Below, piece after piece: positions 1 through 28,520 of a stretch of DNA of 28,520 nucleotides. The notes below the pieces were generated by a model. That model was not told where the DNA came from, did not search any database, and saw only the letters and a list, made by a program, of their open reading frames with translations. The stretch's first letter is position 1; each line of letters starts with the position of its first letter. Both the position numbers and the translations under genes were made by a program. The stretch is taken from the IMG/VR virus record IMGVR_UViG_2657245664_000013, positions 1 through 28,520 of that record, one strand, 5' to 3'. The DNA is from a virus. Taxonomy: Duplodnaviria; Heunggongvirae; Uroviricota; Caudoviricetes.

Positions 1-7
1 AAGAAAT

Positions 8-38
8 AGGGCTTCCACCTGGGAAGCCCTTTCTTTTT
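8..38. terminator. Intrinsic terminator hairpin downstream of pspG, probably bidirectional
   Basis: 9-bp stem AGGGCTTCC / GGAAGCCCT (8-16, 22-30) with loop ACCTG, followed on the plus strand by TTTCTTTTT (30-38). Lies just 3' of the pspG stop on the minus strand. Confidence 0.6.
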
Positions 39-165
39 ATAGTTCGGCTGTATGTAGGGTACAGCACGATGAATCTGTTAGAGGCGCAATAGTGACAGAT
101 TTGATTATCAATTCCTATTTTGTTCTAAGGATAAAACCTTAGGTTGTGATCATCCGCACAATCCC

Positions 166-408
166 TTAGTAACGCCAGCGGTCATAACGCTGATATTTCG
201 GCACTTTTGGTGCTTTAATCGCCTTAATAACCCACACCACCGCAATCGCCAGTAGTAACCACGGCAGCAACTTAATCATCAATGCCAGCATACCGCCGAG
301 GAACATAATGGCCGTCGCCACAACCAGCGCGGCGATAATGCCCAGCAACGAAACGCCGGTGACCATCAGCATGACAAAAAAGCCAATCACAAAAAGTAGT
401 TCCAGCAT
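166..408 (-). CDS. pspG: Phage shock protein G (80 aa small inner-membrane protein)
   Basis: C-terminal 80 aa of the 150-aa track ORF (MLELLFVIGFFVMLMVTG...KAPKVPKYQRYDRWRY) match E. coli PspG as recalled. ATG confirmed at 406-408. The longer 150-aa ORF is an upstream extension. Confidence 0.92.
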   Translation of the reverse strand: MLELLFVIGFFVMLMVTGVSLLGIIAALVVATAIMFLGGMLALMIKLLPWLLLAIAVVWVIKAIKAPKVPKYQRYDRWRY

Positions 409-442
409 GATGCTCTCCCAAATATGAAATCTCTTGCTGGCA

Positions 443-459
443 TTACAAGAATCATGCCA
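443..459 (-). promoter_or_regulatory. Putative sigma-54 (-24/-12) promoter of pspG
   Basis: Minus strand reads TGGCAT-GATTC-TTGTAA (GG-N10-TG architecture), about 35 nt upstream of the pspG ATG with SD-like GGGAGAG between. pspG is known to be sigma-54/PspF dependent. Confidence 0.45.
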
Positions 460-478
460 AAAATAATCTATTGATTTA

Positions 479-512
479 ACAGCAAAACGCCCCGCGACGG
501 TGCGCAGGGCGT
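479..512 (-). terminator. Intrinsic terminator downstream of dusA
   Basis: Minus-strand RNA would form CGCCCUGCG-caccgu-CGCGGGGCG (9-bp stem with one G-U pair) followed by UUUUGCUGUU. Located about 30 nt past the dusA stop. Confidence 0.5.
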
Positions 513-541
513 GGTGAATTTGACTACTTTTTGGTGAAAAG

Positions 542-1579
542 TTAACGCTTATCCGCCACCAGTTTGAGCGCGTGTTCCAGCACATTAATGTCTGCACCCG
601 CTTTATGGGCATTTTCACTTAAATAACGCCGCCACTGCCGCGCGCCAGGAATACCCTGGAACAAGCCCAACATATGCCGGGTAATATGGCCGAGATACGT
701 CCCCTGGCTGAGTTCACGCTCAATGTACGGATACATGGCGCGCACTACCGCCACCGGATCGGCATCGGTATCCGAGGAACCAAAGATCTCCCGGTCTACC
801 GCCGCCAGAATACCCGGATTCTGATACGCCTCGCGCCCGACCATCACGCCATCCATATGTTGCAGGTGTGCTTTGGCCTCTTCCAGCGACTTGATACCAC
901 CGTTAATCGACATTGTCAGATGCGGAAAGTCACGCTTCAGTTGATACACACGCGGATAATCGAGCGGCGGGATTTCACGGTTTTCTTTCGGGCTTAACCC
1001 CGAAAGCCAGGCTTTACGTGCGTGGATGATGAACATCTCACACTCGCCTTTGCCGGAAACGGTATTGATGAAATCGCAGAGAAATTCATAGCTGTCCTGG
1101 TCGTCGATGCCAATACGCGTTTTCACCGTCACCGGAATCGACACCACATCGCGCATCGCTTTCACGCAGTCGGCAACCAGCTGCGCATTACCCATCAGAC
1201 ACGCACCAAACATGCCGTTCTGCACCCGGTCAGACGGGCAGCCGACATTCAGGTTGATCTCATCATATCCGCGCGCTTCTGCCAGCTTTGCACACTGCGC
1301 CAGCGCCGCCGGATCGCTACCGCCCAGTTGCAACGCTACCGGATGTTCTTCTTCACTGTACGCCAGATAATCACCTTTACCGTGAATAATCGCCCCTGTG
1401 GTCACCATTTCGGTATACAGCAACGTATTGCGGGAAAGCAGACGCAAGAAATAGCGGCAATGTCTGTCCGTCCAGTCGAGCATAGGAGCAATGCTAAACC
1501 GAGAACTCCAGTAAGCGCCAGTTTTTTCAGGCATCACGCTGGTTTGATTAGTTTTCTGTGTTTCAGGATTATCGTGCAT
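542..1579 (-). CDS. dusA: tRNA-dihydrouridine synthase A
   Basis: 345-aa ORF with Dus-family TIM-barrel signature ([47 protein letters not shown]). ATG at 1577-1579. The true start may be the internal Met at 1534 (MPEKT). The 5' end abuts the prophage integrase region. Confidence 0.92.
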
Positions 1580-1611
1580 TTTTGAACATTTCAGGCTATT
1601 TTTCTCGCGTT

Positions 1612-1647
1612 AGGTTCCCGCACAGGTTCCCACGTTTTCTGGGAACC
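1612..1647. promoter_or_regulatory. Three copies of a GGTTCCC motif (two direct, one inverted) in the dusA-int divergent intergenic region; candidate operator or recombinase-binding sites
   Basis: AGGTTCCC at 1612-1619 and 1624-1631; inverted copy TGGGAACC at 1640-1647, giving the palindrome GGTTCCCA-N7-TGGGAACC. Sits between the int RBS (ACGAGG, 1655-1660) and the dusA start. Confidence 0.5.
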
Positions 1648-1667
1648 CGAAATAACGAGGTCGTGTA

Positions 1668-2765
1668 ATGGCGTACTATAACATAGAGAAACGACTAAAA
1701 TCCGATGGCACACCACGCTATCGCTGTAATGTGATTATCAAAGAAAAAGGTGTTATCACTTACAGGGAAAGCAAAACATTCCCTAAACATGCTCATGCCA
1801 AAACATGGGGAACACAGAAAGTGATGGAATTAGATCTATATGGCATTCCATCATCAAATGCAGTTGACGGACTTACAGTCCGTGACTTACTACACAAATA
1901 TTTAAATGACCCAAATGCCGGAGGTAAAGCAGGCCGTACTAAAAGATATGTGCTGGAACTGCTTATGGATAGTGACATCTCCGCGATCAAACTATCTGAA
2001 CTGACAGAAAATGACGTAATTGAACATTGCAGGCTAAGAAACAACGCTGGTGCAGGTCCAGCAACAGTCAGCCACGATGTTAGTTATCTTGGCAGTGTTC
2101 TGGATGCGGCCAAACCTGTATACGGAATTAATTACACATCAAACCCGGCGAAAAGCGCTCGCCCATATCTACTTAAACTTGGTTTGATTGGTAAATCAAA
2201 CCGTCGTAATCGTAGACCAGCATCTGATGAACTGGACATGCTCATTGAAGGCCTTCAACAACGATCTACTCATAAATGCTCAAAAATTCCGTTCGTTGAT
2301 ATCCTCAAATTTTCTGTGTGGTCCTGTATGCGGATCGGAGAAGTATGCCGGTTACGATGGGAAGATCTCGACCAGGAACAAAAATCTATACTCGTAAGAG
2401 ACAGGAAAGATCCACGCAAAAAGGAAGGCAACCACATGAAAGTAGCCTTGCTTGGGGAAGCCTGGGATATCGTCCAACGACAGCCAAAAAAATCGGAATT
2501 CATTTTTCCATATAACAGCACTTCTGTTACTGCAGGATTTCAGAGGGTAAGAAGCAAATTAGGTATTAAAGATCTGCGATACCATGATTTGCGTAGAGAA
2601 GGAGCAAGTCGCTTATTTGAGGCTGGTTTTAGTATTGAGGAAGTCGCTCAGGTTACAGGGCATCGTTCATTAAACGTGCTATGGCAGGTATATACCGAAC
2701 TGTATCCGAAATCTTTACATAATCGTTTTGAAGAGCTCCAAAGGAGCAGAAATAAGACCTCTTGA
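1668..2765 (+). CDS. int: Tyrosine site-specific integrase (DusA-associated integrase family)
   Basis: 365-aa ORF with a C-terminal tyrosine-recombinase catalytic region (MRIGEVCRLRWEDLD ... HDLRREGASRL ... HRSLNVLWQVYTELY). Divergent from and adjacent to dusA, the known target of this integrase family. Confidence 0.92.
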   Translation: MAYYNIEKRLKSDGTPRYRCNVIIKEKGVITYRESKTFPKHAHAKTWGTQKVMELDLYGIPSSNAVDGLTVRDLLHKYLNDPNAGGKAGRTKRYVLELLMDSDISAIKLSELTENDVIEHCRLRNNAGAGPATVSHDVSYLGSVLDAAKPVYGINYTSNPAKSARPYLLKLGLIGKSNRRNRRPASDELDMLIEGLQQRSTHKCSKIPFVDILKFSVWSCMRIGEVCRLRWEDLDQEQKSILVRDRKDPRKKEGNHMKVALLGEAWDIVQRQPKKSEFIFPYNSTSVTAGFQRVRSKLGIKDLRYHDLRREGASRLFEAGFSIEEVAQVTGHRSLNVLWQVYTELYPKSLHNRFEELQRSRNKTS

Positions 2766-2813
2766 CACTGTTTATCCATACAGTTAAAAATAATACTGTA
2801 TACAAACACAGTA
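2762..2813 (+). promoter_or_regulatory. Sigma-70 promoter with two tandem LexA (SOS) boxes controlling the dinI-like gene
   Basis: Perfect -35 TTGACA (2762-2767), 17-nt spacer, -10-like TAAAAA (2785-2790). LexA box 1 CTGT-N8-ACAG at 2768-2783 (in the spacer); box 2 TACTGTATACAAACACAGTA at 2794-2813 (over the predicted start site). Confidence 0.7.
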
Positions 2814-2826
2814 TAGAGGGACTTTT

Positions 2827-3075
2827 ATGCGTATTGAGATCTGCATAGCCAAAGAAAAAATGACTAAAATGCCAAACGGTGCTGTGGATGCGTTAAAGGA
2901 AGAATTAACCCGACGCATCAGTAAACGTTATGACGATGTAGAGGTGATCGTAAAAGCCACCAGCAACGATGGGCTTTCTGTTACACGCACCGCAGATAAA
3001 GATTCTGCAAAAACATTTGTTCAGGAGACTCTGAAAGATACCTGGGAGTCTGCTGACGAGTGGTTTGTTCACTAA
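2827..3075 (+). CDS. dinI: DinI-family protein (SOS-inducible RecA modulator), prophage-encoded
   Basis: 82 aa. Shares the DinI signature with E. coli DinI as recalled (MRIE..IAK....P.GA.DAL..EL.RRI ... LSV ... QET..TWESAD.WFV). SD AGAGGG lies 6 nt upstream of the ATG. Confidence 0.88.
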
Positions 3076-3143
3076 TAAACACGTAAAATCGGTAACGGCT
3101 GAAAATCATTCAATACTCGCACTATCGAAAGTTCACCAGCCAA

Positions 3144-3187
3144 CCGCAGCACGTCCTGCATACGTCGTGTCTGCGGTTTTTCTTTTT
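3144..3187 (+). terminator. Intrinsic terminator after the dinI-like gene
   Basis: Inverted repeat CCGCAGCACG ... CGTGTCTGCGG followed by TTTTTCTTTTT. Lies between the dinI stop and the convergent tfa stop. Confidence 0.6.
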
Positions 3188-3190
3188 CGC

Positions 3191-3775
3191 TTACATTGTG
3201 TCTGGTTCTTCCGGCCACTCAATATCAGGTGCAGTTGATGTATCAACACGATTCAACAACACCCGATATGTCTTCCATGCCGCCAGTAACGATGTCTCTT
3301 CCTCCGTTGCGATTTCCAGATCTGCAGCATCCTGAAGCGGCGCAATATGCTCACTGGCTACCCGCATGAGGCTGTTTTTTGTTTCTTCCGCCTCCCGTAT
3401 CCGAAACAGTTTTTCTGCTTCTGCATCTTTCACCCAGGTTGTGCCGTTCCACTTCTGATATTCCCCATCCGGCGACAACCAGGTGACATTTTCTGGTAAC
3501 GGGCCGAGTTCAGAAATAAATAACGCGTCACCTGATGCCACGTCATAGACCGTTTTTCCCCTGTGGTCTTCAACGAGATGCCATGATGTATCCTTACTGT
3601 TAAAAACAGCCACGAAGCCAGCCGGAATATCTGGCGGTGCAATATCGGTACTATTTGCAGGCAGACCTGTATGAGGGGGAATGTATGCATCACCTTCACC
3701 AATAAATTCATTGGTTCCGGCCAGCAGATTATAAATTTTTATAGTCCGTGGTTGTACACTCATTCTGAATGCCAT
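3191..3775 (-). CDS. tfa: Tail fiber assembly protein (lambda Tfa-like)
   Basis: 194 aa, near-identical in pattern to lambda Tfa as recalled ([59 protein letters not shown]...). ATG at 3773-3775 overlaps the stf stop. Confidence 0.92.
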
Positions 3776-6700
3776 TATGCAAGCCTCACAATATAGTTAA
3801 ATGCGATGTTTTTGACGGTGTTTTCCGCGTTACCAGCAGCGTTTACGGTGATGGTGTGTCCATGTGAACCAATCGCAACGGAGTGTGTATGAGCGCCAAT
3901 ATCAACAGTATGTGCGTGTGCGCCTGCACTTGCAGCAGTACCTGACACCGTGTGGGTATGCGCTCCGGCTGACGATGTGCCAGTACTCGAGTCTGAACGA
4001 GACGCACCTTTGAGGGCTCGATCGCCCTGCTCGGTATTGCCATATGGGTAACAGGCAACCGTGTGTGTATGTGCCCCTGCAGAAGCAGCCGTACCACTGA
4101 CACTATGGGTGTGCGCTCCGGTGTTATTCGTGGACCTGGTACCATAATTAAACGAACTGGTAGTTTTCGTCCCCAAATCCGTACTGGATGCACTGGCACT
4201 GTGGGTATGCGATTTAATGCCGTCCTGTTCCTGAGACAATACGGCCCGACCACTGGCAGGTTTGCCCTTAATCGTCCAGCCACGCATATCAGGGATCACG
4301 CCTGACGGATAAGCCGCTGCAAGTTTCGGGTATGCAGATTTGTCAAAAGCCTGCCCCTGCATCAGGGCATAGCCAGACGGAACGGTATCTGATGGCCACG
4401 GGATTGGTGCGCCGACTGGGTAGCTTTCTGGTGGAAGATTTTTCGAGGTATAAACTTCTGCCCAGTCTTCCTCAAAACCATAACCGTCTCTTGAAGAACG
4501 GTAGAACAGACCACCATTTCTGTAATGCGCCTTCATCTGCAAGGTCCGGCAACTTCCGACTCCGGTATAGAAGTTAACCAGAATATAGCTGTCGCCAGAG
4601 CGGGTGACATTATAAGCGCCTGATTCGGCATTCCAGGGAACGCCACCATCCGCATCGGCATATGTATCCGTTGCCCTTCTGGCAAAAGCGGCCACATGCG
4701 CGGCGGTTAAAGTGATATCAGTAGAACCATCAAATGGAACACCGGATATTTTTCTTGCAGTCTGAAGTTTTGTAGCAGTTGCAGCATTACCAGTGGTGTT
4801 CTGATTACCCGTAGTGTTTACACCTGGAAGGTTAATATTTGCAGAACCGTCGAAAACAACTCCACCGATAGATCTTGCCGTCTGCAATTTCGTGGCTGTA
4901 CTTGCATTACCATTCAATGAACCAGTTAATCCACCTGTAACAGACAACGGACCTGAAACTGTTCCTCCGGTTGTTGGCAGTGCACCAATATCTGATGGTG
5001 TAGGTTTCTGATGTGAGCTATACATCGTATAAACAACACCATAGGTAACGCTGGAAGGCTTACTCGCTGAATATGTTGGCGAGGTATAAACAGAAACTGA
5101 CGCATTTGCAGTACAATCCCAATGGATATTTACACTCGTCGCATATTTGCCAATCTCAACGTAAATATCATATGTATCGCCGGATGTGTTGATCCAGGCG
5201 AAATTCGTTAATCCGACGGCTGTACGCTTCCACAAAGCCCCGGTAATTCCTTTGGGGTTTCCATTGCCTGCTCGTAGAACCAGTTCTGAAATGCCTGCCT
5301 GATGTGGGGAACCGACGTTGTAACCAGCGCCACCAATCAATGCGATGTAAACGATGGAACTCGCTTGTGGCATGGTAACCGTAGCCAGTTTGAACCACCC
5401 AGCCCCGTCAAAGAAAGACATCGTTACTGAATTTAAAGTACCAATATCTTTCGGCGTTAATGTTATATCCGCAGTCAGTGCTTTTCCGTTAACTTTTCGG
5501 TTAGATGGCACCCTGCTATTCGCATTGTCATTGGCTGCTTTAACTGCTTTTGGCGTTGCGGCCAGCGATTCACTGGTGCTATCAACAGCACTGCTAAGTT
5601 TCACAACACCTTTAGTTGTAAGGCTTGCGTCTTCCATCGCAACTGCACCGGCAATCTCTTCAGCACGATCAGCAGCAGCTTCCGCACGGGTCGCAGCGGA
5701 TTCAGCAGCAGTTTTGCTCTGAGATGCTGCCGTCGCACTGCCTGCCGCCTCTGTTGCTTTCGTGGATGCCGTCGTGGCGCTGCCCTTCGCTGCTGACGCC
5801 TGTCTGGTCGCCTCATCTTTTGAAGCAGACGCAGATGATGCCGATGACGCTGCCGAACTGGCGGACGATGCGGCTGCCGTTTTTGAGGATTCTGCACGGG
5901 TTTCCGACGCTTTCGCGTTCGTCTCGGATGTCTTCGCTGCGGAAGCAGACCTCGCTGCTGCACTGGCCTGTTCAGTGGCTTCGCCAGCCTTCGTTGTGGC
6001 TGTTGAAGCAGACGAGGCGGCACTTTCTGCCGACTTTCCGGCAGCGGTGGCACTGGCTGAGGCCTGCCCGGCACTTGTTGACGCGGCACTGGCAGATGAT
6101 GCTGCCGCTGTTTTTGAGCCTGCCGCAGCTGAGGCGCTCTGTCCCGCTGCCGTTTCAGAAGACCTGGCGTTCGTCTCTGACGTTTTTGCCGCCTTCGCGG
6201 AATTGCCTGCCGCCGTTGCCGAGGAGGCTGCACTGCTGGCGCTTGTGGAGGCGTTCGTTTCTGATGATTTTGCCGCCTCTTTGGAGGCAGCCGCATCTCT
6301 GGCTGAAGTGGCGGCTTCTGACGCTTTCGTCGTCGCAGTGGATGCAGAAGTGGCTGCTGATTGTTGTGACGCTGCCGCATTCGTTTCTGACGTTTTCGCG
6401 GCACCGGCACTGGTGGCCGCCGCGCTTTTTGAGGACTCTGCAGCGGCAGCACTTTTTGACGCTTCCGTGGCCTTTGTTGATGCCGTTCCTGCGCTGGAAG
6501 AAGCCTCCTGAGCCGACGTCGCGGCCTGTCCGGCTGACGTGCTGGCTGCACGTGCTGAATCTGCAGCATCAGTCGCATGGGTTGCCGCCTCACTGGCTGA
6601 TGTGCCGGCATCACTGGCTGACTTCTTCGCGGCTGCCGTGTTCTGTGCCACTGCGGACGCGTTACGCGCCACCTCTTCCACCATCAGTTCAAAACGGCGC

Positions 6701-7008
6701 AGTGCCTCCGGACGGGCATCATCCTCCGTCATGGCACCGAGAAAATCATTCAGCGTCCCCGGCTTTGAATCCTCATACACGGTGATGGTCCCGGCATGTG
6801 ACGGCGGGAATCCTTCCACCATCAGAATAACGCTGTACTGACCGTACTCAACGTCCATGCTGTAACGCCCGGCTTCATCCGGATTTTCTGAGGCCAGCGT
6901 GTTCACCACGACCGTGGTACTGTTACGTTTTGCCTTCAGCTGAATGGTGCAGTTCTGTACCGGTTTCCCTGTGCCGTCTTTCAGTACACCTGAAATCTTT
7001 ACTGCCAT
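3775..7008 (-). CDS. stf: Side tail fiber protein (lambda Stf-like N-terminus, long Ala/Ser/Thr-rich region, fibre-repeat central part, His-rich gp37-like C-terminus)
   Basis: N-terminus [26 protein letters not shown] matches lambda Stf. C-terminus carries repeated GAHTHxV motifs and ends [18 protein letters not shown]. The track start at 7014 is GTG; the ATG at 7006-7008 with upstream GGGGTGA is preferred. Confidence 0.9.
5634..6654 (-). repeat. About 1 kb in-frame low-complexity coding repeat (A/S/T-rich, recurring AKTSETNA / SAATSAS units) inside stf
   Basis: Roughly 340 aa of degenerate tandem Ala-Ser-Thr units. The GC-rich repetitive codons generate long spurious ORFs in other frames and on the opposite strand. 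Confidence 0.75.
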
Positions 7009-7017
7009 ATTCACCCC

Positions 7018-7046
7018 ACAAAAAAGCCCGCCTGAACCGGCGGGCT
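7018..7046 (-). terminator. Intrinsic terminator downstream of lom
   Basis: Stem AGCCCGCC / GGCGGGCT with loop TGAACC (7025-7046). Minus-strand RNA has the stem followed by UUUUUUGUGGGG. Confidence 0.65.
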
Positions 7047-7072
7047 GTCATAACACTGTGTTACCTGGCTAA

Positions 7073-7672
7073 TCAGAATTTATAACCGACACCCACGATG
7101 AAACCGTCAGTGCGCCAGTCGCCACTGCCGGAACCTTCATAAGCGACATCAATGGCCACCGATTCGGTCGGGTTAAACTGCACGCCAGCTCCCCACGCCA
7201 GAGACGTGTTGCTGTGGCGACCGTCATCACTTCCGGTCAGCACATCGTGCGTTTTCCCCTTGCTGTCGGTCACCTGCAGATAATCCCCGGAGAAGGTCGA
7301 AACACGGCTGTAAGCCACCCCCGCCATCGCATACGCGCTGAACCATTCATTCACGCGCACAGACGGCCCCGCCATCACGCTGAACCAGCGGTTACGCACG
7401 GAATCTTCATGCCAGCGGGTATCGCTGTAATGCGTTTTTTGTTCATCTTCTGCGTCGGCATAACTGAAAGACGTAATCAGCCCCAGCGTGTCCGTAAATT
7501 CATAACGGTATTTCACGTTAATCCCGTTCAGATTATCGCTGCCGGGTGCGTTCGTACGGGCATGAAGATACCCTGCGCTCAGCGTGGCCTGCTGCTCAGA
7601 CGCCCATGCAGGCGCACCGGATACGGCCAGACAGATGGCTGCGGACAAAATGGCTGCACAAACTTTACGCAT
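7073..7672 (-). CDS. lom: Lom/Ail-family outer-membrane beta-barrel protein (moron)
   Basis: 199 aa with signal peptide MRKVCAAILSAAICLAVSGAPAWA and a beta-barrel ending in the aromatic motif VGVGYKF. Same position as lambda lom (between J and stf). Confidence 0.9.
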   Translation of the reverse strand: MRKVCAAILSAAICLAVSGAPAWASEQQATLSAGYLHARTNAPGSDNLNGINVKYRYEFTDTLGLITSFSYADAEDEQKTHYSDTRWHEDSVRNRWFSVMAGPSVRVNEWFSAYAMAGVAYSRVSTFSGDYLQVTDSKGKTHDVLTGSDDGRHSNTSLAWGAGVQFNPTESVAIDVAYEGSGSGDWRTDGFIVGVGYKF

Positions 7673-7690
7673 AATTACCTCTCGCTTTTC

Positions 7691-7720
7691 TGCAATAAAA
7701 AAGGCGCCATTTCTGGCGCC
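7691..7720 (-). terminator. Intrinsic terminator between J and lom
   Basis: Palindromic GGCGCC-ATTTCT-GGCGCC (7703-7720). On minus-strand RNA it is followed by UUUUUUAUUGCAG. Short stem, so moderate confidence. Confidence 0.5.
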
Positions 7721-7739
7721 CGTATCTGGGTTATAAAAT

Positions 7740-10700
7740 TCAGCTAATCGTGATGCCTGCAGTGGCTTTCTTCATCACCACAACCAGCAAATCGCTGATA
7801 CTTGCTGTGGGATAATAACGCCCGTGTGACGCAGAAACTGAAAACTCCAGAGTTATTCCTCCAGAACCGGCAGGCATATCCATGATACCTGTGTAAATGG
7901 CTGTGACATCGGTGGTCGATCTGTCATAAATTACAGAACCATTCTTTTTTACAACAAGACGACAGGATGAATAAGTCTCGTTATCCCCCCGCCCATGTTT
8001 AGCGCCACGAAACGCCACCGCGGGAATAACAATCTGCCGGTCAAACGGCTGATCGTCATAAATCCTGACGGTAATGGTCCCTGATGGCCACCGTTCCGGT
8101 GCACGGGAGTCCCGGGGGAAAGCTTTGCCCACTGTTTTAACGAGATCGCCTTCAATCTGGTTCGCGGACAGTTTTCCCAGAACCCGGCAGTTCTCGTTAA
8201 TCGTGACGTTGTTGAGCGTCCCGGAGTTCGCATTCACGTTACCGCTGATATCGGCATTTTTCGCCGTCAGCCGCCCGTCCGGTGTCAGGGAAAATGCCGG
8301 AGGATTACCGCCGCTGGTAATGGTGGGAGCCGTCAGATATTTCAGGAACACTTCATTCATAAATATCTGATCGCCCTGACCAACAAACATCGGCTTTGTG
8401 TTGCCATTCGCAGGATTAACCATCGCAATCCTGTCCGCCGCCAGCAGCACCTGACTCTGCATGCCGTCAGGGGTGTTCTCAATACCGGCACCAATACCCG
8501 CGATATAAAGGCGTCCGTCCTGCATCTGCTGCAGCTTCACTGCCCACATGCTGTTCAGGTTATTATTTGTATCAACCTGAACTTTCTGTATCTGCTGGAT
8601 TGCCGCACTCTGGTCTTCCAGTTTTTTATTGACGGTCTGCGTGATTTCATTGCTGACATTCGTAATGGACGTCCTGATTTCAGCCAGGTCCGGCGCAAGC
8701 TGACCGTTATCAATCTGCGTCCACAACTCCTGGGCCAGATGTGTTTTCCCGATTTCTCCTTTGAAAAAATCCAGGTAACCTTCCGCATCATCGCTCGCCC
8801 GACCGACGGCCTCCACGAATGCCGATTTGCCAACGGTGTTCACACTGCGGATATAAAAGTAATAATCATGGCCCGGTTTGATATTGATACTGGCGGCTAT
8901 CCAGTACAGCCCCGTGCCAAGGTAGCGGGCTGTGGTTTCAACCTGCCTGATATCGGTAATCCGCGTTTCCGAGAACCAGAACTCAAACTGTACCGTCGGA
9001 TCATAAACCGCAAGATGCGGCGTGGCGGTTATCTGAAAATAGCCCGGCGTCAGCTCAATCCTCGACGGTGCTGCCGGTGCGGCAATCCGGAACGATACCG
9101 ACGCCGGATCGCCCTGCTGCCCCCGGGCATTTACCGCCCGGACTGTCAGCCTGTAGTTCCCCAGCGCCAGTTGCGTGAAGCGGTATGTGGTTTCCGTCGT
9201 CCGGGCCGTGCTGACCAGTCGCTCACTGCCGTCGTCCGCTGTTACGGTCAGACGGAGCAGGAAGCTCACGCCCTTCACCACCTTCGGTGTGTCCCATCGC
9301 GCCAGCACCTGATATTCCCCGCTGTCTGCAGTGACTTCGGCGGTCAGGTGCTGCACTGCTGGCGGCGTGACACCATTCACCGTGCCGCTCTGGTCACCGT
9401 CAAAGTGCGCCCCGTTATCCACGATGGCTTCTTTCTCCGGTACATGCTGCACGGCGGTGATGGCATACGTGCCGTCATCGTTCTCACGGATACTCACGCA
9501 GCGGAACAGGCGCTGGCGCAGCGTCGGCAGCTTCAGCCCCCACACGCTGTATTCTGCAACGCCGTCAGGAACACGGCTCACTTTCACCTTCACGCCGTCG
9601 GTGACGGACTGGACCTCCACGCTGACCGGATTACCCTGACCGTCAACCAGGCTTATCAGCGTGGTACCGGAGGATGGCAGCGTGATTTCACGGTCGAGCG
9701 TCAGCGTCCGGGTCTGGCTGTTCACCGCCAGCACGCGCCCGCCGGTGCTGATACCCGCATAGTCATCATCGCAGATTTCAATGACATCCCCCGGTACATG
9801 GCGAAGCCCTTCGGCACCCACGCTGAAGTCCACGGTCTGCGTTTCCAGCAGTTCTGTTTTAATCAGCCACAGCCCGGCGCGGTGCGCCTGCCCCCGGCTG
9901 GTACAGCCAAAGGCATCCATCTTCGTGACGTTACGACCGTAACGGGCAATGGCCTGCGTATCTTCAACAAGCTCTGTCGCCGTCTCCCAGCCGTTGTTCG
10001 GATCAATCCAGTTAACCTCAACGGCATTATGGCGGTCCTTCAGGGCGCTGAAGCTGTAGCGGAACGGCGCGCCATCATCCGGCATCACCACATTACTGCG
10101 GTTATAGGTCCACACCTTATCTGATGGTCGGTCCTGCACGAACGTCAGCGTCTGCCCGTTCCATACCGGCATACAGCGCATCGCCGAGCAGAAATCACTG
10201 AGCACATCCCACGCCTTGCGCTGTGTGGTCAGGTACGCATTACAGGTGATGCGCGGCTCCGTGCCGCCAAAGCCGTCCGGCACTGACTGGTCGCAGTACT
10301 GGCCGATGACATACAGCGCCCATTTATCCACATCCGCCGCACCAAGACGTTTCCCCATGCCGTAGCGCGGGTGGGTCAGCATATCCCACAGACACCAGGC
10401 CATGTTGTTGCTGTATGCCGGTTTAAACGTTCCGTCCCAGATACCGCTGTATTGCCGCGTCTGCGGGTTATAATTCGACGGCACCTGCAGAATACGCCCG
10501 CGCAGATGATAATTACGGCTCACCTGCTGGCTGCCGAACTGCTCCGAGTCCACCTGCACGCCGACCAGTGCCGTGTTCGGGTAGCACTGTTTCACATCGA
10601 TGATTTCTGTGTATGACGACCAGAGCGTTTTGTTCTGCAGCTGGTCTGTGGTGCTGTCCGGCGTCATCCTGCGCATCCGGATATTAAACGGGCGCGGCGG

Positions 10701-11216
10701 CAGGTTATCCACCACCACCGAGGCCAGATACTGCGACGTGGTTTTGCCCTTAATGGTGATGTCTTTTTCCGTCACCCAGCCACCGTTACGCTGTATCTGA
10801 ACCAGCAGACGGACTTCCGACGGATTCCTGTCACCCTTTGAGGTGGTTTCCACCAGTGCCTGCACACCGAAGGTAAAGCGCAGACGGTCGATGTTTGCAG
10901 ACGTGATGGTCCGGGTGATCGGCGTGTCGTATTTCACTTCCGTACCCAGCACCGTCTCGGAGCCGGAGGATTCAAATCCCTCCGGCGGAGTCTGCTCCTG
11001 CTCACCAGCCCGGAACACCACCGTGACACCGGCGATGTTGGTATTCCCCTCACTGTCCAGCACCGGCGTACTGTTCAGCAGCACGCTTTTTAATCCATCC
11101 ACCGGACCTTCAACCGGCCCTTCGCTGATGGCATCGATCACACTCAGCAACTGCGTGGACTTCAGGTTGTCCTTCGCTTCGCGCGGAGTATGCCCCTTAC
11201 TGCTGCCTTTACCCAT
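7740..11216 (-). CDS. J: Tail tip / host specificity protein J (central tail fiber)
   Basis: 1158 aa. N-terminal two-thirds match lambda gpJ as recalled ([34 protein letters not shown] ...). The C-terminal third diverges from lambda's receptor-binding end. Confidence 0.93.
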
Positions 11217-11237
11217 TCGTCACGCTCCATAAACGAC

Positions 11238-11257
11238 AAAACCGCCCGCAGGCGGTT
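11238..11257 (-). terminator. Terminator-like stem-loop in the I-J intergenic region
   Basis: AAACCGCC-CGCA-GGCGGTTT. Minus-strand RNA is followed by UUUUGUCGUUUAU and then the J RBS GGAG. Possible attenuator in the late operon. Confidence 0.4.
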
Positions 11258-11276
11258 TCACATAAAACGTTTTTCA

Positions 11277-11948
11277 TCAGCGACCAATCACCACAACCTG
11301 ACCACCATCCCCTTCGTCTGCCGTGCTGATCTCCTGAGAGACCACCCGCGACCCCACGCGCATTTCACCGTACAGAACGGGCAGAACATTGCCCTGGGCA
11401 ACCATGTTATCCAGTGAGGAGAAATAGGTGTTCTGTTTGCCGTTATCTGTACTTGCTGCCGTGGGCGTCCTGGCTTTCGGTGCCAGCATCTGCGCCACAC
11501 CACCGAGCACCATACTGGCACCGAGAGAAAACAGGATGCCGGTCATACCACCGGCCCCAATGGCTGCCCCCCATGCTGCAAGGGTGGCTCCGGCGGTAAA
11601 GAATGATCCGGCAATGGCGGCAGCCCCCAGGACAATCTGGAATACGCCACCTGACTTGGCCCCGGCGACTCTGGGAACAATATGAATCACAGCGCCATCA
11701 GGCAGAGTCTCATGTAACTGCGCCGTTAACCCGGACGTGCTGACGTCCCGCCCGGCAATCCGTACCTGATACCAGCCGTCGCTCAGTTTCTGACGAAACG
11801 CCGGGAGCTGTGTGGCCAGTGCCCGGATGGCTTCAGCCCCCGTTTTCACACGAAGGTCGATGCGGCGACCAAATCGTTGTAAATTCCCGTAAAGGCAGAT
11901 GCGCGCCATGCCCGGTGACGCCAGAGGGAGTGTGTGCGTCGCTGCCAT
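11277..11948 (-). CDS. I: Tail tip assembly protein I
   Basis: 223 aa, lambda gpI-like throughout (MAATHTLPLASPGMARICLYG ... GQVVVIGR), with the Gly/Ala-rich hydrophobic middle. Confidence 0.92.
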   Translation of the reverse strand: MAATHTLPLASPGMARICLYGNLQRFGRRIDLRVKTGAEAIRALATQLPAFRQKLSDGWYQVRIAGRDVSTSGLTAQLHETLPDGAVIHIVPRVAGAKSGGVFQIVLGAAAIAGSFFTAGATLAAWGAAIGAGGMTGILFSLGASMVLGGVAQMLAPKARTPTAASTDNGKQNTYFSSLDNMVAQGNVLPVLYGEMRVGSRVVSQEISTADEGDGGQVVVIGR

Positions 11949-12589
11949 TTGTCGGTGTACCTCTCTCGTTTGCTCAGTTGTTCAGGAATATGGTGCAGCA
12001 GCTCGCCGTCGCCGCAGTAAATTGCGGCGTGATTCGGCACCGATGAACCAAAACAGCACAGCAGCACATCGCCCGGCTGTGCCGCTGACAACGGCACCTG
12101 ATACAGCCCCGTCGCCTCCAGATTATCCAGATAGAGATTCTGGCCGTTACGCCACCAGTCATCCTCACGATGAAAGTCCGGCATCTCAATCCCCGCCAGA
12201 TGATAAGCATCCCGGAACAGGGTGTAACAGTCCGTCACACCGTGCTCAAAGCGCCGCCCGGTAAGATGCGGCACACAGCGGAACTTATGAATCGTCCCCC
12301 GGCAGACCAGCCACCACGGCAAATCACTCTGCACCTGCAGCCGCCGGTCGGCCTCACTCAGCCAGGGCAGACCACCGGGGTGGCTGTGGACCAGCGCCAC
12401 AATCTCACCCTGCATTTCTGCCTGCAGCCAGTCTTCCGGCGACATACGGAAATACGCCTCCGGCTCACCGGAGATATTCACGCAGGGGAAATATCTTTCC
12501 CCCTCCGGCGTTCTCACCACGAAGCCGCACGACTCCGCTGGCGCACATCGCCGGGCGTGCGCCAGAATCGCTGATTCTGTCTCTGTCAT
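11846..12589 (-). CDS. K: Tail tip assembly protein K (MPN/JAB plus NlpC/P60 domains)
   Basis: JAB-like HSHP motif and NlpC/P60-like Cys (TDCYTL) and His (NHAAIY) residues. ATG at 12587-12589, 5 nt after the L stop. Overlaps I by 103 nt, as in lambda. The 272-aa track ORF is an N-terminal over-extension. Confidence 0.88.
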   Translation of the reverse strand: MTETESAILAHARRCAPAESCGFVVRTPEGERYFPCVNISGEPEAYFRMSPEDWLQAEMQGEIVALVHSHPGGLPWLSEADRRLQVQSDLPWWLVCRGTIHKFRCVPHLTGRRFEHGVTDCYTLFRDAYHLAGIEMPDFHREDDWWRNGQNLYLDNLEATGLYQVPLSAAQPGDVLLCCFGSSVPNHAAIYCGDGELLHHIPEQLSKRERYTDKWQRRTHSLWRHRAWRASAFTGIYNDLVAASTFV

Positions 12590-12593
12590 GGGT

Positions 12594-13292
12594 TTACTGC
12601 GAAAGTTTGTTAATGGAAAGGTAGCCGCCAAAATTGCCGACGTTATTGCGGAACTTGCAACCACTCAGGCATTTGCTGCACTTATCCTTCGTGATATCGG
12701 ACGTTGGCTGGTCATATTCATCCGCGACCGCCGGGCCATCATAACCGCACTCATCGCCGCGGTAGATCCAGGTGCAGGTGTTGGCCAGCATGATGCGCCC
12801 CGGAAAAACAGCGCCATCCGTTTCCGTCGGTGTGGACAGCACAAAAGAGGCACTGACCGCGCTCAGTTCGCTGCACTGTTCGATGCGCCAGCGGCTGATC
12901 ACCTCCTGCTCCGGATCGGCGTCACTGTTTCCGTTGACGAAGTTCACCGCATCCAGAAAACGGGCGTAAACCTTACGCCGGACCACCGTTCCGCCGACCA
13001 GACTCTGCAGATCTTCCGCCATCCCGGTGACCATGCCGTACAGATTAGAGACTTTAAGCGTTGGCCTTGCACTGGCTCCTTTGCCGTTCATCTCAAATCC
13101 GCTTCCCTGAATGGGATAAGCCTGATACTGCCGCCCCTGCCAGGTGACTGGTTCACCTTTTTCGTTCTGCTCATTACAGAAGAAATAACGATCTCCGCCG
13201 ACCTCTGTCAGATCAATTTCCCAGAGCACGACCAGCGCGGATTGCTCCGTTTTAGTGCACTCATTGAGTGTTTCCTGCTGTATATCCTGCAT
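12594..13292 (-). CDS. L: Minor tail protein L
   Basis: 232 aa, lambda gpL-like (MQDIQQETLNEC ... CSKCLSGCKFRNNVGNFGG.LSINKLSQ). ATG overlaps the M stop. Confidence 0.93.
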   Translation of the reverse strand: MQDIQQETLNECTKTEQSALVVLWEIDLTEVGGDRYFFCNEQNEKGEPVTWQGRQYQAYPIQGSGFEMNGKGASARPTLKVSNLYGMVTGMAEDLQSLVGGTVVRRKVYARFLDAVNFVNGNSDADPEQEVISRWRIEQCSELSAVSASFVLSTPTETDGAVFPGRIMLANTCTWIYRGDECGYDGPAVADEYDQPTSDITKDKCSKCLSGCKFRNNVGNFGGYLSINKLSQ

Positions 13293-13633
13293 CAGTGAGT
13301 GACCTCTTCAAAGGTACAGTTAAAATCGGTATACATGGCATTATCCGAAATGCTCCACTCCCTGCAGACAACCCGGACAGTCCTGTTGTGTTTTGGCGGA
13401 CGCCACAAAAAAGCACGAATCCCGGCATGACGGGATAAAAAACTGTCCAGCGCGGCACGGGAATATTCATCTGTGACACGAAATACCGGTTTAAACGTTT
13501 TCAGATCTGCATTCAGACCACCAGCCCGTCGCTGTTCATATCCGTCACCGAACTTTACCGTAATAACAGATGGCTTTCGTGTCGTCTCCATCCCCTCGCG
13601 GGGGATCCAGTTAAAAACTTCAGACTCAGGCAC
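13292..13633 (-). CDS. M: Minor tail protein M
   Basis: gpM-like (VKFGDGY ... FLWRPP). Preferred start is the GTG at 13631-13633, preceded by a strong SD GGAGGA; the track start at 13678 is TTG with no SD. The ATG at 13591 is an alternative. Confidence 0.82.
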   Translation of the reverse strand: MPESEVFNWIPREGMETTRKPSVITVKFGDGYEQRRAGGLNADLKTFKPVFRVTDEYSRAALDSFLSRHAGIRAFLWRPPKHNRTVRVVCREWSISDNAMYTDFNCTFEEVTH

Positions 13634-16600
13634 TGTACAATCCTCCGTCCCGACGTGATGACTGCATAATTGACACAACCCTGCTGTCGATCAGATCCAC
13701 CAGTCCCCTGGCTGAGCGCGCATCTATCTCGCCATTGCTCCCTTGATTCTGAATGCTGATGTGATACACGGGAGAATAAACAAATCCACCGCCACCATTC
13801 ACATTTCCAATGGCCCTGACCCCAAGAGAGCCGTCCGCTGCCCGTGTCAGTGGCATGATTGCTTCAGGCCCGGCCTCGCCCATCAGCCCGGCACCTTTCG
13901 CAAAAGCAAAATACGTCGGGGTATCCACAATGGTGTTACTGTAAGCACTCAGATTTGCCGATGTATAAACACCACCTTTTGCGTTTGCCACTGCACCGGA
14001 AAGCCAGTCGCCGACTGTACCAAGCCATCCTCCGGCACCGGACATGCTTTTGGAAAGTGACTTCAGCCCGTTAACGATGGCAGCGTTCATCAGAATTTTT
14101 GAAACTTCCTGGAGAACTGAACTCCCCCAGTTTCTCCAGTCCACAACATTTCCGGCCAGTGCATCGGAAATATTTGATACCAGCCCGTCCATAGTGGAAA
14201 CGACAGCATCTGCCGCCTGCGAAGCATAATCGGTGGCACTGTCTGCCCAGTTCGTCAGTCCCTCCTGGAGTCCGGCATTCCAGTTACTGCGTAAAGCATC
14301 AGCCTTTGCATAATAATCCTGCTGATCGCTGAGACGCTCTTCCAGATATTTTTCATTCAGAGATTTTTCCTGTTTCCACAGGGCTTCTTCAATTTCTCCG
14401 GCCTGATACTGTCTCAGTAGCTCGTTATTTTTCTGCTCAAACGCCTGCCGGATACTCCACATTTCCTGGAGTCGTTCACGCATCCGTGAGCCTTCACCAT
14501 ATCCCAGCAACTGCGCTTCGTCAGATGCCCGGGCACTGGCATTACTGTCCGCCAGACTGCTCTCATACGCAGCAAGCTGCTCACGAATCTTTTTCTGGTC
14601 GATGAGTGCTGCATTCTGCAAAAGCGTTTTTTTCTGCGCTTCTGACAGGGTTGATAATTCGCCCTGACTGACCTGATATTTCATCTTAGCCAGTTCAGCA
14701 TTCTGCCCTGCCAGTGCTATTTGTTCTTTTTGCTGTTTAATCAGCCGTTTATAAATATCTTCTGTTTTTTCCGCTTCGGTCTTTTTATGCGCTTTGGGTT
14801 TATTTGCCTGGTTATTTCGCCAGGCATCCAGTGAGTTATTGATATAATTCTGTCTGGCTGTCTGATACGCCTCTCCCACAAAGCCGAGATCATCCGCAGC
14901 ATAACCCAGGCGGGCACGCTCACGGGCTTCCCCCTTCAGGCGGGACAGAGCCAGTTCGCGCTCGCTGTTATTCAGTGCGGTCTGCTGTTTATCATCCAGG
15001 GTTGCCTGTGGTAGCCGTAACGGTACATTCACCAGCCCCTGTCGCTGCTGAAGTAATTCATTACCGAGCCCGAGAAGGCGATTAAACTCGGTATGCTGCC
15101 CATTCATGATCAACAGGGACTGATACGCTTTGTTTTGTTCCGCTGCCTGTTGACGGATCAACGCCACCCGTCGCTCCTCCAGCCCGGCAAGCACATCCTG
15201 AATGGATTGCGCTTTGCCCTGCATTTGTGTGAGACGGGACTGTTCAACTGCCAGTTGATTTGTTGCTTCTGCAAGCCCTTCTGTGACAGTTTTTACCGAC
15301 GTCATGTGGTTAATCATAAAACCGTTATCGGTTGTCCAGCCCGGGTTTGCCAGCACATACTGATAGCCAGCAATTTTTTCCTGTAAGGATTTAATCTTAC
15401 TTTTCTGCTCGTCAATTAACCTGTTTTGCTCATCAAGTGCCTGCCGCGTCTTTTCCTCATTATCTGACGCTTCAGGAAGCGACATTGCCGACGTTTTCTG
15501 GCGAATTTCGTCGATTGTTGCGGCATACTGGCGTGCAGATTCTCTGGCCTGCTCCTGATTCTGATACATCGTGTACCAGGCCGCAGCCCCCAGCATGACA
15601 AGCCCCGGCACACCACCAACCAGTCCCAGTGCTCCACTTAACAGACGACTCCCCACTGACGTAACATTATTCAGCGTTGTCTGCGCTGCTGTTCTGGCCG
15701 CAATATTACGGGTAAGTGATGCCTGGGCAGCTGTCAGCTTCGCTTCTGCTGCGGCCTGCCTTTCGGTACCACGGGTAGCCGCAACCGCCTGTTGCGCACG
15801 ATAAACCGCAGCACGCGCCCTGGCGGTTGCTATCTTTGTCCCCCGGAGTTGCGCTTCAGCAAGAGCCACTTCGTTTCTGGCTGCAGTAATTAATCCGGCA
15901 GTTGCAGATCCAGCAGAAGACGCCATATTGCCAAAATACCGGGCTACCCCGACGGCAACCAGTGCACCGGCAGCGGTTGCCACGGTGTCAATATTGCCTG
16001 CAATACCATTCAGCACACCGGAGAGCGTCTTCGTCACTCCGCTTGCCTCGTTCGCACCACCAACCCAGGCCATAAAGGCGTTTTCAACTTTGGTTGCAGA
16101 GGATGAAACCGTATCAGGCATTGCCGCATATTCATCACGTAATGCCCCAAGCTGACTAATCAGTGCAGGAACAACCTTATCGGCGGTCAGTTTTCCGTTA
16201 TCCGCCATGGCCTTCAGATCCTTACGGGCAACGCCCATTCCCGCAGCCAGCGCGCGAATAACACGATCGCCGTTCTCATTCACCGAGTTAAATTCTTCAC
16301 CGCGCAGCACTCCCTGCGCCAGTACCTGACTGAACTGCGTGATCACCGAACTGGCTTCTGCGGTACTGGCACCGGATAATTTCAGGCCCGTGGAGATCGC
16401 CTCGGTGACTTTCAGTACCTCCTCAGAACTGTAGCCATACTCCCGCATGGAAGCTGCAGAGCGGGCAAAAAGGCTGGCGTTATCAGAAAACGCCGTTCCC
16501 GTTCTCTGGCTGATTGCCATTAATTCACGTTGTGATACCTGAAAATCATCACTGGACTGTGAAGCCTGCTTCAGACGGGCATTTACTGAATTCCACTCAT

Positions 16601-16871
16601 CGGCGAGAGAAATAAGATGACCGGTAGCAAAAGCTCCGGCAAATGCCCCCGCCATATTCAGTGCCGAAGATTTAGCTGTATTTATCTGATCCGTCACTTC
16701 TGCCAGTGCACGCCGCATTTCACGGGATGCAGCAGCGGACTGCCGGCCTCCGTTCTGCATGGTACGGTAGTAATCCTGCCCCATACGCGAAGCCCGGGAG
16801 ATCTCTGACTGGAATGACCGGGAATTTGCCGAGATTTTAATAATCAGTTCACGTAATGTCGCCACACTCAT
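13626..16871 (-). CDS. H: Tail tape measure protein
   Basis: 1081 aa, largely alpha-helical and coiled-coil-like, Ala/Gln-rich, with a hydrophobic Gly-rich segment. Sits between the G/T chaperones and M-L-K-I-J. Confidence 0.9.
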   Translation of the reverse strand: MSVATLRELIIKISANSRSFQSEISRASRMGQDYYRTMQNGGRQSAAASREMRRALAEVTDQINTAKSSALNMAGAFAGAFATGHLISLADEWNSVNARLKQASQSSDDFQVSQRELMAISQRTGTAFSDNASLFARSAASMREYGYSSEEVLKVTEAISTGLKLSGASTAEASSVITQFSQVLAQGVLRGEEFNSVNENGDRVIRALAAGMGVARKDLKAMADNGKLTADKVVPALISQLGALRDEYAAMPDTVSSSATKVENAFMAWVGGANEASGVTKTLSGVLNGIAGNIDTVATAAGALVAVGVARYFGNMASSAGSATAGLITAARNEVALAEAQLRGTKIATARARAAVYRAQQAVAATRGTERQAAAEAKLTAAQASLTRNIAARTAAQTTLNNVTSVGSRLLSGALGLVGGVPGLVMLGAAAWYTMYQNQEQARESARQYAATIDEIRQKTSAMSLPEASDNEEKTRQALDEQNRLIDEQKSKIKSLQEKIAGYQYVLANPGWTTDNGFMINHMTSVKTVTEGLAEATNQLAVEQSRLTQMQGKAQSIQDVLAGLEERRVALIRQQAAEQNKAYQSLLIMNGQHTEFNRLLGLGNELLQQRQGLVNVPLRLPQATLDDKQQTALNNSERELALSRLKGEARERARLGYAADDLGFVGEAYQTARQNYINNSLDAWRNNQANKPKAHKKTEAEKTEDIYKRLIKQQKEQIALAGQNAELAKMKYQVSQGELSTLSEAQKKTLLQNAALIDQKKIREQLAAYESSLADSNASARASDEAQLLGYGEGSRMRERLQEMWSIRQAFEQKNNELLRQYQAGEIEEALWKQEKSLNEKYLEERLSDQQDYYAKADALRSNWNAGLQEGLTNWADSATDYASQAADAVVSTMDGLVSNISDALAGNVVDWRNWGSSVLQEVSKILMNAAIVNGLKSLSKSMSGAGGWLGTVGDWLSGAVANAKGGVYTSANLSAYSNTIVDTPTYFAFAKGAGLMGEAGPEAIMPLTRAADGSLGVRAIGNVNGGGGFVYSPVYHISIQNQGSNGEIDARSARGLVDLIDSRVVSIMQSSRRDGGLYSA

Positions 16872-16880
16872 TCTCCGGAC

Positions 16881-16908
16881 GAAAAAAAACCGCCGAAGCG
16901 GTTTTTGT
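16881..16908. terminator. Strong bidirectional intrinsic terminator at the 3' end of the moron gene, immediately upstream of the tape measure start
   Basis: GAAAAAAAA-CCGCCGAAGCGG-TTTTTGTATTC. On minus-strand RNA the stem AACCGCUUCGGCGGUU is followed by UUUUUUUUCG, 6 nt after the moron stop at 16914-16916. Confidence 0.7.
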
Positions 16909-16913
16909 ATTCT

Positions 16914-17255
16914 TTAAAGAAGTCCGGCCTTACGCCTTGCTTCCTGAAGATATTCATCATCCGTTTTTTGTGAAACGGAACTATCTGCATTGCAAATTAA
17001 ATCACTACCGCAATGCTTACATTTAATAGCCTCTTCTTTGATCAACTCCGCACAGTAAGGGCATTTCTTCATGCCATTGCTTACCATTTGTTGTTCATGT
17101 GCCTTCTCATCTCTTTGGATTACTAGCGAATGAACCAGAGCAACAATAAAGATCATCGCACCATATACCCACCATCCTAAAAATGAGCGACCTTTGCTTT
17201 TCGCAATAATAGCTGGAATTAGTCCCAAAACTATTGAAATAAGTAAAAATTCCAT
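16914..17255 (-). CDS. Moron: small membrane protein with two N-terminal hydrophobic helices and a C-terminal CxxC-x12-CxxC zinc ribbon; function unknown
   Basis: 113 aa starting at the ATG at 17253-17255 (track start 17258 is TTG), with SD AAGGA upstream. Two hydrophobic helices ([38 protein letters not shown]) then CPYC...CKHC. Clearly AT-richer than flanking tail genes. Inserted where lambda T and H are contiguous. Confidence 0.7.
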
Positions 17256-17274
17256 CAATGTTTCCTTACTTTCT

Positions 17275-17303
17275 CAATAAAATGGGAATAATAATCCAGT
17301 CAA
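17275..17303 (-). promoter_or_regulatory. Putative sigma-70 promoter of the moron gene
   Basis: Minus strand TTGACT (-35-like, 17298-17303), 17-18 nt spacer, weak -10 (TTATTG or TATTGA), then SD AAGGA and ATG. Only the -35 is a good match. Confidence 0.35.
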
Positions 17304-17312
17304 GTGAAAAGA

Positions 17313-18001
17313 TCATCGAGCTGCAACAAATAATGCCTTCTCAATCTCAGCAAATGGATCTGAGGTGCCTTCTGTCTGCTCCTTCTCCCACTGAAGAAGC
17401 GCATCATTCAGTGGCACTTTGACCCCCTGCGCACCGTAAACAGCTGAAACTATCTGGGCAGCCCGGATATCAGCCCGCTCGTCACCCAGCGGGCTGAACC
17501 TGTCAAATTCTGCCCACATCATGATTTCTGATGCAGACATTTCCCGGCGTAACTCTGACAATGTGCGCCCCATCCTGAGCGCCAGCATCATCAGAAAACG
17601 CATCCCCGGAAGCGCTACTTTTTTTTAACCTCACCGGCATCACTGATCAGTTCCAGAGACTGCCGAAGAAGCCGCGCATGCACCGGGCCATACACGGCAA
17701 TCACCTGTTCACGATCATCCTCTGAAAATACAGGTTGCAGTCCGGTATCACACAGAACATCAATGAACAGTTCAACATCTGCCTCCAGATTTCGGCGGGC
17801 GCGCTCCGCAACGGATAACGGTGTCTCATCATCTTTTGCTTTAACGATCTCCTGCCAGCGCAACCAGGCTTCTGCAGAAGGTTCCCGTAATACAACCGTT
17901 GCCCCTTCCCATTCAGGCACATCAACAGTTTTATGGCGAAACCCCGACATCGTTGCCAGTGCCAGATTACGGATATTTTTAGTCATCACATCTATCCTCA
18001 T
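17313..18001 (-). CDS. T: Tail assembly chaperone G-T fusion produced by programmed -1 frameshift
   Basis: The G frame ends ...GEVKKK-stop. The -1 frame stays open through the shift site and continues VALPG-MRFLMMLALRMGRTL... to the stop at 17313-17315. Frame arithmetic confirms the T ORF is the -1 frame of G on the minus strand. Confidence 0.75.
17615..18001 (-). CDS. G: Tail assembly chaperone G
   Basis: 128 aa, acidic, in the position of lambda G between the major tail and tape measure genes. Start ATG overlaps the V stop (TAATG). Confidence 0.8.
   Translation of the reverse strand: MRIDVMTKNIRNLALATMSGFRHKTVDVPEWEGATVVLREPSAEAWLRWQEIVKAKDDETPLSVAERARRNLEADVELFIDVLCDTGLQPVFSEDDREQVIAVYGPVHARLLRQSLELISDAGEVKKK
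17618..17624 (-). other. Slippery heptamer A-AAA-AAG for the -1 ribosomal frameshift (G to GT)
   Basis: Minus strand reads GTT AAA AAA AAG TAG. The last seven bases before the stop form A AAA AAG, the same class of slippery site as in dnaX. The plus strand shows a T8 run at 17619-17626. Confidence 0.75.
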
Positions 18002-18705
18002 TAACTGACGGTAACAGTGCAGGAAGTGGAGGTCACCTTGTTAACAGGGCTTGCTGAATCAGAAATCTCGCAGGTATACGCACCGGCATCACCTGATGCT
18101 GCTGATGCCTTACTGAATGTTGCCGCCGTCTGTCCGGAAACAGGAGAACTACCTTTCTTCCAGACATAAGAATAAGGCGGCACACCACCGGCAGCCTCAA
18201 CCACCATTTCGAGTTTCGCTCCGGCAGAAACCTGCAGCGTGCTGTTTAAATCGACCTTCACTTTCAGCGGCTCTGTCGTCAGCACAGGTTTACCTTTCAG
18301 GCGCAGGGAAAACGTTGCAGCCACAACACCATTAGTTCCTGCAGACCAGGTATGCTGACGCACCTCTGCCATAAAGGTAAATCCGTTGCCTGACGGAAAA
18401 ATAACTTTAAAGCCATACGTGGTGTCATTGTCATAGGCACTGCGCAACGCGTTCTGGGCAGCATTGAGGTAAAAGTTGCCTGACATGGAAATCTCTGAAG
18501 CAGCACCAAGGCCGTTAATATTTTCCTGCTCAACAGAACACAGCGTGGTGACATCAATATCCTGCTTTTGTCCTGCAGTAAACTGCACCTCTTTGATTGT
18601 ACAGCTCAGGCCAAGATAGCTGGCAGAATCCAGGGTTTCTGCTGTTACCGGTGCAGACGAAATCATAATTTTCGTCAGTTGCGAACGCTCAAAATTAGAG
18701 GACAT
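18001..18705 (-). CDS. V: Major tail protein (gpV-like) with C-terminal Ig-like (Big_2-type) domain
   Basis: Start ATG at 18703-18705 (MSSNFERSQ...) with SD GGAG 8 nt upstream. C-terminal about 90 aa has an Ig-like pattern (PPYSYVWKK ... GAYTCEISD). The track ORF over-extends through the upstream terminator. Confidence 0.88.
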   Translation of the reverse strand: MSSNFERSQLTKIMISSAPVTAETLDSASYLGLSCTIKEVQFTAGQKQDIDVTTLCSVEQENINGLGAASEISMSGNFYLNAAQNALRSAYDNDTTYGFKVIFPSGNGFTFMAEVRQHTWSAGTNGVVAATFSLRLKGKPVLTTEPLKVKVDLNSTLQVSAGAKLEMVVEAAGGVPPYSYVWKKGSSPVSGQTAATFSKASAASGDAGAYTCEISDSASPVNKVTSTSCTVTVS

Positions 18706-18723
18706 ACTCGTCTCCTGAAAATA

Positions 18724-18746
18724 AAAAACCCGCCAGCGGCGGGTGG
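18724..18746 (-). terminator. Intrinsic terminator-like hairpin immediately upstream of the major tail gene
   Basis: Minus-strand RNA has CCCGCC-gcu-GGCGGG followed by UUUUUUAUUUU, then the V RBS. Plus-strand text is AAAAAACCCGCCAGCGGCGGGTGGGT. Confidence 0.55.
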
Positions 18747-18764
18747 GTAAAATCATTAACGACC

Positions 18765-19109
18765 TCAGGCTATTACCTGAAATTCAAGCGTGGCTCTGCT
18801 CAGACGGGAGTCAGGATCATACCCCTGCGTTTTAGAAATAACGGAGGGTGCCAGTTTCCTTACTGCATCAAGCGCCTGCTCACGAATATCATCTGCGTCA
18901 TCAGGTACTGTCGCCCAGACATCGATCTGCACGGTAATTCTGGATTCAGCCTGCCCATCAAGCACATCAGATGCCGTGTCAGACACCACAGAAAACACCA
19001 GCCACGGCGGAGATACCGCAGGCTTTCCCTCCGTCAGCGGGACCACATAAGGATAAACCTGTCCTCCGGCCAGCTGAGACAACAGGGAATACAGTGTGCC
19101 CTCCCTCAT
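18765..19109 (-). CDS. Tail completion / terminator-like protein (DUF3168-like)
   Basis: 114 aa. Position directly upstream of the major tail gene and size are typical of tail terminator proteins. Family assignment is from recalled pattern only. Confidence 0.65.
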   Translation of the reverse strand: MREGTLYSLLSQLAGGQVYPYVVPLTEGKPAVSPPWLVFSVVSDTASDVLDGQAESRITVQIDVWATVPDDADDIREQALDAVRKLAPSVISKTQGYDPDSRLSRATLEFQVIA

Positions 19110-19552
19110 TTACTTAAGACCTCATCAATAGCCTGATTCATTCGCTGTATGGCAACCTGCGCCGCCAGCTCCTCTGTCGTATCGAAAGCCGGGCGAATGA
19201 ATGGATGCGCGGGCATGTTTATCGTTCCCAGCTCCACAAAGCGCCAGTAAAATGCATTTCGGGGATCGCTGGCTTTCATGCTGTTATCACTGTTTCCGGT
19301 TCGCAGGTTCCGTCCGCGAATGTGGACACCCGAGATAATTTCCCCCCGACGCTTTGAACGCTGAGTGAGAACAACCACATTTTTCTTCAGTTTCCCGGTT
19401 CGCTCCGGCGCACGTTCAACAACTGCATCCCGCATAACTTCAGCACCGGCACGGGTGGCATCGCGCAGAACCTTATTGTTTTCTGCCCTGCTGAGCGTCT
19501 CCAAATCCCGTGCAATATCCGCCAGGCCGGAAAAATCAAGACTGAAATCCAT
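19106..19552 (-). CDS. HK97 gp10-like head-tail connector protein
   Basis: Begins MDFSLDFSGLADIARDLE. Preferred ATG at 19550-19552, overlapping the upstream stop (ATGA); the track start at 19555 is GTG. Confidence 0.75.
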   Translation of the reverse strand: MDFSLDFSGLADIARDLETLSRAENNKVLRDATRAGAEVMRDAVVERAPERTGKLKKNVVVLTQRSKRRGEIISGVHIRGRNLRTGNSDNSMKASDPRNAFYWRFVELGTINMPAHPFIRPAFDTTEELAAQVAIQRMNQAIDEVLSK

Positions 19553-19890
19553 CACACATTCCCCTTCAGGCTGCAGAGTATTTCAAGCCGGGTAGCGCGT
19601 GCATCCGGTATTGGTGGACCTTCTATACCCAGAATGGCCCCTTTAAATGCACCGGTCAGCACTTTCAGACGTGAAGTCGCTGTCACATCGCGCCGGAATC
19701 TCATCCAGACTCTGACCGTAGCCTGAGCGGTTTCTGCTCCGCCTGAGATTATCTCCCTCCCGCTGATACCCTTAACTTCTGCCCATACGGTAGCTCCCTC
19801 CGTCACCGTCTCCACCGGATGCCCTGACGGAGAGCGGGCGGTGGTGACATTCAGAATAATTACGCGATCACGTAATCTGCCCGCCTGCAT
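19552..19890 (-). CDS. Head-tail joining / head closure protein
   Basis: 112 aa, MQAGRLRDRVIILN... with strong SD AGGAGGAGAC directly upstream. Typical N-terminus of the phage head-tail joining family. Confidence 0.78.
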   Translation of the reverse strand: MQAGRLRDRVIILNVTTARSPSGHPVETVTEGATVWAEVKGISGREIISGGAETAQATVRVWMRFRRDVTATSRLKVLTGAFKGAILGIEGPPIPDARATRLEILCSLKGNV

Positions 19891-19898
19891 GTCTCCTC

Positions 19899-20216
19899 CT
19901 ACAAAGGAATAAAACGATAAGGCTCCAGCAGAGAAGAAAAACCAAACGGGACTGGTGCCTTGCTGACATCTGAGGAATTTTCCCGGTTTTCGTACCAGTG
20001 CCCGACCAGCAACATGAGCGCCAGCAAAACATCATCAGCTATAAGCACCCCTTCAGGATCACCTTCCGGCACCGTCTCCTCATAAAGCTTACGGTTGATA
20101 AAATTTTCTGCCTTGCGGCAGGCAGCCCGGAAATACAGCATCAGTAACTCATCATCAGTTGCATCATCTGTATCAATACGGCACTGCGCCCTGAGTTTTT
20201 CCACTATTGCTGCCAT
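19899..20216 (-). CDS. gp6-like head-tail connector (DNA packaging) protein
   Basis: Starts at the ATG at 20214-20216 (MAAIVEKLRAQCRIDTDDATDDELLMLYFRAA...) with SD GGAG upstream. The 165-aa track ORF is an N-terminal over-extension. Confidence 0.78.
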   Translation of the reverse strand: MAAIVEKLRAQCRIDTDDATDDELLMLYFRAACRKAENFINRKLYEETVPEGDPEGVLIADDVLLALMLLVGHWYENRENSSDVSKAPVPFGFSSLLEPYRFIPL

Positions 20217-20248
20217 CAGAAACTCCTGCCCGCAACACTGTGCGGGCA

Positions 20249-20273
20249 TAAAAAAACCGCGTCGGCGCGGTCT
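20249..20273 (-). terminator. Intrinsic terminator-like hairpin just after the major capsid gene
   Basis: Minus-strand RNA has ACCGCGCCGACGCGGU followed by UUUUUUUAUG. A second hairpin (GCCCGCACAGUGUUGCGGGC) precedes the next gene's RBS. Confidence 0.55.
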
Positions 20274-20292
20274 GTAACTGAACAACGAGTGG

Positions 20293-21510
20293 TTATTTGC
20301 CAGTGAGCGCCTTGATGGCTGCCACATCTTCCAGCACACAGTCAAAACGATGGAAAGCCAGAAATGCCACCTGATCAAACTCAGCATAACGCTCAACCAG
20401 ACGTTTCAGTTCCATATAAGTAACGCGGCGAATGATAAAGCGGTTGAAATCCCCCAGGAAAATGAATTTTTTTCCGGTACCAATCCCGTCAATAGCCTGA
20501 TCAATAACATAAGGGATCCCCAGCACAGTAGCCGGCGTACCGCCTGCAATATCCGGCAGCCATAACGGGCGTTTCTGCCCATCCTCCATCTCTTCAATAG
20601 TCTGCAATGTGGCATCATTGAATGCCCAGCGGTATTTCGGCCCACCACGATATGCCGGATCAATGGCATGTTTCAGGGCATTCATTTCTTTCCAGGTGAA
20701 AGCGGCAGAGGCTGCAGTCTGGATGGTTCCCGTCACCGACGCTGCCAGCCCTTTTGGCTGTAACGGTGATCCCGTTCCGGTCCCCTGAACCAGATATTTT
20801 GCCTCTCCACGACCAATACGCTGGGCAATACGGTTTGCCAGATAAGATTCAATATCCACCCCACTGTCCTGGAGCAGCTCATTGGACACACGAATTATTT
20901 TTGATGACAGCTTTTTAGCCCCCAGAATAGCGGTCCCGAACGTCACATCCTGTTCCGTTGCGGCTGTATTTTCCGCCAGCAGTTCGCCCTCTTCAGTCGT
21001 GCCATCAGACGTTGACCAGGTGATATCCTGCCCGGTTGATGTGGTCAGAAGTTGCGCCACACTGGCAATCCCGCCATAAGCCTTCATGGTGTCAATGATT
21101 TTGTTACGCATCTGCGTGGGCACCGTATATCCGCCCTGAGAATCCGTTGTTACACTCTGAGCCCGCAGTTCACGCATCAGATTACGCTCTTCAGCATTCA
21201 GTTCTGCAAATCCGGCACGCAGAAAACGGTTAAATGCCGCAGCGCGCTTCTCTTCCACCGCCTTTTTCCCGTTCTCCGCCTCATTATTCTGGCGCTCTTC
21301 CGGCCCGGACTCATCCACATATGCCTGATCCTGACGGCGCAACTCTTCTTCACGGGCGATTTGCTCATCCAGCGCATCCAGCTCAGCTTTCGCCCTGTTC
21401 CACTCTGCCCGTTGCTCATCAGTCCATGCGTTATCACCAATTTTTTCATGCAGTGCACGCATATCCTTTGCAATGGTGTTTCGTTTTTGCTTCATCTCAT
21501 GAAGTTTCAT
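20293..21510 (-). CDS. Major capsid protein, HK97 family (with N-terminal delta/scaffold domain)
   Basis: 405 aa. N-terminal about 100 aa are coiled-coil and charged (delta domain), followed by an HK97-fold capsid body. Lies directly after the prohead protease. Confidence 0.92.
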   Translation of the reverse strand: MKLHEMKQKRNTIAKDMRALHEKIGDNAWTDEQRAEWNRAKAELDALDEQIAREEELRRQDQAYVDESGPEERQNNEAENGKKAVEEKRAAAFNRFLRAGFAELNAEERNLMRELRAQSVTTDSQGGYTVPTQMRNKIIDTMKAYGGIASVAQLLTTSTGQDITWSTSDGTTEEGELLAENTAATEQDVTFGTAILGAKKLSSKIIRVSNELLQDSGVDIESYLANRIAQRIGRGEAKYLVQGTGTGSPLQPKGLAASVTGTIQTAASAAFTWKEMNALKHAIDPAYRGGPKYRWAFNDATLQTIEEMEDGQKRPLWLPDIAGGTPATVLGIPYVIDQAIDGIGTGKKFIFLGDFNRFIIRRVTYMELKRLVERYAEFDQVAFLAFHRFDCVLEDVAAIKALTGK

Positions 21511-21524
21511 CGTCAGTAGTATCC

Positions 21525-22124
21525 TTATGCATTAAGAAGGGTCAAAAGACGCTCACGCGCCATTCGTTCGTTAACAGCTTTCTTCAGCGCACCACTCGCC
21601 CGCGCTTCCTGCCAGGCTTTCATTGAGCGGACACCAGAGTCTGCGTCCTGATAGGCCGGATATGTCACCGGGCTGACGTCATACAGACGAGAAATGCGCG
21701 TGATTTCCCGGATAACAATCCCCTCGTCGTCTTCATACCAGCTCTCTCCGTCACGGGCGACACGAAACGCGAACGAGGACTGATTAATGTCACCACGCAA
21801 CATTGGAGACAGCACCAGGTCACAAATAGTCGGAGTATCCGGTGCAACAATGTCATAACGTAAACCGCGTTCATCCACCGACAATGACAACGTGCCGGCA
21901 GAACTTCGTCCGAGAATGAAATTAGGATCATGATTAAACAAGCCACGTACATCATCATTCAGTACATCATCAAAAGCCCCCGGCTTGATGATTTCACGAA
22001 ATCCCCACAGAGGTTCTGAACGACTGTTAAATACCGAGCCATACCCCAGAATGTGGGTCGGGGCATTATCATATTGTTCCGCCCGCACCTCCCCGCTGTA
22101 ACAGCGCGTTTCACGGTCATTCAT
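21525..22124 (-). CDS. Prohead maturation protease (HK97 gp4 family)
   Basis: 199 aa between portal and capsid genes, with a sequence pattern typical of the HK97-type prohead protease. Overlaps the portal 3' end by 8 nt. Confidence 0.9.
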   Translation of the reverse strand: MNDRETRCYSGEVRAEQYDNAPTHILGYGSVFNSRSEPLWGFREIIKPGAFDDVLNDDVRGLFNHDPNFILGRSSAGTLSLSVDERGLRYDIVAPDTPTICDLVLSPMLRGDINQSSFAFRVARDGESWYEDDEGIVIREITRISRLYDVSPVTYPAYQDADSGVRSMKAWQEARASGALKKAVNERMARERLLTLLNA

Positions 22125-23343
22125 CGTTCTTTTCCTCTTTGCCTTTCGTATCTTTAAAGTTATTCAACGGATTTGCTGCATTTACGCTGACCAGCATTTC
22201 ATCCAGACCGTCAACCGGGTTCATATCCTCAAATGCCCTGGCTTCATTCCGACTCATCCAGCCATCTGTAATGGCAAAGTGATAGAACTGCGCACGCTCC
22301 TGTGGGGTCCCACGGAGCAACCCCGTGAGGTTGAAACGAACGTAATACCCGGCAGCCCGTTCTGTACGGGTAAACAGGCGACGGTTAAGCTCCTGCTCCC
22401 AGTTCGCAACCCAGGGCATCATCGTGTAGCGAACAAACTGAATCGCCTGCTGCGTAATATTCGAAAATGTGGCTTTTTCCAGGTCATTAATCATGTGCGC
22501 CGGGACATTAAAAATCCCGGCAATCATCGACCGGTTCAGCTTGGTCATATCAATGATCTGAGCATCCACCGGAGAAACTGTCAGAGCGCGGTAATCCAGT
22601 TGCGCAGGCAGCAACATGGTTTTATTTTCCTGGCTGCGAAGCGCTGTCACCGCCCGCTGCCACATATTTTTAAGCCTGCCCCAGCTTTGTTCGTTCAGTT
22701 CATTTTTCACAGAAATAATACCGGCAGGACGGGCATTACCGTTAAAAAAGGCGCTGGTATACTGCTGGCCACTCATTCCCATACCAATGGTTTCAGCATG
22801 CTGCATGATCGGGCTCAGTCCCATTTTCTGATTGTTTCCCAGCGCCCTGATATGGATCATGTCGTCCGGACTTACCGCAAATGCACCCTCTTCGTTATAC
22901 ACCCCGTAAGTATGACGCCCACCGGTGTTAAGTAACGTGGTTTCCCATGGCATACAGCATTCAAGGCTGGTAACCTCTCCACGACGATTACGTTTTACCC
23001 ACGTATAACCATTGCCCCACCCCAGCACATGACGCTGCTTCAGTTCCCGCCACTTATAGCTGGTCTGCCAGGCATTAGGTTCATCATGAACGAGCCAGAA
23101 CAACGGATGATCGCGTGCCGGCTGAACATGCTCATTCGTTTTTCGCATCACATGCAGGGGCATCTGAGCCACACTGGATGAAATAACATAAATACAGGCA
23201 TAGACAGCAGCCAGCTTCATGGATGTTTCCGGACTGACATACACATCCCGGGCAAAAATATTATCCGTCTCAGCGGCCTCTCCGGTTACCGGAACCGAGG
23301 GATTTTCCAGAGGCTCACTGCGAAACAGAGCATCAAGAAGCAT
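22117..23343 (-). CDS. Portal protein (HK97 family)
   Basis: 408 aa. Positioned between terL and the protease, with the SD GAGGAG 7 nt upstream of the ATG. C-terminus is acidic (KGKEEKNDE). Confidence 0.92.
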   Translation of the reverse strand: MLLDALFRSEPLENPSVPVTGEAAETDNIFARDVYVSPETSMKLAAVYACIYVISSSVAQMPLHVMRKTNEHVQPARDHPLFWLVHDEPNAWQTSYKWRELKQRHVLGWGNGYTWVKRNRRGEVTSLECCMPWETTLLNTGGRHTYGVYNEEGAFAVSPDDMIHIRALGNNQKMGLSPIMQHAETIGMGMSGQQYTSAFFNGNARPAGIISVKNELNEQSWGRLKNMWQRAVTALRSQENKTMLLPAQLDYRALTVSPVDAQIIDMTKLNRSMIAGIFNVPAHMINDLEKATFSNITQQAIQFVRYTMMPWVANWEQELNRRLFTRTERAAGYYVRFNLTGLLRGTPQERAQFYHFAITDGWMSRNEARAFEDMNPVDGLDEMLVSVNAANPLNNFKDTKGKEEKNDE

Positions 23344-23473
23344 GTTTTCTCCTCATGGACACCACCAGTGCATAAAGCAGCAACAAACAGCCCGACAGCA
23401 TCAGAGACGCTGGCAGACCTGCATACAGATAAACGCCAGCAGTGAGCAAACCGAAACCGATCAGCCCGGTCAT
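23333..23473 (-). CDS. Hypothetical small hydrophobic ORF (46 aa) between terL and portal
   Basis: MTGLIGFGLLTAGVYLYAGLPASLMLSGCLLLLYALVVSMRRKHAS. Starts 18 nt after the terL stop and ends overlapping the portal start. No clear SD, so it may be spurious. Confidence 0.25.
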   Translation of the reverse strand: MTGLIGFGLLTAGVYLYAGLPASLMLSGCLLLLYALVVSMRRKHAS

Positions 23474-23490
23474 ATCAGTAATAAGCTGTT

Positions 23491-25248
23491 TCACAGAATT
23501 AACAGGTCCTCATCAGGATCAAGCGTGGACAGAAAGTCATTCACGCCCCCTCCATTTACCAGAAAGCGGCTCATGGCTGTAAAAAGCGCAACAGGGCCGT
23601 CGATTTTGGCTTCCGGCGTGGATTTATTCGGGAAGATGTTGTCGTTTTTGTCCGGTTTTACAGTAACGTTAGACATCATCCAGTTCATGACCGGATGATT
23701 GCTGTGATGGAAACGCCCGGCATAAACCAGTGATTCCGTTTCCTTCATGGCCTCTGACAGATTGCGGACCGTCTGCGGAACCTCCACCAGCGGTATCCCT
23801 TCTTCAGCCAGTGCCAGGCTGAACTGCATCGCGCTCCACGGGTCAAATCCCAGTTCCCTGAGGTTTTCACCACCAATCCATTCCAGTAAGTCATTTTTTA
23901 TCTGAGCATGATCGATAACATCACCATCCGTCAGAATCAGCTTATCCATCTCCGCCCACTTCCGGTAAAGTTCTGCCTGCTGCCGCGAGCATCGTTCCAG
24001 CCGTCCCTCCGGAAGCCAGAATTTAAAATCGGCATGAACATGCCCGTTATCCGTTCGCCAGAGTTTTGCCGCCGCACAGATATCAATCTTATGAGCAAGG
24101 TCAACGCCGACCCACATGGGATACGTTTTCAGCTCATGTCGTGGGGCAATGTATTCGCACTTCTCCCACTTAATCATGTCCATCCAGGCAGACTCTGCTG
24201 TTACCCACACATTCATGTGTTTGGTAAAAAAATTCACCCGCGCAGAGACCTGTTCTTTCGCTTTTTTCGCCAGGCGACGCAGATCATCCCAGCGTTTACA
24301 GATGCCCAGGCCGGGATTCGCTTTCTGCCAGACCGTTTCATCAAACGGATCATCTCCCTCATCGAGGGTGTAAATAATCGCAAAGTAGGAGTCGTCTTTT
24401 ACCGCGCCCTCCACGTCGCTGTTATAGCCACGCAATACCTTGATGGCGTAATCACGCTGCTCGTAACAAATCCCTTCCTTGTTAAACCCTGCCGTGGTGA
24501 TACCAAATAAAAGGGACTGCAGACGGGCACCGGTTGCCGTTTCCAGAACGTCCCACACGTCACGGGTTTTATGTGCATGCAGCTCATCAATAATGGCGCA
24601 GTGGATGTTCAGACCATCTAGGTTGTTTGCATCCGAAGAAAGCGGTTCAAATTTTGATGCGCTCTGCTCCTGGTAAATCGCCAGCTTGTTGAAATCAAAC
24701 AACCGCCCGAGTGTCGACCGGGCTTTTCTGACCATATTTTTGGCGTCTTCAAACACGATTCTGGCCTGGTCACGCGTGGTTGCGGCTGAATACACCTCAG
24801 CTCCGCCTTCACCATCTGCCCCCGTCATATACAGGCCGATACCCGATGACAGAGTTGATTTTGCGTTTTTACGGGCGACTTCGTTGTACGCCGTCCGGAA
24901 CCGGCGCACCATCACCGGACGTCCGCTGCCATCGCTGCGCATGACAACTTCCCCGGTCTCTTCATTGACCAGCGGAATGACAAAACCAAAAATATTAATG
25001 AGGATAAATACATGCCAGTCCATCAACTCAATGGGCTGGCCTGCCAGCGCCCCTTTTACATGAGGCACAAATTTGTAGAAATTCAGGATGTGCTGCGCAC
25101 GGGGTTCACTGAAATAAATCCCCCGCTCTTCGCCGTACTTCAGATCATCAAGAAAACGCTGGCAGGCCAGGCGGACAAATTCGCCAGCAACAATTTCTCC
25201 TGCAACAACACGTTCGGCGTAGCGGATCCCGTCAGCCACTTTTGCCAT
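23491..25248 (-). CDS. terL: Terminase large subunit
   Basis: 585 aa. N-terminal ATPase region (deviant P-loop VARKNAKS, Walker-B-like IIDELHA) and a C-terminal nuclease domain. Start overlaps the terS stop. Confidence 0.92.
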   Translation of the reverse strand: MAKVADGIRYAERVVAGEIVAGEFVRLACQRFLDDLKYGEERGIYFSEPRAQHILNFYKFVPHVKGALAGQPIELMDWHVFILINIFGFVIPLVNEETGEVVMRSDGSGRPVMVRRFRTAYNEVARKNAKSTLSSGIGLYMTGADGEGGAEVYSAATTRDQARIVFEDAKNMVRKARSTLGRLFDFNKLAIYQEQSASKFEPLSSDANNLDGLNIHCAIIDELHAHKTRDVWDVLETATGARLQSLLFGITTAGFNKEGICYEQRDYAIKVLRGYNSDVEGAVKDDSYFAIIYTLDEGDDPFDETVWQKANPGLGICKRWDDLRRLAKKAKEQVSARVNFFTKHMNVWVTAESAWMDMIKWEKCEYIAPRHELKTYPMWVGVDLAHKIDICAAAKLWRTDNGHVHADFKFWLPEGRLERCSRQQAELYRKWAEMDKLILTDGDVIDHAQIKNDLLEWIGGENLRELGFDPWSAMQFSLALAEEGIPLVEVPQTVRNLSEAMKETESLVYAGRFHHSNHPVMNWMMSNVTVKPDKNDNIFPNKSTPEAKIDGPVALFTAMSRFLVNGGGVNDFLSTLDPDEDLLIL

Positions 25249-25730
25249 CAGTCTCTCGCTTTTAAAAGCTCCGCCAGCGGATCAACATCATCCGGTCCGG
25301 CGATATTTACTTTAGCCCGGCTTGCCGGTGACATACCAAACTCTGCAAGCATTGCCCGGATCCGCTTCCAGGCATCCGCTTTCATTGCCGCCGCGGGGTG
25401 CGCCTTAATCAGTACATCACCGCTCTGCGTTTTCGTGCGGTAGGTATACCCCTCAACATCGAGTGTTTCGCAGTGATGCCGATATTCGGTGTAGGCTTCC
25501 ACCAGCAACTCGAGCGCACGCGCATCAAGCTGAGAAATGATCCCTTCCGCATTCAGCTCTTCCGCCATTCGCCTGAACCAGTACTTCCCCTGAGCCCCTA
25601 AATGCTGCGGAATTTTAGGAAGACCTTTTTCATCCTTTTTAGCGGTTTTTTTGTGGTCTTTAACGGGGCGCTTTGAGGGGTTGCCTCGAATCAAATGCAG
25701 GCGTGGCGGGGTTTTCGGAGGTCCTGACAT
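25248..25730 (-). CDS. terS: Terminase small subunit (P27 family)
   Basis: 160 aa with a basic N-terminus (KTPPRLHLIRGNPSKRPVKDHKK), directly upstream of terL and downstream of the HNH gene, as is typical for HK97-like cos phages. Confidence 0.88.
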   Translation of the reverse strand: MSGPPKTPPRLHLIRGNPSKRPVKDHKKTAKKDEKGLPKIPQHLGAQGKYWFRRMAEELNAEGIISQLDARALELLVEAYTEYRHHCETLDVEGYTYRTKTQSGDVLIKAHPAAAMKADAWKRIRAMLAEFGMSPASRAKVNIAGPDDVDPLAELLKARD

Positions 25731-25789
25731 AATCGGTCTTACCTATCAATCGTTTGTTCACATTTCCAAAAAAAAGTTTTCGAACCTGC

Positions 25790-25865
25790 GGCGATGTGAG
25801 GAAGGGTCAGGCGGCGGTACTGAGCAGCCAGGGTTGCAGAGATTTGACCCGCCCCTCCCCTACAG
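25790..25865. other. Candidate cos (cohesive end / terminase recognition) region
   Basis: GC-rich dyad-symmetric element in the HNH-terS intergenic gap: GGGTCA (25804-25809) ... TGACCC (25845-25850) flanking GGCGGCGG, reminiscent of lambdoid cosN (GGGCGGCG...). An A8 run lies at 25769-25776. Confidence 0.35.
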
Positions 25866-25878
25866 ATGGGAACTGTTA

Positions 25879-26229
25879 TCAATTGATGCGTTCGCGCGCT
25901 GTTTTTGCTTTATGACAGGGCCAGCACAGACTCTGCAGGTTACTGTCTGCATCCGTGCCACCATGAGCTTTCGGAATGATGTGGTCCACAGTTCTGGCTT
26001 CAACGGCTCTCCCATTGCGCAGGCAGTTCTGACACAGATGATTATCACGCTTCAGTATGCGCGCACGTATGGCATCCCATTTCGAGCCATAGCCACGCTG
26101 GTGGCGGCTCAGTCCGCGTTGATGCTGTACCCATCCTTCGCCACGATGTTTATCGCAGTAACCAGAACTGTCTGTGGTTGTACCTGCACATCCACGCTTA
26201 CGGCAGGCGCGTGGGATTCGTGATGGCAT
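25879..26229 (-). CDS. HNH endonuclease (packaging-associated)
   Basis: 116 aa with an HNH/zinc-finger signature (CxxC ... DHIIPKAHGGTDADSNLQSLCWPCH). Immediately upstream of terS. Confidence 0.9.
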   Translation of the reverse strand: MPSRIPRACRKRGCAGTTTDSSGYCDKHRGEGWVQHQRGLSRHQRGYGSKWDAIRARILKRDNHLCQNCLRNGRAVEARTVDHIIPKAHGGTDADSNLQSLCWPCHKAKTARERIN

Positions 26230-26271
26230 AAATACCTCATACCCTGCGAAATGTTTACCACGATAAAAAGG

Positions 26272-26739
26272 CTACTTAATGCACTGAGTGCGGATATATT
26301 CCTGCGCCCCTTCCAGTTGCATCTGCATCGTCATCAATCGGTCTCTGAGGGTGAAATAATCCCGTTCAGCGGTGTCTGCCAGTCGGGGGATGGTTGCATT
26401 ATCCACGCTGGTGGGTCCGGTGGCTTCACGCACGGCTGCGGAGCAACTGGCATTGACCCGCAGGCGCTTACGGCCAGCGGCAACATCAGCGCGCAGAGTT
26501 TCATTTTCAGCTTGCGCATTGGCTAATTCTCTCGAGTACTTTGCATCGAGCGCAGCAACATCACGCTGACGCTGCTGCATGTCAGCGATGGTGGCGATCG
26601 CCAGCTTCAGCTCACTGACTTTTTTATCACGCTGTTCTTTGTAGGCGATGGCGTTATCACGGTAATGATTGACCGCCCACGACAGGCAGACGATGATGCA
26701 GATAACCAGAGCGGAGATAATCGCGGTTACTCTGCTCAT
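26272..26739 (-). CDS. Rz: Spanin inner-membrane subunit (Rz-like)
   Basis: [31 protein letters not shown]... has an N-terminal TM anchor and a coiled-coil periplasmic domain. ATG at 26737-26739 overlaps the endolysin stop (ATGA). Confidence 0.9.
26334..26519 (-). CDS. Rz1: Spanin outer-membrane lipoprotein subunit (Rz1-like), nested in the +1 frame of Rz
   Basis: 61 aa with a lipobox (LAVSAC) and a proline-rich mature part ([30 protein letters not shown]). Entirely embedded within Rz. Confidence 0.85.
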
Positions 26740-27233
26740 TGTTGCCCCCACAAACAGACTTCACGCTCAATCTCACGACGAGTCATCAGGCCTTTCCATT
26801 GCTTACCGCCAGCGTATGTCCAGCGACGTAGCTGGTCACATGCGCCTTTGATATCGCCCTGGTTGATTTTGCGAAGAAGCGTCGATGTTCTGAAATTGCC
26901 AGCACCCACGTTGTAGACGAACGAGTAAAGAGCGCCGCGCGTTGTTTCCGGTATATCGACTTTGATGTACGGGTTAATTTGTCTGGCGACCGTGGCAAGG
27001 TCTTTATTCAGGAGGGCTTTGCATTCTGCTTCGGTATACGTTTTACCTAGCATGATGTCTTTTCCGGTGTGTCCGTGACATACAGTCCATACGCCAACGA
27101 TATCTTTGTATGGTATGTAGCTGACACCTTCCAGGCCATCGTCACCACTCGGACCAGTGATGAGCACAGACGCTATGGCAACAGCCCCACCACCAATAGC
27201 AGCAGCAACAGCCTTGCGTAATGATGGCGACAT
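26736..27233 (-). CDS. R: SAR endolysin (phage 21 R-type lysozyme, GH24)
   Basis: N-terminal signal-anchor-release segment [20 protein letters not shown], then a T4-lysozyme-like E...D...T catalytic region ([24 protein letters not shown]). Start overlaps the holin stop (TAATG). Confidence 0.92.
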
Positions 27234-27448
27234 TATTCACCTCTCGCAGCCTTACGCTTATCTTCTTTAATCTTGAAATAAAGGTTTGTCAGATACGTCA
27301 GCAAGCCAAATACCAGACTACCCAGCACACCTATTGCCGCCCACTGTGAGGGCGTGACTTTATCGAGCAACTGTAAAAACCAGTACCCGGCACTACCTGC
27401 TGAGGTGCCATAGGCGACACCCGTTGTTAACTTATCCATGGATTTCAT
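27233..27448 (-). CDS. S: Pinholin (phage 21 S-type holin) with dual-start motif
   Basis: [71 protein letters not shown]. Met1-Lys-Ser-Met4 is the classic antiholin/holin dual start. SD GAGGTG upstream. The track ORF over-extends at the N-terminus. Confidence 0.9.
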
Positions 27449-27483
27449 AACCCCACCTCGCAGATGCGGGTGCTGTGTAATGG

Positions 27484-27509
27484 AAATAAAAAGGCCACCT
27501 GACGTGGCC
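27484..27509 (-). terminator. Intrinsic terminator between the methyltransferase gene and the holin gene
   Basis: Minus-strand RNA has GGUGGCCACGUCAGGUGGCC followed by UUUUUAUUUCC, ending about 35 nt upstream of the holin start. Confidence 0.6.
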
Positions 27510-27515
27510 ACCAGA

Positions 27516-28520
27516 TTATTTCCCCACCAGCTCGTTTATCTCTTTCACTGTCTGGTTAAACCGCTCTGACTCAAGCTCAACACCTAAGGCCCGACGCCCC
27601 AGCGCCATTGCTGCTTTTATTGTGGAACCGGATCCCATAAAAAAATCAGCAACCAGATCACCTGGTCGACTACTGGCATTGATTATTTGCCTGAGCATAT
27701 CCGCCGGTTTCTCACACGGATGTTTCCCCGGGTAGAACTGAACGGGTTTATGCATCCAGACATCGGTATAAGGCACGGAGACTGATACGGAGAAATAGCG
27801 CCGGAGAGATTTAAACTCATCCAGCAATTCAGAATATTTGCGATTCAGTGAATCATAAGATGCCACCAGCTGGTGGTGTGGTTGTTCCAGTTGTTGTTCC
27901 TGAAACTTCTCTGCCGCTATACGGGAAAACAGTGCCTGTAACTTCCGATAGTCAGCCTCATTCGGCAACTGCCACTGACTGGCACCAAACCAGTGGGAAA
28001 CCATATTTTTCTTACCTGTGGCTTCGGCAATTTGTTTTGCCGTTATACCCAGTTCGGCACGAGCATCCCTGAAATACGATATCAGCGGTGCCATTATGTG
28101 CTGTTTGAGTTCCCTTTCTTTTGCTGCATAGCCGTCACTTTTGCCGCGATATGGCCCCTGGTAATGTTCAGCAAACAGAACGCGCTCTGTGGCAGGAAAA
28201 TATGCGCGCAGACTTTCTTTATTACACCCATTCCAACGTCCGGACGGCTTCGCCCAGATGATATGGTTAAGCACGTTGAAACGTTCACGCATCATGATCT
28301 CAATATCAGATGCCAGGCGATGTCCACAGAACAGGTAAAGGCTTCCGGCAGGTTTCAACACCCGCCAGAACTGGGCCAGACAGTGATCCAGCCACTTAAG
28401 GTAATCTTCGTCCCCTTTCCACTGATTGTCCCAACCGTTGGGTTTCACCTTGAAGTACGGCGGATCGGTAACAATCAGGTCAATGGAATCATCAGGCAGG
28501 GACTGAATAAAATGCAGGCA
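27516..28520 (-). CDS. DNA methyltransferase (beta-class N6-adenine / N4-cytosine type), 5'-truncated by the window edge
   Basis: The reading frame stays open to the window end. Translating the last bases gives ...[16 protein letters not shown] (DPPY motif IV), and the C-terminal part has the AdoMet motif DFFMGSGST. The order DPPY before FxGxG indicates beta-class. Confidence 0.88.

Follow-up and report, generated by a model that had tools for sequence, protein, structure and literature searches.

Evidence that a lambdoid prophage with a DusA-associated integrase meets its host inside dusA

The 28,520 nucleotides studied here (positions 1 to 28,520 of IMG/VR record IMGVR_UViG_2657245664_000013, hereafter the window) carry near their left end a dusA gene and a phage integrase gene that lie side by side. 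This arrangement raises the question of where host DNA ends and phage DNA begins, and of which of the two provides the start and the promoter of dusA. The original prediction for this locus placed phage-derived DNA at 1480-1667, with the attL core inside dusA and with the first dusA codons and the dusA promoter of phage origin. The comparisons reported below make it very probable (roughly 95%) that a lambda-like (lambdoid) prophage with a tyrosine integrase of the DusA-associated type has its attL junction at 1476-1667.

Gene layout at the left end of the window

The left part of the window was matched by every complete E. coli genome compared (5426/5426), and 734 of the 5426 also had this integrase gene beside dusA. 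The first 541 bases were identical to K-12 (541/541) and contained pspG (166-408, minus strand; placed by reference to the K-12 RR1 annotation in RefSeq), the host gene downstream of dusA. A consensus scan identified a terminator-like hairpin, with a 10-pair stem followed by a T run, directly past the dusA stop codon (487-512, minus strand). The dusA gene itself (542-1579, minus strand) was an intact ORF of 345 amino acids, with a Pfam Dus match at residues 30-340 and assignment to the NCBIfam DusA equivalog. The neighboring gene, int (1668-2765, plus strand), encodes a 365-residue tyrosine integrase of the DusA-associated family (Pfam PF00589, Phage_integrase). As had been proposed, int adjoins dusA in divergent orientation with no gene between them, the spacer being 88 bp long and free of ORFs.

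Downstream of int was a DinI-like gene (2827-3075, plus strand; Pfam DinI), ahead of which a promoter-like site at 2762-2791 scored 10/12 in the consensus scan; the annotation of phage mEp460 also marks this site as a promoter. From past this gene to the end of the window there were long minus-strand ORFs, which in other E. coli genomes matched late genes of lambdoid prophages (tail fibre, host-attachment protein J, tape measure, portal and terminase). The exact prophage was not found among the complete E. coli genomes, the best match having ~96% identity over 89%. No tRNA gene was identified in the window, and no Rfam family matched the dusA-int junction region. Elsewhere, a full-length Rfam match to IS009 (RF02111; 199 bits versus a gathering score of 117) was located at 3234-3432 on the minus strand, within a 194-residue ORF (3191-3775, minus strand) at the end of the tail-fibre region. 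In the side tail fibre ORF (1079 residues; 3775-7014, minus strand), a long low-complexity stretch rich in Ala, Ser and Thr contained DNA repeats (5899-6404) and gave rise to long spurious ORFs in other frames.

A shared core within dusA marks the crossover

Four types of site were aligned: attL, represented by the window; attP, from the free phages mEp460 (JQ182728) and SKA5 (OR670062); attR, from the lysogens RM9088 and MS20657; and attB, from the empty sites of K-12 RR1 and strain 536. An att core, TCGAGCAT, was common to all four and lies at 1476-1483, where it spans dusA codons M33-L34-D35 at the start of the conserved APMLDWTD motif, the point at which the Dus domain begins. The core was bounded on the left by host-specific AG versus phage-specific TA, and on the right by phage-specific A versus host T or C. 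At attL, host sequence ending in GTCCGTCCAG was followed by TCGAGCAT and then by phage sequence beginning AGGAGCAATGC; at attR, phage sequence ending in GTACATCCTA led through TCGAGCAT to host sequence beginning TGGTGCAACGC; and at the attP of mEp460 and SKA5 the two phage halves were joined. In RM9088 and MS20657 alike, the core at attR is followed by the displaced host 5' fragment, and PGAP has labelled that of RM9088 as a partial tRNA-dihydrouridine synthase.

Pairwise comparisons changed at the same point. Positions 1-1483 were identical to K-12 (1483/1483), including the host-derived dusA body from codon 36 to the stop codon (542-1475, minus strand; 934/934), which was 97.2% identical to that of strain 536, and the next 96 bases matched K-12 at 78/96. 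All 18 mismatches in these 1579 bases fell within the last 96, a distribution that by our own arithmetic has a chance of ~1e-22 if mismatches were uniform. On the phage side, 1484-1667 matched the mEp460 attP at 182/184, and the host side at 1400-1475 was unrelated to the phage attP arm (23/76). In both mEp460 and SKA5, window 1476-2800 forms one uninterrupted stretch in the middle of the genome, with the other flank unrelated to dusA; the comparison of mEp460/SKA5 with the window gave 95/96 identities in the dusA start (dusA'), 87/88 in the spacer and 1081/1098 in int.

Together, these data established the junction and its core and showed that 1484-1667 came from the phage, with the crossover within the 8-bp core at 1476-1483, inside dusA. 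The phage-derived interval that had been proposed was within 4 bases of the actual one, which runs from the att core to the int ATG, and the four-way att comparison bore out the expectation of an attL core inside dusA. For annotation, the prophage boundary belongs within dusA at 1476-1483 and not in the intergenic region. No second copy of the core was found in the 28.5-kb window, which has a single core-like site, and the other prophage end lies outside it; the evidence for attR comes from the related lysogens RM9088 and MS20657.

The core of the mEp460 attP sits in a dyad, TCCTAT-CGAGC-ATAGGA, the right half-site of which (ATAGGA) corresponds to window 1482-1487. Such a dyad would fit an overlap of 7 bp with a core-type half-site on each side (TCCTA-TCGAGCA-TAGGA).

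The phage supplies the start of dusA and the DNA upstream

Codons 1-32 of dusA (1484-1579, minus strand) and everything upstream of them are supplied by the phage. These 96 bases matched mEp460 at 95/96 and SKA5 at 90/96, compared with 78/96 for K-12 and 37/96 (ungapped) for strain 536, and the prediction that the first codons were of phage origin was upheld. In SKA5 the depositors labelled the small dusA' ORF 'tRNA-dihydrouridine'. The intact 345-residue reading frame spans the junction, and the DusA of such lysogens is a chimera of host and phage parts. The true start of the gene is probably the first ATG, because ATGCAC was invariant in the sequences aligned, the length was always 32 codons and the version in a Pluralibacter element has no internal Met.

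The 88-bp spacer between the two genes (1580-1667), which is the distal part of the int-side attP arm, was 87/88 identical to the mEp460 attP, and it must hold the promoters of both dusA and int. In the related lysogens the dusA body is separated by ~41-42 kb of phage DNA from the region that used to lie upstream of it, and any dusA promoter would therefore be phage DNA. From this topology, and by analogy with the mobile element IMEVchUSA3, we infer that the dusA promoter is phage-supplied, in line with the original prediction. A consensus scan for sigma-70 promoters found none in 1350-1800, the spacer included. Alignment suggested a candidate dusA -10 element, AAAAAT (1598-1603, minus strand), 18 nt ahead of the ATG and below the threshold of the scan; the pattern AAWAAT was invariant in all six sequences aligned (the window, mEp460, three other int-linked elements and K-12). 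A search for RNA structure in the putative dusA leader and spacer gave nothing significant (z = -1.09).

Integrase, candidate arm sites and a model for integration

The catalytic residues of Int (R222, H306, R309, H332 and Y342) aligned with those of XerA. Its amino acid identity was 100% to the phage Lys8385Vzw integrase, 99.7% to the phage 1720a-02 integrase and 52-56% to the integrases of Salinivibrio phage SMHB1 and of Vibrio, Shewanella and Pseudoalteromonas phages. The layout of int with a divergent dusA' recurred in SMHB1 and EKP1 (OM284015.1), two distant phages with Int identities of 56% and 67%, respectively, and the dusA' of SMHB1 reads ...RFSVAPMLDW before diverging. No Pfam arm-binding family matched Int residues 1-70, and there was a weak Int_N match at residues 72-165 (E = 0.03). 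A single-sequence AlphaFold2 model of Int had a pLDDT of 41 and was unusable.

The spacer contains three copies of a short repeat, GGTTCCC, within 35 bp, when ~3 copies would be expected across the whole 28.5-kb window. We interpret these as candidate arm-type Int-binding sites: site 1, GGTTCCCG (1613-1620, plus strand); site 2, GGTTCCCA (1625-1632, plus strand), at a 12-bp spacing from site 1; and site 3, GGTTCCCA in inverted orientation (1640-1647, minus strand; GGTTCCC copy at 1641). Two further copies were found on the opposite arm in mEp460, giving a 2 + 3 layout of GGTTCCCA and an attP of ~235 bp. EKP1 also had a 2 + 3 layout, with the motif GTACACC and near-identical spacings (11, 186-187 and 12 bp). 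The spacing of sites 1 and 2 was 12 bp in the window, 12 bp in EKP1 and 11 bp in SMHB1, and an inverted third site was also present in EKP1 and the Pluralibacter element, with the motif GTACACC(A). In SMHB1 the repeat was CAGTCTCCC, with 1 + 2 direct copies and one inverted copy on the single-site arm, and on the int-side arm of the Pluralibacter element (L018) GTACACCA and TGGTGTAC formed an inverted pair. The repeats lie at 1613-1647 in the window, 1432-1450 and 1630-1664 in locus L005, 347-365 and 544-579 in L088 (EKP1), and 187-224 and 411-432 in L087. Conserved geometry combined with a lineage-specific motif is the pattern expected of arm-type integrase sites, and the repeats probably bind Int. 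This candidate map offers concrete targets for a possible coupling of Int binding to dusA or int transcription.

In the model that best explains these features, the phage attP of ~235 bp consists of an arm with two short repeats, the core TCCTA-TCGAGCA-TAGGA, and a second arm made up of a 96-nt imitation of dusA codons 1-32 and the 88-bp spacer with its three repeats, up to the int start codon. Int recombines the 7-8 bp attP core with its exact counterpart in dusA (codons 33-35). Integration fuses the host body (542-1483) in frame to the phage codons 1-32 and phage upstream DNA, and DusA therefore stays full-length, at 345 residues, and is expressed from phage signals. What was the 5' end of dusA persists as a stump beyond the far prophage end, and Int, presumably helped by a PrtN-like directionality factor whose gene lies near that other end, would restore the original gene by excision.

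The prophage in the window is probably still mobile today. Its int ORF is intact and retains all catalytic residues, the encoded Int is 100% identical to that of an isolated phage, the attL arm matches a functional phage attP at 182/184 and long uninterrupted late-gene ORFs fill the remaining window. These features make it unlikely that the junction is frozen, that is, that the prophage is a defective remnant unable to excise and 1484-1667 now a fixed part of the host gene, even though the far end and the directionality factor lie outside the window, the tape-measure gene of the related prophage in MS20657 is frameshifted and fixed relics of the DusA-associated family do occur (the K-12-type yjbLM region and the decayed int genes of loci L063 and L068, both considered below).

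The K-12 dusA start as a likely fossil

The dusA loci of K-12 and strain 536 diverged completely, exactly at the att core. The alleles compared were those of K-12 RR1 (L001, 2976-4500) and strain 536 (L002, 2975-3191), together with loci L007-L086. Strain 536 encodes a DusA of 331 residues (MPAESHTVYPAYRFSIAP followed by MLDWT) with zur 155 bp upstream, and K-12 has a long form of dusA with the yjbLM pseudogene between dusA and zur. A short N-terminus was present in 67 of the 80 Enterobacteriaceae species loci, including those of E. albertii, E. whittamii and Escherichia sp. E1V33. In all of these but one truncated locus zur was detected upstream, at ~130 bp from dusA in the Escherichia loci just named. 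The 32-codon form (MHxNxE...) was found in two settings only. In the first it adjoins an int homologue (99%, 82%, 70% and, in a frameshifted copy, 64%); in the second it adjoins a zur-displacing insertion with no int, or with a marginal int trace only. We read the int-linked and int-less 32-codon loci as a decay series, with decayed int genes in L063 and L068. The N-terminus of K-12 DusA shared 22-23 of 32 residues with the int-linked versions, and the GC content of the K-12 insert was 31-39% versus 52-57% in dusA.

From these comparisons we consider it likely that an ancient DusA-associated element left the K-12 dusA start (its 32 codons, the promoter region and the adjacent yjbL/yjbM pseudogene) behind as a fixed fossil and, as part of the same proposal, that the attP of this family has conserved five-site arms with lineage-specific repeats, three of them in the dusA/int spacer. 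An int remnant upstream of K-12 dusA was sought by tblastn and none was found; a 16-nt DNA match to the int start scored 22, against a mean of 17.7 and a maximum of 26 for shuffled sequences, and so lacked significance. The yjbLM region had no match among sequenced phages. With neither an int remnant in K-12 nor a phage match for the cargo, the case for a fossil therefore rests on comparative evidence. We found no mention of a yjbLM/dusA relic in the parts of the searched literature available to us. Durand et al. took the K-12 N-terminus as native and described the N-terminus of their own element as of "identical length", with 61% identity (PMC8409611); equal length and this degree of identity would fit an element origin for both.

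The two alleles split the 5426 E. coli genomes exactly, into 4303 long (79%) and 1123 short. That the long type is the majority allele, and that the phage copies of the dusA 5' end were ultimately captured from some host, could be taken to mean that the long K-12-type 5' end is ancestral in E. coli and was copied by phages, with the short 536-type derived. This order of events appears quite improbable given the short N-terminus of E. albertii, E. whittamii, Escherichia sp. E1V33 and most other species loci (67/80), the restriction of the long type to sites beside an int homologue or a zur-displacing insertion, the divergence of K-12 and 536 exactly at the att core and the low GC content of the K-12 insert.

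If the K-12 start is indeed a fossil, present phages would usually enter a relic attL and not a pristine attB, since the fossil start is carried by 79% of genomes. The 'native' K-12 DusA N-terminus, an experimental baseline, would itself be element-derived, and studies that treated the K-12 N-terminus or promoter as native, e.g., that of reduced dusA expression after IME integration (PMC8409611), would need re-reading. The proper baseline would then be short-type strains such as 536.

Phage junctions were found with both types of stump, 339 long and 21 short. Their frequency was lower on the short type (21/1123 versus 339/4303 for the long type), a comparison that is confounded by phylogeny. 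Short-type hosts differ from the core by one base (TCAAGCAT in 536), the variable base being window 1478 within the shared 8 bp. A block to integration by this mismatch was considered and rejected, as 21 genomes join the phage arm to a short-type stump and MS20657 is a full lysogen of the short type. Both attL and attR of MS20657 carry the host core variant TCAAGCAT (L090, 42742-42749 and ~880-890); either the incoming phage already had TCAAGCAT or the heteroduplex was repaired.

The form of the K-12 start also bears on how the window aligns with prophage-free genomes. In a megablast search with window 1-2800, K-12-type prophage-free genomes aligned over 1-1582, beyond the start codon, at 98-99% overall; with the short-type allele, that of strain 536, the match ended near 1492 and the sequences past there were unrelated. 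The K-12-type empty sites align past the ATG because the 5' end of K-12 dusA resembles the phage copy (78/96), and we take this part of the alignment to be homology of the phage segment to K-12's own element-like 5' end (81%) and not host continuity. The original prediction had called for alignment with an unoccupied dusA and had named identity through the start codon as the sign of an intergenic att site; the identity to K-12 was complete over 1483/1483 bases and then dropped to 78/96, so that the alignment reached 1582 as 81% homology, with 18/18 mismatches past the core. An att site in the int-dusA intergenic region, with the whole of dusA including its start codon being host DNA, is a reading that the alignment past the ATG might seem to favor but that has practically no probability left, being already contradicted by the confinement of all 18 mismatches to 1484-1579, by the 95/96 match of the same 96 nt to the free phage mEp460, by attR junctions that switch from phage to host at the core and not in the intergenic region, and by short-type empty sites that cease aligning near 1492. 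A naive comparison with an "uninfected" reference can thus mislead, as the K-12 gene start looks like a phage copy.

Comparison with known systems

The arrangement is already well described, and the prophage is an ordinary member of a well-characterised family. The DusA-associated (DAI) family was defined by Farrugia et al. 2015, who described the dusA 5' end as element-derived and the original gene as restored by excision, which was shown experimentally for islands of Acinetobacter and Pseudomonas; their supplementary table includes E. coli phage lysogens (PMC4482086). [quoted passage not shown] Like the DAI elements, the prophage has int beside dusA, a conserved 5' insertion, semi-conserved direct repeats at the ends and an element-derived 5' end, and no substantive difference sets it apart from other members; in the parts of PMC4482086 available to us there was no mention of the arm repeats or of the K-12 fossil.

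The closest experimental precedent is phage 1720a-02, or Phi-stx2dact, which integrates 100 bp into dusA (Balasubramanian et al. 2019, PMC6328086). A seven-base core was conserved in its attL, attR and attB, a 184-bp phage segment encodes "PhidusA'" in frame with the rest of dusA, and a delta-int mutant lost attP formation, i.e., excision was Int-dependent (PMC6328086). The segment at window 1484-1667 is also exactly 184 bp. Nucleotide 1 of the 1720a-02 sequence (KF030445.1) corresponds to window 1475, and nt 1-193 matched window 1475-1667 at 186/193. The two thus share an insertion ~100 bp into dusA, the 184-bp core-int segment and the position of int beside attL, but they differ in cargo and structural modules, the window having no stx, and the 1720a-02 experiments were performed in Citrobacter rodentium.

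With mEp460 and SKA5 the prophage shares attP, int and the dinI-like module at 98-99% nucleotide identity; unlike the window, these two are virion DNA with an intact attP, and their other modules are mosaic. RM9088 (L003, 21668-42800) shares the int/attP/dinI module, with 99.7% identity across window 1-2800, and combines it with a late region for a contractile tail (sheath, baseplate), compared with the lambda-like tail in the window. The integration module thus appears to move between unrelated phage bodies. In the bloodstream isolate MS20657, the Q antiterminator of the related dusA prophage is closely followed downstream by two toxin-like genes (L090, 14861-16035), annotated as a subtilase-family AB5 toxin binding subunit and a scabin-related ADP-ribosyltransferase. 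In Stx phages, this is the place of stx. 'Elizabethkingia phage EKP1' has, in addition to its 67% identical Int, an enterobacterial-style dusA' ORF (MHQNEENKK...RFSIAPMLD) and PrtN-like and DinI genes. The assignment of EKP1 to an Elizabethkingia (Bacteroidota) host looks doubtful, because to our knowledge the DAI family has been reported from Proteobacteria only.

Among the Vibrio dusA-specific elements, which include IMEVchUSA3, excision needs the PrtN-like RdfN, encoded across attP from int (Durand et al. 2021, PMC8409611). Genes of the PrtN family were found at the equivalent place near attR in mEp460, RM9088, MS20657 and EKP1. Unlike the prophage, elements of the IMEVchUSA3 type are mobilizable islands under the control of IncC plasmid activators, and their integrases are distantly related (PMC8409611). 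The attP also resembles that of lambda, with ~235 bp, inverted half-sites round a 7-bp overlap and repeats on both arms (2 + 3). Unlike that of lambda, its target is inside a protein-coding gene, and one of its arms doubles as the replacement start of that gene.

Follow-up and report, generated by a model that had tools for sequence, protein, structure and literature searches.

Between the host gene dusA and the divergent integrase gene int, the DNA studied here holds the heptamer GGTTCCC three times within a spacer of 88 bp. The question raised by this locus is what these repeats are for, and which protein reads them. The window, that is, the whole stretch of DNA that was analysed, is 28,520 nucleotides long (IMG/VR virus record IMGVR_UViG_2657245664_000013). 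A word search on both strands placed the copies at 1613-1619 and 1625-1631 on the plus strand, and at 1641-1647 on the minus strand. All three lie inside the spacer 1580-1667. On its left, the minus-strand start codon of dusA reads CAT at 1577-1579, and on its right int begins with the ATG at 1668. The two direct copies belong to a slightly longer direct repeat, AGGTTCCC, found at 1612 and 1624 with a period of 12 bp, and an inverted repeat of 8 bp without mismatch pairs the second copy with the third, GGTTCCCA (1625-1632) facing TGGGAACC (1640-1647) across a gap of 7 nt. In the inverted copy, which reads GGGTTCCC, the 8-mer has lost its leading A. The original prediction had reported two direct copies and an inverted one, forming an N7 palindrome in the 88-bp spacer, and its positions were confirmed. 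The features of the locus to which we refer below are the following.

542-1579, minus strand: dusA, a hybrid gene (Pfam Dus, E=7.8e-105) whose host part runs up to the crossover
1476-1483, no strand: core, or crossover, TCGAGCAT, common to attL, attR, attB and attP
1484-1579, minus strand: replacement dusA 5′ end supplied by the phage, part of the P′ arm, with the core on one side and the arm sites on the other
1597-1602, plus strand: TATTTT box, candidate −10 of the int promoter, invariant in 32 spacers
1612-1620, plus strand: predicted arm-type site P′1, AGGTTCCCG, at +137 from the core start
1624-1632, plus strand: predicted arm-type site P′2, AGGTTCCCA, at +149
1640-1648, minus strand: predicted arm-type site P′3, inverted, GGGTTCCCA on the minus strand, at +165
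1657-1660, plus strand: GAGG, 7 nt ahead of the int ATG, read from the sequence as the likely ribosome-binding site
1668-2765, plus strand: int, tyrosine integrase of the dusA-specific family (Pfam Phage_integrase, E=1.1e-20)
1668-1841, plus strand: N-terminal domain of Int (residues 1-58), proposed reader of the motif from AlphaFold models and co-variation with the motif

Over the whole window, GGTTCCC was observed 6 times on the two strands, against 3.2 expected from shuffles. Any 28-kb window holds a given 7-mer a few times, and the simplest explanation of the repeats would be the chance clustering of a short word. Half of the copies were nevertheless packed into 35 bp, the other 3 being elsewhere in the window, and with 3.2 expected overall we took the cluster to be real. 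A second heptamer, TTTCAGG, also occurs three times nearby, at 1525-1531 and 1561-1567 in the dusA-homologous coding part and at 1589-1595 in the spacer found only in the phage. Its CAGG recurs in the arm motif, and the occurrence is probably coincidental.

The core was placed by comparing the window (attL), the empty site of E. coli K-12 (attB), the far prophage end in strain N1286 (attR) and the attP of phage mEp460. Window and K-12 are identical up to position 1483, about 80% identical over 1484-1583, and unrelated past 1583. As the crossover falls at the octamer 1476-1483 in the four-way comparison, the DNA from 1484 rightward is of phage origin. The 8-bp crossover TCGAGCAT covers Met-Leu-Asp codons of DusA, and codons 1-32 of dusA are supplied by the prophage; the two N-termini differ at 10 of these 32 residues. 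The far junction is outside the window, and was seen in the complete genome NZ_CP178401.1 (strain N1286), which carries the same prophage, of ~45 kb and 99.7% identical over the first 3 kb. There, the original dusA 5′ end survives as a truncated pseudogene at the far end of the prophage, at a distance of ~45 kb, together with the core TCGAGCAT. A PrtN-family gene lies near that far end, also outside the window. A divergent int adjoining dusA, a replaced 5′ end, the old 5′ end at the other junction with imperfect direct repeats at both ends, and an RdfN of the PrtN family are hallmarks of dusA-specific integrative elements, and all of them were found. Insertion into the dusA 5′ end is a known behaviour of dusA-specific integrases (PMC4482086; PMC8409611). 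The family is common: int had 1535 homologues at E<=1e-20, and this int adjoins dusA in 734 of 5426 complete E. coli genomes.

Several observations were made on the junctions of related loci. The first gene inside the far prophage end of N1286, beside attR, encodes a Panacea-domain protein (L003, 13791-14363). Phage mEp460 has different small ORFs at this place, so that cargo next to the far arm seems to vary between elements. In the attP of phage Lys8385Vzw (L085, 1301-1316), the 8-bp core is duplicated in tandem (TCGAGCATTCGAGCAT), which is not so in mEp460; this could be an assembly artefact or a real crossover duplication. E. coli FDAARGOS_1254 (L095, 3470-3540; also H26-H29) is free of the prophage, and its native dusA 5′ end is a different one, whose divergence begins at the crossover region (core TCAAGCAT), with zur directly adjacent and dusA annotated ~14 codons shorter. 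Such a 5′ end could be the scar of an old excision or deletion. For the E. coli genomes whose similarity to the window ends at 1492 (H25-H29), a second integrase type had been considered. None was present in H25, the one inspected; this lineage has a different native dusA 5′ end with zur adjacent.

The original prediction had asked for a search near the other att end, and a tandem pair was indeed found on the far arm: in the N1286 prophage, AGGTTCCCA and AGGCTCCCA lie 42 bp phage-ward of the core, with a period of 11 bp and in the same orientation as the direct copies of the near arm. Across this ~45-kb prophage, the 9-mer AGGTTCCCA had 7 matches with at most 1 mismatch, and 5 of the 7 are the att-arm sites. 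Phages mEp460 and Lys8385Vzw, whose Int is identical or near-identical and whose attP is uninterrupted, gave the full order in contiguous DNA: pair, core, dusA 5′ piece, trio, int. We then compared 12 attP sites, 11 taken from phage records and one rebuilt from both ends of the N1286 prophage. In all 12, the motif proper to the lineage occupied the two arms, and its positions hardly varied (around −61 and −50, around +137 and +149, with or without an inverted copy around +165, and the int ATG around +192). The arm motif is distinct from the core TCGAGCAT, and is repeated inside attP. In the reconstructed attP segments (~500 bp), 5 sites were present, with 1 mismatch allowed, against ~0.8 expected (P<=0.003 by shuffling); this P<=0.003 held in 11 of the 12 attP sites. 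The far-arm pair could be read in elements of E. coli, Yersinia (YeP3), Klebsiella (Kp4884-1), Shewanella (M16-3), Pseudoalteromonas (ACA2), Salinivibrio (SMHB1), Burkholderia (BcepIL02), Ralstonia (GP4) and Pseudomonas (E220), and in a Rhizobium phage. Every element whose whole attP was readable had its own motif paired on the far arm. In two phages, an extra inverted copy of the motif occurs inside int, which we infer to be a coding coincidence with conserved Trp-Gly codons.

To follow the layout in relatives, 80 genomic loci at 53-99% Int identity and 12 phage records down to ~35% were collected. Among these ~90 relatives (35-100% Int identity), the layout persists while each lineage has a motif of its own. 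A motif of 9-10 bp is repeated directly a little upstream of the int ATG in nearly all of them, the two copies being 11-12 bp apart. A direct pair (at least 8 of 9 matches, 10-13 bp spacing) was present in 66 of 79 int-upstream regions, against 57 of 1580 shuffles. The motifs seen were GGTTCCC, GCACCCC, GTACACC, GGACACC, GGATCCC, GTATCCC, GTGCCCC, GTCTCCC, GTCACCC, TTGCTAC and GTACGAC; copies agree within each element and differ between lineages. The suggestion that the motif should recur in other dusA-integrated elements was thus borne out for the repeat layout, which is family-wide, and not for the literal GGTTCCC, which is kept in close relatives only. In 32 non-redundant elements of Enterobacterales, the length of the dusA-int spacer is kept, a TATTTT box stands ~10 nt before the first site in 32 out of 32 spacers, and the alignment of these spacers also retains a GGAG/GAGG block. 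Many elements of Vibrionaceae, Shewanella and Colwellia are without the inverted third site. Instead, these elements (for example the marine loci L059, L067, L070, L072, L080 and L082; also L088 and L090) share a conserved box, GGTAGGAC or GAGTAGGAC, just before the int ATG, part of which may be a ribosome-binding site. With 3 copies in 35 bp, a layout recurring at fixed positions in ~90 independent elements, and shuffle tests on both the int-upstream regions and the attP sites, chance clustering is refuted, and we give it practically no weight.

A second explanation, also raised in the original prediction, is that the repeats form the operator of a phage repressor or other regulator acting on the divergent int and dusA promoters, with no relation to recombination. 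The palindrome GGTTCCCA-N7-TGGGAACC between divergent genes does look operator-like, and the inverted copy is confined to dusA-adjacent elements. Against this, the immunity region of the complete prophage contains no cluster of the motif, the motif pair recurs on the far arm where there is no divergent promoter pair, and the layout tracks int across phage types: the same arm layout accompanies int in lambdoid and in P2-like phages of very different gene content. We regard a repressor operator as very unlikely, and this part of the original prediction was abandoned. Another option that it had listed, integrase arm-type sites, is the one favoured by the far-arm copies and by the layout conserved in relatives. 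In our best reading, the GGTTCCC trio probably represents arm-type sites of Int, on the P′ arm of attL.

The changes of motif between lineages gave a clue to the reader. Two genomes hold two elements with different motifs, GTACACC against GCACCCC in both cases: Xenorhabdus hominickii (L024 and L036) and the metagenome-assembled genome Fux382_bin38 (L009 and L025). Since a single genome can hold two elements with different motifs, the reader is not a host factor and must be encoded by the element. The differing motifs may keep co-resident recombination modules from interfering. Two other pairs (L018 and L034, L035 and L039) consist of two family integrases in one genome, both with GCACCCC-type motifs.

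The structure of Int itself points to a candidate. Ahead of the core-binding domain, AlphaFold models confidently predict a small N-terminal domain of three antiparallel strands (residues 2-10, 16-26 and 29-38) and a helix (41-58), with pLDDT of ~86-93. Three strands followed by a helix is the topology of the arm-binding domains of the lambda and Tn916 integrases. The full-length Int model superposes on full-length lambda Int chains over 358-371 aligned columns, compared to ~295 for a lambda construct lacking the arm domain. Homology searches with the domain gave no significant match. Foldseek with the isolated N-terminal domain did not retrieve the lambda and Tn916 arm-binding domains, its best match (E=0.07) being to dsRNA-binding folds, and a profile search of PDB sequences returned noise only. 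The Pfam arm-domain models gave no match above threshold on the N-terminal domains of close and distant relatives. Below threshold, weak Arm-DNA-bind_4 matches were obtained in 3 of 20 N-terminal domains (best E=0.012), and DUF1391 matches in those of distant relatives.

Co-variation singles out the same domain. Motif distance correlated with distance over Int residues 1-58 (r=0.62, a value that ignores phylogeny), and did so with the rest of Int controlled for (partial Mantel r=0.64, permutation p<=0.0005, likewise uncorrected for phylogeny). The corresponding values for the rest of Int, again uncorrected, were r=0.26 and partial r=−0.31, so that this part contributes nothing further. Among all alignment columns, the two most tightly tied to motif class are residue 23, in strand 2 (1.81 of 2.04 bits), and residue 30, in strand 3 (1.62 of 1.72 bits). 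Isoleucine or leucine at 23 with isoleucine at 30 goes with GGTTCCC, glycine with tyrosine goes with GCACCCC, glycine with histidine with GTACACC, and serine with arginine with GGACACC. Residues 23 and 30 and the four central bases of the site may form a simple recognition code.

The excision factor RdfN, a recombination directionality factor (RDF) of the PrtN family, is another element-encoded protein that could read the repeats in place of Int, and the original prediction had indeed mentioned an excisionase operator. According to PMC7498355, RDF sites are typically direct repeats one helical turn apart, a description that the 11-12 bp phasing of our repeats fits, and RdfN is required to excise dusA elements (PMC8409611). 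Such sites usually occupy a single arm, the one bent for excision. A homologue of rdfN was found in most complete elements examined, often beside the far arm (7 of the 10 phage loci scanned; the other 3 are partial, or too distant for the three-seed profile), and this makes RdfN a possible reader. What does not fit is that the motif is present to either side of the core, one copy being inverted, that its changes track the N-terminal domain of Int specifically, that this extra domain would have no other obvious role, and that no other repeat present on both arms would be left to serve Int. Of the excisionase proposal, the helical phasing thus stands, while the two arms, the inverted copy and the co-variation speak against it; we consider it unlikely.

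With Int preferred as the reader, the inverted third site has to be accounted for. Of the 80 related loci, 55 lie directly downstream of an intact dusA and 25 do not, 6 of these 25 being impossible to judge because of a short flank or a truncated int. Among loci of the Enterobacterales type, an inverted copy with at least 7 of 8 matches was present in 16 of 24 dusA-adjacent loci and in 0 of 16 others (Fisher p=1e-5, which ignores phylogeny). With at least 6 of 8 matches, the counts were 21 of 24 and 1 of 16 (p=3e-7 by the same test, equally uncorrected for phylogeny). The non-dusA loci of this comparison come from at least five separate lineages. Relatives at other targets keep the direct pair without the inverted third copy. 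These results hint at a role of the third site in the element once it sits in dusA, and less in recombination itself; many marine dusA-adjacent lineages, however, are without it. As to the non-dusA relatives themselves (L029, L034, L035, L036, L039 and L040, at ~2400-2500 in each; also L030, L041, L060, L069 and L081), several keep a vestigial dusA start (GTGCAT, translated as MHEN and then stops), and they appear to be lineages that switched target site.

The inverted pair could also fold into a hairpin, of RNA or DNA, within the int leader and work for instance as an attenuator or a stabiliser. A stem of 8 bp with a 7-nt loop is predicted, and in one relative (L004) copies 2 and 3 carry matching changes, GGTCCCC and GGGGACC. 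The folding energy was nevertheless no better than that of shuffles (z=0.05). Among the relatives scored, the inverted copy resembled copy 1 better than the adjacent copy 2 in the larger number of cases, and about one third had no inverted copy at all. A hairpin would moreover leave the far-arm pair unexplained. We hold it for highly improbable.

The place of the sites suggests that arm binding by Int may have consequences for transcription. Transcription of int leads out of the arm, and 20 nt separate the last site from the ATG of int, so that its promoter or leader would have to overlap the sites. On the other side of the first site, the dusA start codon stands 33 nt away, so that a dusA promoter supplied by the element must overlap the sites or lie beyond them. 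A Vibrio dusA element has been shown to supply the dusA promoter, as well as a new N-terminus (PMC8409611). A scan of 1450-1750 for sigma-70 promoters and terminators yielded no consensus promoter and no terminator, and no IHF consensus was found between core and trio with at most 1 mismatch. As neither an IHF nor a sigma-70 consensus was matched, it is from geometry that the regulatory reading is drawn, and on this ground autoregulation by Int and an effect on dusA are plausible. The original prediction had gone further, with prophage control of dusA expression. In its favour are the promoter and N-terminus supplied by related elements (PMC8409611) and the link of the inverted copy with dusA, and against it the lack of a predicted promoter in the region scanned. 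A stronger version, in which the trio is more than a recombination scaffold and its inverted third site would let Int, perhaps with RdfN, act as a bidirectional switch coupling int autoregulation to DusA expression, is tentative, and we find it, like the recognition code, rather doubtful.

Just past int, two perfect CTGT-N8-ACAG boxes, the LexA-box pattern, stand in tandem at 2768-2783 and 2796-2811, between the int stop codon and a DinI-like gene (2827-3075). In the window, this pattern was observed 4 times, with 0.3 expected. The arrangement suggests that the prophage dinI may be under SOS control.

In phage lambda, Int reads arm-type sites P1 and P2 on the P arm, and P′1 to P′3 on the P′ arm. 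The dusA elements resemble it in having a short motif unlike the core, copied twice on one side and three times on the other, and in the motif being read, as we infer here, by a small N-terminal domain of a heterobivalent tyrosine integrase whose full-length model superposes on lambda Int. They differ in the motif, of unrelated sequence, in the inverted orientation of the third near-arm copy, and in an N-terminal domain with no above-threshold Pfam arm-binding match. Unlike in lambda, transcription of int starts from within the arm and leaves the att site behind. The near-arm sites are 130-170 bp from the core, since this arm also carries the replacement 5′ end of the host gene and its promoter.

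For the direction of int, a parallel is offered by the IntS/TorI module of KplE1 (and HK620), in which int also faces away from the junction and has its promoter or leader inside attL, among arm-type sites. The KplE1 integrase gene has a promoter overlapped by arm sites of attL, and is negatively autoregulated by IntS and the RDF (PMC2951348). KplE1 targets a tRNA gene and has an arm site over a mapped −10 box, whereas here the location of the promoter is deduced from geometry, and a host protein-coding gene, on the other strand, has to be expressed from this stretch as well.

With the dusA-associated integrases already described (Farrugia et al. 2015, PMC4482086; Durand et al. 2021, PMC8409611), our element shares the insertion in the dusA 5′ end, the replacement 5′ end and promoter, the divergent int, a PrtN-type RDF across attP from it, and a semi-conserved core repeat. 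The word 'arm' is absent from Farrugia et al. 2015 (PMC4482086), and the accessible sections of Durand et al. 2021 (PMC8409611) describe core repeats of ~21 bp, the replacement promoter and N-terminus, and RdfN, with no arm sites. A literature search combining dusA with arm sites returned nothing relevant. As no arm sites were found in this literature, the arm-site layout seems to be undescribed, and so does the co-variation. Arm-type sites are in principle an ordinary feature; what is useful here is the full attP of a very common family, with a natural series of specificities.

We propose the following scheme. The element would integrate by a crossover at TCGAGCAT, inside the dusA 5′ end, using an attP whose far arm has a tandem motif pair (−61, −50) and whose near arm has the trio (+137 and +149 direct, +165 inverted). 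We take Int to be heterobivalent, its small N-terminal domain holding the arm sites and its core-binding and catalytic domains acting at the core. This bridging would assemble the folded complex needed for integration and, with RdfN, for excision, the direction in which RdfN would drive the reaction. RdfN does drive excision in a Vibrio dusA element (PMC8409611). The near arm would also carry the replacement dusA 5′ end, an outward dusA promoter, and the promoter and leader of int. Int bound there would be expected to damp its own transcription, as in KplE1, and dusA transcription may be affected as well. The sequences show that the repeats exist, that they occupy the two arms with a conserved geometry, and that they co-vary with the N-terminal domain of Int; from this we propose that Int would bind them, that recombination would require them and that transcription may be affected.

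Relatives of this element are spread across Proteobacteria, as prophages, including Shiga-toxin phages, and as mobilisable islands. Knowledge of the whole attP, including the constant positions of its five predicted arm sites, gives the minimal att site expected to function, which matters for engineering, for the prediction of prophage borders and for studies of excision. The lineage motifs, together with two variable residues of the N-terminal domain, constitute a natural data set on how arm domains read DNA. The recognition code, if true, could separate co-resident dusA elements, and would be usable to reprogram arm specificity. The expected overlap of the sites with the dusA promoter supplied by the phage is a possible route by which the prophage tunes a host tRNA-modification gene, and if the switch were true, host tRNA dihydrouridylation would report the recombination state of the prophage.

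Follow-up and report, generated by a model that had tools for sequence, protein, structure and literature searches.

The region from 2762 to 3190 of the window (the whole 28,520-nt stretch of phage DNA analysed here, from IMG/VR record IMGVR_UViG_2657245664_000013) is a self-contained cassette comprised of a promoter, a DinI-family gene and a terminator, located in a lambdoid prophage at dusA. The promoter carries two strong predicted LexA boxes. We consider it probable that the cassette is a LexA-controlled moron, which would deliver DinI at the time of DNA damage and act as a brake on prophage induction. The features of the cassette and its surroundings are as follows:

1668–2765, + strand: gene for a tyrosine integrase (int) of the dusA-inserting type (Pfam Phage_integrase, 74.6 bits)
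2762–2767, + strand: TTGACA, the −35 hexamer and left-hand boundary of the cassette
2766–2785, no strand assigned: predicted LexA box 1, CACTGTTTATCCATACAGTT, with the core CTGTTTATCCATACAG at 2768–2783
2785–2791, + strand: predicted −10 region TAAAAAT, between box 1 and box 2
2794–2813, no strand assigned: predicted LexA box 2, TACTGTATACAAACACAGTA, with the core CTGTATACAAACACAG at 2796–2811
2815–2821, + strand: ribosome-binding site AGAGGGA, assigned from the sequence; relatives have a purine-rich block in the same place
2827–3075, + strand: DinI-like ORF of 82 aa, with its ATG at 2827 and its stop at 3075
3142–3190, + strand: intrinsic terminator, a stem-loop (3142–3178) followed by a T-run; the right edge of the cassette
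3191–3775, − strand: tail fibre assembly gene (tfa; Pfam Caudo_TAP, 148 bits), convergent with the cassette
3775–7014, − strand: side tail fibre gene, identified from the annotation of relatives

An earlier note on this DNA had placed the gene between int and the tail fibre genes, and had described a perfect −35 hexamer followed by two CTGT-N8-ACAG sites. Both descriptions hold: the dusA-type integrase gene lies on one side and the convergent tail fibre genes (3191–7014) on the other, and of the two sites that follow TTGACA, the first (2768–2783) falls in the promoter spacer and the second (2796–2811) on the predicted start. The integrase is annotated in phage mEp460 and in E. coli genomes, where it adjoins dusA. 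Its stop codon (TGA, 2763–2765) falls within the −35 hexamer of the cassette, while at the other end the terminator abuts the stop codon of tfa. There are two candidates for the −10 element, TAAAAA at 2785–2790, with a spacer of 17, and AAAAAT at 2786–2791, with a spacer of 18 (10/12 in a promoter scan). The −10 is weak (4/6), and the start site is predicted from the sequence; the closest phage record, that of the related phage mEp460, independently annotates a promoter over the equivalent of 2762–2790, and an A/T-rich hexamer fills the gap between the boxes in all relatives. Both operators overlap the predicted core promoter, box 1 constituting the −35/−10 spacer and box 2 covering the predicted start from about −4 to +16. 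Box 1 has the geometry of the recA operator, which likewise fills the spacer, with the −35 abutting the CTGT and the −10 directly 3′ of the ACAG. The terminator folds with −27.8 kcal/mol (z = −2.5), and was not picked up by a scan for consensus terminators because its loop is longer than 8 nt. An Rfam scan of the window gave no match in the cassette, its sole match being IS009, inside tfa on the opposite strand.

For scoring, a LexA matrix was derived from 18 E. coli boxes in the literature (PMC3009722, Table 4). The two sites reached 22.3 bits (box 1) and 24.5 bits (box 2), and no site in the window scored higher than box 2. When each of the 18 known boxes was left out in turn, their scores ranged from 4.3 to 28.8 bits; with all 18 in the matrix, the recA, sulA and dinI boxes scored 23.2, 22.8 and 22.9 bits, respectively. 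The sites that the earlier note had called LexA operators thus fall inside the known range and score about as high as the recA, sulA and dinI boxes, or higher. Against a background of −34 ± 11 bits across the 28.5-kb window, the next site after these two reached 9.6 bits. We also calculated an index with the form of the classical heterology index (Lewis et al.), but built on the 18 published sites; the values were 5.77 (box 1) and 2.82 (box 2), compared to 0.27–9.29 for the known sites. The window contains four matches to CTGT-N8-ACAG, where shuffled sequences would lead one to expect 0.30; none of 100 shuffles reached four. A chance origin of box 1 and box 2 was rejected on the basis of these shuffles together with the matrix scores. 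The other two matches, at 7921 and 22362, were taken as chance occurrences because of their low scores (7.2 and 6.8 bits, respectively) and their location within long ORFs. These results support the assignment of both sites as strong predicted LexA boxes.

Relatives of the locus were collected by protein similarity alone, irrespective of the boxes, from contigs of one genome per species. Two boxes of at least 12 bits were present in 13 of the 17 loci with at least 58% protein identity, with the boxes lying roughly 60 and 34 nt ahead of the ATG; the 13 loci belong to Escherichia, Pantoea, Trabulsiella, Mixta and Erwinia. A single box was found in 52 of the 61 loci at 51% identity or less. Among the diverged relatives with two boxes, TTGACACTG and both CAG arms are invariant, while the interiors of the boxes vary. 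TTGACA is kept in all 14 of these, and the sequence upstream of the −35 is unrelated. In box 1, the CTG and CAG arms are both invariant among relatives. Such retention of the CTG and CAG arms with drifting interiors is the pattern expected for recognition by LexA. The distance from box 2 to the ATG is 13–15 nt in 14 of 14 two-box relatives. The distance between the boxes varies from 24 to 29 bp, which argues against phase-dependent cooperative binding; the tight repression that had been read into the dual operator is therefore plausible, rather than established as a consequence of having two sites.

A search of viral contigs for the promoter pattern gave 119 matches, of which 114 precede a DinI-like ORF. 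Homology to the cassette was seen in at least five unrelated upstream contexts, starting between 2759 and 2766 and ending in clusters between 3149 and 3187. Since the unit from the −35 to the terminator recurs in this way, the cassette behaves as a moron, and it has the organization that defines one: its own promoter (2762–2791), its own terminator (3142–3190) and a gene convergent with the tail fibre genes. For the structural genes, the best matches in other genomes start only at window position 3120 or beyond. Of 5426 complete E. coli genomes, 1809 have the cassette, in up to seven copies; it is carried, for example, by strains EDL933 and UTI89. Being common in E. coli prophages and belonging to a kind that has been described before, it is in that sense ordinary.

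The ORF had been called a clear member of the DinI family, and this was borne out by a Pfam match, full-length homology and the retention of RecA-contact residues. The protein matches Pfam DinI (PF06183) over the entire profile (1–63 of 63) with 70.8 bits, compared to a cut-off of 24.2, and PHROG 189, “RecA filament binding protein DinI”, with E = 4e-31. Residues 1–81 align to residues 1–79 of the E. coli DinI structures 1GHH and 7YWA (E = 7.9e-13), and the identity to E. coli DinI is 49% in the alignment. Identical proteins (100%) are encoded by phages cdtI and 2H10. The residues with which DinI binds RecA are L13, L21, E24, E69, W71, D76, W77 and F78 (PMC9926225), which we grouped into a hydrophobic pocket (L13, L21, W71, W77 and F78) and an acidic patch (E24, E69 and D76). 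The equivalent residues in the 82-aa protein are M15, L23, E26, D71, W73, E78, W79 and F80, five of them identical and the other three conservative replacements, and the hydrophobic pocket that accommodates RecA F203 is kept. From this conservation, we infer that the 82-aa protein would bind RecA.

The same gene, with 94–100% protein identity, is found in mEp460 (gp21), cdtI (gp30), 2H10, VT1-Sakai (H0001) and many Stx1 and Stx2 converting phages, where it sits at the prophage end, next to the tail fibre genes or int. The records that we examined of these phages do not annotate LexA sites, and a description of the two boxes was not found in the open-access literature, which makes for a weak negative. 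The prophage of strain C311 has an identical cassette but a different head and terminase region. Both mEp460 and the C311 prophage encode a protein, gp46 in mEp460, that consists of a LexA-type DNA-binding domain only, without the cleavage domain.

Annotation of the gene thus predates this analysis, and phage dinI genes under LexA control are already known from Gifsy-1, Gifsy-2, Gifsy-3 and phiKO2. The Gifsy prophages of Salmonella carry a DinI homologue with a LexA box overlapping its promoter (Lemire et al. 2011, PMC3121763), and these homologues accumulate after treatment with mitomycin C (PMC3121763; PMC8072944). The Gifsy-2 DinI, however, is 42.5% identical and has a single box (PMC8072944 lists one), compared to two here. 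Furthermore, the Gifsy gene is part of a LexA-regulated dinI-antirepressor-irsA operon downstream of the replication genes, whereas the present gene is monocistronic, with int and the tail fibres as its neighbours. A closer parallel in organization is gene 22 of the Klebsiella oxytoca phage phiKO2, (Casjens et al. 2004), which is monocistronic, DinI-like and convergent with the adjacent tail genes, and which PMC7556043 reports to be LexA-regulated. The phiKO2 GenBank record annotates a −35, a −10, a LexA site and a terminator at this gene. Its promoter is laid out alike, with TTGACA, 16 nt ending in ACAG, TATAAA and then a box, but only the box at the start site is intact (26.1 bits), the spacer retains only the right arm, and the protein is much more divergent. 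Another member of the family, 49% identical and with the same residues in contact with RecA, is the chromosomal dinI of E. coli and other Enterobacterales. This SOS gene has one strong LexA box, ≈39 nt ahead of its ATG, rather than two, and is a core chromosomal gene and not a mobile cassette. Several boxes also occur at recN and lexA (PMC8072944). These and recA are different genes, however, and the spacing between boxes in the dinI-like cassettes is not fixed. The two-operator promoter of this clade is therefore a modest addition; what is useful is its conservation in comparison with relatives and the exact limits of the cassette, and as a single locus it adds little.

We propose the following mechanism. 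In the undamaged lysogen, dimers of host LexA would sit on both operators. Box 1 and box 2, which bracket the −10, would cover the core promoter and keep RNA polymerase out, and this control would be independent of the prophage’s own repressor. Upon DNA damage, RecA would become active, LexA would cleave itself and the promoter would fire, and the terminator would halt the transcript before it could run antisense into the tail fibre genes. In the reading that we prefer, the additional, damage-timed DinI would stabilise RecA filaments and compete with the substrates of the co-protease. The processing of UmuD and the cleavage of an S24-type prophage repressor would then be damped or delayed, which would set a damage threshold for induction. 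LexA occupancy and SOS induction are predictions from the promoter sequence, and the direction and size of the effect on prophage induction is, above all other steps, a matter of inference. The immunity region of this prophage lies outside the window. A repressor of the cleavable S24-peptidase type is present in the related phage mEp460, and the assignment of a repressor type to the present prophage is based on mEp460 only, because this int-dinI unit is not combined with these structural genes in any complete E. coli genome of the collection.

The effect might also have the opposite sign: SOS-induced DinI could mainly stabilise RecA filaments, prolong their activity and speed up repressor cleavage, leading to feed-forward commitment to induction. 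With DinI, RecA filaments do become more numerous and longer (PMC9926225), and all the residues involved are conserved here. [quoted passage not shown] Because DinI both stabilises filaments and inhibits the co-protease, the sign of the effect is uncertain; on balance, we consider acceleration of induction to be unlikely, if worth keeping in mind.

A different role for the cassette would be as the sensor arm of an antirepressor switch, in which a co-transcribed antirepressor inactivates the repressor, as in the Gifsy-1/2/3 dinI-antirepressor-irsA operons or with Tum of phage 186. The LexA-controlled antirepressor Tum offers some precedent, since its C-terminal half resembles DinI (PMC3121763), but Tum has 146 aa and includes an antirepressor half, whereas the 82-aa protein is DinI only, with the size of a single-domain DinI and no extra domain. 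The dinI stop is separated from the convergent tfa stop by just 115 bp, which are filled by the terminator. The only + strand ORF at this place (3065–3238, TTG start, 57 aa) crosses the terminator into tfa; an antirepressor operon was accordingly rejected, since the stretch from the dinI stop (3075) to the terminator has no credible ORF. In addition, homology to the cassette stops at the terminator in the other contexts, the repressor of mEp460 is of the cleavable S24 type, and the Gifsy-2 DinI is distant and falls in the single-box clade. An antirepressor switch is thus very improbable.

It is more improbable still that the main target of the protein is not RecA and that it serves as an acidic DNA mimic, blocking, for example, a host defence or another DNA-binding protein: the acidic C-terminal helix of DinI is regarded as a DNA mimic, judging from the title of a paper cited in PMC3121763, and DinI-like proteins are mentioned in a paper on DNA mimicry (PMC3439906), but the eight positions that contact RecA are all retained, the pocket for RecA F203 among them, and LexA control fits an SOS-related role. 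Finally, the idea that the palindromes are chance or non-LexA sites, for instance remnants of integrase arm sites or targets of a phage protein, with the gene expressed constitutively or by read-through from int, is suggested by their position immediately 3′ of int and by the LexA-domain-only protein of mEp460 and the C311 prophage, which might use such sites, but deserves hardly any credence, given matrix scores that equal those of well-established boxes at a far lower chance expectation, boxes that accompany dinI rather than int in at least five contexts, and the conserved CTG and CAG arms with drifting interiors.

A LexA-controlled brake supplied by the prophage, the interpretation favoured above, would have consequences beyond the single locus. 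If it is correct, about one-third of E. coli strains would carry one to seven extra copies of an SOS-inducible RecA-filament binder on prophages, Shiga-toxin phages included, which could shift the amount of DNA damage needed for prophage induction and toxin release, as well as SOS mutagenesis after exposure to quinolones. Given the conservation of the two-operator cassette and its frequent presence in multiple copies, it is conceivable that prophage DinI-like proteins jointly constitute a dose-dependent, late-firing brake on the RecA co-protease, which would set the induction threshold of co-resident prophages with S24-type repressors, Stx phages among them, and limit UmuD-dependent mutagenesis, with the LexA-domain-only protein possibly closing the operators again during lytic growth; this extension is speculative, and we regard it as doubtful. 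In one comparative study, a prophage DinI-like gene was flagged among loci linked to the evolution of quinolone resistance (PMC10575684), and in one array study, the dinI-like locus c0943 of strain CFT073 changed together with sulA, umuD, recN and dinI (PMC2817434).

The cassette and its neighbours comprise the following features, the promoter elements being read directly from the sequence.

542-1579, minus strand: Dus (Pfam)
1668-2765, plus strand: Phage_integrase (Pfam)
2762-2767, plus strand: -35 hexamer TTGACA
2768-2783: box 1, CTGTTTATCCATACAG
Between the boxes: TTAAAAATAATA, site of the -10 candidates
2785-2790, plus strand: -10 candidate TAAAAA, spacer 17
2786-2791, plus strand: -10 candidate AAAAAT, spacer 18
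2796-2811: box 2, CTGTATACAAACACAG
2815-2821, plus strand: AGAGGGA
2827-3075, plus strand: DinI-like ORF from ATG 2827, 82 codons (DinI, Pfam)
3142-3178, plus strand: terminator hairpin, then TTTTTCTTTTTC (fold -27.8 kcal/mol, z = -2.5)
3191-3775, minus strand: tail fibre assembly gene (Caudo_TAP, Pfam), convergent with the cassette
3775-7014, minus strand: side tail fibre, 1079-aa ORF (annotation in relatives)

The earlier note had described a dinI-like gene behind tandem LexA boxes between int and the tail fiber genes, and its sequence elements, ORF, Pfam-confirmed neighbours and coordinates were all exact. The TGA stop codon of int falls within the -35 hexamer, and, relative to the predicted start, the operators span ≈-33 to -14 and ≈-4 to +16.

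Both operators were scored with a symmetrised weight matrix built from 18 E. coli LexA boxes (Table 4 of PMC3009722). Box 2 (TACTGTATACAAACACAGTA) reached 24.5 bits and box 1 (CACTGTTTATCCATACAGTT) 22.3 bits, compared to 23.2 for recA, 22.8 for sulA, 22.9 for dinI and 21.2 for lexA when all 18 boxes were included in the matrix; the leave-one-out range of the known boxes was 4.3-28.8 bits. The background over the window was -34 ± 11 bits, and the third-best site across the 28.5 kb scored 9.6 bits. Both boxes thus passed the weight-matrix check that the earlier note had proposed for them. The motif CTGT-N8-ACAG occurs four times in the window (0.30 expected), a number reached in none of 100 shuffles. 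The other two exact matches, at 7921-7936 and 22362-22377, both lie within long minus-strand ORFs and are probably due to chance, given scores of just 7.2 and 6.8 bits, respectively.

Relatives were gathered by protein sequence only, one set from IMG/VR and a second from one genome per species, retrieved with an alignment to which E. coli DinI had been added. Near-identical copies of the gene had 25 distinct upstream sequences, in which the CTGT and ACAG arms were kept and substitutions fell in the box interiors (TTATCCAT, TTATTTAT, TTATTCAT, TTATTTGT, TTATCTAT). At ≥58% identity, 13 of 17 species-level loci (Escherichia, Pantoea, Trabulsiella, Mixta, Erwinia and some assemblies with odd labels) carried a pair of boxes scoring 12 bits or more, located near -60 and -34 relative to the ATG. 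Alignment of 14 distinct two-box sequences, the window's own among them, showed TTGACACTG to be unchanged throughout, while the 12 nt 5' of the -35 were without conservation. The CAG arm of box 1 was invariant and its interior variable, box 2 kept TG..CAGT, and the end of box 2 lay 13-15 nt from the ATG. DinI genes at ≤51% identity, probably mostly chromosomal dinI, almost always had one strong box ≈39 nt 5' of the ATG (52 of 61 loci). In the converse search of viral contigs, the pattern TTGACACTGT-N9-CAG-N4-14-CTGT-N9-CAG gave 119 matches, 114 of them followed by a DinI-like ORF; of the remaining five, two were G+C-rich matches due to chance, two fell at contig ends, and in one the script had picked the wrong ORF. 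Taken together, the protein-based conservation and the pattern matches identify the two-operator promoter as a trait that is both conserved in this clade of prophage DinI genes and specific to it. Enterobacterial-type dinI cassettes also occurred in assemblies labelled Chryseobacterium (L085), Saccharibacteria MAG (L089), Wohlfahrtiimonas MAG (L090) and Vagococcus (L128), labels that likely reflect contamination or mis-binning.

The ORF product matched the whole PF06183 (DinI) profile with 70.8 bits, as well as PHROG 189 ("RecA filament binding protein DinI"), and aligned end to end with E. coli DinI (structures 1GHH and 7YWA, E 7.9e-13). Cryo-EM of RecA-DinI identified two sets of DinI residues, both confirmed by mutation: a pocket for RecA F203 formed by L13, L21, W71, W77 and F78, and an acidic patch of E24, E69 and D76 facing RecA K232, R243 and K245 (PMC9926225). 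The aligned residues in the prophage protein are M15, L23, W73, W79 and F80, and E26, D71 and E78. With five of these contact positions identical and three conservatively replaced, filament binding is well founded as a prediction, and the protein would probably occupy the RecA-filament groove as DinI does. In E. coli variants of the protein (P0001 and P0003), an internal segment of 30 or 26 residues is duplicated in tandem, yielding 112 and 108 aa.

The locus is a well-documented prophage DinI moron, predicted to be SOS-controlled and of a kind already known. The same gene is annotated as DinI or DinI-like in cdtI (gp30), VT1-Sakai (H0001), many Stx phages and thousands of RefSeq genomes, and mEp460 gp21 has this annotation together with a promoter feature whose position corresponds to 2762-2790. 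LexA control of a dinI homologue is established in the Gifsy prophages; that gene, however, heads an antirepressor operon at another location and has a single box, as in Gifsy-2, whereas the window has two. A Serratia phage paper (PMC7556043) reports LexA control of a phiKO2 dinI-like gene and notes the same arrangement as in phiKO2. The phiKO2 record annotates a LexA site, promoter and terminator for a monocistronic dinI-like gene convergent with tail genes; the promoter has the same layout but one box, and its spacer keeps only the right arm of a box. Box 1 shares the geometry of the recA operator: in the recA 25-mer (GATACTGTATGAGCATACAGTATAA), the -35 abuts CTGT and the -10 follows ACAG. 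Searches of open-access literature text yielded no account of this clade's two-box promoter. The addition made here is modest: the conservation of the dual operator and the definition of the cassette limits.

In undamaged cells, LexA on both operators would be expected, with high confidence, to block RNA polymerase. RecA-stimulated LexA cleavage should then open the promoter whatever the state of the prophage repressor, and transcription would stop at the terminator. The earlier note's interpretation of the cassette as LexA-repressed and damage-induced is supported. The distance between the boxes ranges from 24 to 29 bp in the 14 two-box sequences, a variability that speaks against phase-dependent cooperativity; the second operator may do no more than cover the promoter more fully and release it later. 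LexA, UmuD and lambda CI use the same RecA groove features (PMC9926225), and the related phage mEp460 encodes an S24-peptidase repressor. For these reasons we tentatively prefer a reading in which the prophage DinI is a damage-timed competitor that might damp UmuD and repressor cleavage. The main alternative is a feed-forward effect, in which the protein stabilises the filament. [quoted passage not shown] An antirepressor function at this locus is excluded, as there is no second ORF 5' of the terminator.

A 108-aa phage protein made up solely of a LexA-type DNA-binding domain (PF01726, 69 bits) is encoded in the nin region, beyond the window, of relatives with the same dinI cassette:

L164:14426-14752, plus strand: mEp460 gene 046
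L285:9055-9381, minus strand: E. coli C311 dusA prophage

The protein shares 43% identity with LexA residues 1-86, including the recognition-helix motif RS.NAA.EHL, and has no S24 cleavage domain. Such a protein might bind the same operators and not be cleavable.

The hairpin and TTTTTCTTTTTC occupy the gap that ends at the tail fibre assembly stop codon. A consensus terminator scan missed the hairpin because its loop exceeds 8 nt. When window 2300-3600 was compared by BLAST to all fetched loci, homology ended on the left at 2759-2766 and on the right in clusters at 3149, 3164-3169 and 3179-3187, i.e., it reached from the -35 as far as the terminator; loci of only 71% identity still spanned 2761-3174/3182. 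Copies 94-97% identical to the window were preceded by at least five unrelated upstream sequences. The cassette thus follows the promoter-gene-terminator pattern of a moron. On its own (2758-3078), it occurred in 1809 of 5426 complete E. coli genomes, with a median of one and a maximum of seven copies per carrier, almost always chromosomal. None of the complete E. coli genomes in the collection had the int-dinI unit joined to this set of tail and head genes. Across genomes, the best matches to the structural genes start only at window 3120 or later, which places a mosaic junction where the cassette ends on the right (about 3120-3215).

The prophage adjoins the 5' end of dusA, and int points away from that gene (542-2765); in strain C311, the far prophage end is marked by a fragment of dusA (L285:23162-23266). 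Such a layout is typical of dusA-specific integrases. Two loci of relatives (L084 and L087) have repeated ATGCCCCA-type motifs ≈40-100 nt 5' of the -35 (e.g., catacatgcccc-cattgatgccccataa), which might be recombinase arm-type sites beside an attachment site. In a near-identical prophage of E. coli JX2 (L002:4592-7035), a small recombinase gene and oppositely oriented tail fibre assembly genes lie directly to the right of the cassette, suggesting an invertible tail-fibre segment that is absent from the window. An IS009 match (RF02111, Rfam; 199 bits) at 3234-3432 on the minus strand falls entirely within the tail fibre assembly CDS, so the "sRNA" family may be nothing more than conserved coding sequence of prophages. 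The side tail fibre ORF, especially ≈5600-6800, contains a long Ala/Ser/Thr-rich repetitive stretch with recurring "AAKTSETNA"-like units, which gives rise to long spurious ORFs in several other frames, e.g., 5601-6614 (minus strand) and 5625-6785 (plus strand).

Follow-up and report, generated by a model that had tools for sequence, protein, structure and literature searches.

According to PMC3594210, morons (Juhala/Hendrix 2000) are pieces of extra DNA with a differing base composition that carry their own promoter and terminator and are expressed from the prophage. The gap between the tail assembly chaperone genes and the tape measure gene is a known hotspot for such elements. HK97 gp15 reportedly is expressed from the prophage, inserts in the inner membrane and blocks genome entry (Cumby et al. 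2012, as given in PMC3594210). P22 SieA, TP-J34 Ltp and Tuc2009 Sie2009 are prophage-expressed membrane proteins or lipoproteins that block DNA injection. Another prophage moron, Tab, targets tape measure proteins after entry (PMC10884400). Here we analysed a stretch of 28,520 nucleotides (the window; positions 1 to 28,520 of IMG/VR record IMGVR_UViG_2657245664_000013), in which the chaperone/tape measure gap holds a small membrane-protein moron of a large uncharacterised family. The gene is very likely an optional moron that encodes a membrane protein, and by analogy it probably protects the lysogen from other phages. The reading we prefer, also drawn from analogy, is that the product acts as an inner-membrane blocker of phage genome entry in the style of gp15 or Imm, with a probability of roughly 0.4.

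The window carries an HK97-like E. coli prophage on its minus strand, integrated beside dusA (542-1579), and the integrase gene is located at 1668-2765. The tail assembly chaperone genes G (17615-18001, minus strand; Pfam Phage_TAC_1, 2.8e-58) and T (17313-17603, minus strand; Pfam Phage_tail_T, 1.6e-20) precede a tape measure gene of the HK97 type (H; 13626-16871, minus strand; Phage_HK97_TLTM, TMP_3 and Tape_meas_lam_C). An A-rich run is present at the G/T junction. The tape measure protein was 55% identical to HK97 gp16, and about 90% identical across the first 300 residues. T and the tape measure gene were separated by 441 bp with a single sensible ORF inside, and both the length of this gap and the 113-aa ORF claimed in the earlier note were seen in the window. 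No partner or counter-defence gene was evident in the gap. A second moron, Lom, was found in the same prophage.

The ORF (16914-17255, minus strand) starts with ATG, encodes 113 aa and gave a full-length match to PHROG 8436 (2e-50; residues 1-111 aligned to profile positions 1-108 of 110). An in-frame TTG is located one codon 5' of the ATG (17256-17258). The product is identical to WP_000394908.1, which is annotated in E. coli genomes under the NCBI name 'zinc ribbon domain-containing protein', while PHROG 8436 is annotated as 'unknown function'. The window protein is a full-length member with nothing that differs, and the family is one without an assigned function. The Shine-Dalgarno sequence AAGGA described previously was present (17263-17267, minus strand), 7 nt 5' of the ATG. 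The reported drop in GC content was also confirmed: the value was 0.37-0.41 for the gap and 38.6% for the ORF (0.386) compared with about 0.52 in the flanks, and it ranged from 0.36 to 0.42 across all of the cassette copies examined (82/82). Comparison with an 85%-identical copy gave a dN/dS of about 0.09, which at the sequence level indicates that the ORF is under strong purifying selection. Because of this value, the 1623 homologues found in a 90%-clustered protein collection and the invariant cysteines described below, the ORF was taken as a real gene, far beyond chance.

The window gene and HK97 gp15 occupy the identical gap from T to the tape measure gene in homologous HK97-type tail modules. 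Their layout is the same: the gene starts 57 nt past the T stop codon and is followed within a few nt by a terminator hairpin, directly ahead of the tape measure gene. Each encodes a small predicted inner-membrane protein, is low in GC and is optional among relatives. The two proteins showed no homology in BLASTP (E = 0.3 over 11 residues). HK97 gp15 is a YebO-like protein of 62 aa with one helix and no cysteine motif, whereas the window protein has 113 aa, two helices and a ribbon; exclusion has been demonstrated for gp15 and is proposed for the window protein by analogy only. Since a proven exclusion protein uses exactly the same slot, this comparison is the main new support for an exclusion function. 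The likeness to SieA, Ltp and Sie2009 concerns the proposed mechanism only, because these proteins have unrelated sequences, other sizes and other gene positions. Tab, Tai and Fc02 Olg1/ORF10 were considered as relatives and set aside, being unrelated proteins encoded at other positions.

Relatives were compared for the presence of the insert at the T/H junction, as had been suggested. A 1401-bp query of the T/H region was searched against 5426 complete E. coli genomes. The T/H backbone was found in 903 of these genomes and the insert was covered in 44; in the remaining backbone genomes the two flanks, each a 97-99% match, were about 46 bp apart. When the cassette only was used as query, 51 genomes were recovered, 46 of them with at least 80% coverage, and the copies were distributed as 16 at 95% identity or more, 29 at 80-90% (about 84%) and 6 more diverged. 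About 46 of the 903 E. coli genomes carry the insert, and approximately 95% of the E. coli prophages with a 97-99% identical backbone are without it. None of the 11 sequenced phage records sharing the backbone had the insert. The cassette is extra DNA between genes that are adjacent in related phages, the empty site being T, 46 bp and H. In one empty-site relative the tape measure protein was 98% identical over 650 residues, therefore the cassette is not essential, and a link to a particular tape measure type was ruled out within this lineage. In strain 500010, which represents the 85% lineage, the tape measure protein was 92% and the cassette protein 85% identical to those of the window. Flanks and cassette have diverged in parallel, which argues that the gene is an old resident that was lost or replaced in most E. 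coli relatives.

These data also bear on whether the gene could be a conserved essential component of tail assembly, a finding that the earlier note had named as one that would speak against its moron reading. The position among the tail genes is the only point in favor of such a role. The gene is not conserved in all relatives and is absent from about 95% of the close ones, it uses different tail-gene gaps in different phages, and it encodes a membrane protein with an atypically low GC content. The presence/absence data effectively refute this possibility, and we assign it a negligible probability. The view that the gene is a moron and not a virion component was well supported by its presence or absence between near-identical flanks, by its low GC content, by the conserved promoter-like site and the terminator of more distant relatives and by the use of other tail-gene gaps within the family.

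An intrinsic-terminator-like hairpin (16882-16906, minus strand) with a 9-bp stem, a UUCG loop and 8 U is located just 5' of the ribosome-binding site of the tape measure gene. It reads AAAAACCGC-UUCG-GCGGUUUUU followed by the U-run, begins 7 nt past the ORF stop codon and gave a folding energy of -16 kcal/mol (z = -2.5). The cassette of each relative is followed by a terminator hairpin, and the stem variants are compensatory. The identical hairpin was found in relatives without the insert; in strain TUM9757, 8 nt separate T from this hairpin, and the tape measure ribosome-binding site comes next. The terminator is therefore to be counted with the phage backbone and not with the cassette. The earlier claim of an own terminator was right in placing a hairpin after the stop codon, but the hairpin is not specific to the cassette. 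To call the cassette 'self-contained' was thus an overstatement: the ORF and the Shine-Dalgarno sequence stand, while the terminator is that of the backbone and the candidate promoter is weak.

The T stop codon is not the upstream boundary of the cassette. In the alignment with empty-site relatives, DNA identity collapsed about 35 nt inside T, near 17349, and the last 12 or so codons of T (17313-17349, minus strand) consisted of diverged DNA. Since identity breaks inside T, the exchanged segment runs from the 3' end of T through the spacer and the gene. Judged from these alignments, the exchange looks like recombination between conserved flanks and less like a precise insertion.

The -35-like TTGACT (17298-17303, minus strand) proposed earlier is doubtful as a promoter element. 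Its sole -10-like partner, TTTATT (17276-17281), is found after a spacer of 16 nt, lacks the A at position 2 and was not acceptable; the hexamer is TTTACT both in a near-identical relative and in the 85% lineage; and a consensus promoter scan of the minus strand of the window called no site. Alignment of 45 distinct upstream sequences pointed to an alternative candidate (17288-17316, minus strand), composed of ATGATC (17311-17316), a 17-nt spacer and TATTAT (17288-17293), in which the -10 is good and the -35 is poor. At this position GTGACA-17-TAGGAT is conserved among the more distant cassettes, with TGA being the T stop codon, and this site was called by the scanner in Cronobacter and Salmonella relatives. 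Independent transcription is therefore plausible for the family, and the window copy has a weak candidate promoter.

The weak candidate promoter would also suit an accessory of the lytic cycle expressed from the late operon only, which might protect the membrane of the producing cell from that cell's own tape measure protein, adjust injection or assembly, or influence when lysis occurs. The gene is co-oriented within the late operon, therefore antiterminated late transcripts must read through it. It is located tightly beside the tape measure gene, and the two have diverged together (85% vs 92% protein identity in strain 500010); a family member is carried by Klebsiella phage KP12, a record classified as Vequintavirinae. 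However, the gene is absent from about 95% of the E. coli prophages with a near-identical backbone and from the sequenced phage records sharing it, the promoter-like site and terminator of the more distant relatives suggest independent expression, and the gene is not in the lysis cassette. A role restricted to the lytic cycle is therefore considered unlikely. A holin reading was rejected, the lysis cassette being located elsewhere in the same prophage type.

The family is large. A profile search of 1.84 billion representatives returned 366 clusters (50% identity) at E <= 1e-30, rising to 4281 at E <= 1e-10. In IMG/VR the family has 565 loci. A search of the literature on this family and on zinc-ribbon exclusion proteins returned nothing specific and no experimental datum. 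The 78 closest IMG/VR loci, all with at least 62% identity, were analysed for their neighbours; the tape measure gene was directly 3' in 77 and a recognisable T was 5' in 65. The slot before the tape measure gene is also occupied by family members in Salmonella phage FSL SP-016, Cronobacter prophages, Klebsiella phage ST974-OXA48phi18.2 and Pseudomonas phage vB_PaeS-D14C, in which the gene is unannotated. All of the 21 relatives of vB_PaeS-D14C analysed in IMG/VR keep the gene 141 nt before the tape measure gene. A Raoultella prophage uses the same slot in a different tail lineage (Phage_tube_2 / TMP_2). Other members were found in the L/K gap in Edwardsiella and in the K/I gap in Atlantibacter, so that the gene does not hold the fixed position in all related phages that is expected of a core tail gene. 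A few members are located elsewhere, one on a chromosomal island of Pantoea and one beside RmuC and an integrase gene in Desulfobaccales.

Adjacency to the tape measure gene may equally reflect a mere hotspot of tolerated insertion. The members outside recognisable prophage tail modules (Pantoea island and Desulfobaccales RmuC/integrase) are in line with lysogenic conversion unrelated to exclusion, in which the small inner-membrane protein would modulate a host transporter, sensor or envelope process to the host's advantage. The roles of morons toward the host are diverse (PMC3594210), and the same prophage carries the Lom moron. Purely host-directed conversion does not predict the strong and recurrent preference for siphophage tail-gene gaps across unrelated tail lineages, above all for the slot before the tape measure gene, and we regard it as improbable.

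The protein was modelled with AF2 (model m7951bea4f620, pLDDT 75.7), which gave two helices (residues 2-21 and 25-45), a shorter one (50-59), the ribbon and a last helix (99-109). The two hydrophobic helices followed by a C-terminal ribbon of four cysteines, as claimed before, agree with this model. Predicted transmembrane helix 1 (residues 2-21; 17193-17252, minus strand) ends in IPAxIA and contains the invariant G11, P14 and A18. After the basic loop KSKGRS, predicted transmembrane helix 2 (residues 25-45; 17121-17183, minus strand) shows the pattern FxxWWxYG...A..H in both the model and the alignment. The zinc ribbon (residues 62-86; 16998-17072, minus strand) consists of C65-P-Y-C68, ten residues and C79-K-H-C82; the spacing had been given as CPYC-x12-CKHC and is actually CPYC-x10-CKHC. 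The only Pfam match was Zn_ribbon_3 (PF13248), with 34.7 bits against a cut-off of 27. The C-terminal helix (residues 99-109; 16929-16961, minus strand) is seen in the model and is conserved only in the subfamily of 109-115 aa.

In an alignment of 62 sequences the conserved core comprised residues 1-86, with the consensus IPAxIAxSKGRSFxxWWxYG...A..H and then KCP(Y/F)CAExIKxEAxKCKHCG. Invariant residues of the membrane part were G11, P14, A18, K21, G22, F25, W28, W29, Y31, G32, A39 and H42, and those of the ribbon part were C65, C68, E70, A76, C79 and C82. The ribbon with its four invariant cysteines is a predicted zinc site. The C-terminal tails vary across the family (none, a short DEEYLEEARKKAGLL helix, a third membrane helix, extra ribbons or a helical domain of about 90 aa), and outside the 109-115-aa subfamily they are unrelated to helix 99-109. 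Foldseek comparison of the AF2 model with the PDB returned only generic ribbons of the RanBP2/NZF type (E > 0.2), and the NCBIfam scan gave chance-level ribbon matches only. No defence model was matched in PADLOC-DB 2.0, where chance-level hits were confined to the ribbon (HEase, 1.2e-3; LmuB, 6.7e-3). No recognisable effector domain was found with Pfam or with Foldseek against the PDB.

The side of the membrane on which the ribbon is located was examined by the positive-inside count and by the domain order of relatives. K+R was 2.26 in the loop and 3.04 after helix 2, which is almost no bias. In two relatives (P0359 and P0348) the core is preceded by a segment resembling a signal peptide at the N terminus and by a domain, an order that implies that the ribbon is periplasmic. 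Two others imply that it is cytoplasmic: P0295 has basic residues clustered between its ribbon and a third helix, and P0306 has a Cys-rich domain after its third helix. A cytoplasmic ribbon would be suitable for a prophage anti-phage function that acts after DNA entry, either as an abortive membrane sensor-effector or as a Tab-like recogniser of tape measure proteins that blocks tail assembly. Tab is a precedent for morons directed at tape measure proteins after entry (PMC10884400), and linkage to the tape measure gene suits a protein that recognises its product. This post-entry function receives a low probability from us, since the window protein has no similarity to Tab, Tai or PADLOC models, has no recognisable effector domain and has no evident partner or counter-defence gene in the gap.

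The protein was also compared with Imm-type proteins, to which the earlier note had drawn a loose, speculative resemblance in the two-helix layout. In Pseudomonas phage YMC11/02/R656, the slot before the tape measure gene is occupied by gp065, which is an Imm_superinfect domain (PF14373, 1.6e-18, 66.8 bits) fused to the same type of ribbon. The PF14373 part of gp065 also matches T-even imm genes. Alignment of gp065 with residues 3-86 of the window protein gave 32% identity (3e-8), a significant similarity that comes mainly from the ribbon. Both gp065 and other fusions of Imm_superinfect with Zn_ribbon_3 share with the window protein a two-helix hairpin from (I/L)PAxIA, a basic loop and a ribbon of the form CP(Y/F)CAE...C(K/R)(H/Y)CG. 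They differ in helix 2, which reads NxxLGWTxxGW in the fusions and FxxWWxYG in the window protein, and a 10-residue gap is needed to align them. In Pfam the window protein did not match PF14373 even at E <= 1, whereas the control gp065 scored 66.8 bits. Comparison of the ribbon-free N-terminal profile with that of the Imm_superinfect type by hhalign gave a probability of 16% (P = 0.0016), again with the 10-residue gap.

Similarity of the gp065 type extends to at least 300 proteins, many of which are annotated with PF14373 and PF13248. Of 49 such fusions in viral contigs, at least 23 were located in gaps between tail genes; the next gene was the tape measure gene in 9 cases, an I-like gene in 10 and an L-like gene in 4. 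The earlier resemblance to Imm thus receives indirect support from a ribbon protein of the Imm_superinfect type in the same slot, but not from a PF14373 match of the window protein itself. As judged from sequence, the architecture and genomic habit of the window protein parallel those of Imm-type proteins, but the protein does not match the PF14373 profile. The C-terminal domain of gp065 was also considered as a periplasmic SPOR domain and this assignment was dropped. The model has a generic ferredoxin-like beta-alpha-beta-beta-alpha-beta fold and no SPOR match; the best PDB matches were the UreE C-domain and ACT (E about 5e-3), and the PDB sequence search gave noise. Because the fold is generic and without a SPOR match, this domain is of no use as a periplasmic marker.

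Based on these results, the following sequence of events is proposed. An optional cassette, probably exchanged by recombination, resides in the chaperone/tape measure gap of an HK97-like dusA prophage. It would be expressed in the lysogen from the weak candidate promoter just past the T stop codon and, in addition, when the late genes are transcribed. The protein would insert into the inner membrane and block the entry of an incoming siphophage genome at the step in which the DNA conduit is formed by the tape measure protein together with inner-membrane entry factors, which would be superinfection exclusion in the manner of HK97 gp15 or T4 Imm. The membrane-tethered ribbon would serve as the recognition surface, and the linkage to the tape measure gene may reflect matched specificity. 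A broader proposal, which we regard as doubtful, is that membrane-tethered proteins with the CP(Y/F)CAE...C(K/R)(H/Y)CG ribbon on several two-helix anchors, Imm_superinfect among them, may make up a common but so far unrecognised group of exclusion proteins whose genes are linked to the tape measure gene in Enterobacterales and Pseudomonas siphophages. The ribbon would bind to the tape measure protein of the incoming phage or to the inner-membrane entry complex as its recognition target, and the linkage would match the specificity to the phage's own kin.

In conclusion, the earlier moron reading was right in substance and wrong in several details. If the product is not an exclusion protein, the gene would be an ordinary uncharacterised moron. 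The function given here is a reasoned hypothesis, and the family-wide pattern makes it a good target for experiments. If the product does block genome entry, the classic slot of HK97 gp15 would hold another exclusion family, one that is unrelated to gp15 and far more widespread. The compact two-helix anchor with its ribbon would also offer a handle on how siphophage DNA crosses the inner membrane and on the role of the tape measure protein in this poorly understood step. That one type of ribbon recurs on different membrane anchors in a single genomic slot is a lead open to testing, and it also bears on the prediction of phage host range and of resistance mediated by prophages in clinical E. 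coli, Salmonella, Klebsiella and Pseudomonas.

The prophage of the window adjoined dusA (542-1579), with the integrase gene at 1668-2765, and pspG was seen beyond this integrase/dusA end (region 166-2765). In E. coli strain 20AR1039, the 1401-bp region from the tail chaperone gene T to the tape measure gene, including the zinc-ribbon cassette, was 99.9% identical to that of the window. The 20AR1039 prophage ended beside potB/potA (region 29985-31401 of its locus), thus the cassette is present in prophages at another chromosomal site.

Midway through the late operon, T was separated from the tape measure gene by a terminator-like hairpin of the intrinsic type, at 16882-16906 in the window. Prophages without the insert also had this hairpin (1997-2020 in L002). 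In the lysogen it may insulate the tail genes; alternatively, it may be left over from an earlier moron. Within 17604-17625, the G reading frame finishes with GTT AAA AAA AAG TAG, an A-rich run that is likely a -1 frameshift site yielding the G-T fusion chaperone. A second classic moron, flanked by J and the tail fibre gene, encodes an Ail/Lom outer-membrane protein (7073-7672; Pfam 7.7e-125). An N6/N4 DNA methyltransferase gene (27516-28448; Pfam 2.1e-36) directly upstream of the lysis genes may be a further accessory gene of the prophage.

In Pseudomonas phage vB_PaeS-D14C, the gap separating T from the tape measure gene contained two plus-strand ORFs, both unannotated and together covering 3512-4276 of its locus (L021): a lipoprotein-like ORF at 3512-3928, which contains LTAVLSGCASSG, and a 103-aa two-helix zinc-ribbon relative at 3965-4276. 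The record of this phage instead annotates a reverse ORF of 58 aa at 3873-4049. Other tail-gene gaps also encoded proteins that have both Imm_superinfect and a zinc ribbon (IMG/VR loci L112-L121, L169, L178, L180 and L185); an I-like gene lay directly downstream in ten P. aeruginosa viral contigs, and an L-like gene lay downstream in four contigs.

In five relatives (P0359, P0348, P0295, P0306 and P0322), the two-helix-plus-ribbon core was embedded in larger proteins of 260-470 aa, none with a Pfam annotation. Their additional parts were either domains at the N terminus that look secreted, or a third membrane helix with Cys-rich domains C-terminal to it, and the topology hints from these proteins are conflicting.

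A Cronobacter prophage (L009, 5001-8289) was degraded and its tape measure gene truncated; the ORF called there also had IMS/UmuC-type Pfam matches. The zinc-ribbon gene upstream of the truncated gene was still intact, and it may be retained once the phage has decayed.

What the first reader, a model, noticed from the sequence alone, without database searches (positions are those of the whole stretch)
25731..25878. Candidate cos site with dyad symmetry in the HNH-terS intergenic region
HNH endonuclease followed by terS and terL is the arrangement found in HK97-like cos phages, where the HNH protein assists terminase cleavage. The 148-bp gap contains a GC-rich symmetric element (GGGTCA ... GGCGGCGG ... 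TGACCC) resembling lambdoid cosN cores, plus an A-run that could help bending.
Basis: partly seen in the sequence, partly recalled or inferred. Interest (0 to 1): 0.45.

Follow-up and report, generated by a model that had tools for sequence, protein, structure and literature searches.

The report
HK97/P27-type prophage cos site
The 148-bp gap between the HNH and small-terminase genes of this common E. coli prophage is very probably its DNA-packaging cut site (cos), an ordinary member of the HK97/phiP27 class, but the "dyad symmetry" used to spot it is a chance feature.

Summary
All genes lie on the minus strand: HNH 26229-25879, gap, terS 25730-25248, terL.

The cos call is strongly supported by homology. 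On the gene strand the gap aligns without gaps to mapped cos sites: a G-rich box (GGGGAGGGGCGGGTCAAATC, 25860-25841), a 24-nt spacer ending GAC or TAC, then a 10-nt GC-rich bracket.

That bracket matches five independent mappings:
- the 10-nt 3' overhang of HK97;
- the cos found by run-off sequencing in SfI;
- the annotated cos of phiP27;
- the record break of Proteus phage Pm34;
- both ends of Pantoea phage AH07.

In the window the bracket is CGCCGCCTGA, which is plus-strand TCAGGCGGCG at 25807-25816.

It lies where HK97 TerS binds a GC block and an A-tract.

The GGGTCA/TGACCC dyad is at chance level. It is not centred on the cut and is absent from relatives.

About 150 bp of this gap is also carried, without HNH or terS, by PICI-like islands in E. 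coli.

Verdict: a new member of a known kind. No physical ends were measured for this prophage.

The parts
25879..26229 (-). HNH endonuclease gene (gp74-like packaging accessory nuclease), directly upstream of cos
   Evidence: Pfam PF01844, E=1.9e-16. It is 91% identical to phiP27 L34, 75% to SfV orf53, and 37% over 70 aa to HK97 gp74 (E=6e-12). PHROG 144 HNH endonuclease.
25732..25884 (-). Whole cos cassette (about 150 bp): the stretch that PICI-like islands share with the window although they lack HNH and terS
   Evidence: Alignment A4. Homology to L013, L019, L033 and L065 starts at AATTGATAAC (the last HNH codons) and ends just before the terS ATG. It is absent on both sides.
25841..25860 (-). 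G-box GGGGAGGGGCGGGTCAAATC. A conserved upstream element, proposed to be a cosQ-like site read by TerL/HNH (inferred).
   Evidence: Present at the same distance from the cut in HK97, phiP27, SfV, SfI, Pm34 and mEp235. Mean pairwise identity is 0.74, against 0.41 and 0.48 for the flanking DNA, in 37 TerS-selected relatives. PhiR49_2 keeps the cassette from this box onward with no HNH gene upstream.
25823..25840 (-). Spacer of variable sequence and fixed length
   Evidence: Mean pairwise identity is 0.48. The length is constant in all seven reference phages: 26 nt from TCAAA to the bracket.
25817..25822 (-). Conserved left flank of the cut, CAGTAC (AGGAC in most relatives)
   Evidence: Mean pairwise identity 0.82. 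The Pm34 and AH07 records end exactly after the matching GAC.
25807..25816 (-). Predicted cohesive end, a 10-nt 3' overhang: 5'-CGCCGCCTGA-3' on the gene (minus) strand, TCAGGCGGCG on the plus strand. Predicted nicks: minus strand between 25807 and 25806, plus strand between 25816 and 25817.
   Evidence: Same register as the last 10 nt of the HK97 record, CGCCGCCAAA (10-nt 3' overhang). Also matches SfI TGCCCGCCCC found by run-off sequencing, the phiP27 'cos-site' feature CGCCCGCCCC, the Pm34 record break at its 5' edge, and the AH07 record ends at both edges. The first 8 nt have mean pairwise identity 0.95 across 37 relatives.
25776..25798 (-). Conserved block +9..+31, CACATCGCCGCAGGTTCGAAAAC: proposed TerS recognition site (cosB equivalent; inferred)
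   Evidence: Mean pairwise identity 0.86 in non-coding DNA, against 0.73 at terS third codon positions. It changes with the TerS lineage while the left half of cos does not. HK97 TerS binds +15..+29 on the same side of the cut.
25768..25775 (-).
   Evidence: Conserved as T6-T8 in all 39 TerS-selected loci. In HK97 an A-tract next to a C:G pair is essential for TerS binding, read through DNA shape.
25248..25730 (-). terS, P27-family small terminase
   Evidence: PF05119, E=2.4e-25. It is 74% identical to mEp235 TerS and 65% to Pm34 TerS. There is no BLASTP similarity to HK97 gp1.
23491..25248 (-). terL, HK97-type large terminase (ATPase plus nuclease)
   Evidence: PF03354 plus PF20441. It is 87% identical to mEp235, 37% to phiP27 and SfV, and 28% to HK97 gp2 (E=2e-40).

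Best explanation
The HNH-terS gap holds the prophage's cos site, of the HK97/phiP27 class. This is the proposed mechanism.

1. After induction, concatemeric DNA is recognised by the P27-family TerS at the conserved block just downstream of the cut. That block is CACATCGCCGCAGGTTCGAAAAC followed by T8, at +9..+39 (window 25798-25768).
2. TerL, helped by the adjacent HNH protein, makes two nicks 10 bp apart at GTAC^CGCCGCCTGA^CCC. This leaves 10-nt 3' overhangs (window 25807-25816).
3. Packaging then runs towards terS/terL, that is towards lower window coordinates, and stops at the next cos.
4. There the upstream G-box (25860-25841) is the best candidate for a termination or nuclease-positioning signal.

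Shown here: in-register sequence homology to mapped sites, block-wise conservation, modular co-variation with the proteins, and capture of the cassette by satellites. Inferred: the exact nick positions, the overhang polarity, which protein reads which block, and which nuclease cuts which strand.
For: (1) Register. In the window, Pm34, HK97, SfI, SfV, phiP27 and mEp235, the 10-nt bracket starts exactly 26 nt after the TCAAA of the G-box.

(2) Independent mappings of that bracket:
- HK97's record ends with it, and HK97 ends are 10-nt 3' overhangs with +1 equal to record base 1.
- In SfI, 10 nt (TGCCCGCCCC) were missing from run-off sequences of virion DNA and they lie at the end of its record.
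- phiP27 has an annotated cos-site.
- Pm34's TerS is 65% identical to the window's, and its linear record breaks at GGAC|CGCC.
- AH07's linear record ends at ...CCTGAC and starts at +1.

(3) Proteins. HNH, TerL, portal, S78 protease and HK97-fold capsid all fit the HK97-type packaging module.

(4) Conservation in 39 loci chosen by TerS protein only, from Citrobacter to Xenorhabdus. Mean pairwise identity is 0.95 for the first 8 nt of the overhang, 0.86 for the right block, 0.74 for the G-box and 0.48 for the spacer.

(5) Modularity. The left half (G-box plus cut) is shared with HK97, whose TerS shows no sequence similarity. The right half follows the TerS lineage.

(6) The 150-bp cassette alone is carried by PICI-like islands. 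It is also kept in PhiR49_2, which has no HNH gene upstream.

(7) Close relatives are viable phages. Evi (TerS 96% identical) and Fraca form plaques.

(8) There is no promoter, terminator, Rfam or RNA-folding signal that would explain the conservation otherwise.
Against: No physical end data exist for this prophage or for any phage with an identical cos, so the nick positions are transferred by homology. The window's overhang sequence (CGCCGCCTGA) differs from every mapped one at 3 to 5 of 10 positions. How the Pm34 and AH07 depositors fixed their record ends is not documented in the papers I could read. The original phiP27 and SfV papers were not available. The TerS here shows no detectable sequence similarity to HK97 TerS, the only one with a solved DNA complex. 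An AlphaFold model (pLDDT 65) gave no usable fold match. The TerS-site assignment is therefore by position and architecture only, and the conserved block lies about 8-10 bp further from the cut than in HK97.
Confidence: 0.85

Rival explanations
1. The cos site is in this gap, but cleavage is offset from 25807-25816 or gives an overhang of a different length. The window's lineage would then have diverged from the mapped relatives.
For: The overhang sequence differs from the mapped ones, and positions 9-10 of the bracket vary among relatives (TGA, TAA, TAG, TTA). The SfV record breaks 7 nt upstream of the bracket rather than at its edge.
Against: Spacing from the G-box is invariant. The flanking (G/T)AC and CGCCGCC are nearly invariant. 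The nearest lineage with a cos-delimited record (Pm34) breaks exactly at the predicted 5' edge.
Confidence: 0.09
2. The conserved gap is a gene-expression element for the late operon (a terS leader, RNA structure or transcription signal). In this reading the phage packages by a headful (pac) mechanism or uses a cos site elsewhere.
For: The last roughly 30 nt before the terS ATG (RBS region) are conserved (identity 0.86). Late transcripts must cross this gap.
Against: There are no promoter-like or terminator-like sites and no Rfam match. The RNA folding energy equals that of shuffles (z=0.07). The cassette occurs in islands with no terS downstream. TerL is of the HK97/P27 cos type. Relatives' virion-derived records break here.
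Confidence: 0.03
3. The sequence is a genuine cos by descent, but this prophage copy is defective. The site would be a relic that is never cut.
For: Only 28.5 kb of the prophage is visible. Inducibility cannot be judged from sequence.
Against: All packaging and head genes are intact ORFs with full-length family matches. The 171-nt region is 100% identical in many complete E. coli genomes and is present in 920 of 5426. Near-identical modules occur in the plaque-forming phage Evi.
Confidence: 0.1

Closest known systems
Bacteriophage HK97 cos (gp1 TerS, gp2 TerL, gp74 HNH; 10-nt 3' overhangs)
   Same: The gene order is HNH, cos, terS, terL. TerL (E=2e-40) and HNH (E=6e-12) are homologous. The G-box, the 24-nt spacer, the GAC and the overhang beginning CGCCGCC are in the same register. 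A GC block followed by an A/T-tract lies downstream, where HK97 TerS binds (+15..+29).
   Different: TerS has no detectable sequence similarity to gp1, which has no Pfam family. The last three overhang bases differ (TGA against AAA). The downstream conserved block is unrelated in sequence and lies about 8-10 bp further from the cut.
cos of phiP27, SfV and SfI (P27-family TerS phages of E. coli and Shigella)
   Same: The TerS family is the same (PF05119). HNH is 91% identical to phiP27's. The DNA from the HNH 3' end through the G-box and spacer is about 81% identical to phiP27. The bracket position is identical, with a 10-nt cos shown experimentally for SfI.
   Different: TerS is only about 18-24% identical and TerL about 37%. 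The overhang is CGCCGCCTGA rather than (C/T)GCCCGCCCC. The right half is replaced by the mEp235/Pm34-type block, so the window is a mosaic whose junction lies at cos.
mEp235, Fraca and Proteus phage Pm34 lineage (Hendrixvirinae)
   Same: TerS is 65-74% identical and TerL 87% identical (mEp235). The right-hand block CACATC(G/A)CCGCAGGTT(A/C)GAAAAC-T6-8 and the overhang start CGCC are the same.
   Different: The HNH side is of another type. Relatives carry a GGGGTCCCCC palindrome after the T-run, which the window lacks. Only Pm34's record is cos-delimited, and I could read no published end mapping for it.
Bacteriophage lambda cos (cosQ-cosN-cosB; 5' overhangs, 12 nt from my own knowledge)
   Same: The functional layout is analogous: an upstream element, a nick site, and a downstream TerS-binding region next to terS (lambda layout as summarised). 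The cohesive end also contains the heptamer GGCGGCG (lambda cosN sequence from my own knowledge).
   Different: Overhang polarity and length differ. There is no Nu1-type TerS, no R-site repeats, no symmetry about the cut, and an HNH partner is present. It is not a member of this family.
Staphylococcal cos-type SaPIs (e.g. SaPIbov5) packaged by HNH-dependent cos phages
   Same: A satellite carries its helper's cos site and relies on a TerS/TerL/HNH helper machinery (background in the papers listed, and my own knowledge). This parallels the PICI-like islands that carry this cassette.
   Different: The hosts are Gram-positive and the sequences unrelated. Helper dependence of the E. coli islands was not tested here.

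Membership tests
HK97/P27-type 3'-overhang cos site | Lies between an HNH endonuclease gene and terS, at the junction of the lysis and packaging modules | tested here: met
   The order is methylase, holin, lysozyme, Rz, HNH, gap, TerS, TerL, portal, protease, capsid.
HK97/P27-type 3'-overhang cos site | Partner TerL and HNH homologous to HK97 gp2 and gp74 | tested here: met
   TerL against gp2: 28% identity, E=2e-40. HNH against gp74: 37% identity, E=6e-12. Similarity to phiP27, SfV and mEp235 is much higher.
HK97/P27-type 3'-overhang cos site | Sequence homology, in register, to cos sites with mapped ends (G-box, fixed spacer, GAC, 10-nt GC-rich bracket) | tested here: met
   The offset is identical (26 nt from TCAAA) in seven phages, with record breaks or annotation at the bracket edges in HK97, SfI, phiP27, Pm34 and AH07. 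The composite motif is found in 0 of 100 shuffles.
HK97/P27-type 3'-overhang cos site | Virion DNA has unique ends with 10-nt 3' cohesive extensions at this site | not testable with these tools
   This needs virion DNA. It is known only for relatives (HK97; SfI).
HK97/P27-type 3'-overhang cos site | TerS binding site a short distance downstream of the cut, made of a GC element plus an A-tract | tested here: inconclusive
   The architecture is present and highly conserved (+9..+39). Binding was not tested. TerS is not sequence-related to HK97 TerS, and the structure model was too poor to compare.
P27-family small terminase system | TerS matches Pfam PF05119 (Terminase_4) | tested here: met
   E=2.4e-25, 89 bits against a cut-off of 24.7. 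The phiP27 and SfV TerS match the same family.
Lambda-type cos (cosN with two-fold symmetry, 5' overhang, Nu1 TerS) | Partial two-fold rotational symmetry centred on the nick site | tested here: not met
Symmetry across the predicted cut equals that of shuffles (window p=0.33; median of 37 relatives 0.82).
Lambda-type cos (cosN with two-fold symmetry, 5' overhang, Nu1 TerS) | Nu1-type TerS with repeated R sites in cosB | tested here: not met
   TerS is PF05119 and matches no other Pfam family, so it is not Nu1-like. The gap holds no repeat family beyond 7-nt chance matches.
Headful (pac) packaging | Terminase of a pac lineage and no conserved unique cut site | tested here: not met
   TerL groups with the cos phages HK97, phiP27, SfV and mEp235. 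A conserved site homologous to mapped cos sites is present.

The most novel reading that the evidence does not exclude
The gap may be a portable, two-part cos cassette.

Its left half (G-box, spacer, nick region) is shared by phages with three TerS lineages that are unrelated or barely related. It would therefore be read by the conserved TerL/HNH pair. Its right half is swapped together with TerS, so cos itself is a recombination joint.

E. coli PICI-like islands at tRNA-Pro/yejM have captured the whole 150-bp cassette, while encoding a TerS-like protein of yet another family (DUF1441, PHROG 141). These islands would then be Gram-negative satellites that exploit HNH-dependent 3'-cos packaging. 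The prophage in this window would be a candidate helper.
Probability: 0.35. Interest if true: 0.55.

Novelty: new member of a known kind. Interest (0 to 1): 0.25.

Why it matters
It gives a base-pair-level prediction of the genome ends and packaging signals for a prophage family found in about 17% of complete E. coli genomes. That family includes relatives that carry Stx, such as phi467. The prediction is useful for annotation, for reading phage-particle sequencing coverage, and for building cos-based transducing vectors.

The comparative picture also yields testable hypotheses for a class in which only the HK97 TerS-DNA contact has been solved. A left half is conserved across TerS lineages, a right half tracks TerS, and satellites carry the cassette alone. 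From this one can ask which protein reads which part of a 3'-cos site.

Tried and rejected
- **TerS fold.** I predicted the TerS structure from 36 homologues to compare it with HK97 TerS. Mean pLDDT was 65 and pTM 0.49, and Foldseek against the PDB gave nothing below E=0.2. This is inconclusive.
- **TerS sequence against the PDB.** A profile search with the TerS alignment found no terminase structure.
- **Other roles for the gap.** The promoter/terminator scan, Rfam search and RNA folding of the gap were all negative. I therefore rejected a regulatory-RNA or terminator reading.
- **Extended dyad.** The RNA fold pairs the G-box with the pyrimidine block after the cut. I tested this as DNA symmetry in the window and in 37 relatives; it is no better than shuffles, so I rejected it.
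- **Contig ends.** I looked for IMG/VR contigs ending at the predicted cut. Nine lie near contig ends, but none ends exactly at the cut.
- **Original papers.** The phiP27 and SfV papers and a Pm34 paper are not held, so the phiP27 cos rests on its GenBank feature and Pm34 on its record break.
- **First locus search.** The first attempt with a six-sequence TerS alignment failed for lack of a conserved stretch. I repeated it with four sequences.
- **Uninformative records.** The mEp235, Fraca and KLB28 records start at or near terS for convenience and say nothing about the ends.
- **Island DUF1441 protein.** It has no sequence match in the PDB, so no link to Rpp proteins could be shown.

Full report
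**1. The observation.** The window encodes everything on the minus strand. The order is DNA methylase, P21-type holin, lysozyme, Rz, HNH (26229-25879), a 148-bp gap (25878-25731), TerS (25730-25248), TerL (25248-23491), portal, S78 protease and HK97-fold capsid.

The dyad is weak.
- It has 6-nt arms 35 nt apart, one of 16 such inverted pairs in 301 bases.
- 74% of dinucleotide-preserving shuffles of the gap contain an inverted repeat with perfect arms at least that long.
- A local-alignment test for symmetry across the predicted cut gives p=0.33 in the window and a median of 0.82 in 37 relatives.
- The dyad centre is 15 nt away from the centre of the predicted overhang.

**2. What the gap is.** A megablast of the region against phage records hit phiP27, and an annotated 'cos-site' lies under the match. 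I then read the ends of related records and placed them on the gene strand. All fall into one register: a G-rich box ending in TCAAA, exactly 26 nt, then a 10-nt GC-rich bracket.
- HK97's record ends with the bracket (…GAC CGCCGCCAAA | GTTTGAA…). HK97 ends are 10-nt 3' overhangs. The published numbering (T16, C:G at 21, A:T at 24-29) fits record base 1 being +1.
- SfI's bracket, TGCCCGCCCC, is the 10 nt missing from run-off sequences of virion DNA. It ends the SfI record.
- phiP27's annotated cos, CGCCCGCCCC, is the bracket.
- Proteus phage Pm34 has a TerS 65% identical to the window's. Its linear record breaks at GGAC|CGCCCCCTTA, the 5' edge of the bracket.
- Pantoea phage AH07's linear record ends at …CCTGAC and begins at +1. 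It lacks the 10 nt altogether, as expected if the overhangs were polished away.

In the window the bracket is CGCCGCCTGA on the gene strand, which is plus-strand 25807-25816. The context is GTAC^CGCCGCCTGA^CCC. The composite motif occurs once in the window and never in 100 shuffles.

**3. Conservation without selection bias.** I collected 39 loci from one-genome-per-species bacterial assemblies, using the TerS protein only. They come from Citrobacter, Enterobacter, Leclercia, Proteus, Providencia, Morganella, Serratia, Pantoea, Klebsiella, Xenorhabdus and others, with TerS 49-73% identical to the window's. The upstream DNA aligns throughout.

Mean pairwise identity by block:

| Block | Identity |
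|---|---|
| DNA between the HNH stop and the G-box | 0.41 |
| G-box | 0.74 |
| Spacer | 0.48 |
| Left flank of the cut | 0.82 |
| First 8 nt of the bracket | 0.95 |
| +9..+31, CACATCGCCGCAGGTTCGAAAAC | 0.86 |
| T-run | 0.83 |
| terS third codon positions | 0.73 |

The nick region and the downstream block are therefore under stronger constraint than synonymous sites in the neighbouring gene.

**4. Modularity.** The window's HNH is 91% identical to phiP27's. Its TerS and TerL are 74% and 87% identical to mEp235's, and only 18-24% and 37% identical to those of phiP27 and SfV. The DNA follows the same split. It is phiP27-like up to the nick region and mEp235/Pm34-like from there on.

HK97 TerS shows no detectable similarity to P27-family TerS and has no Pfam family. 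Even so, HK97 shares the G-box, the spacing and the CGCCGCC of the overhang. The left half therefore tracks the conserved TerL/HNH pair, and the right half tracks TerS.

In HK97, TerS binds +15..+29. This is a C:G-containing element followed by an A-tract that is read by shape and is essential for binding. The window has a conserved GC block followed by GAAAAC-T8 at +16..+39. The architecture is the same, about one helical turn further out. No binding was tested.

**5. Natural 'deletion experiments'.**
- Six IMG/VR loci carry the cassette with no HNH upstream and no terS downstream. Homology to the window starts at the last HNH codons and ends just before the terS ATG, a stretch of about 150 bp.
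- These loci are 12-kb islands encoding an integrase, DUF927 primase, SSB, ProQ, PerC and a DUF1441 protein that matches PHROG 141 'terminase small subunit'. They have no structural genes.
- In E. coli STEC313 the island sits at tRNA-Pro next to yejM.
- Phage PhiR49_2 keeps the cassette from the G-box onward, with unrelated genes in place of HNH.

Both observations argue that the gap is a self-contained cis-acting element rather than a leader for terS.

**6. Alternatives.** There are no promoter-like or terminator-like sites, no Rfam family, and the RNA folding energy equals that of shuffles. TerL belongs with cos phages. Close relatives are viable: Evi (TerS 96% identical) and Fraca were isolated as plaque-forming temperate coliphages with HK97-type necks.

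The 171-nt region occurs in 920 of 5426 complete E. coli genomes. It is always chromosomal, and many copies are 100% identical.

**7. Limits.** Nick positions and overhang polarity are transferred from relatives. The window's overhang sequence is not identical to any mapped one. The basis for the Pm34 and AH07 record ends is undocumented in what I could read. The TerS fold comparison failed.

I put about 0.85 on 'this gap is the cos site of an HK97/P27-type system'. I put about 0.75 on the exact nicks at 25816/25817 (plus strand) and 25807/25806 (minus strand).

**8. Verdict.** This is a correct call of an ordinary feature: a new member of a known class of cos sites. The most interesting by-products are the mosaic junction at cos and the satellite-like islands that carry the cassette.

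Noticed in passing
L013:2090-2330 (also L019, L033, L065, L067, L113); L181:7100-18914 (E. coli STEC313, tRNA-Pro/yejM): PICI-like islands of about 12 kb carry the whole 150-bp cos cassette but no HNH, terS or structural genes. They encode an integrase, HTH regulator, Icd-like protein, DUF927 primase, SSB, ProQ and PerC. Their DUF1441 protein matches PHROG 141 'terminase small subunit', a different TerS family from the window's (PHROG 83). They are possible satellites of HNH-dependent 3'-cos phages.
   Followed up: partly
window 25800-25830: The cos site is a mosaic junction. The DNA and HNH on the upstream side are phiP27-like (HNH 91% aa identity). The DNA, TerS and TerL on the downstream side are mEp235-like (74% and 87%).
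   Followed up: yes
L176:1380-1500 (phage Evi, LR597642.1); L133/L132 (Providencia phage PSTRCR_117lys, MW358929.1): In Evi's record, the 3' end of HNH and the cos region are replaced by an inverted 117-nt copy of the terS 5' part. The 'circular' PSTRCR_117lys record lacks about 41 nt spanning the predicted cut. Both look like assembly artefacts at physical genome ends, which would fit ends at this site.
   Followed up: partly
L175:1380-1633 (phage PhiR49_2, PV340570.1): This close relative has no HNH gene upstream of cos; unrelated genes on the opposite strand abut the G-box. Yet the cassette from the G-box to terS is intact. I did not check whether an HNH gene sits elsewhere in that genome.
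   Followed up: no
window 25745-25767, compared with L134-L172: Most relatives have a GGGG(T/A)(C/A)CCCC palindrome right after the T-run. The window and its closest E. coli relatives have GGAAATGTGAACAAAC there instead. Its function is unknown.
   Followed up: no
window 27516-28448 (minus strand): An N6/N4 DNA methylase gene (PF01555) lies directly upstream of the holin. In the related phage phi467, stxB and two tRNA genes precede the lysis cassette at this position.
   Followed up: no
window 23333-23494 (minus strand): A 53-aa hydrophobic ORF lies between terL and portal. phiP27 and phi467 have a small gene annotated at the same place ('membrane protein' and 'hypothetical protein'). It has no Pfam match.
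   Followed up: no
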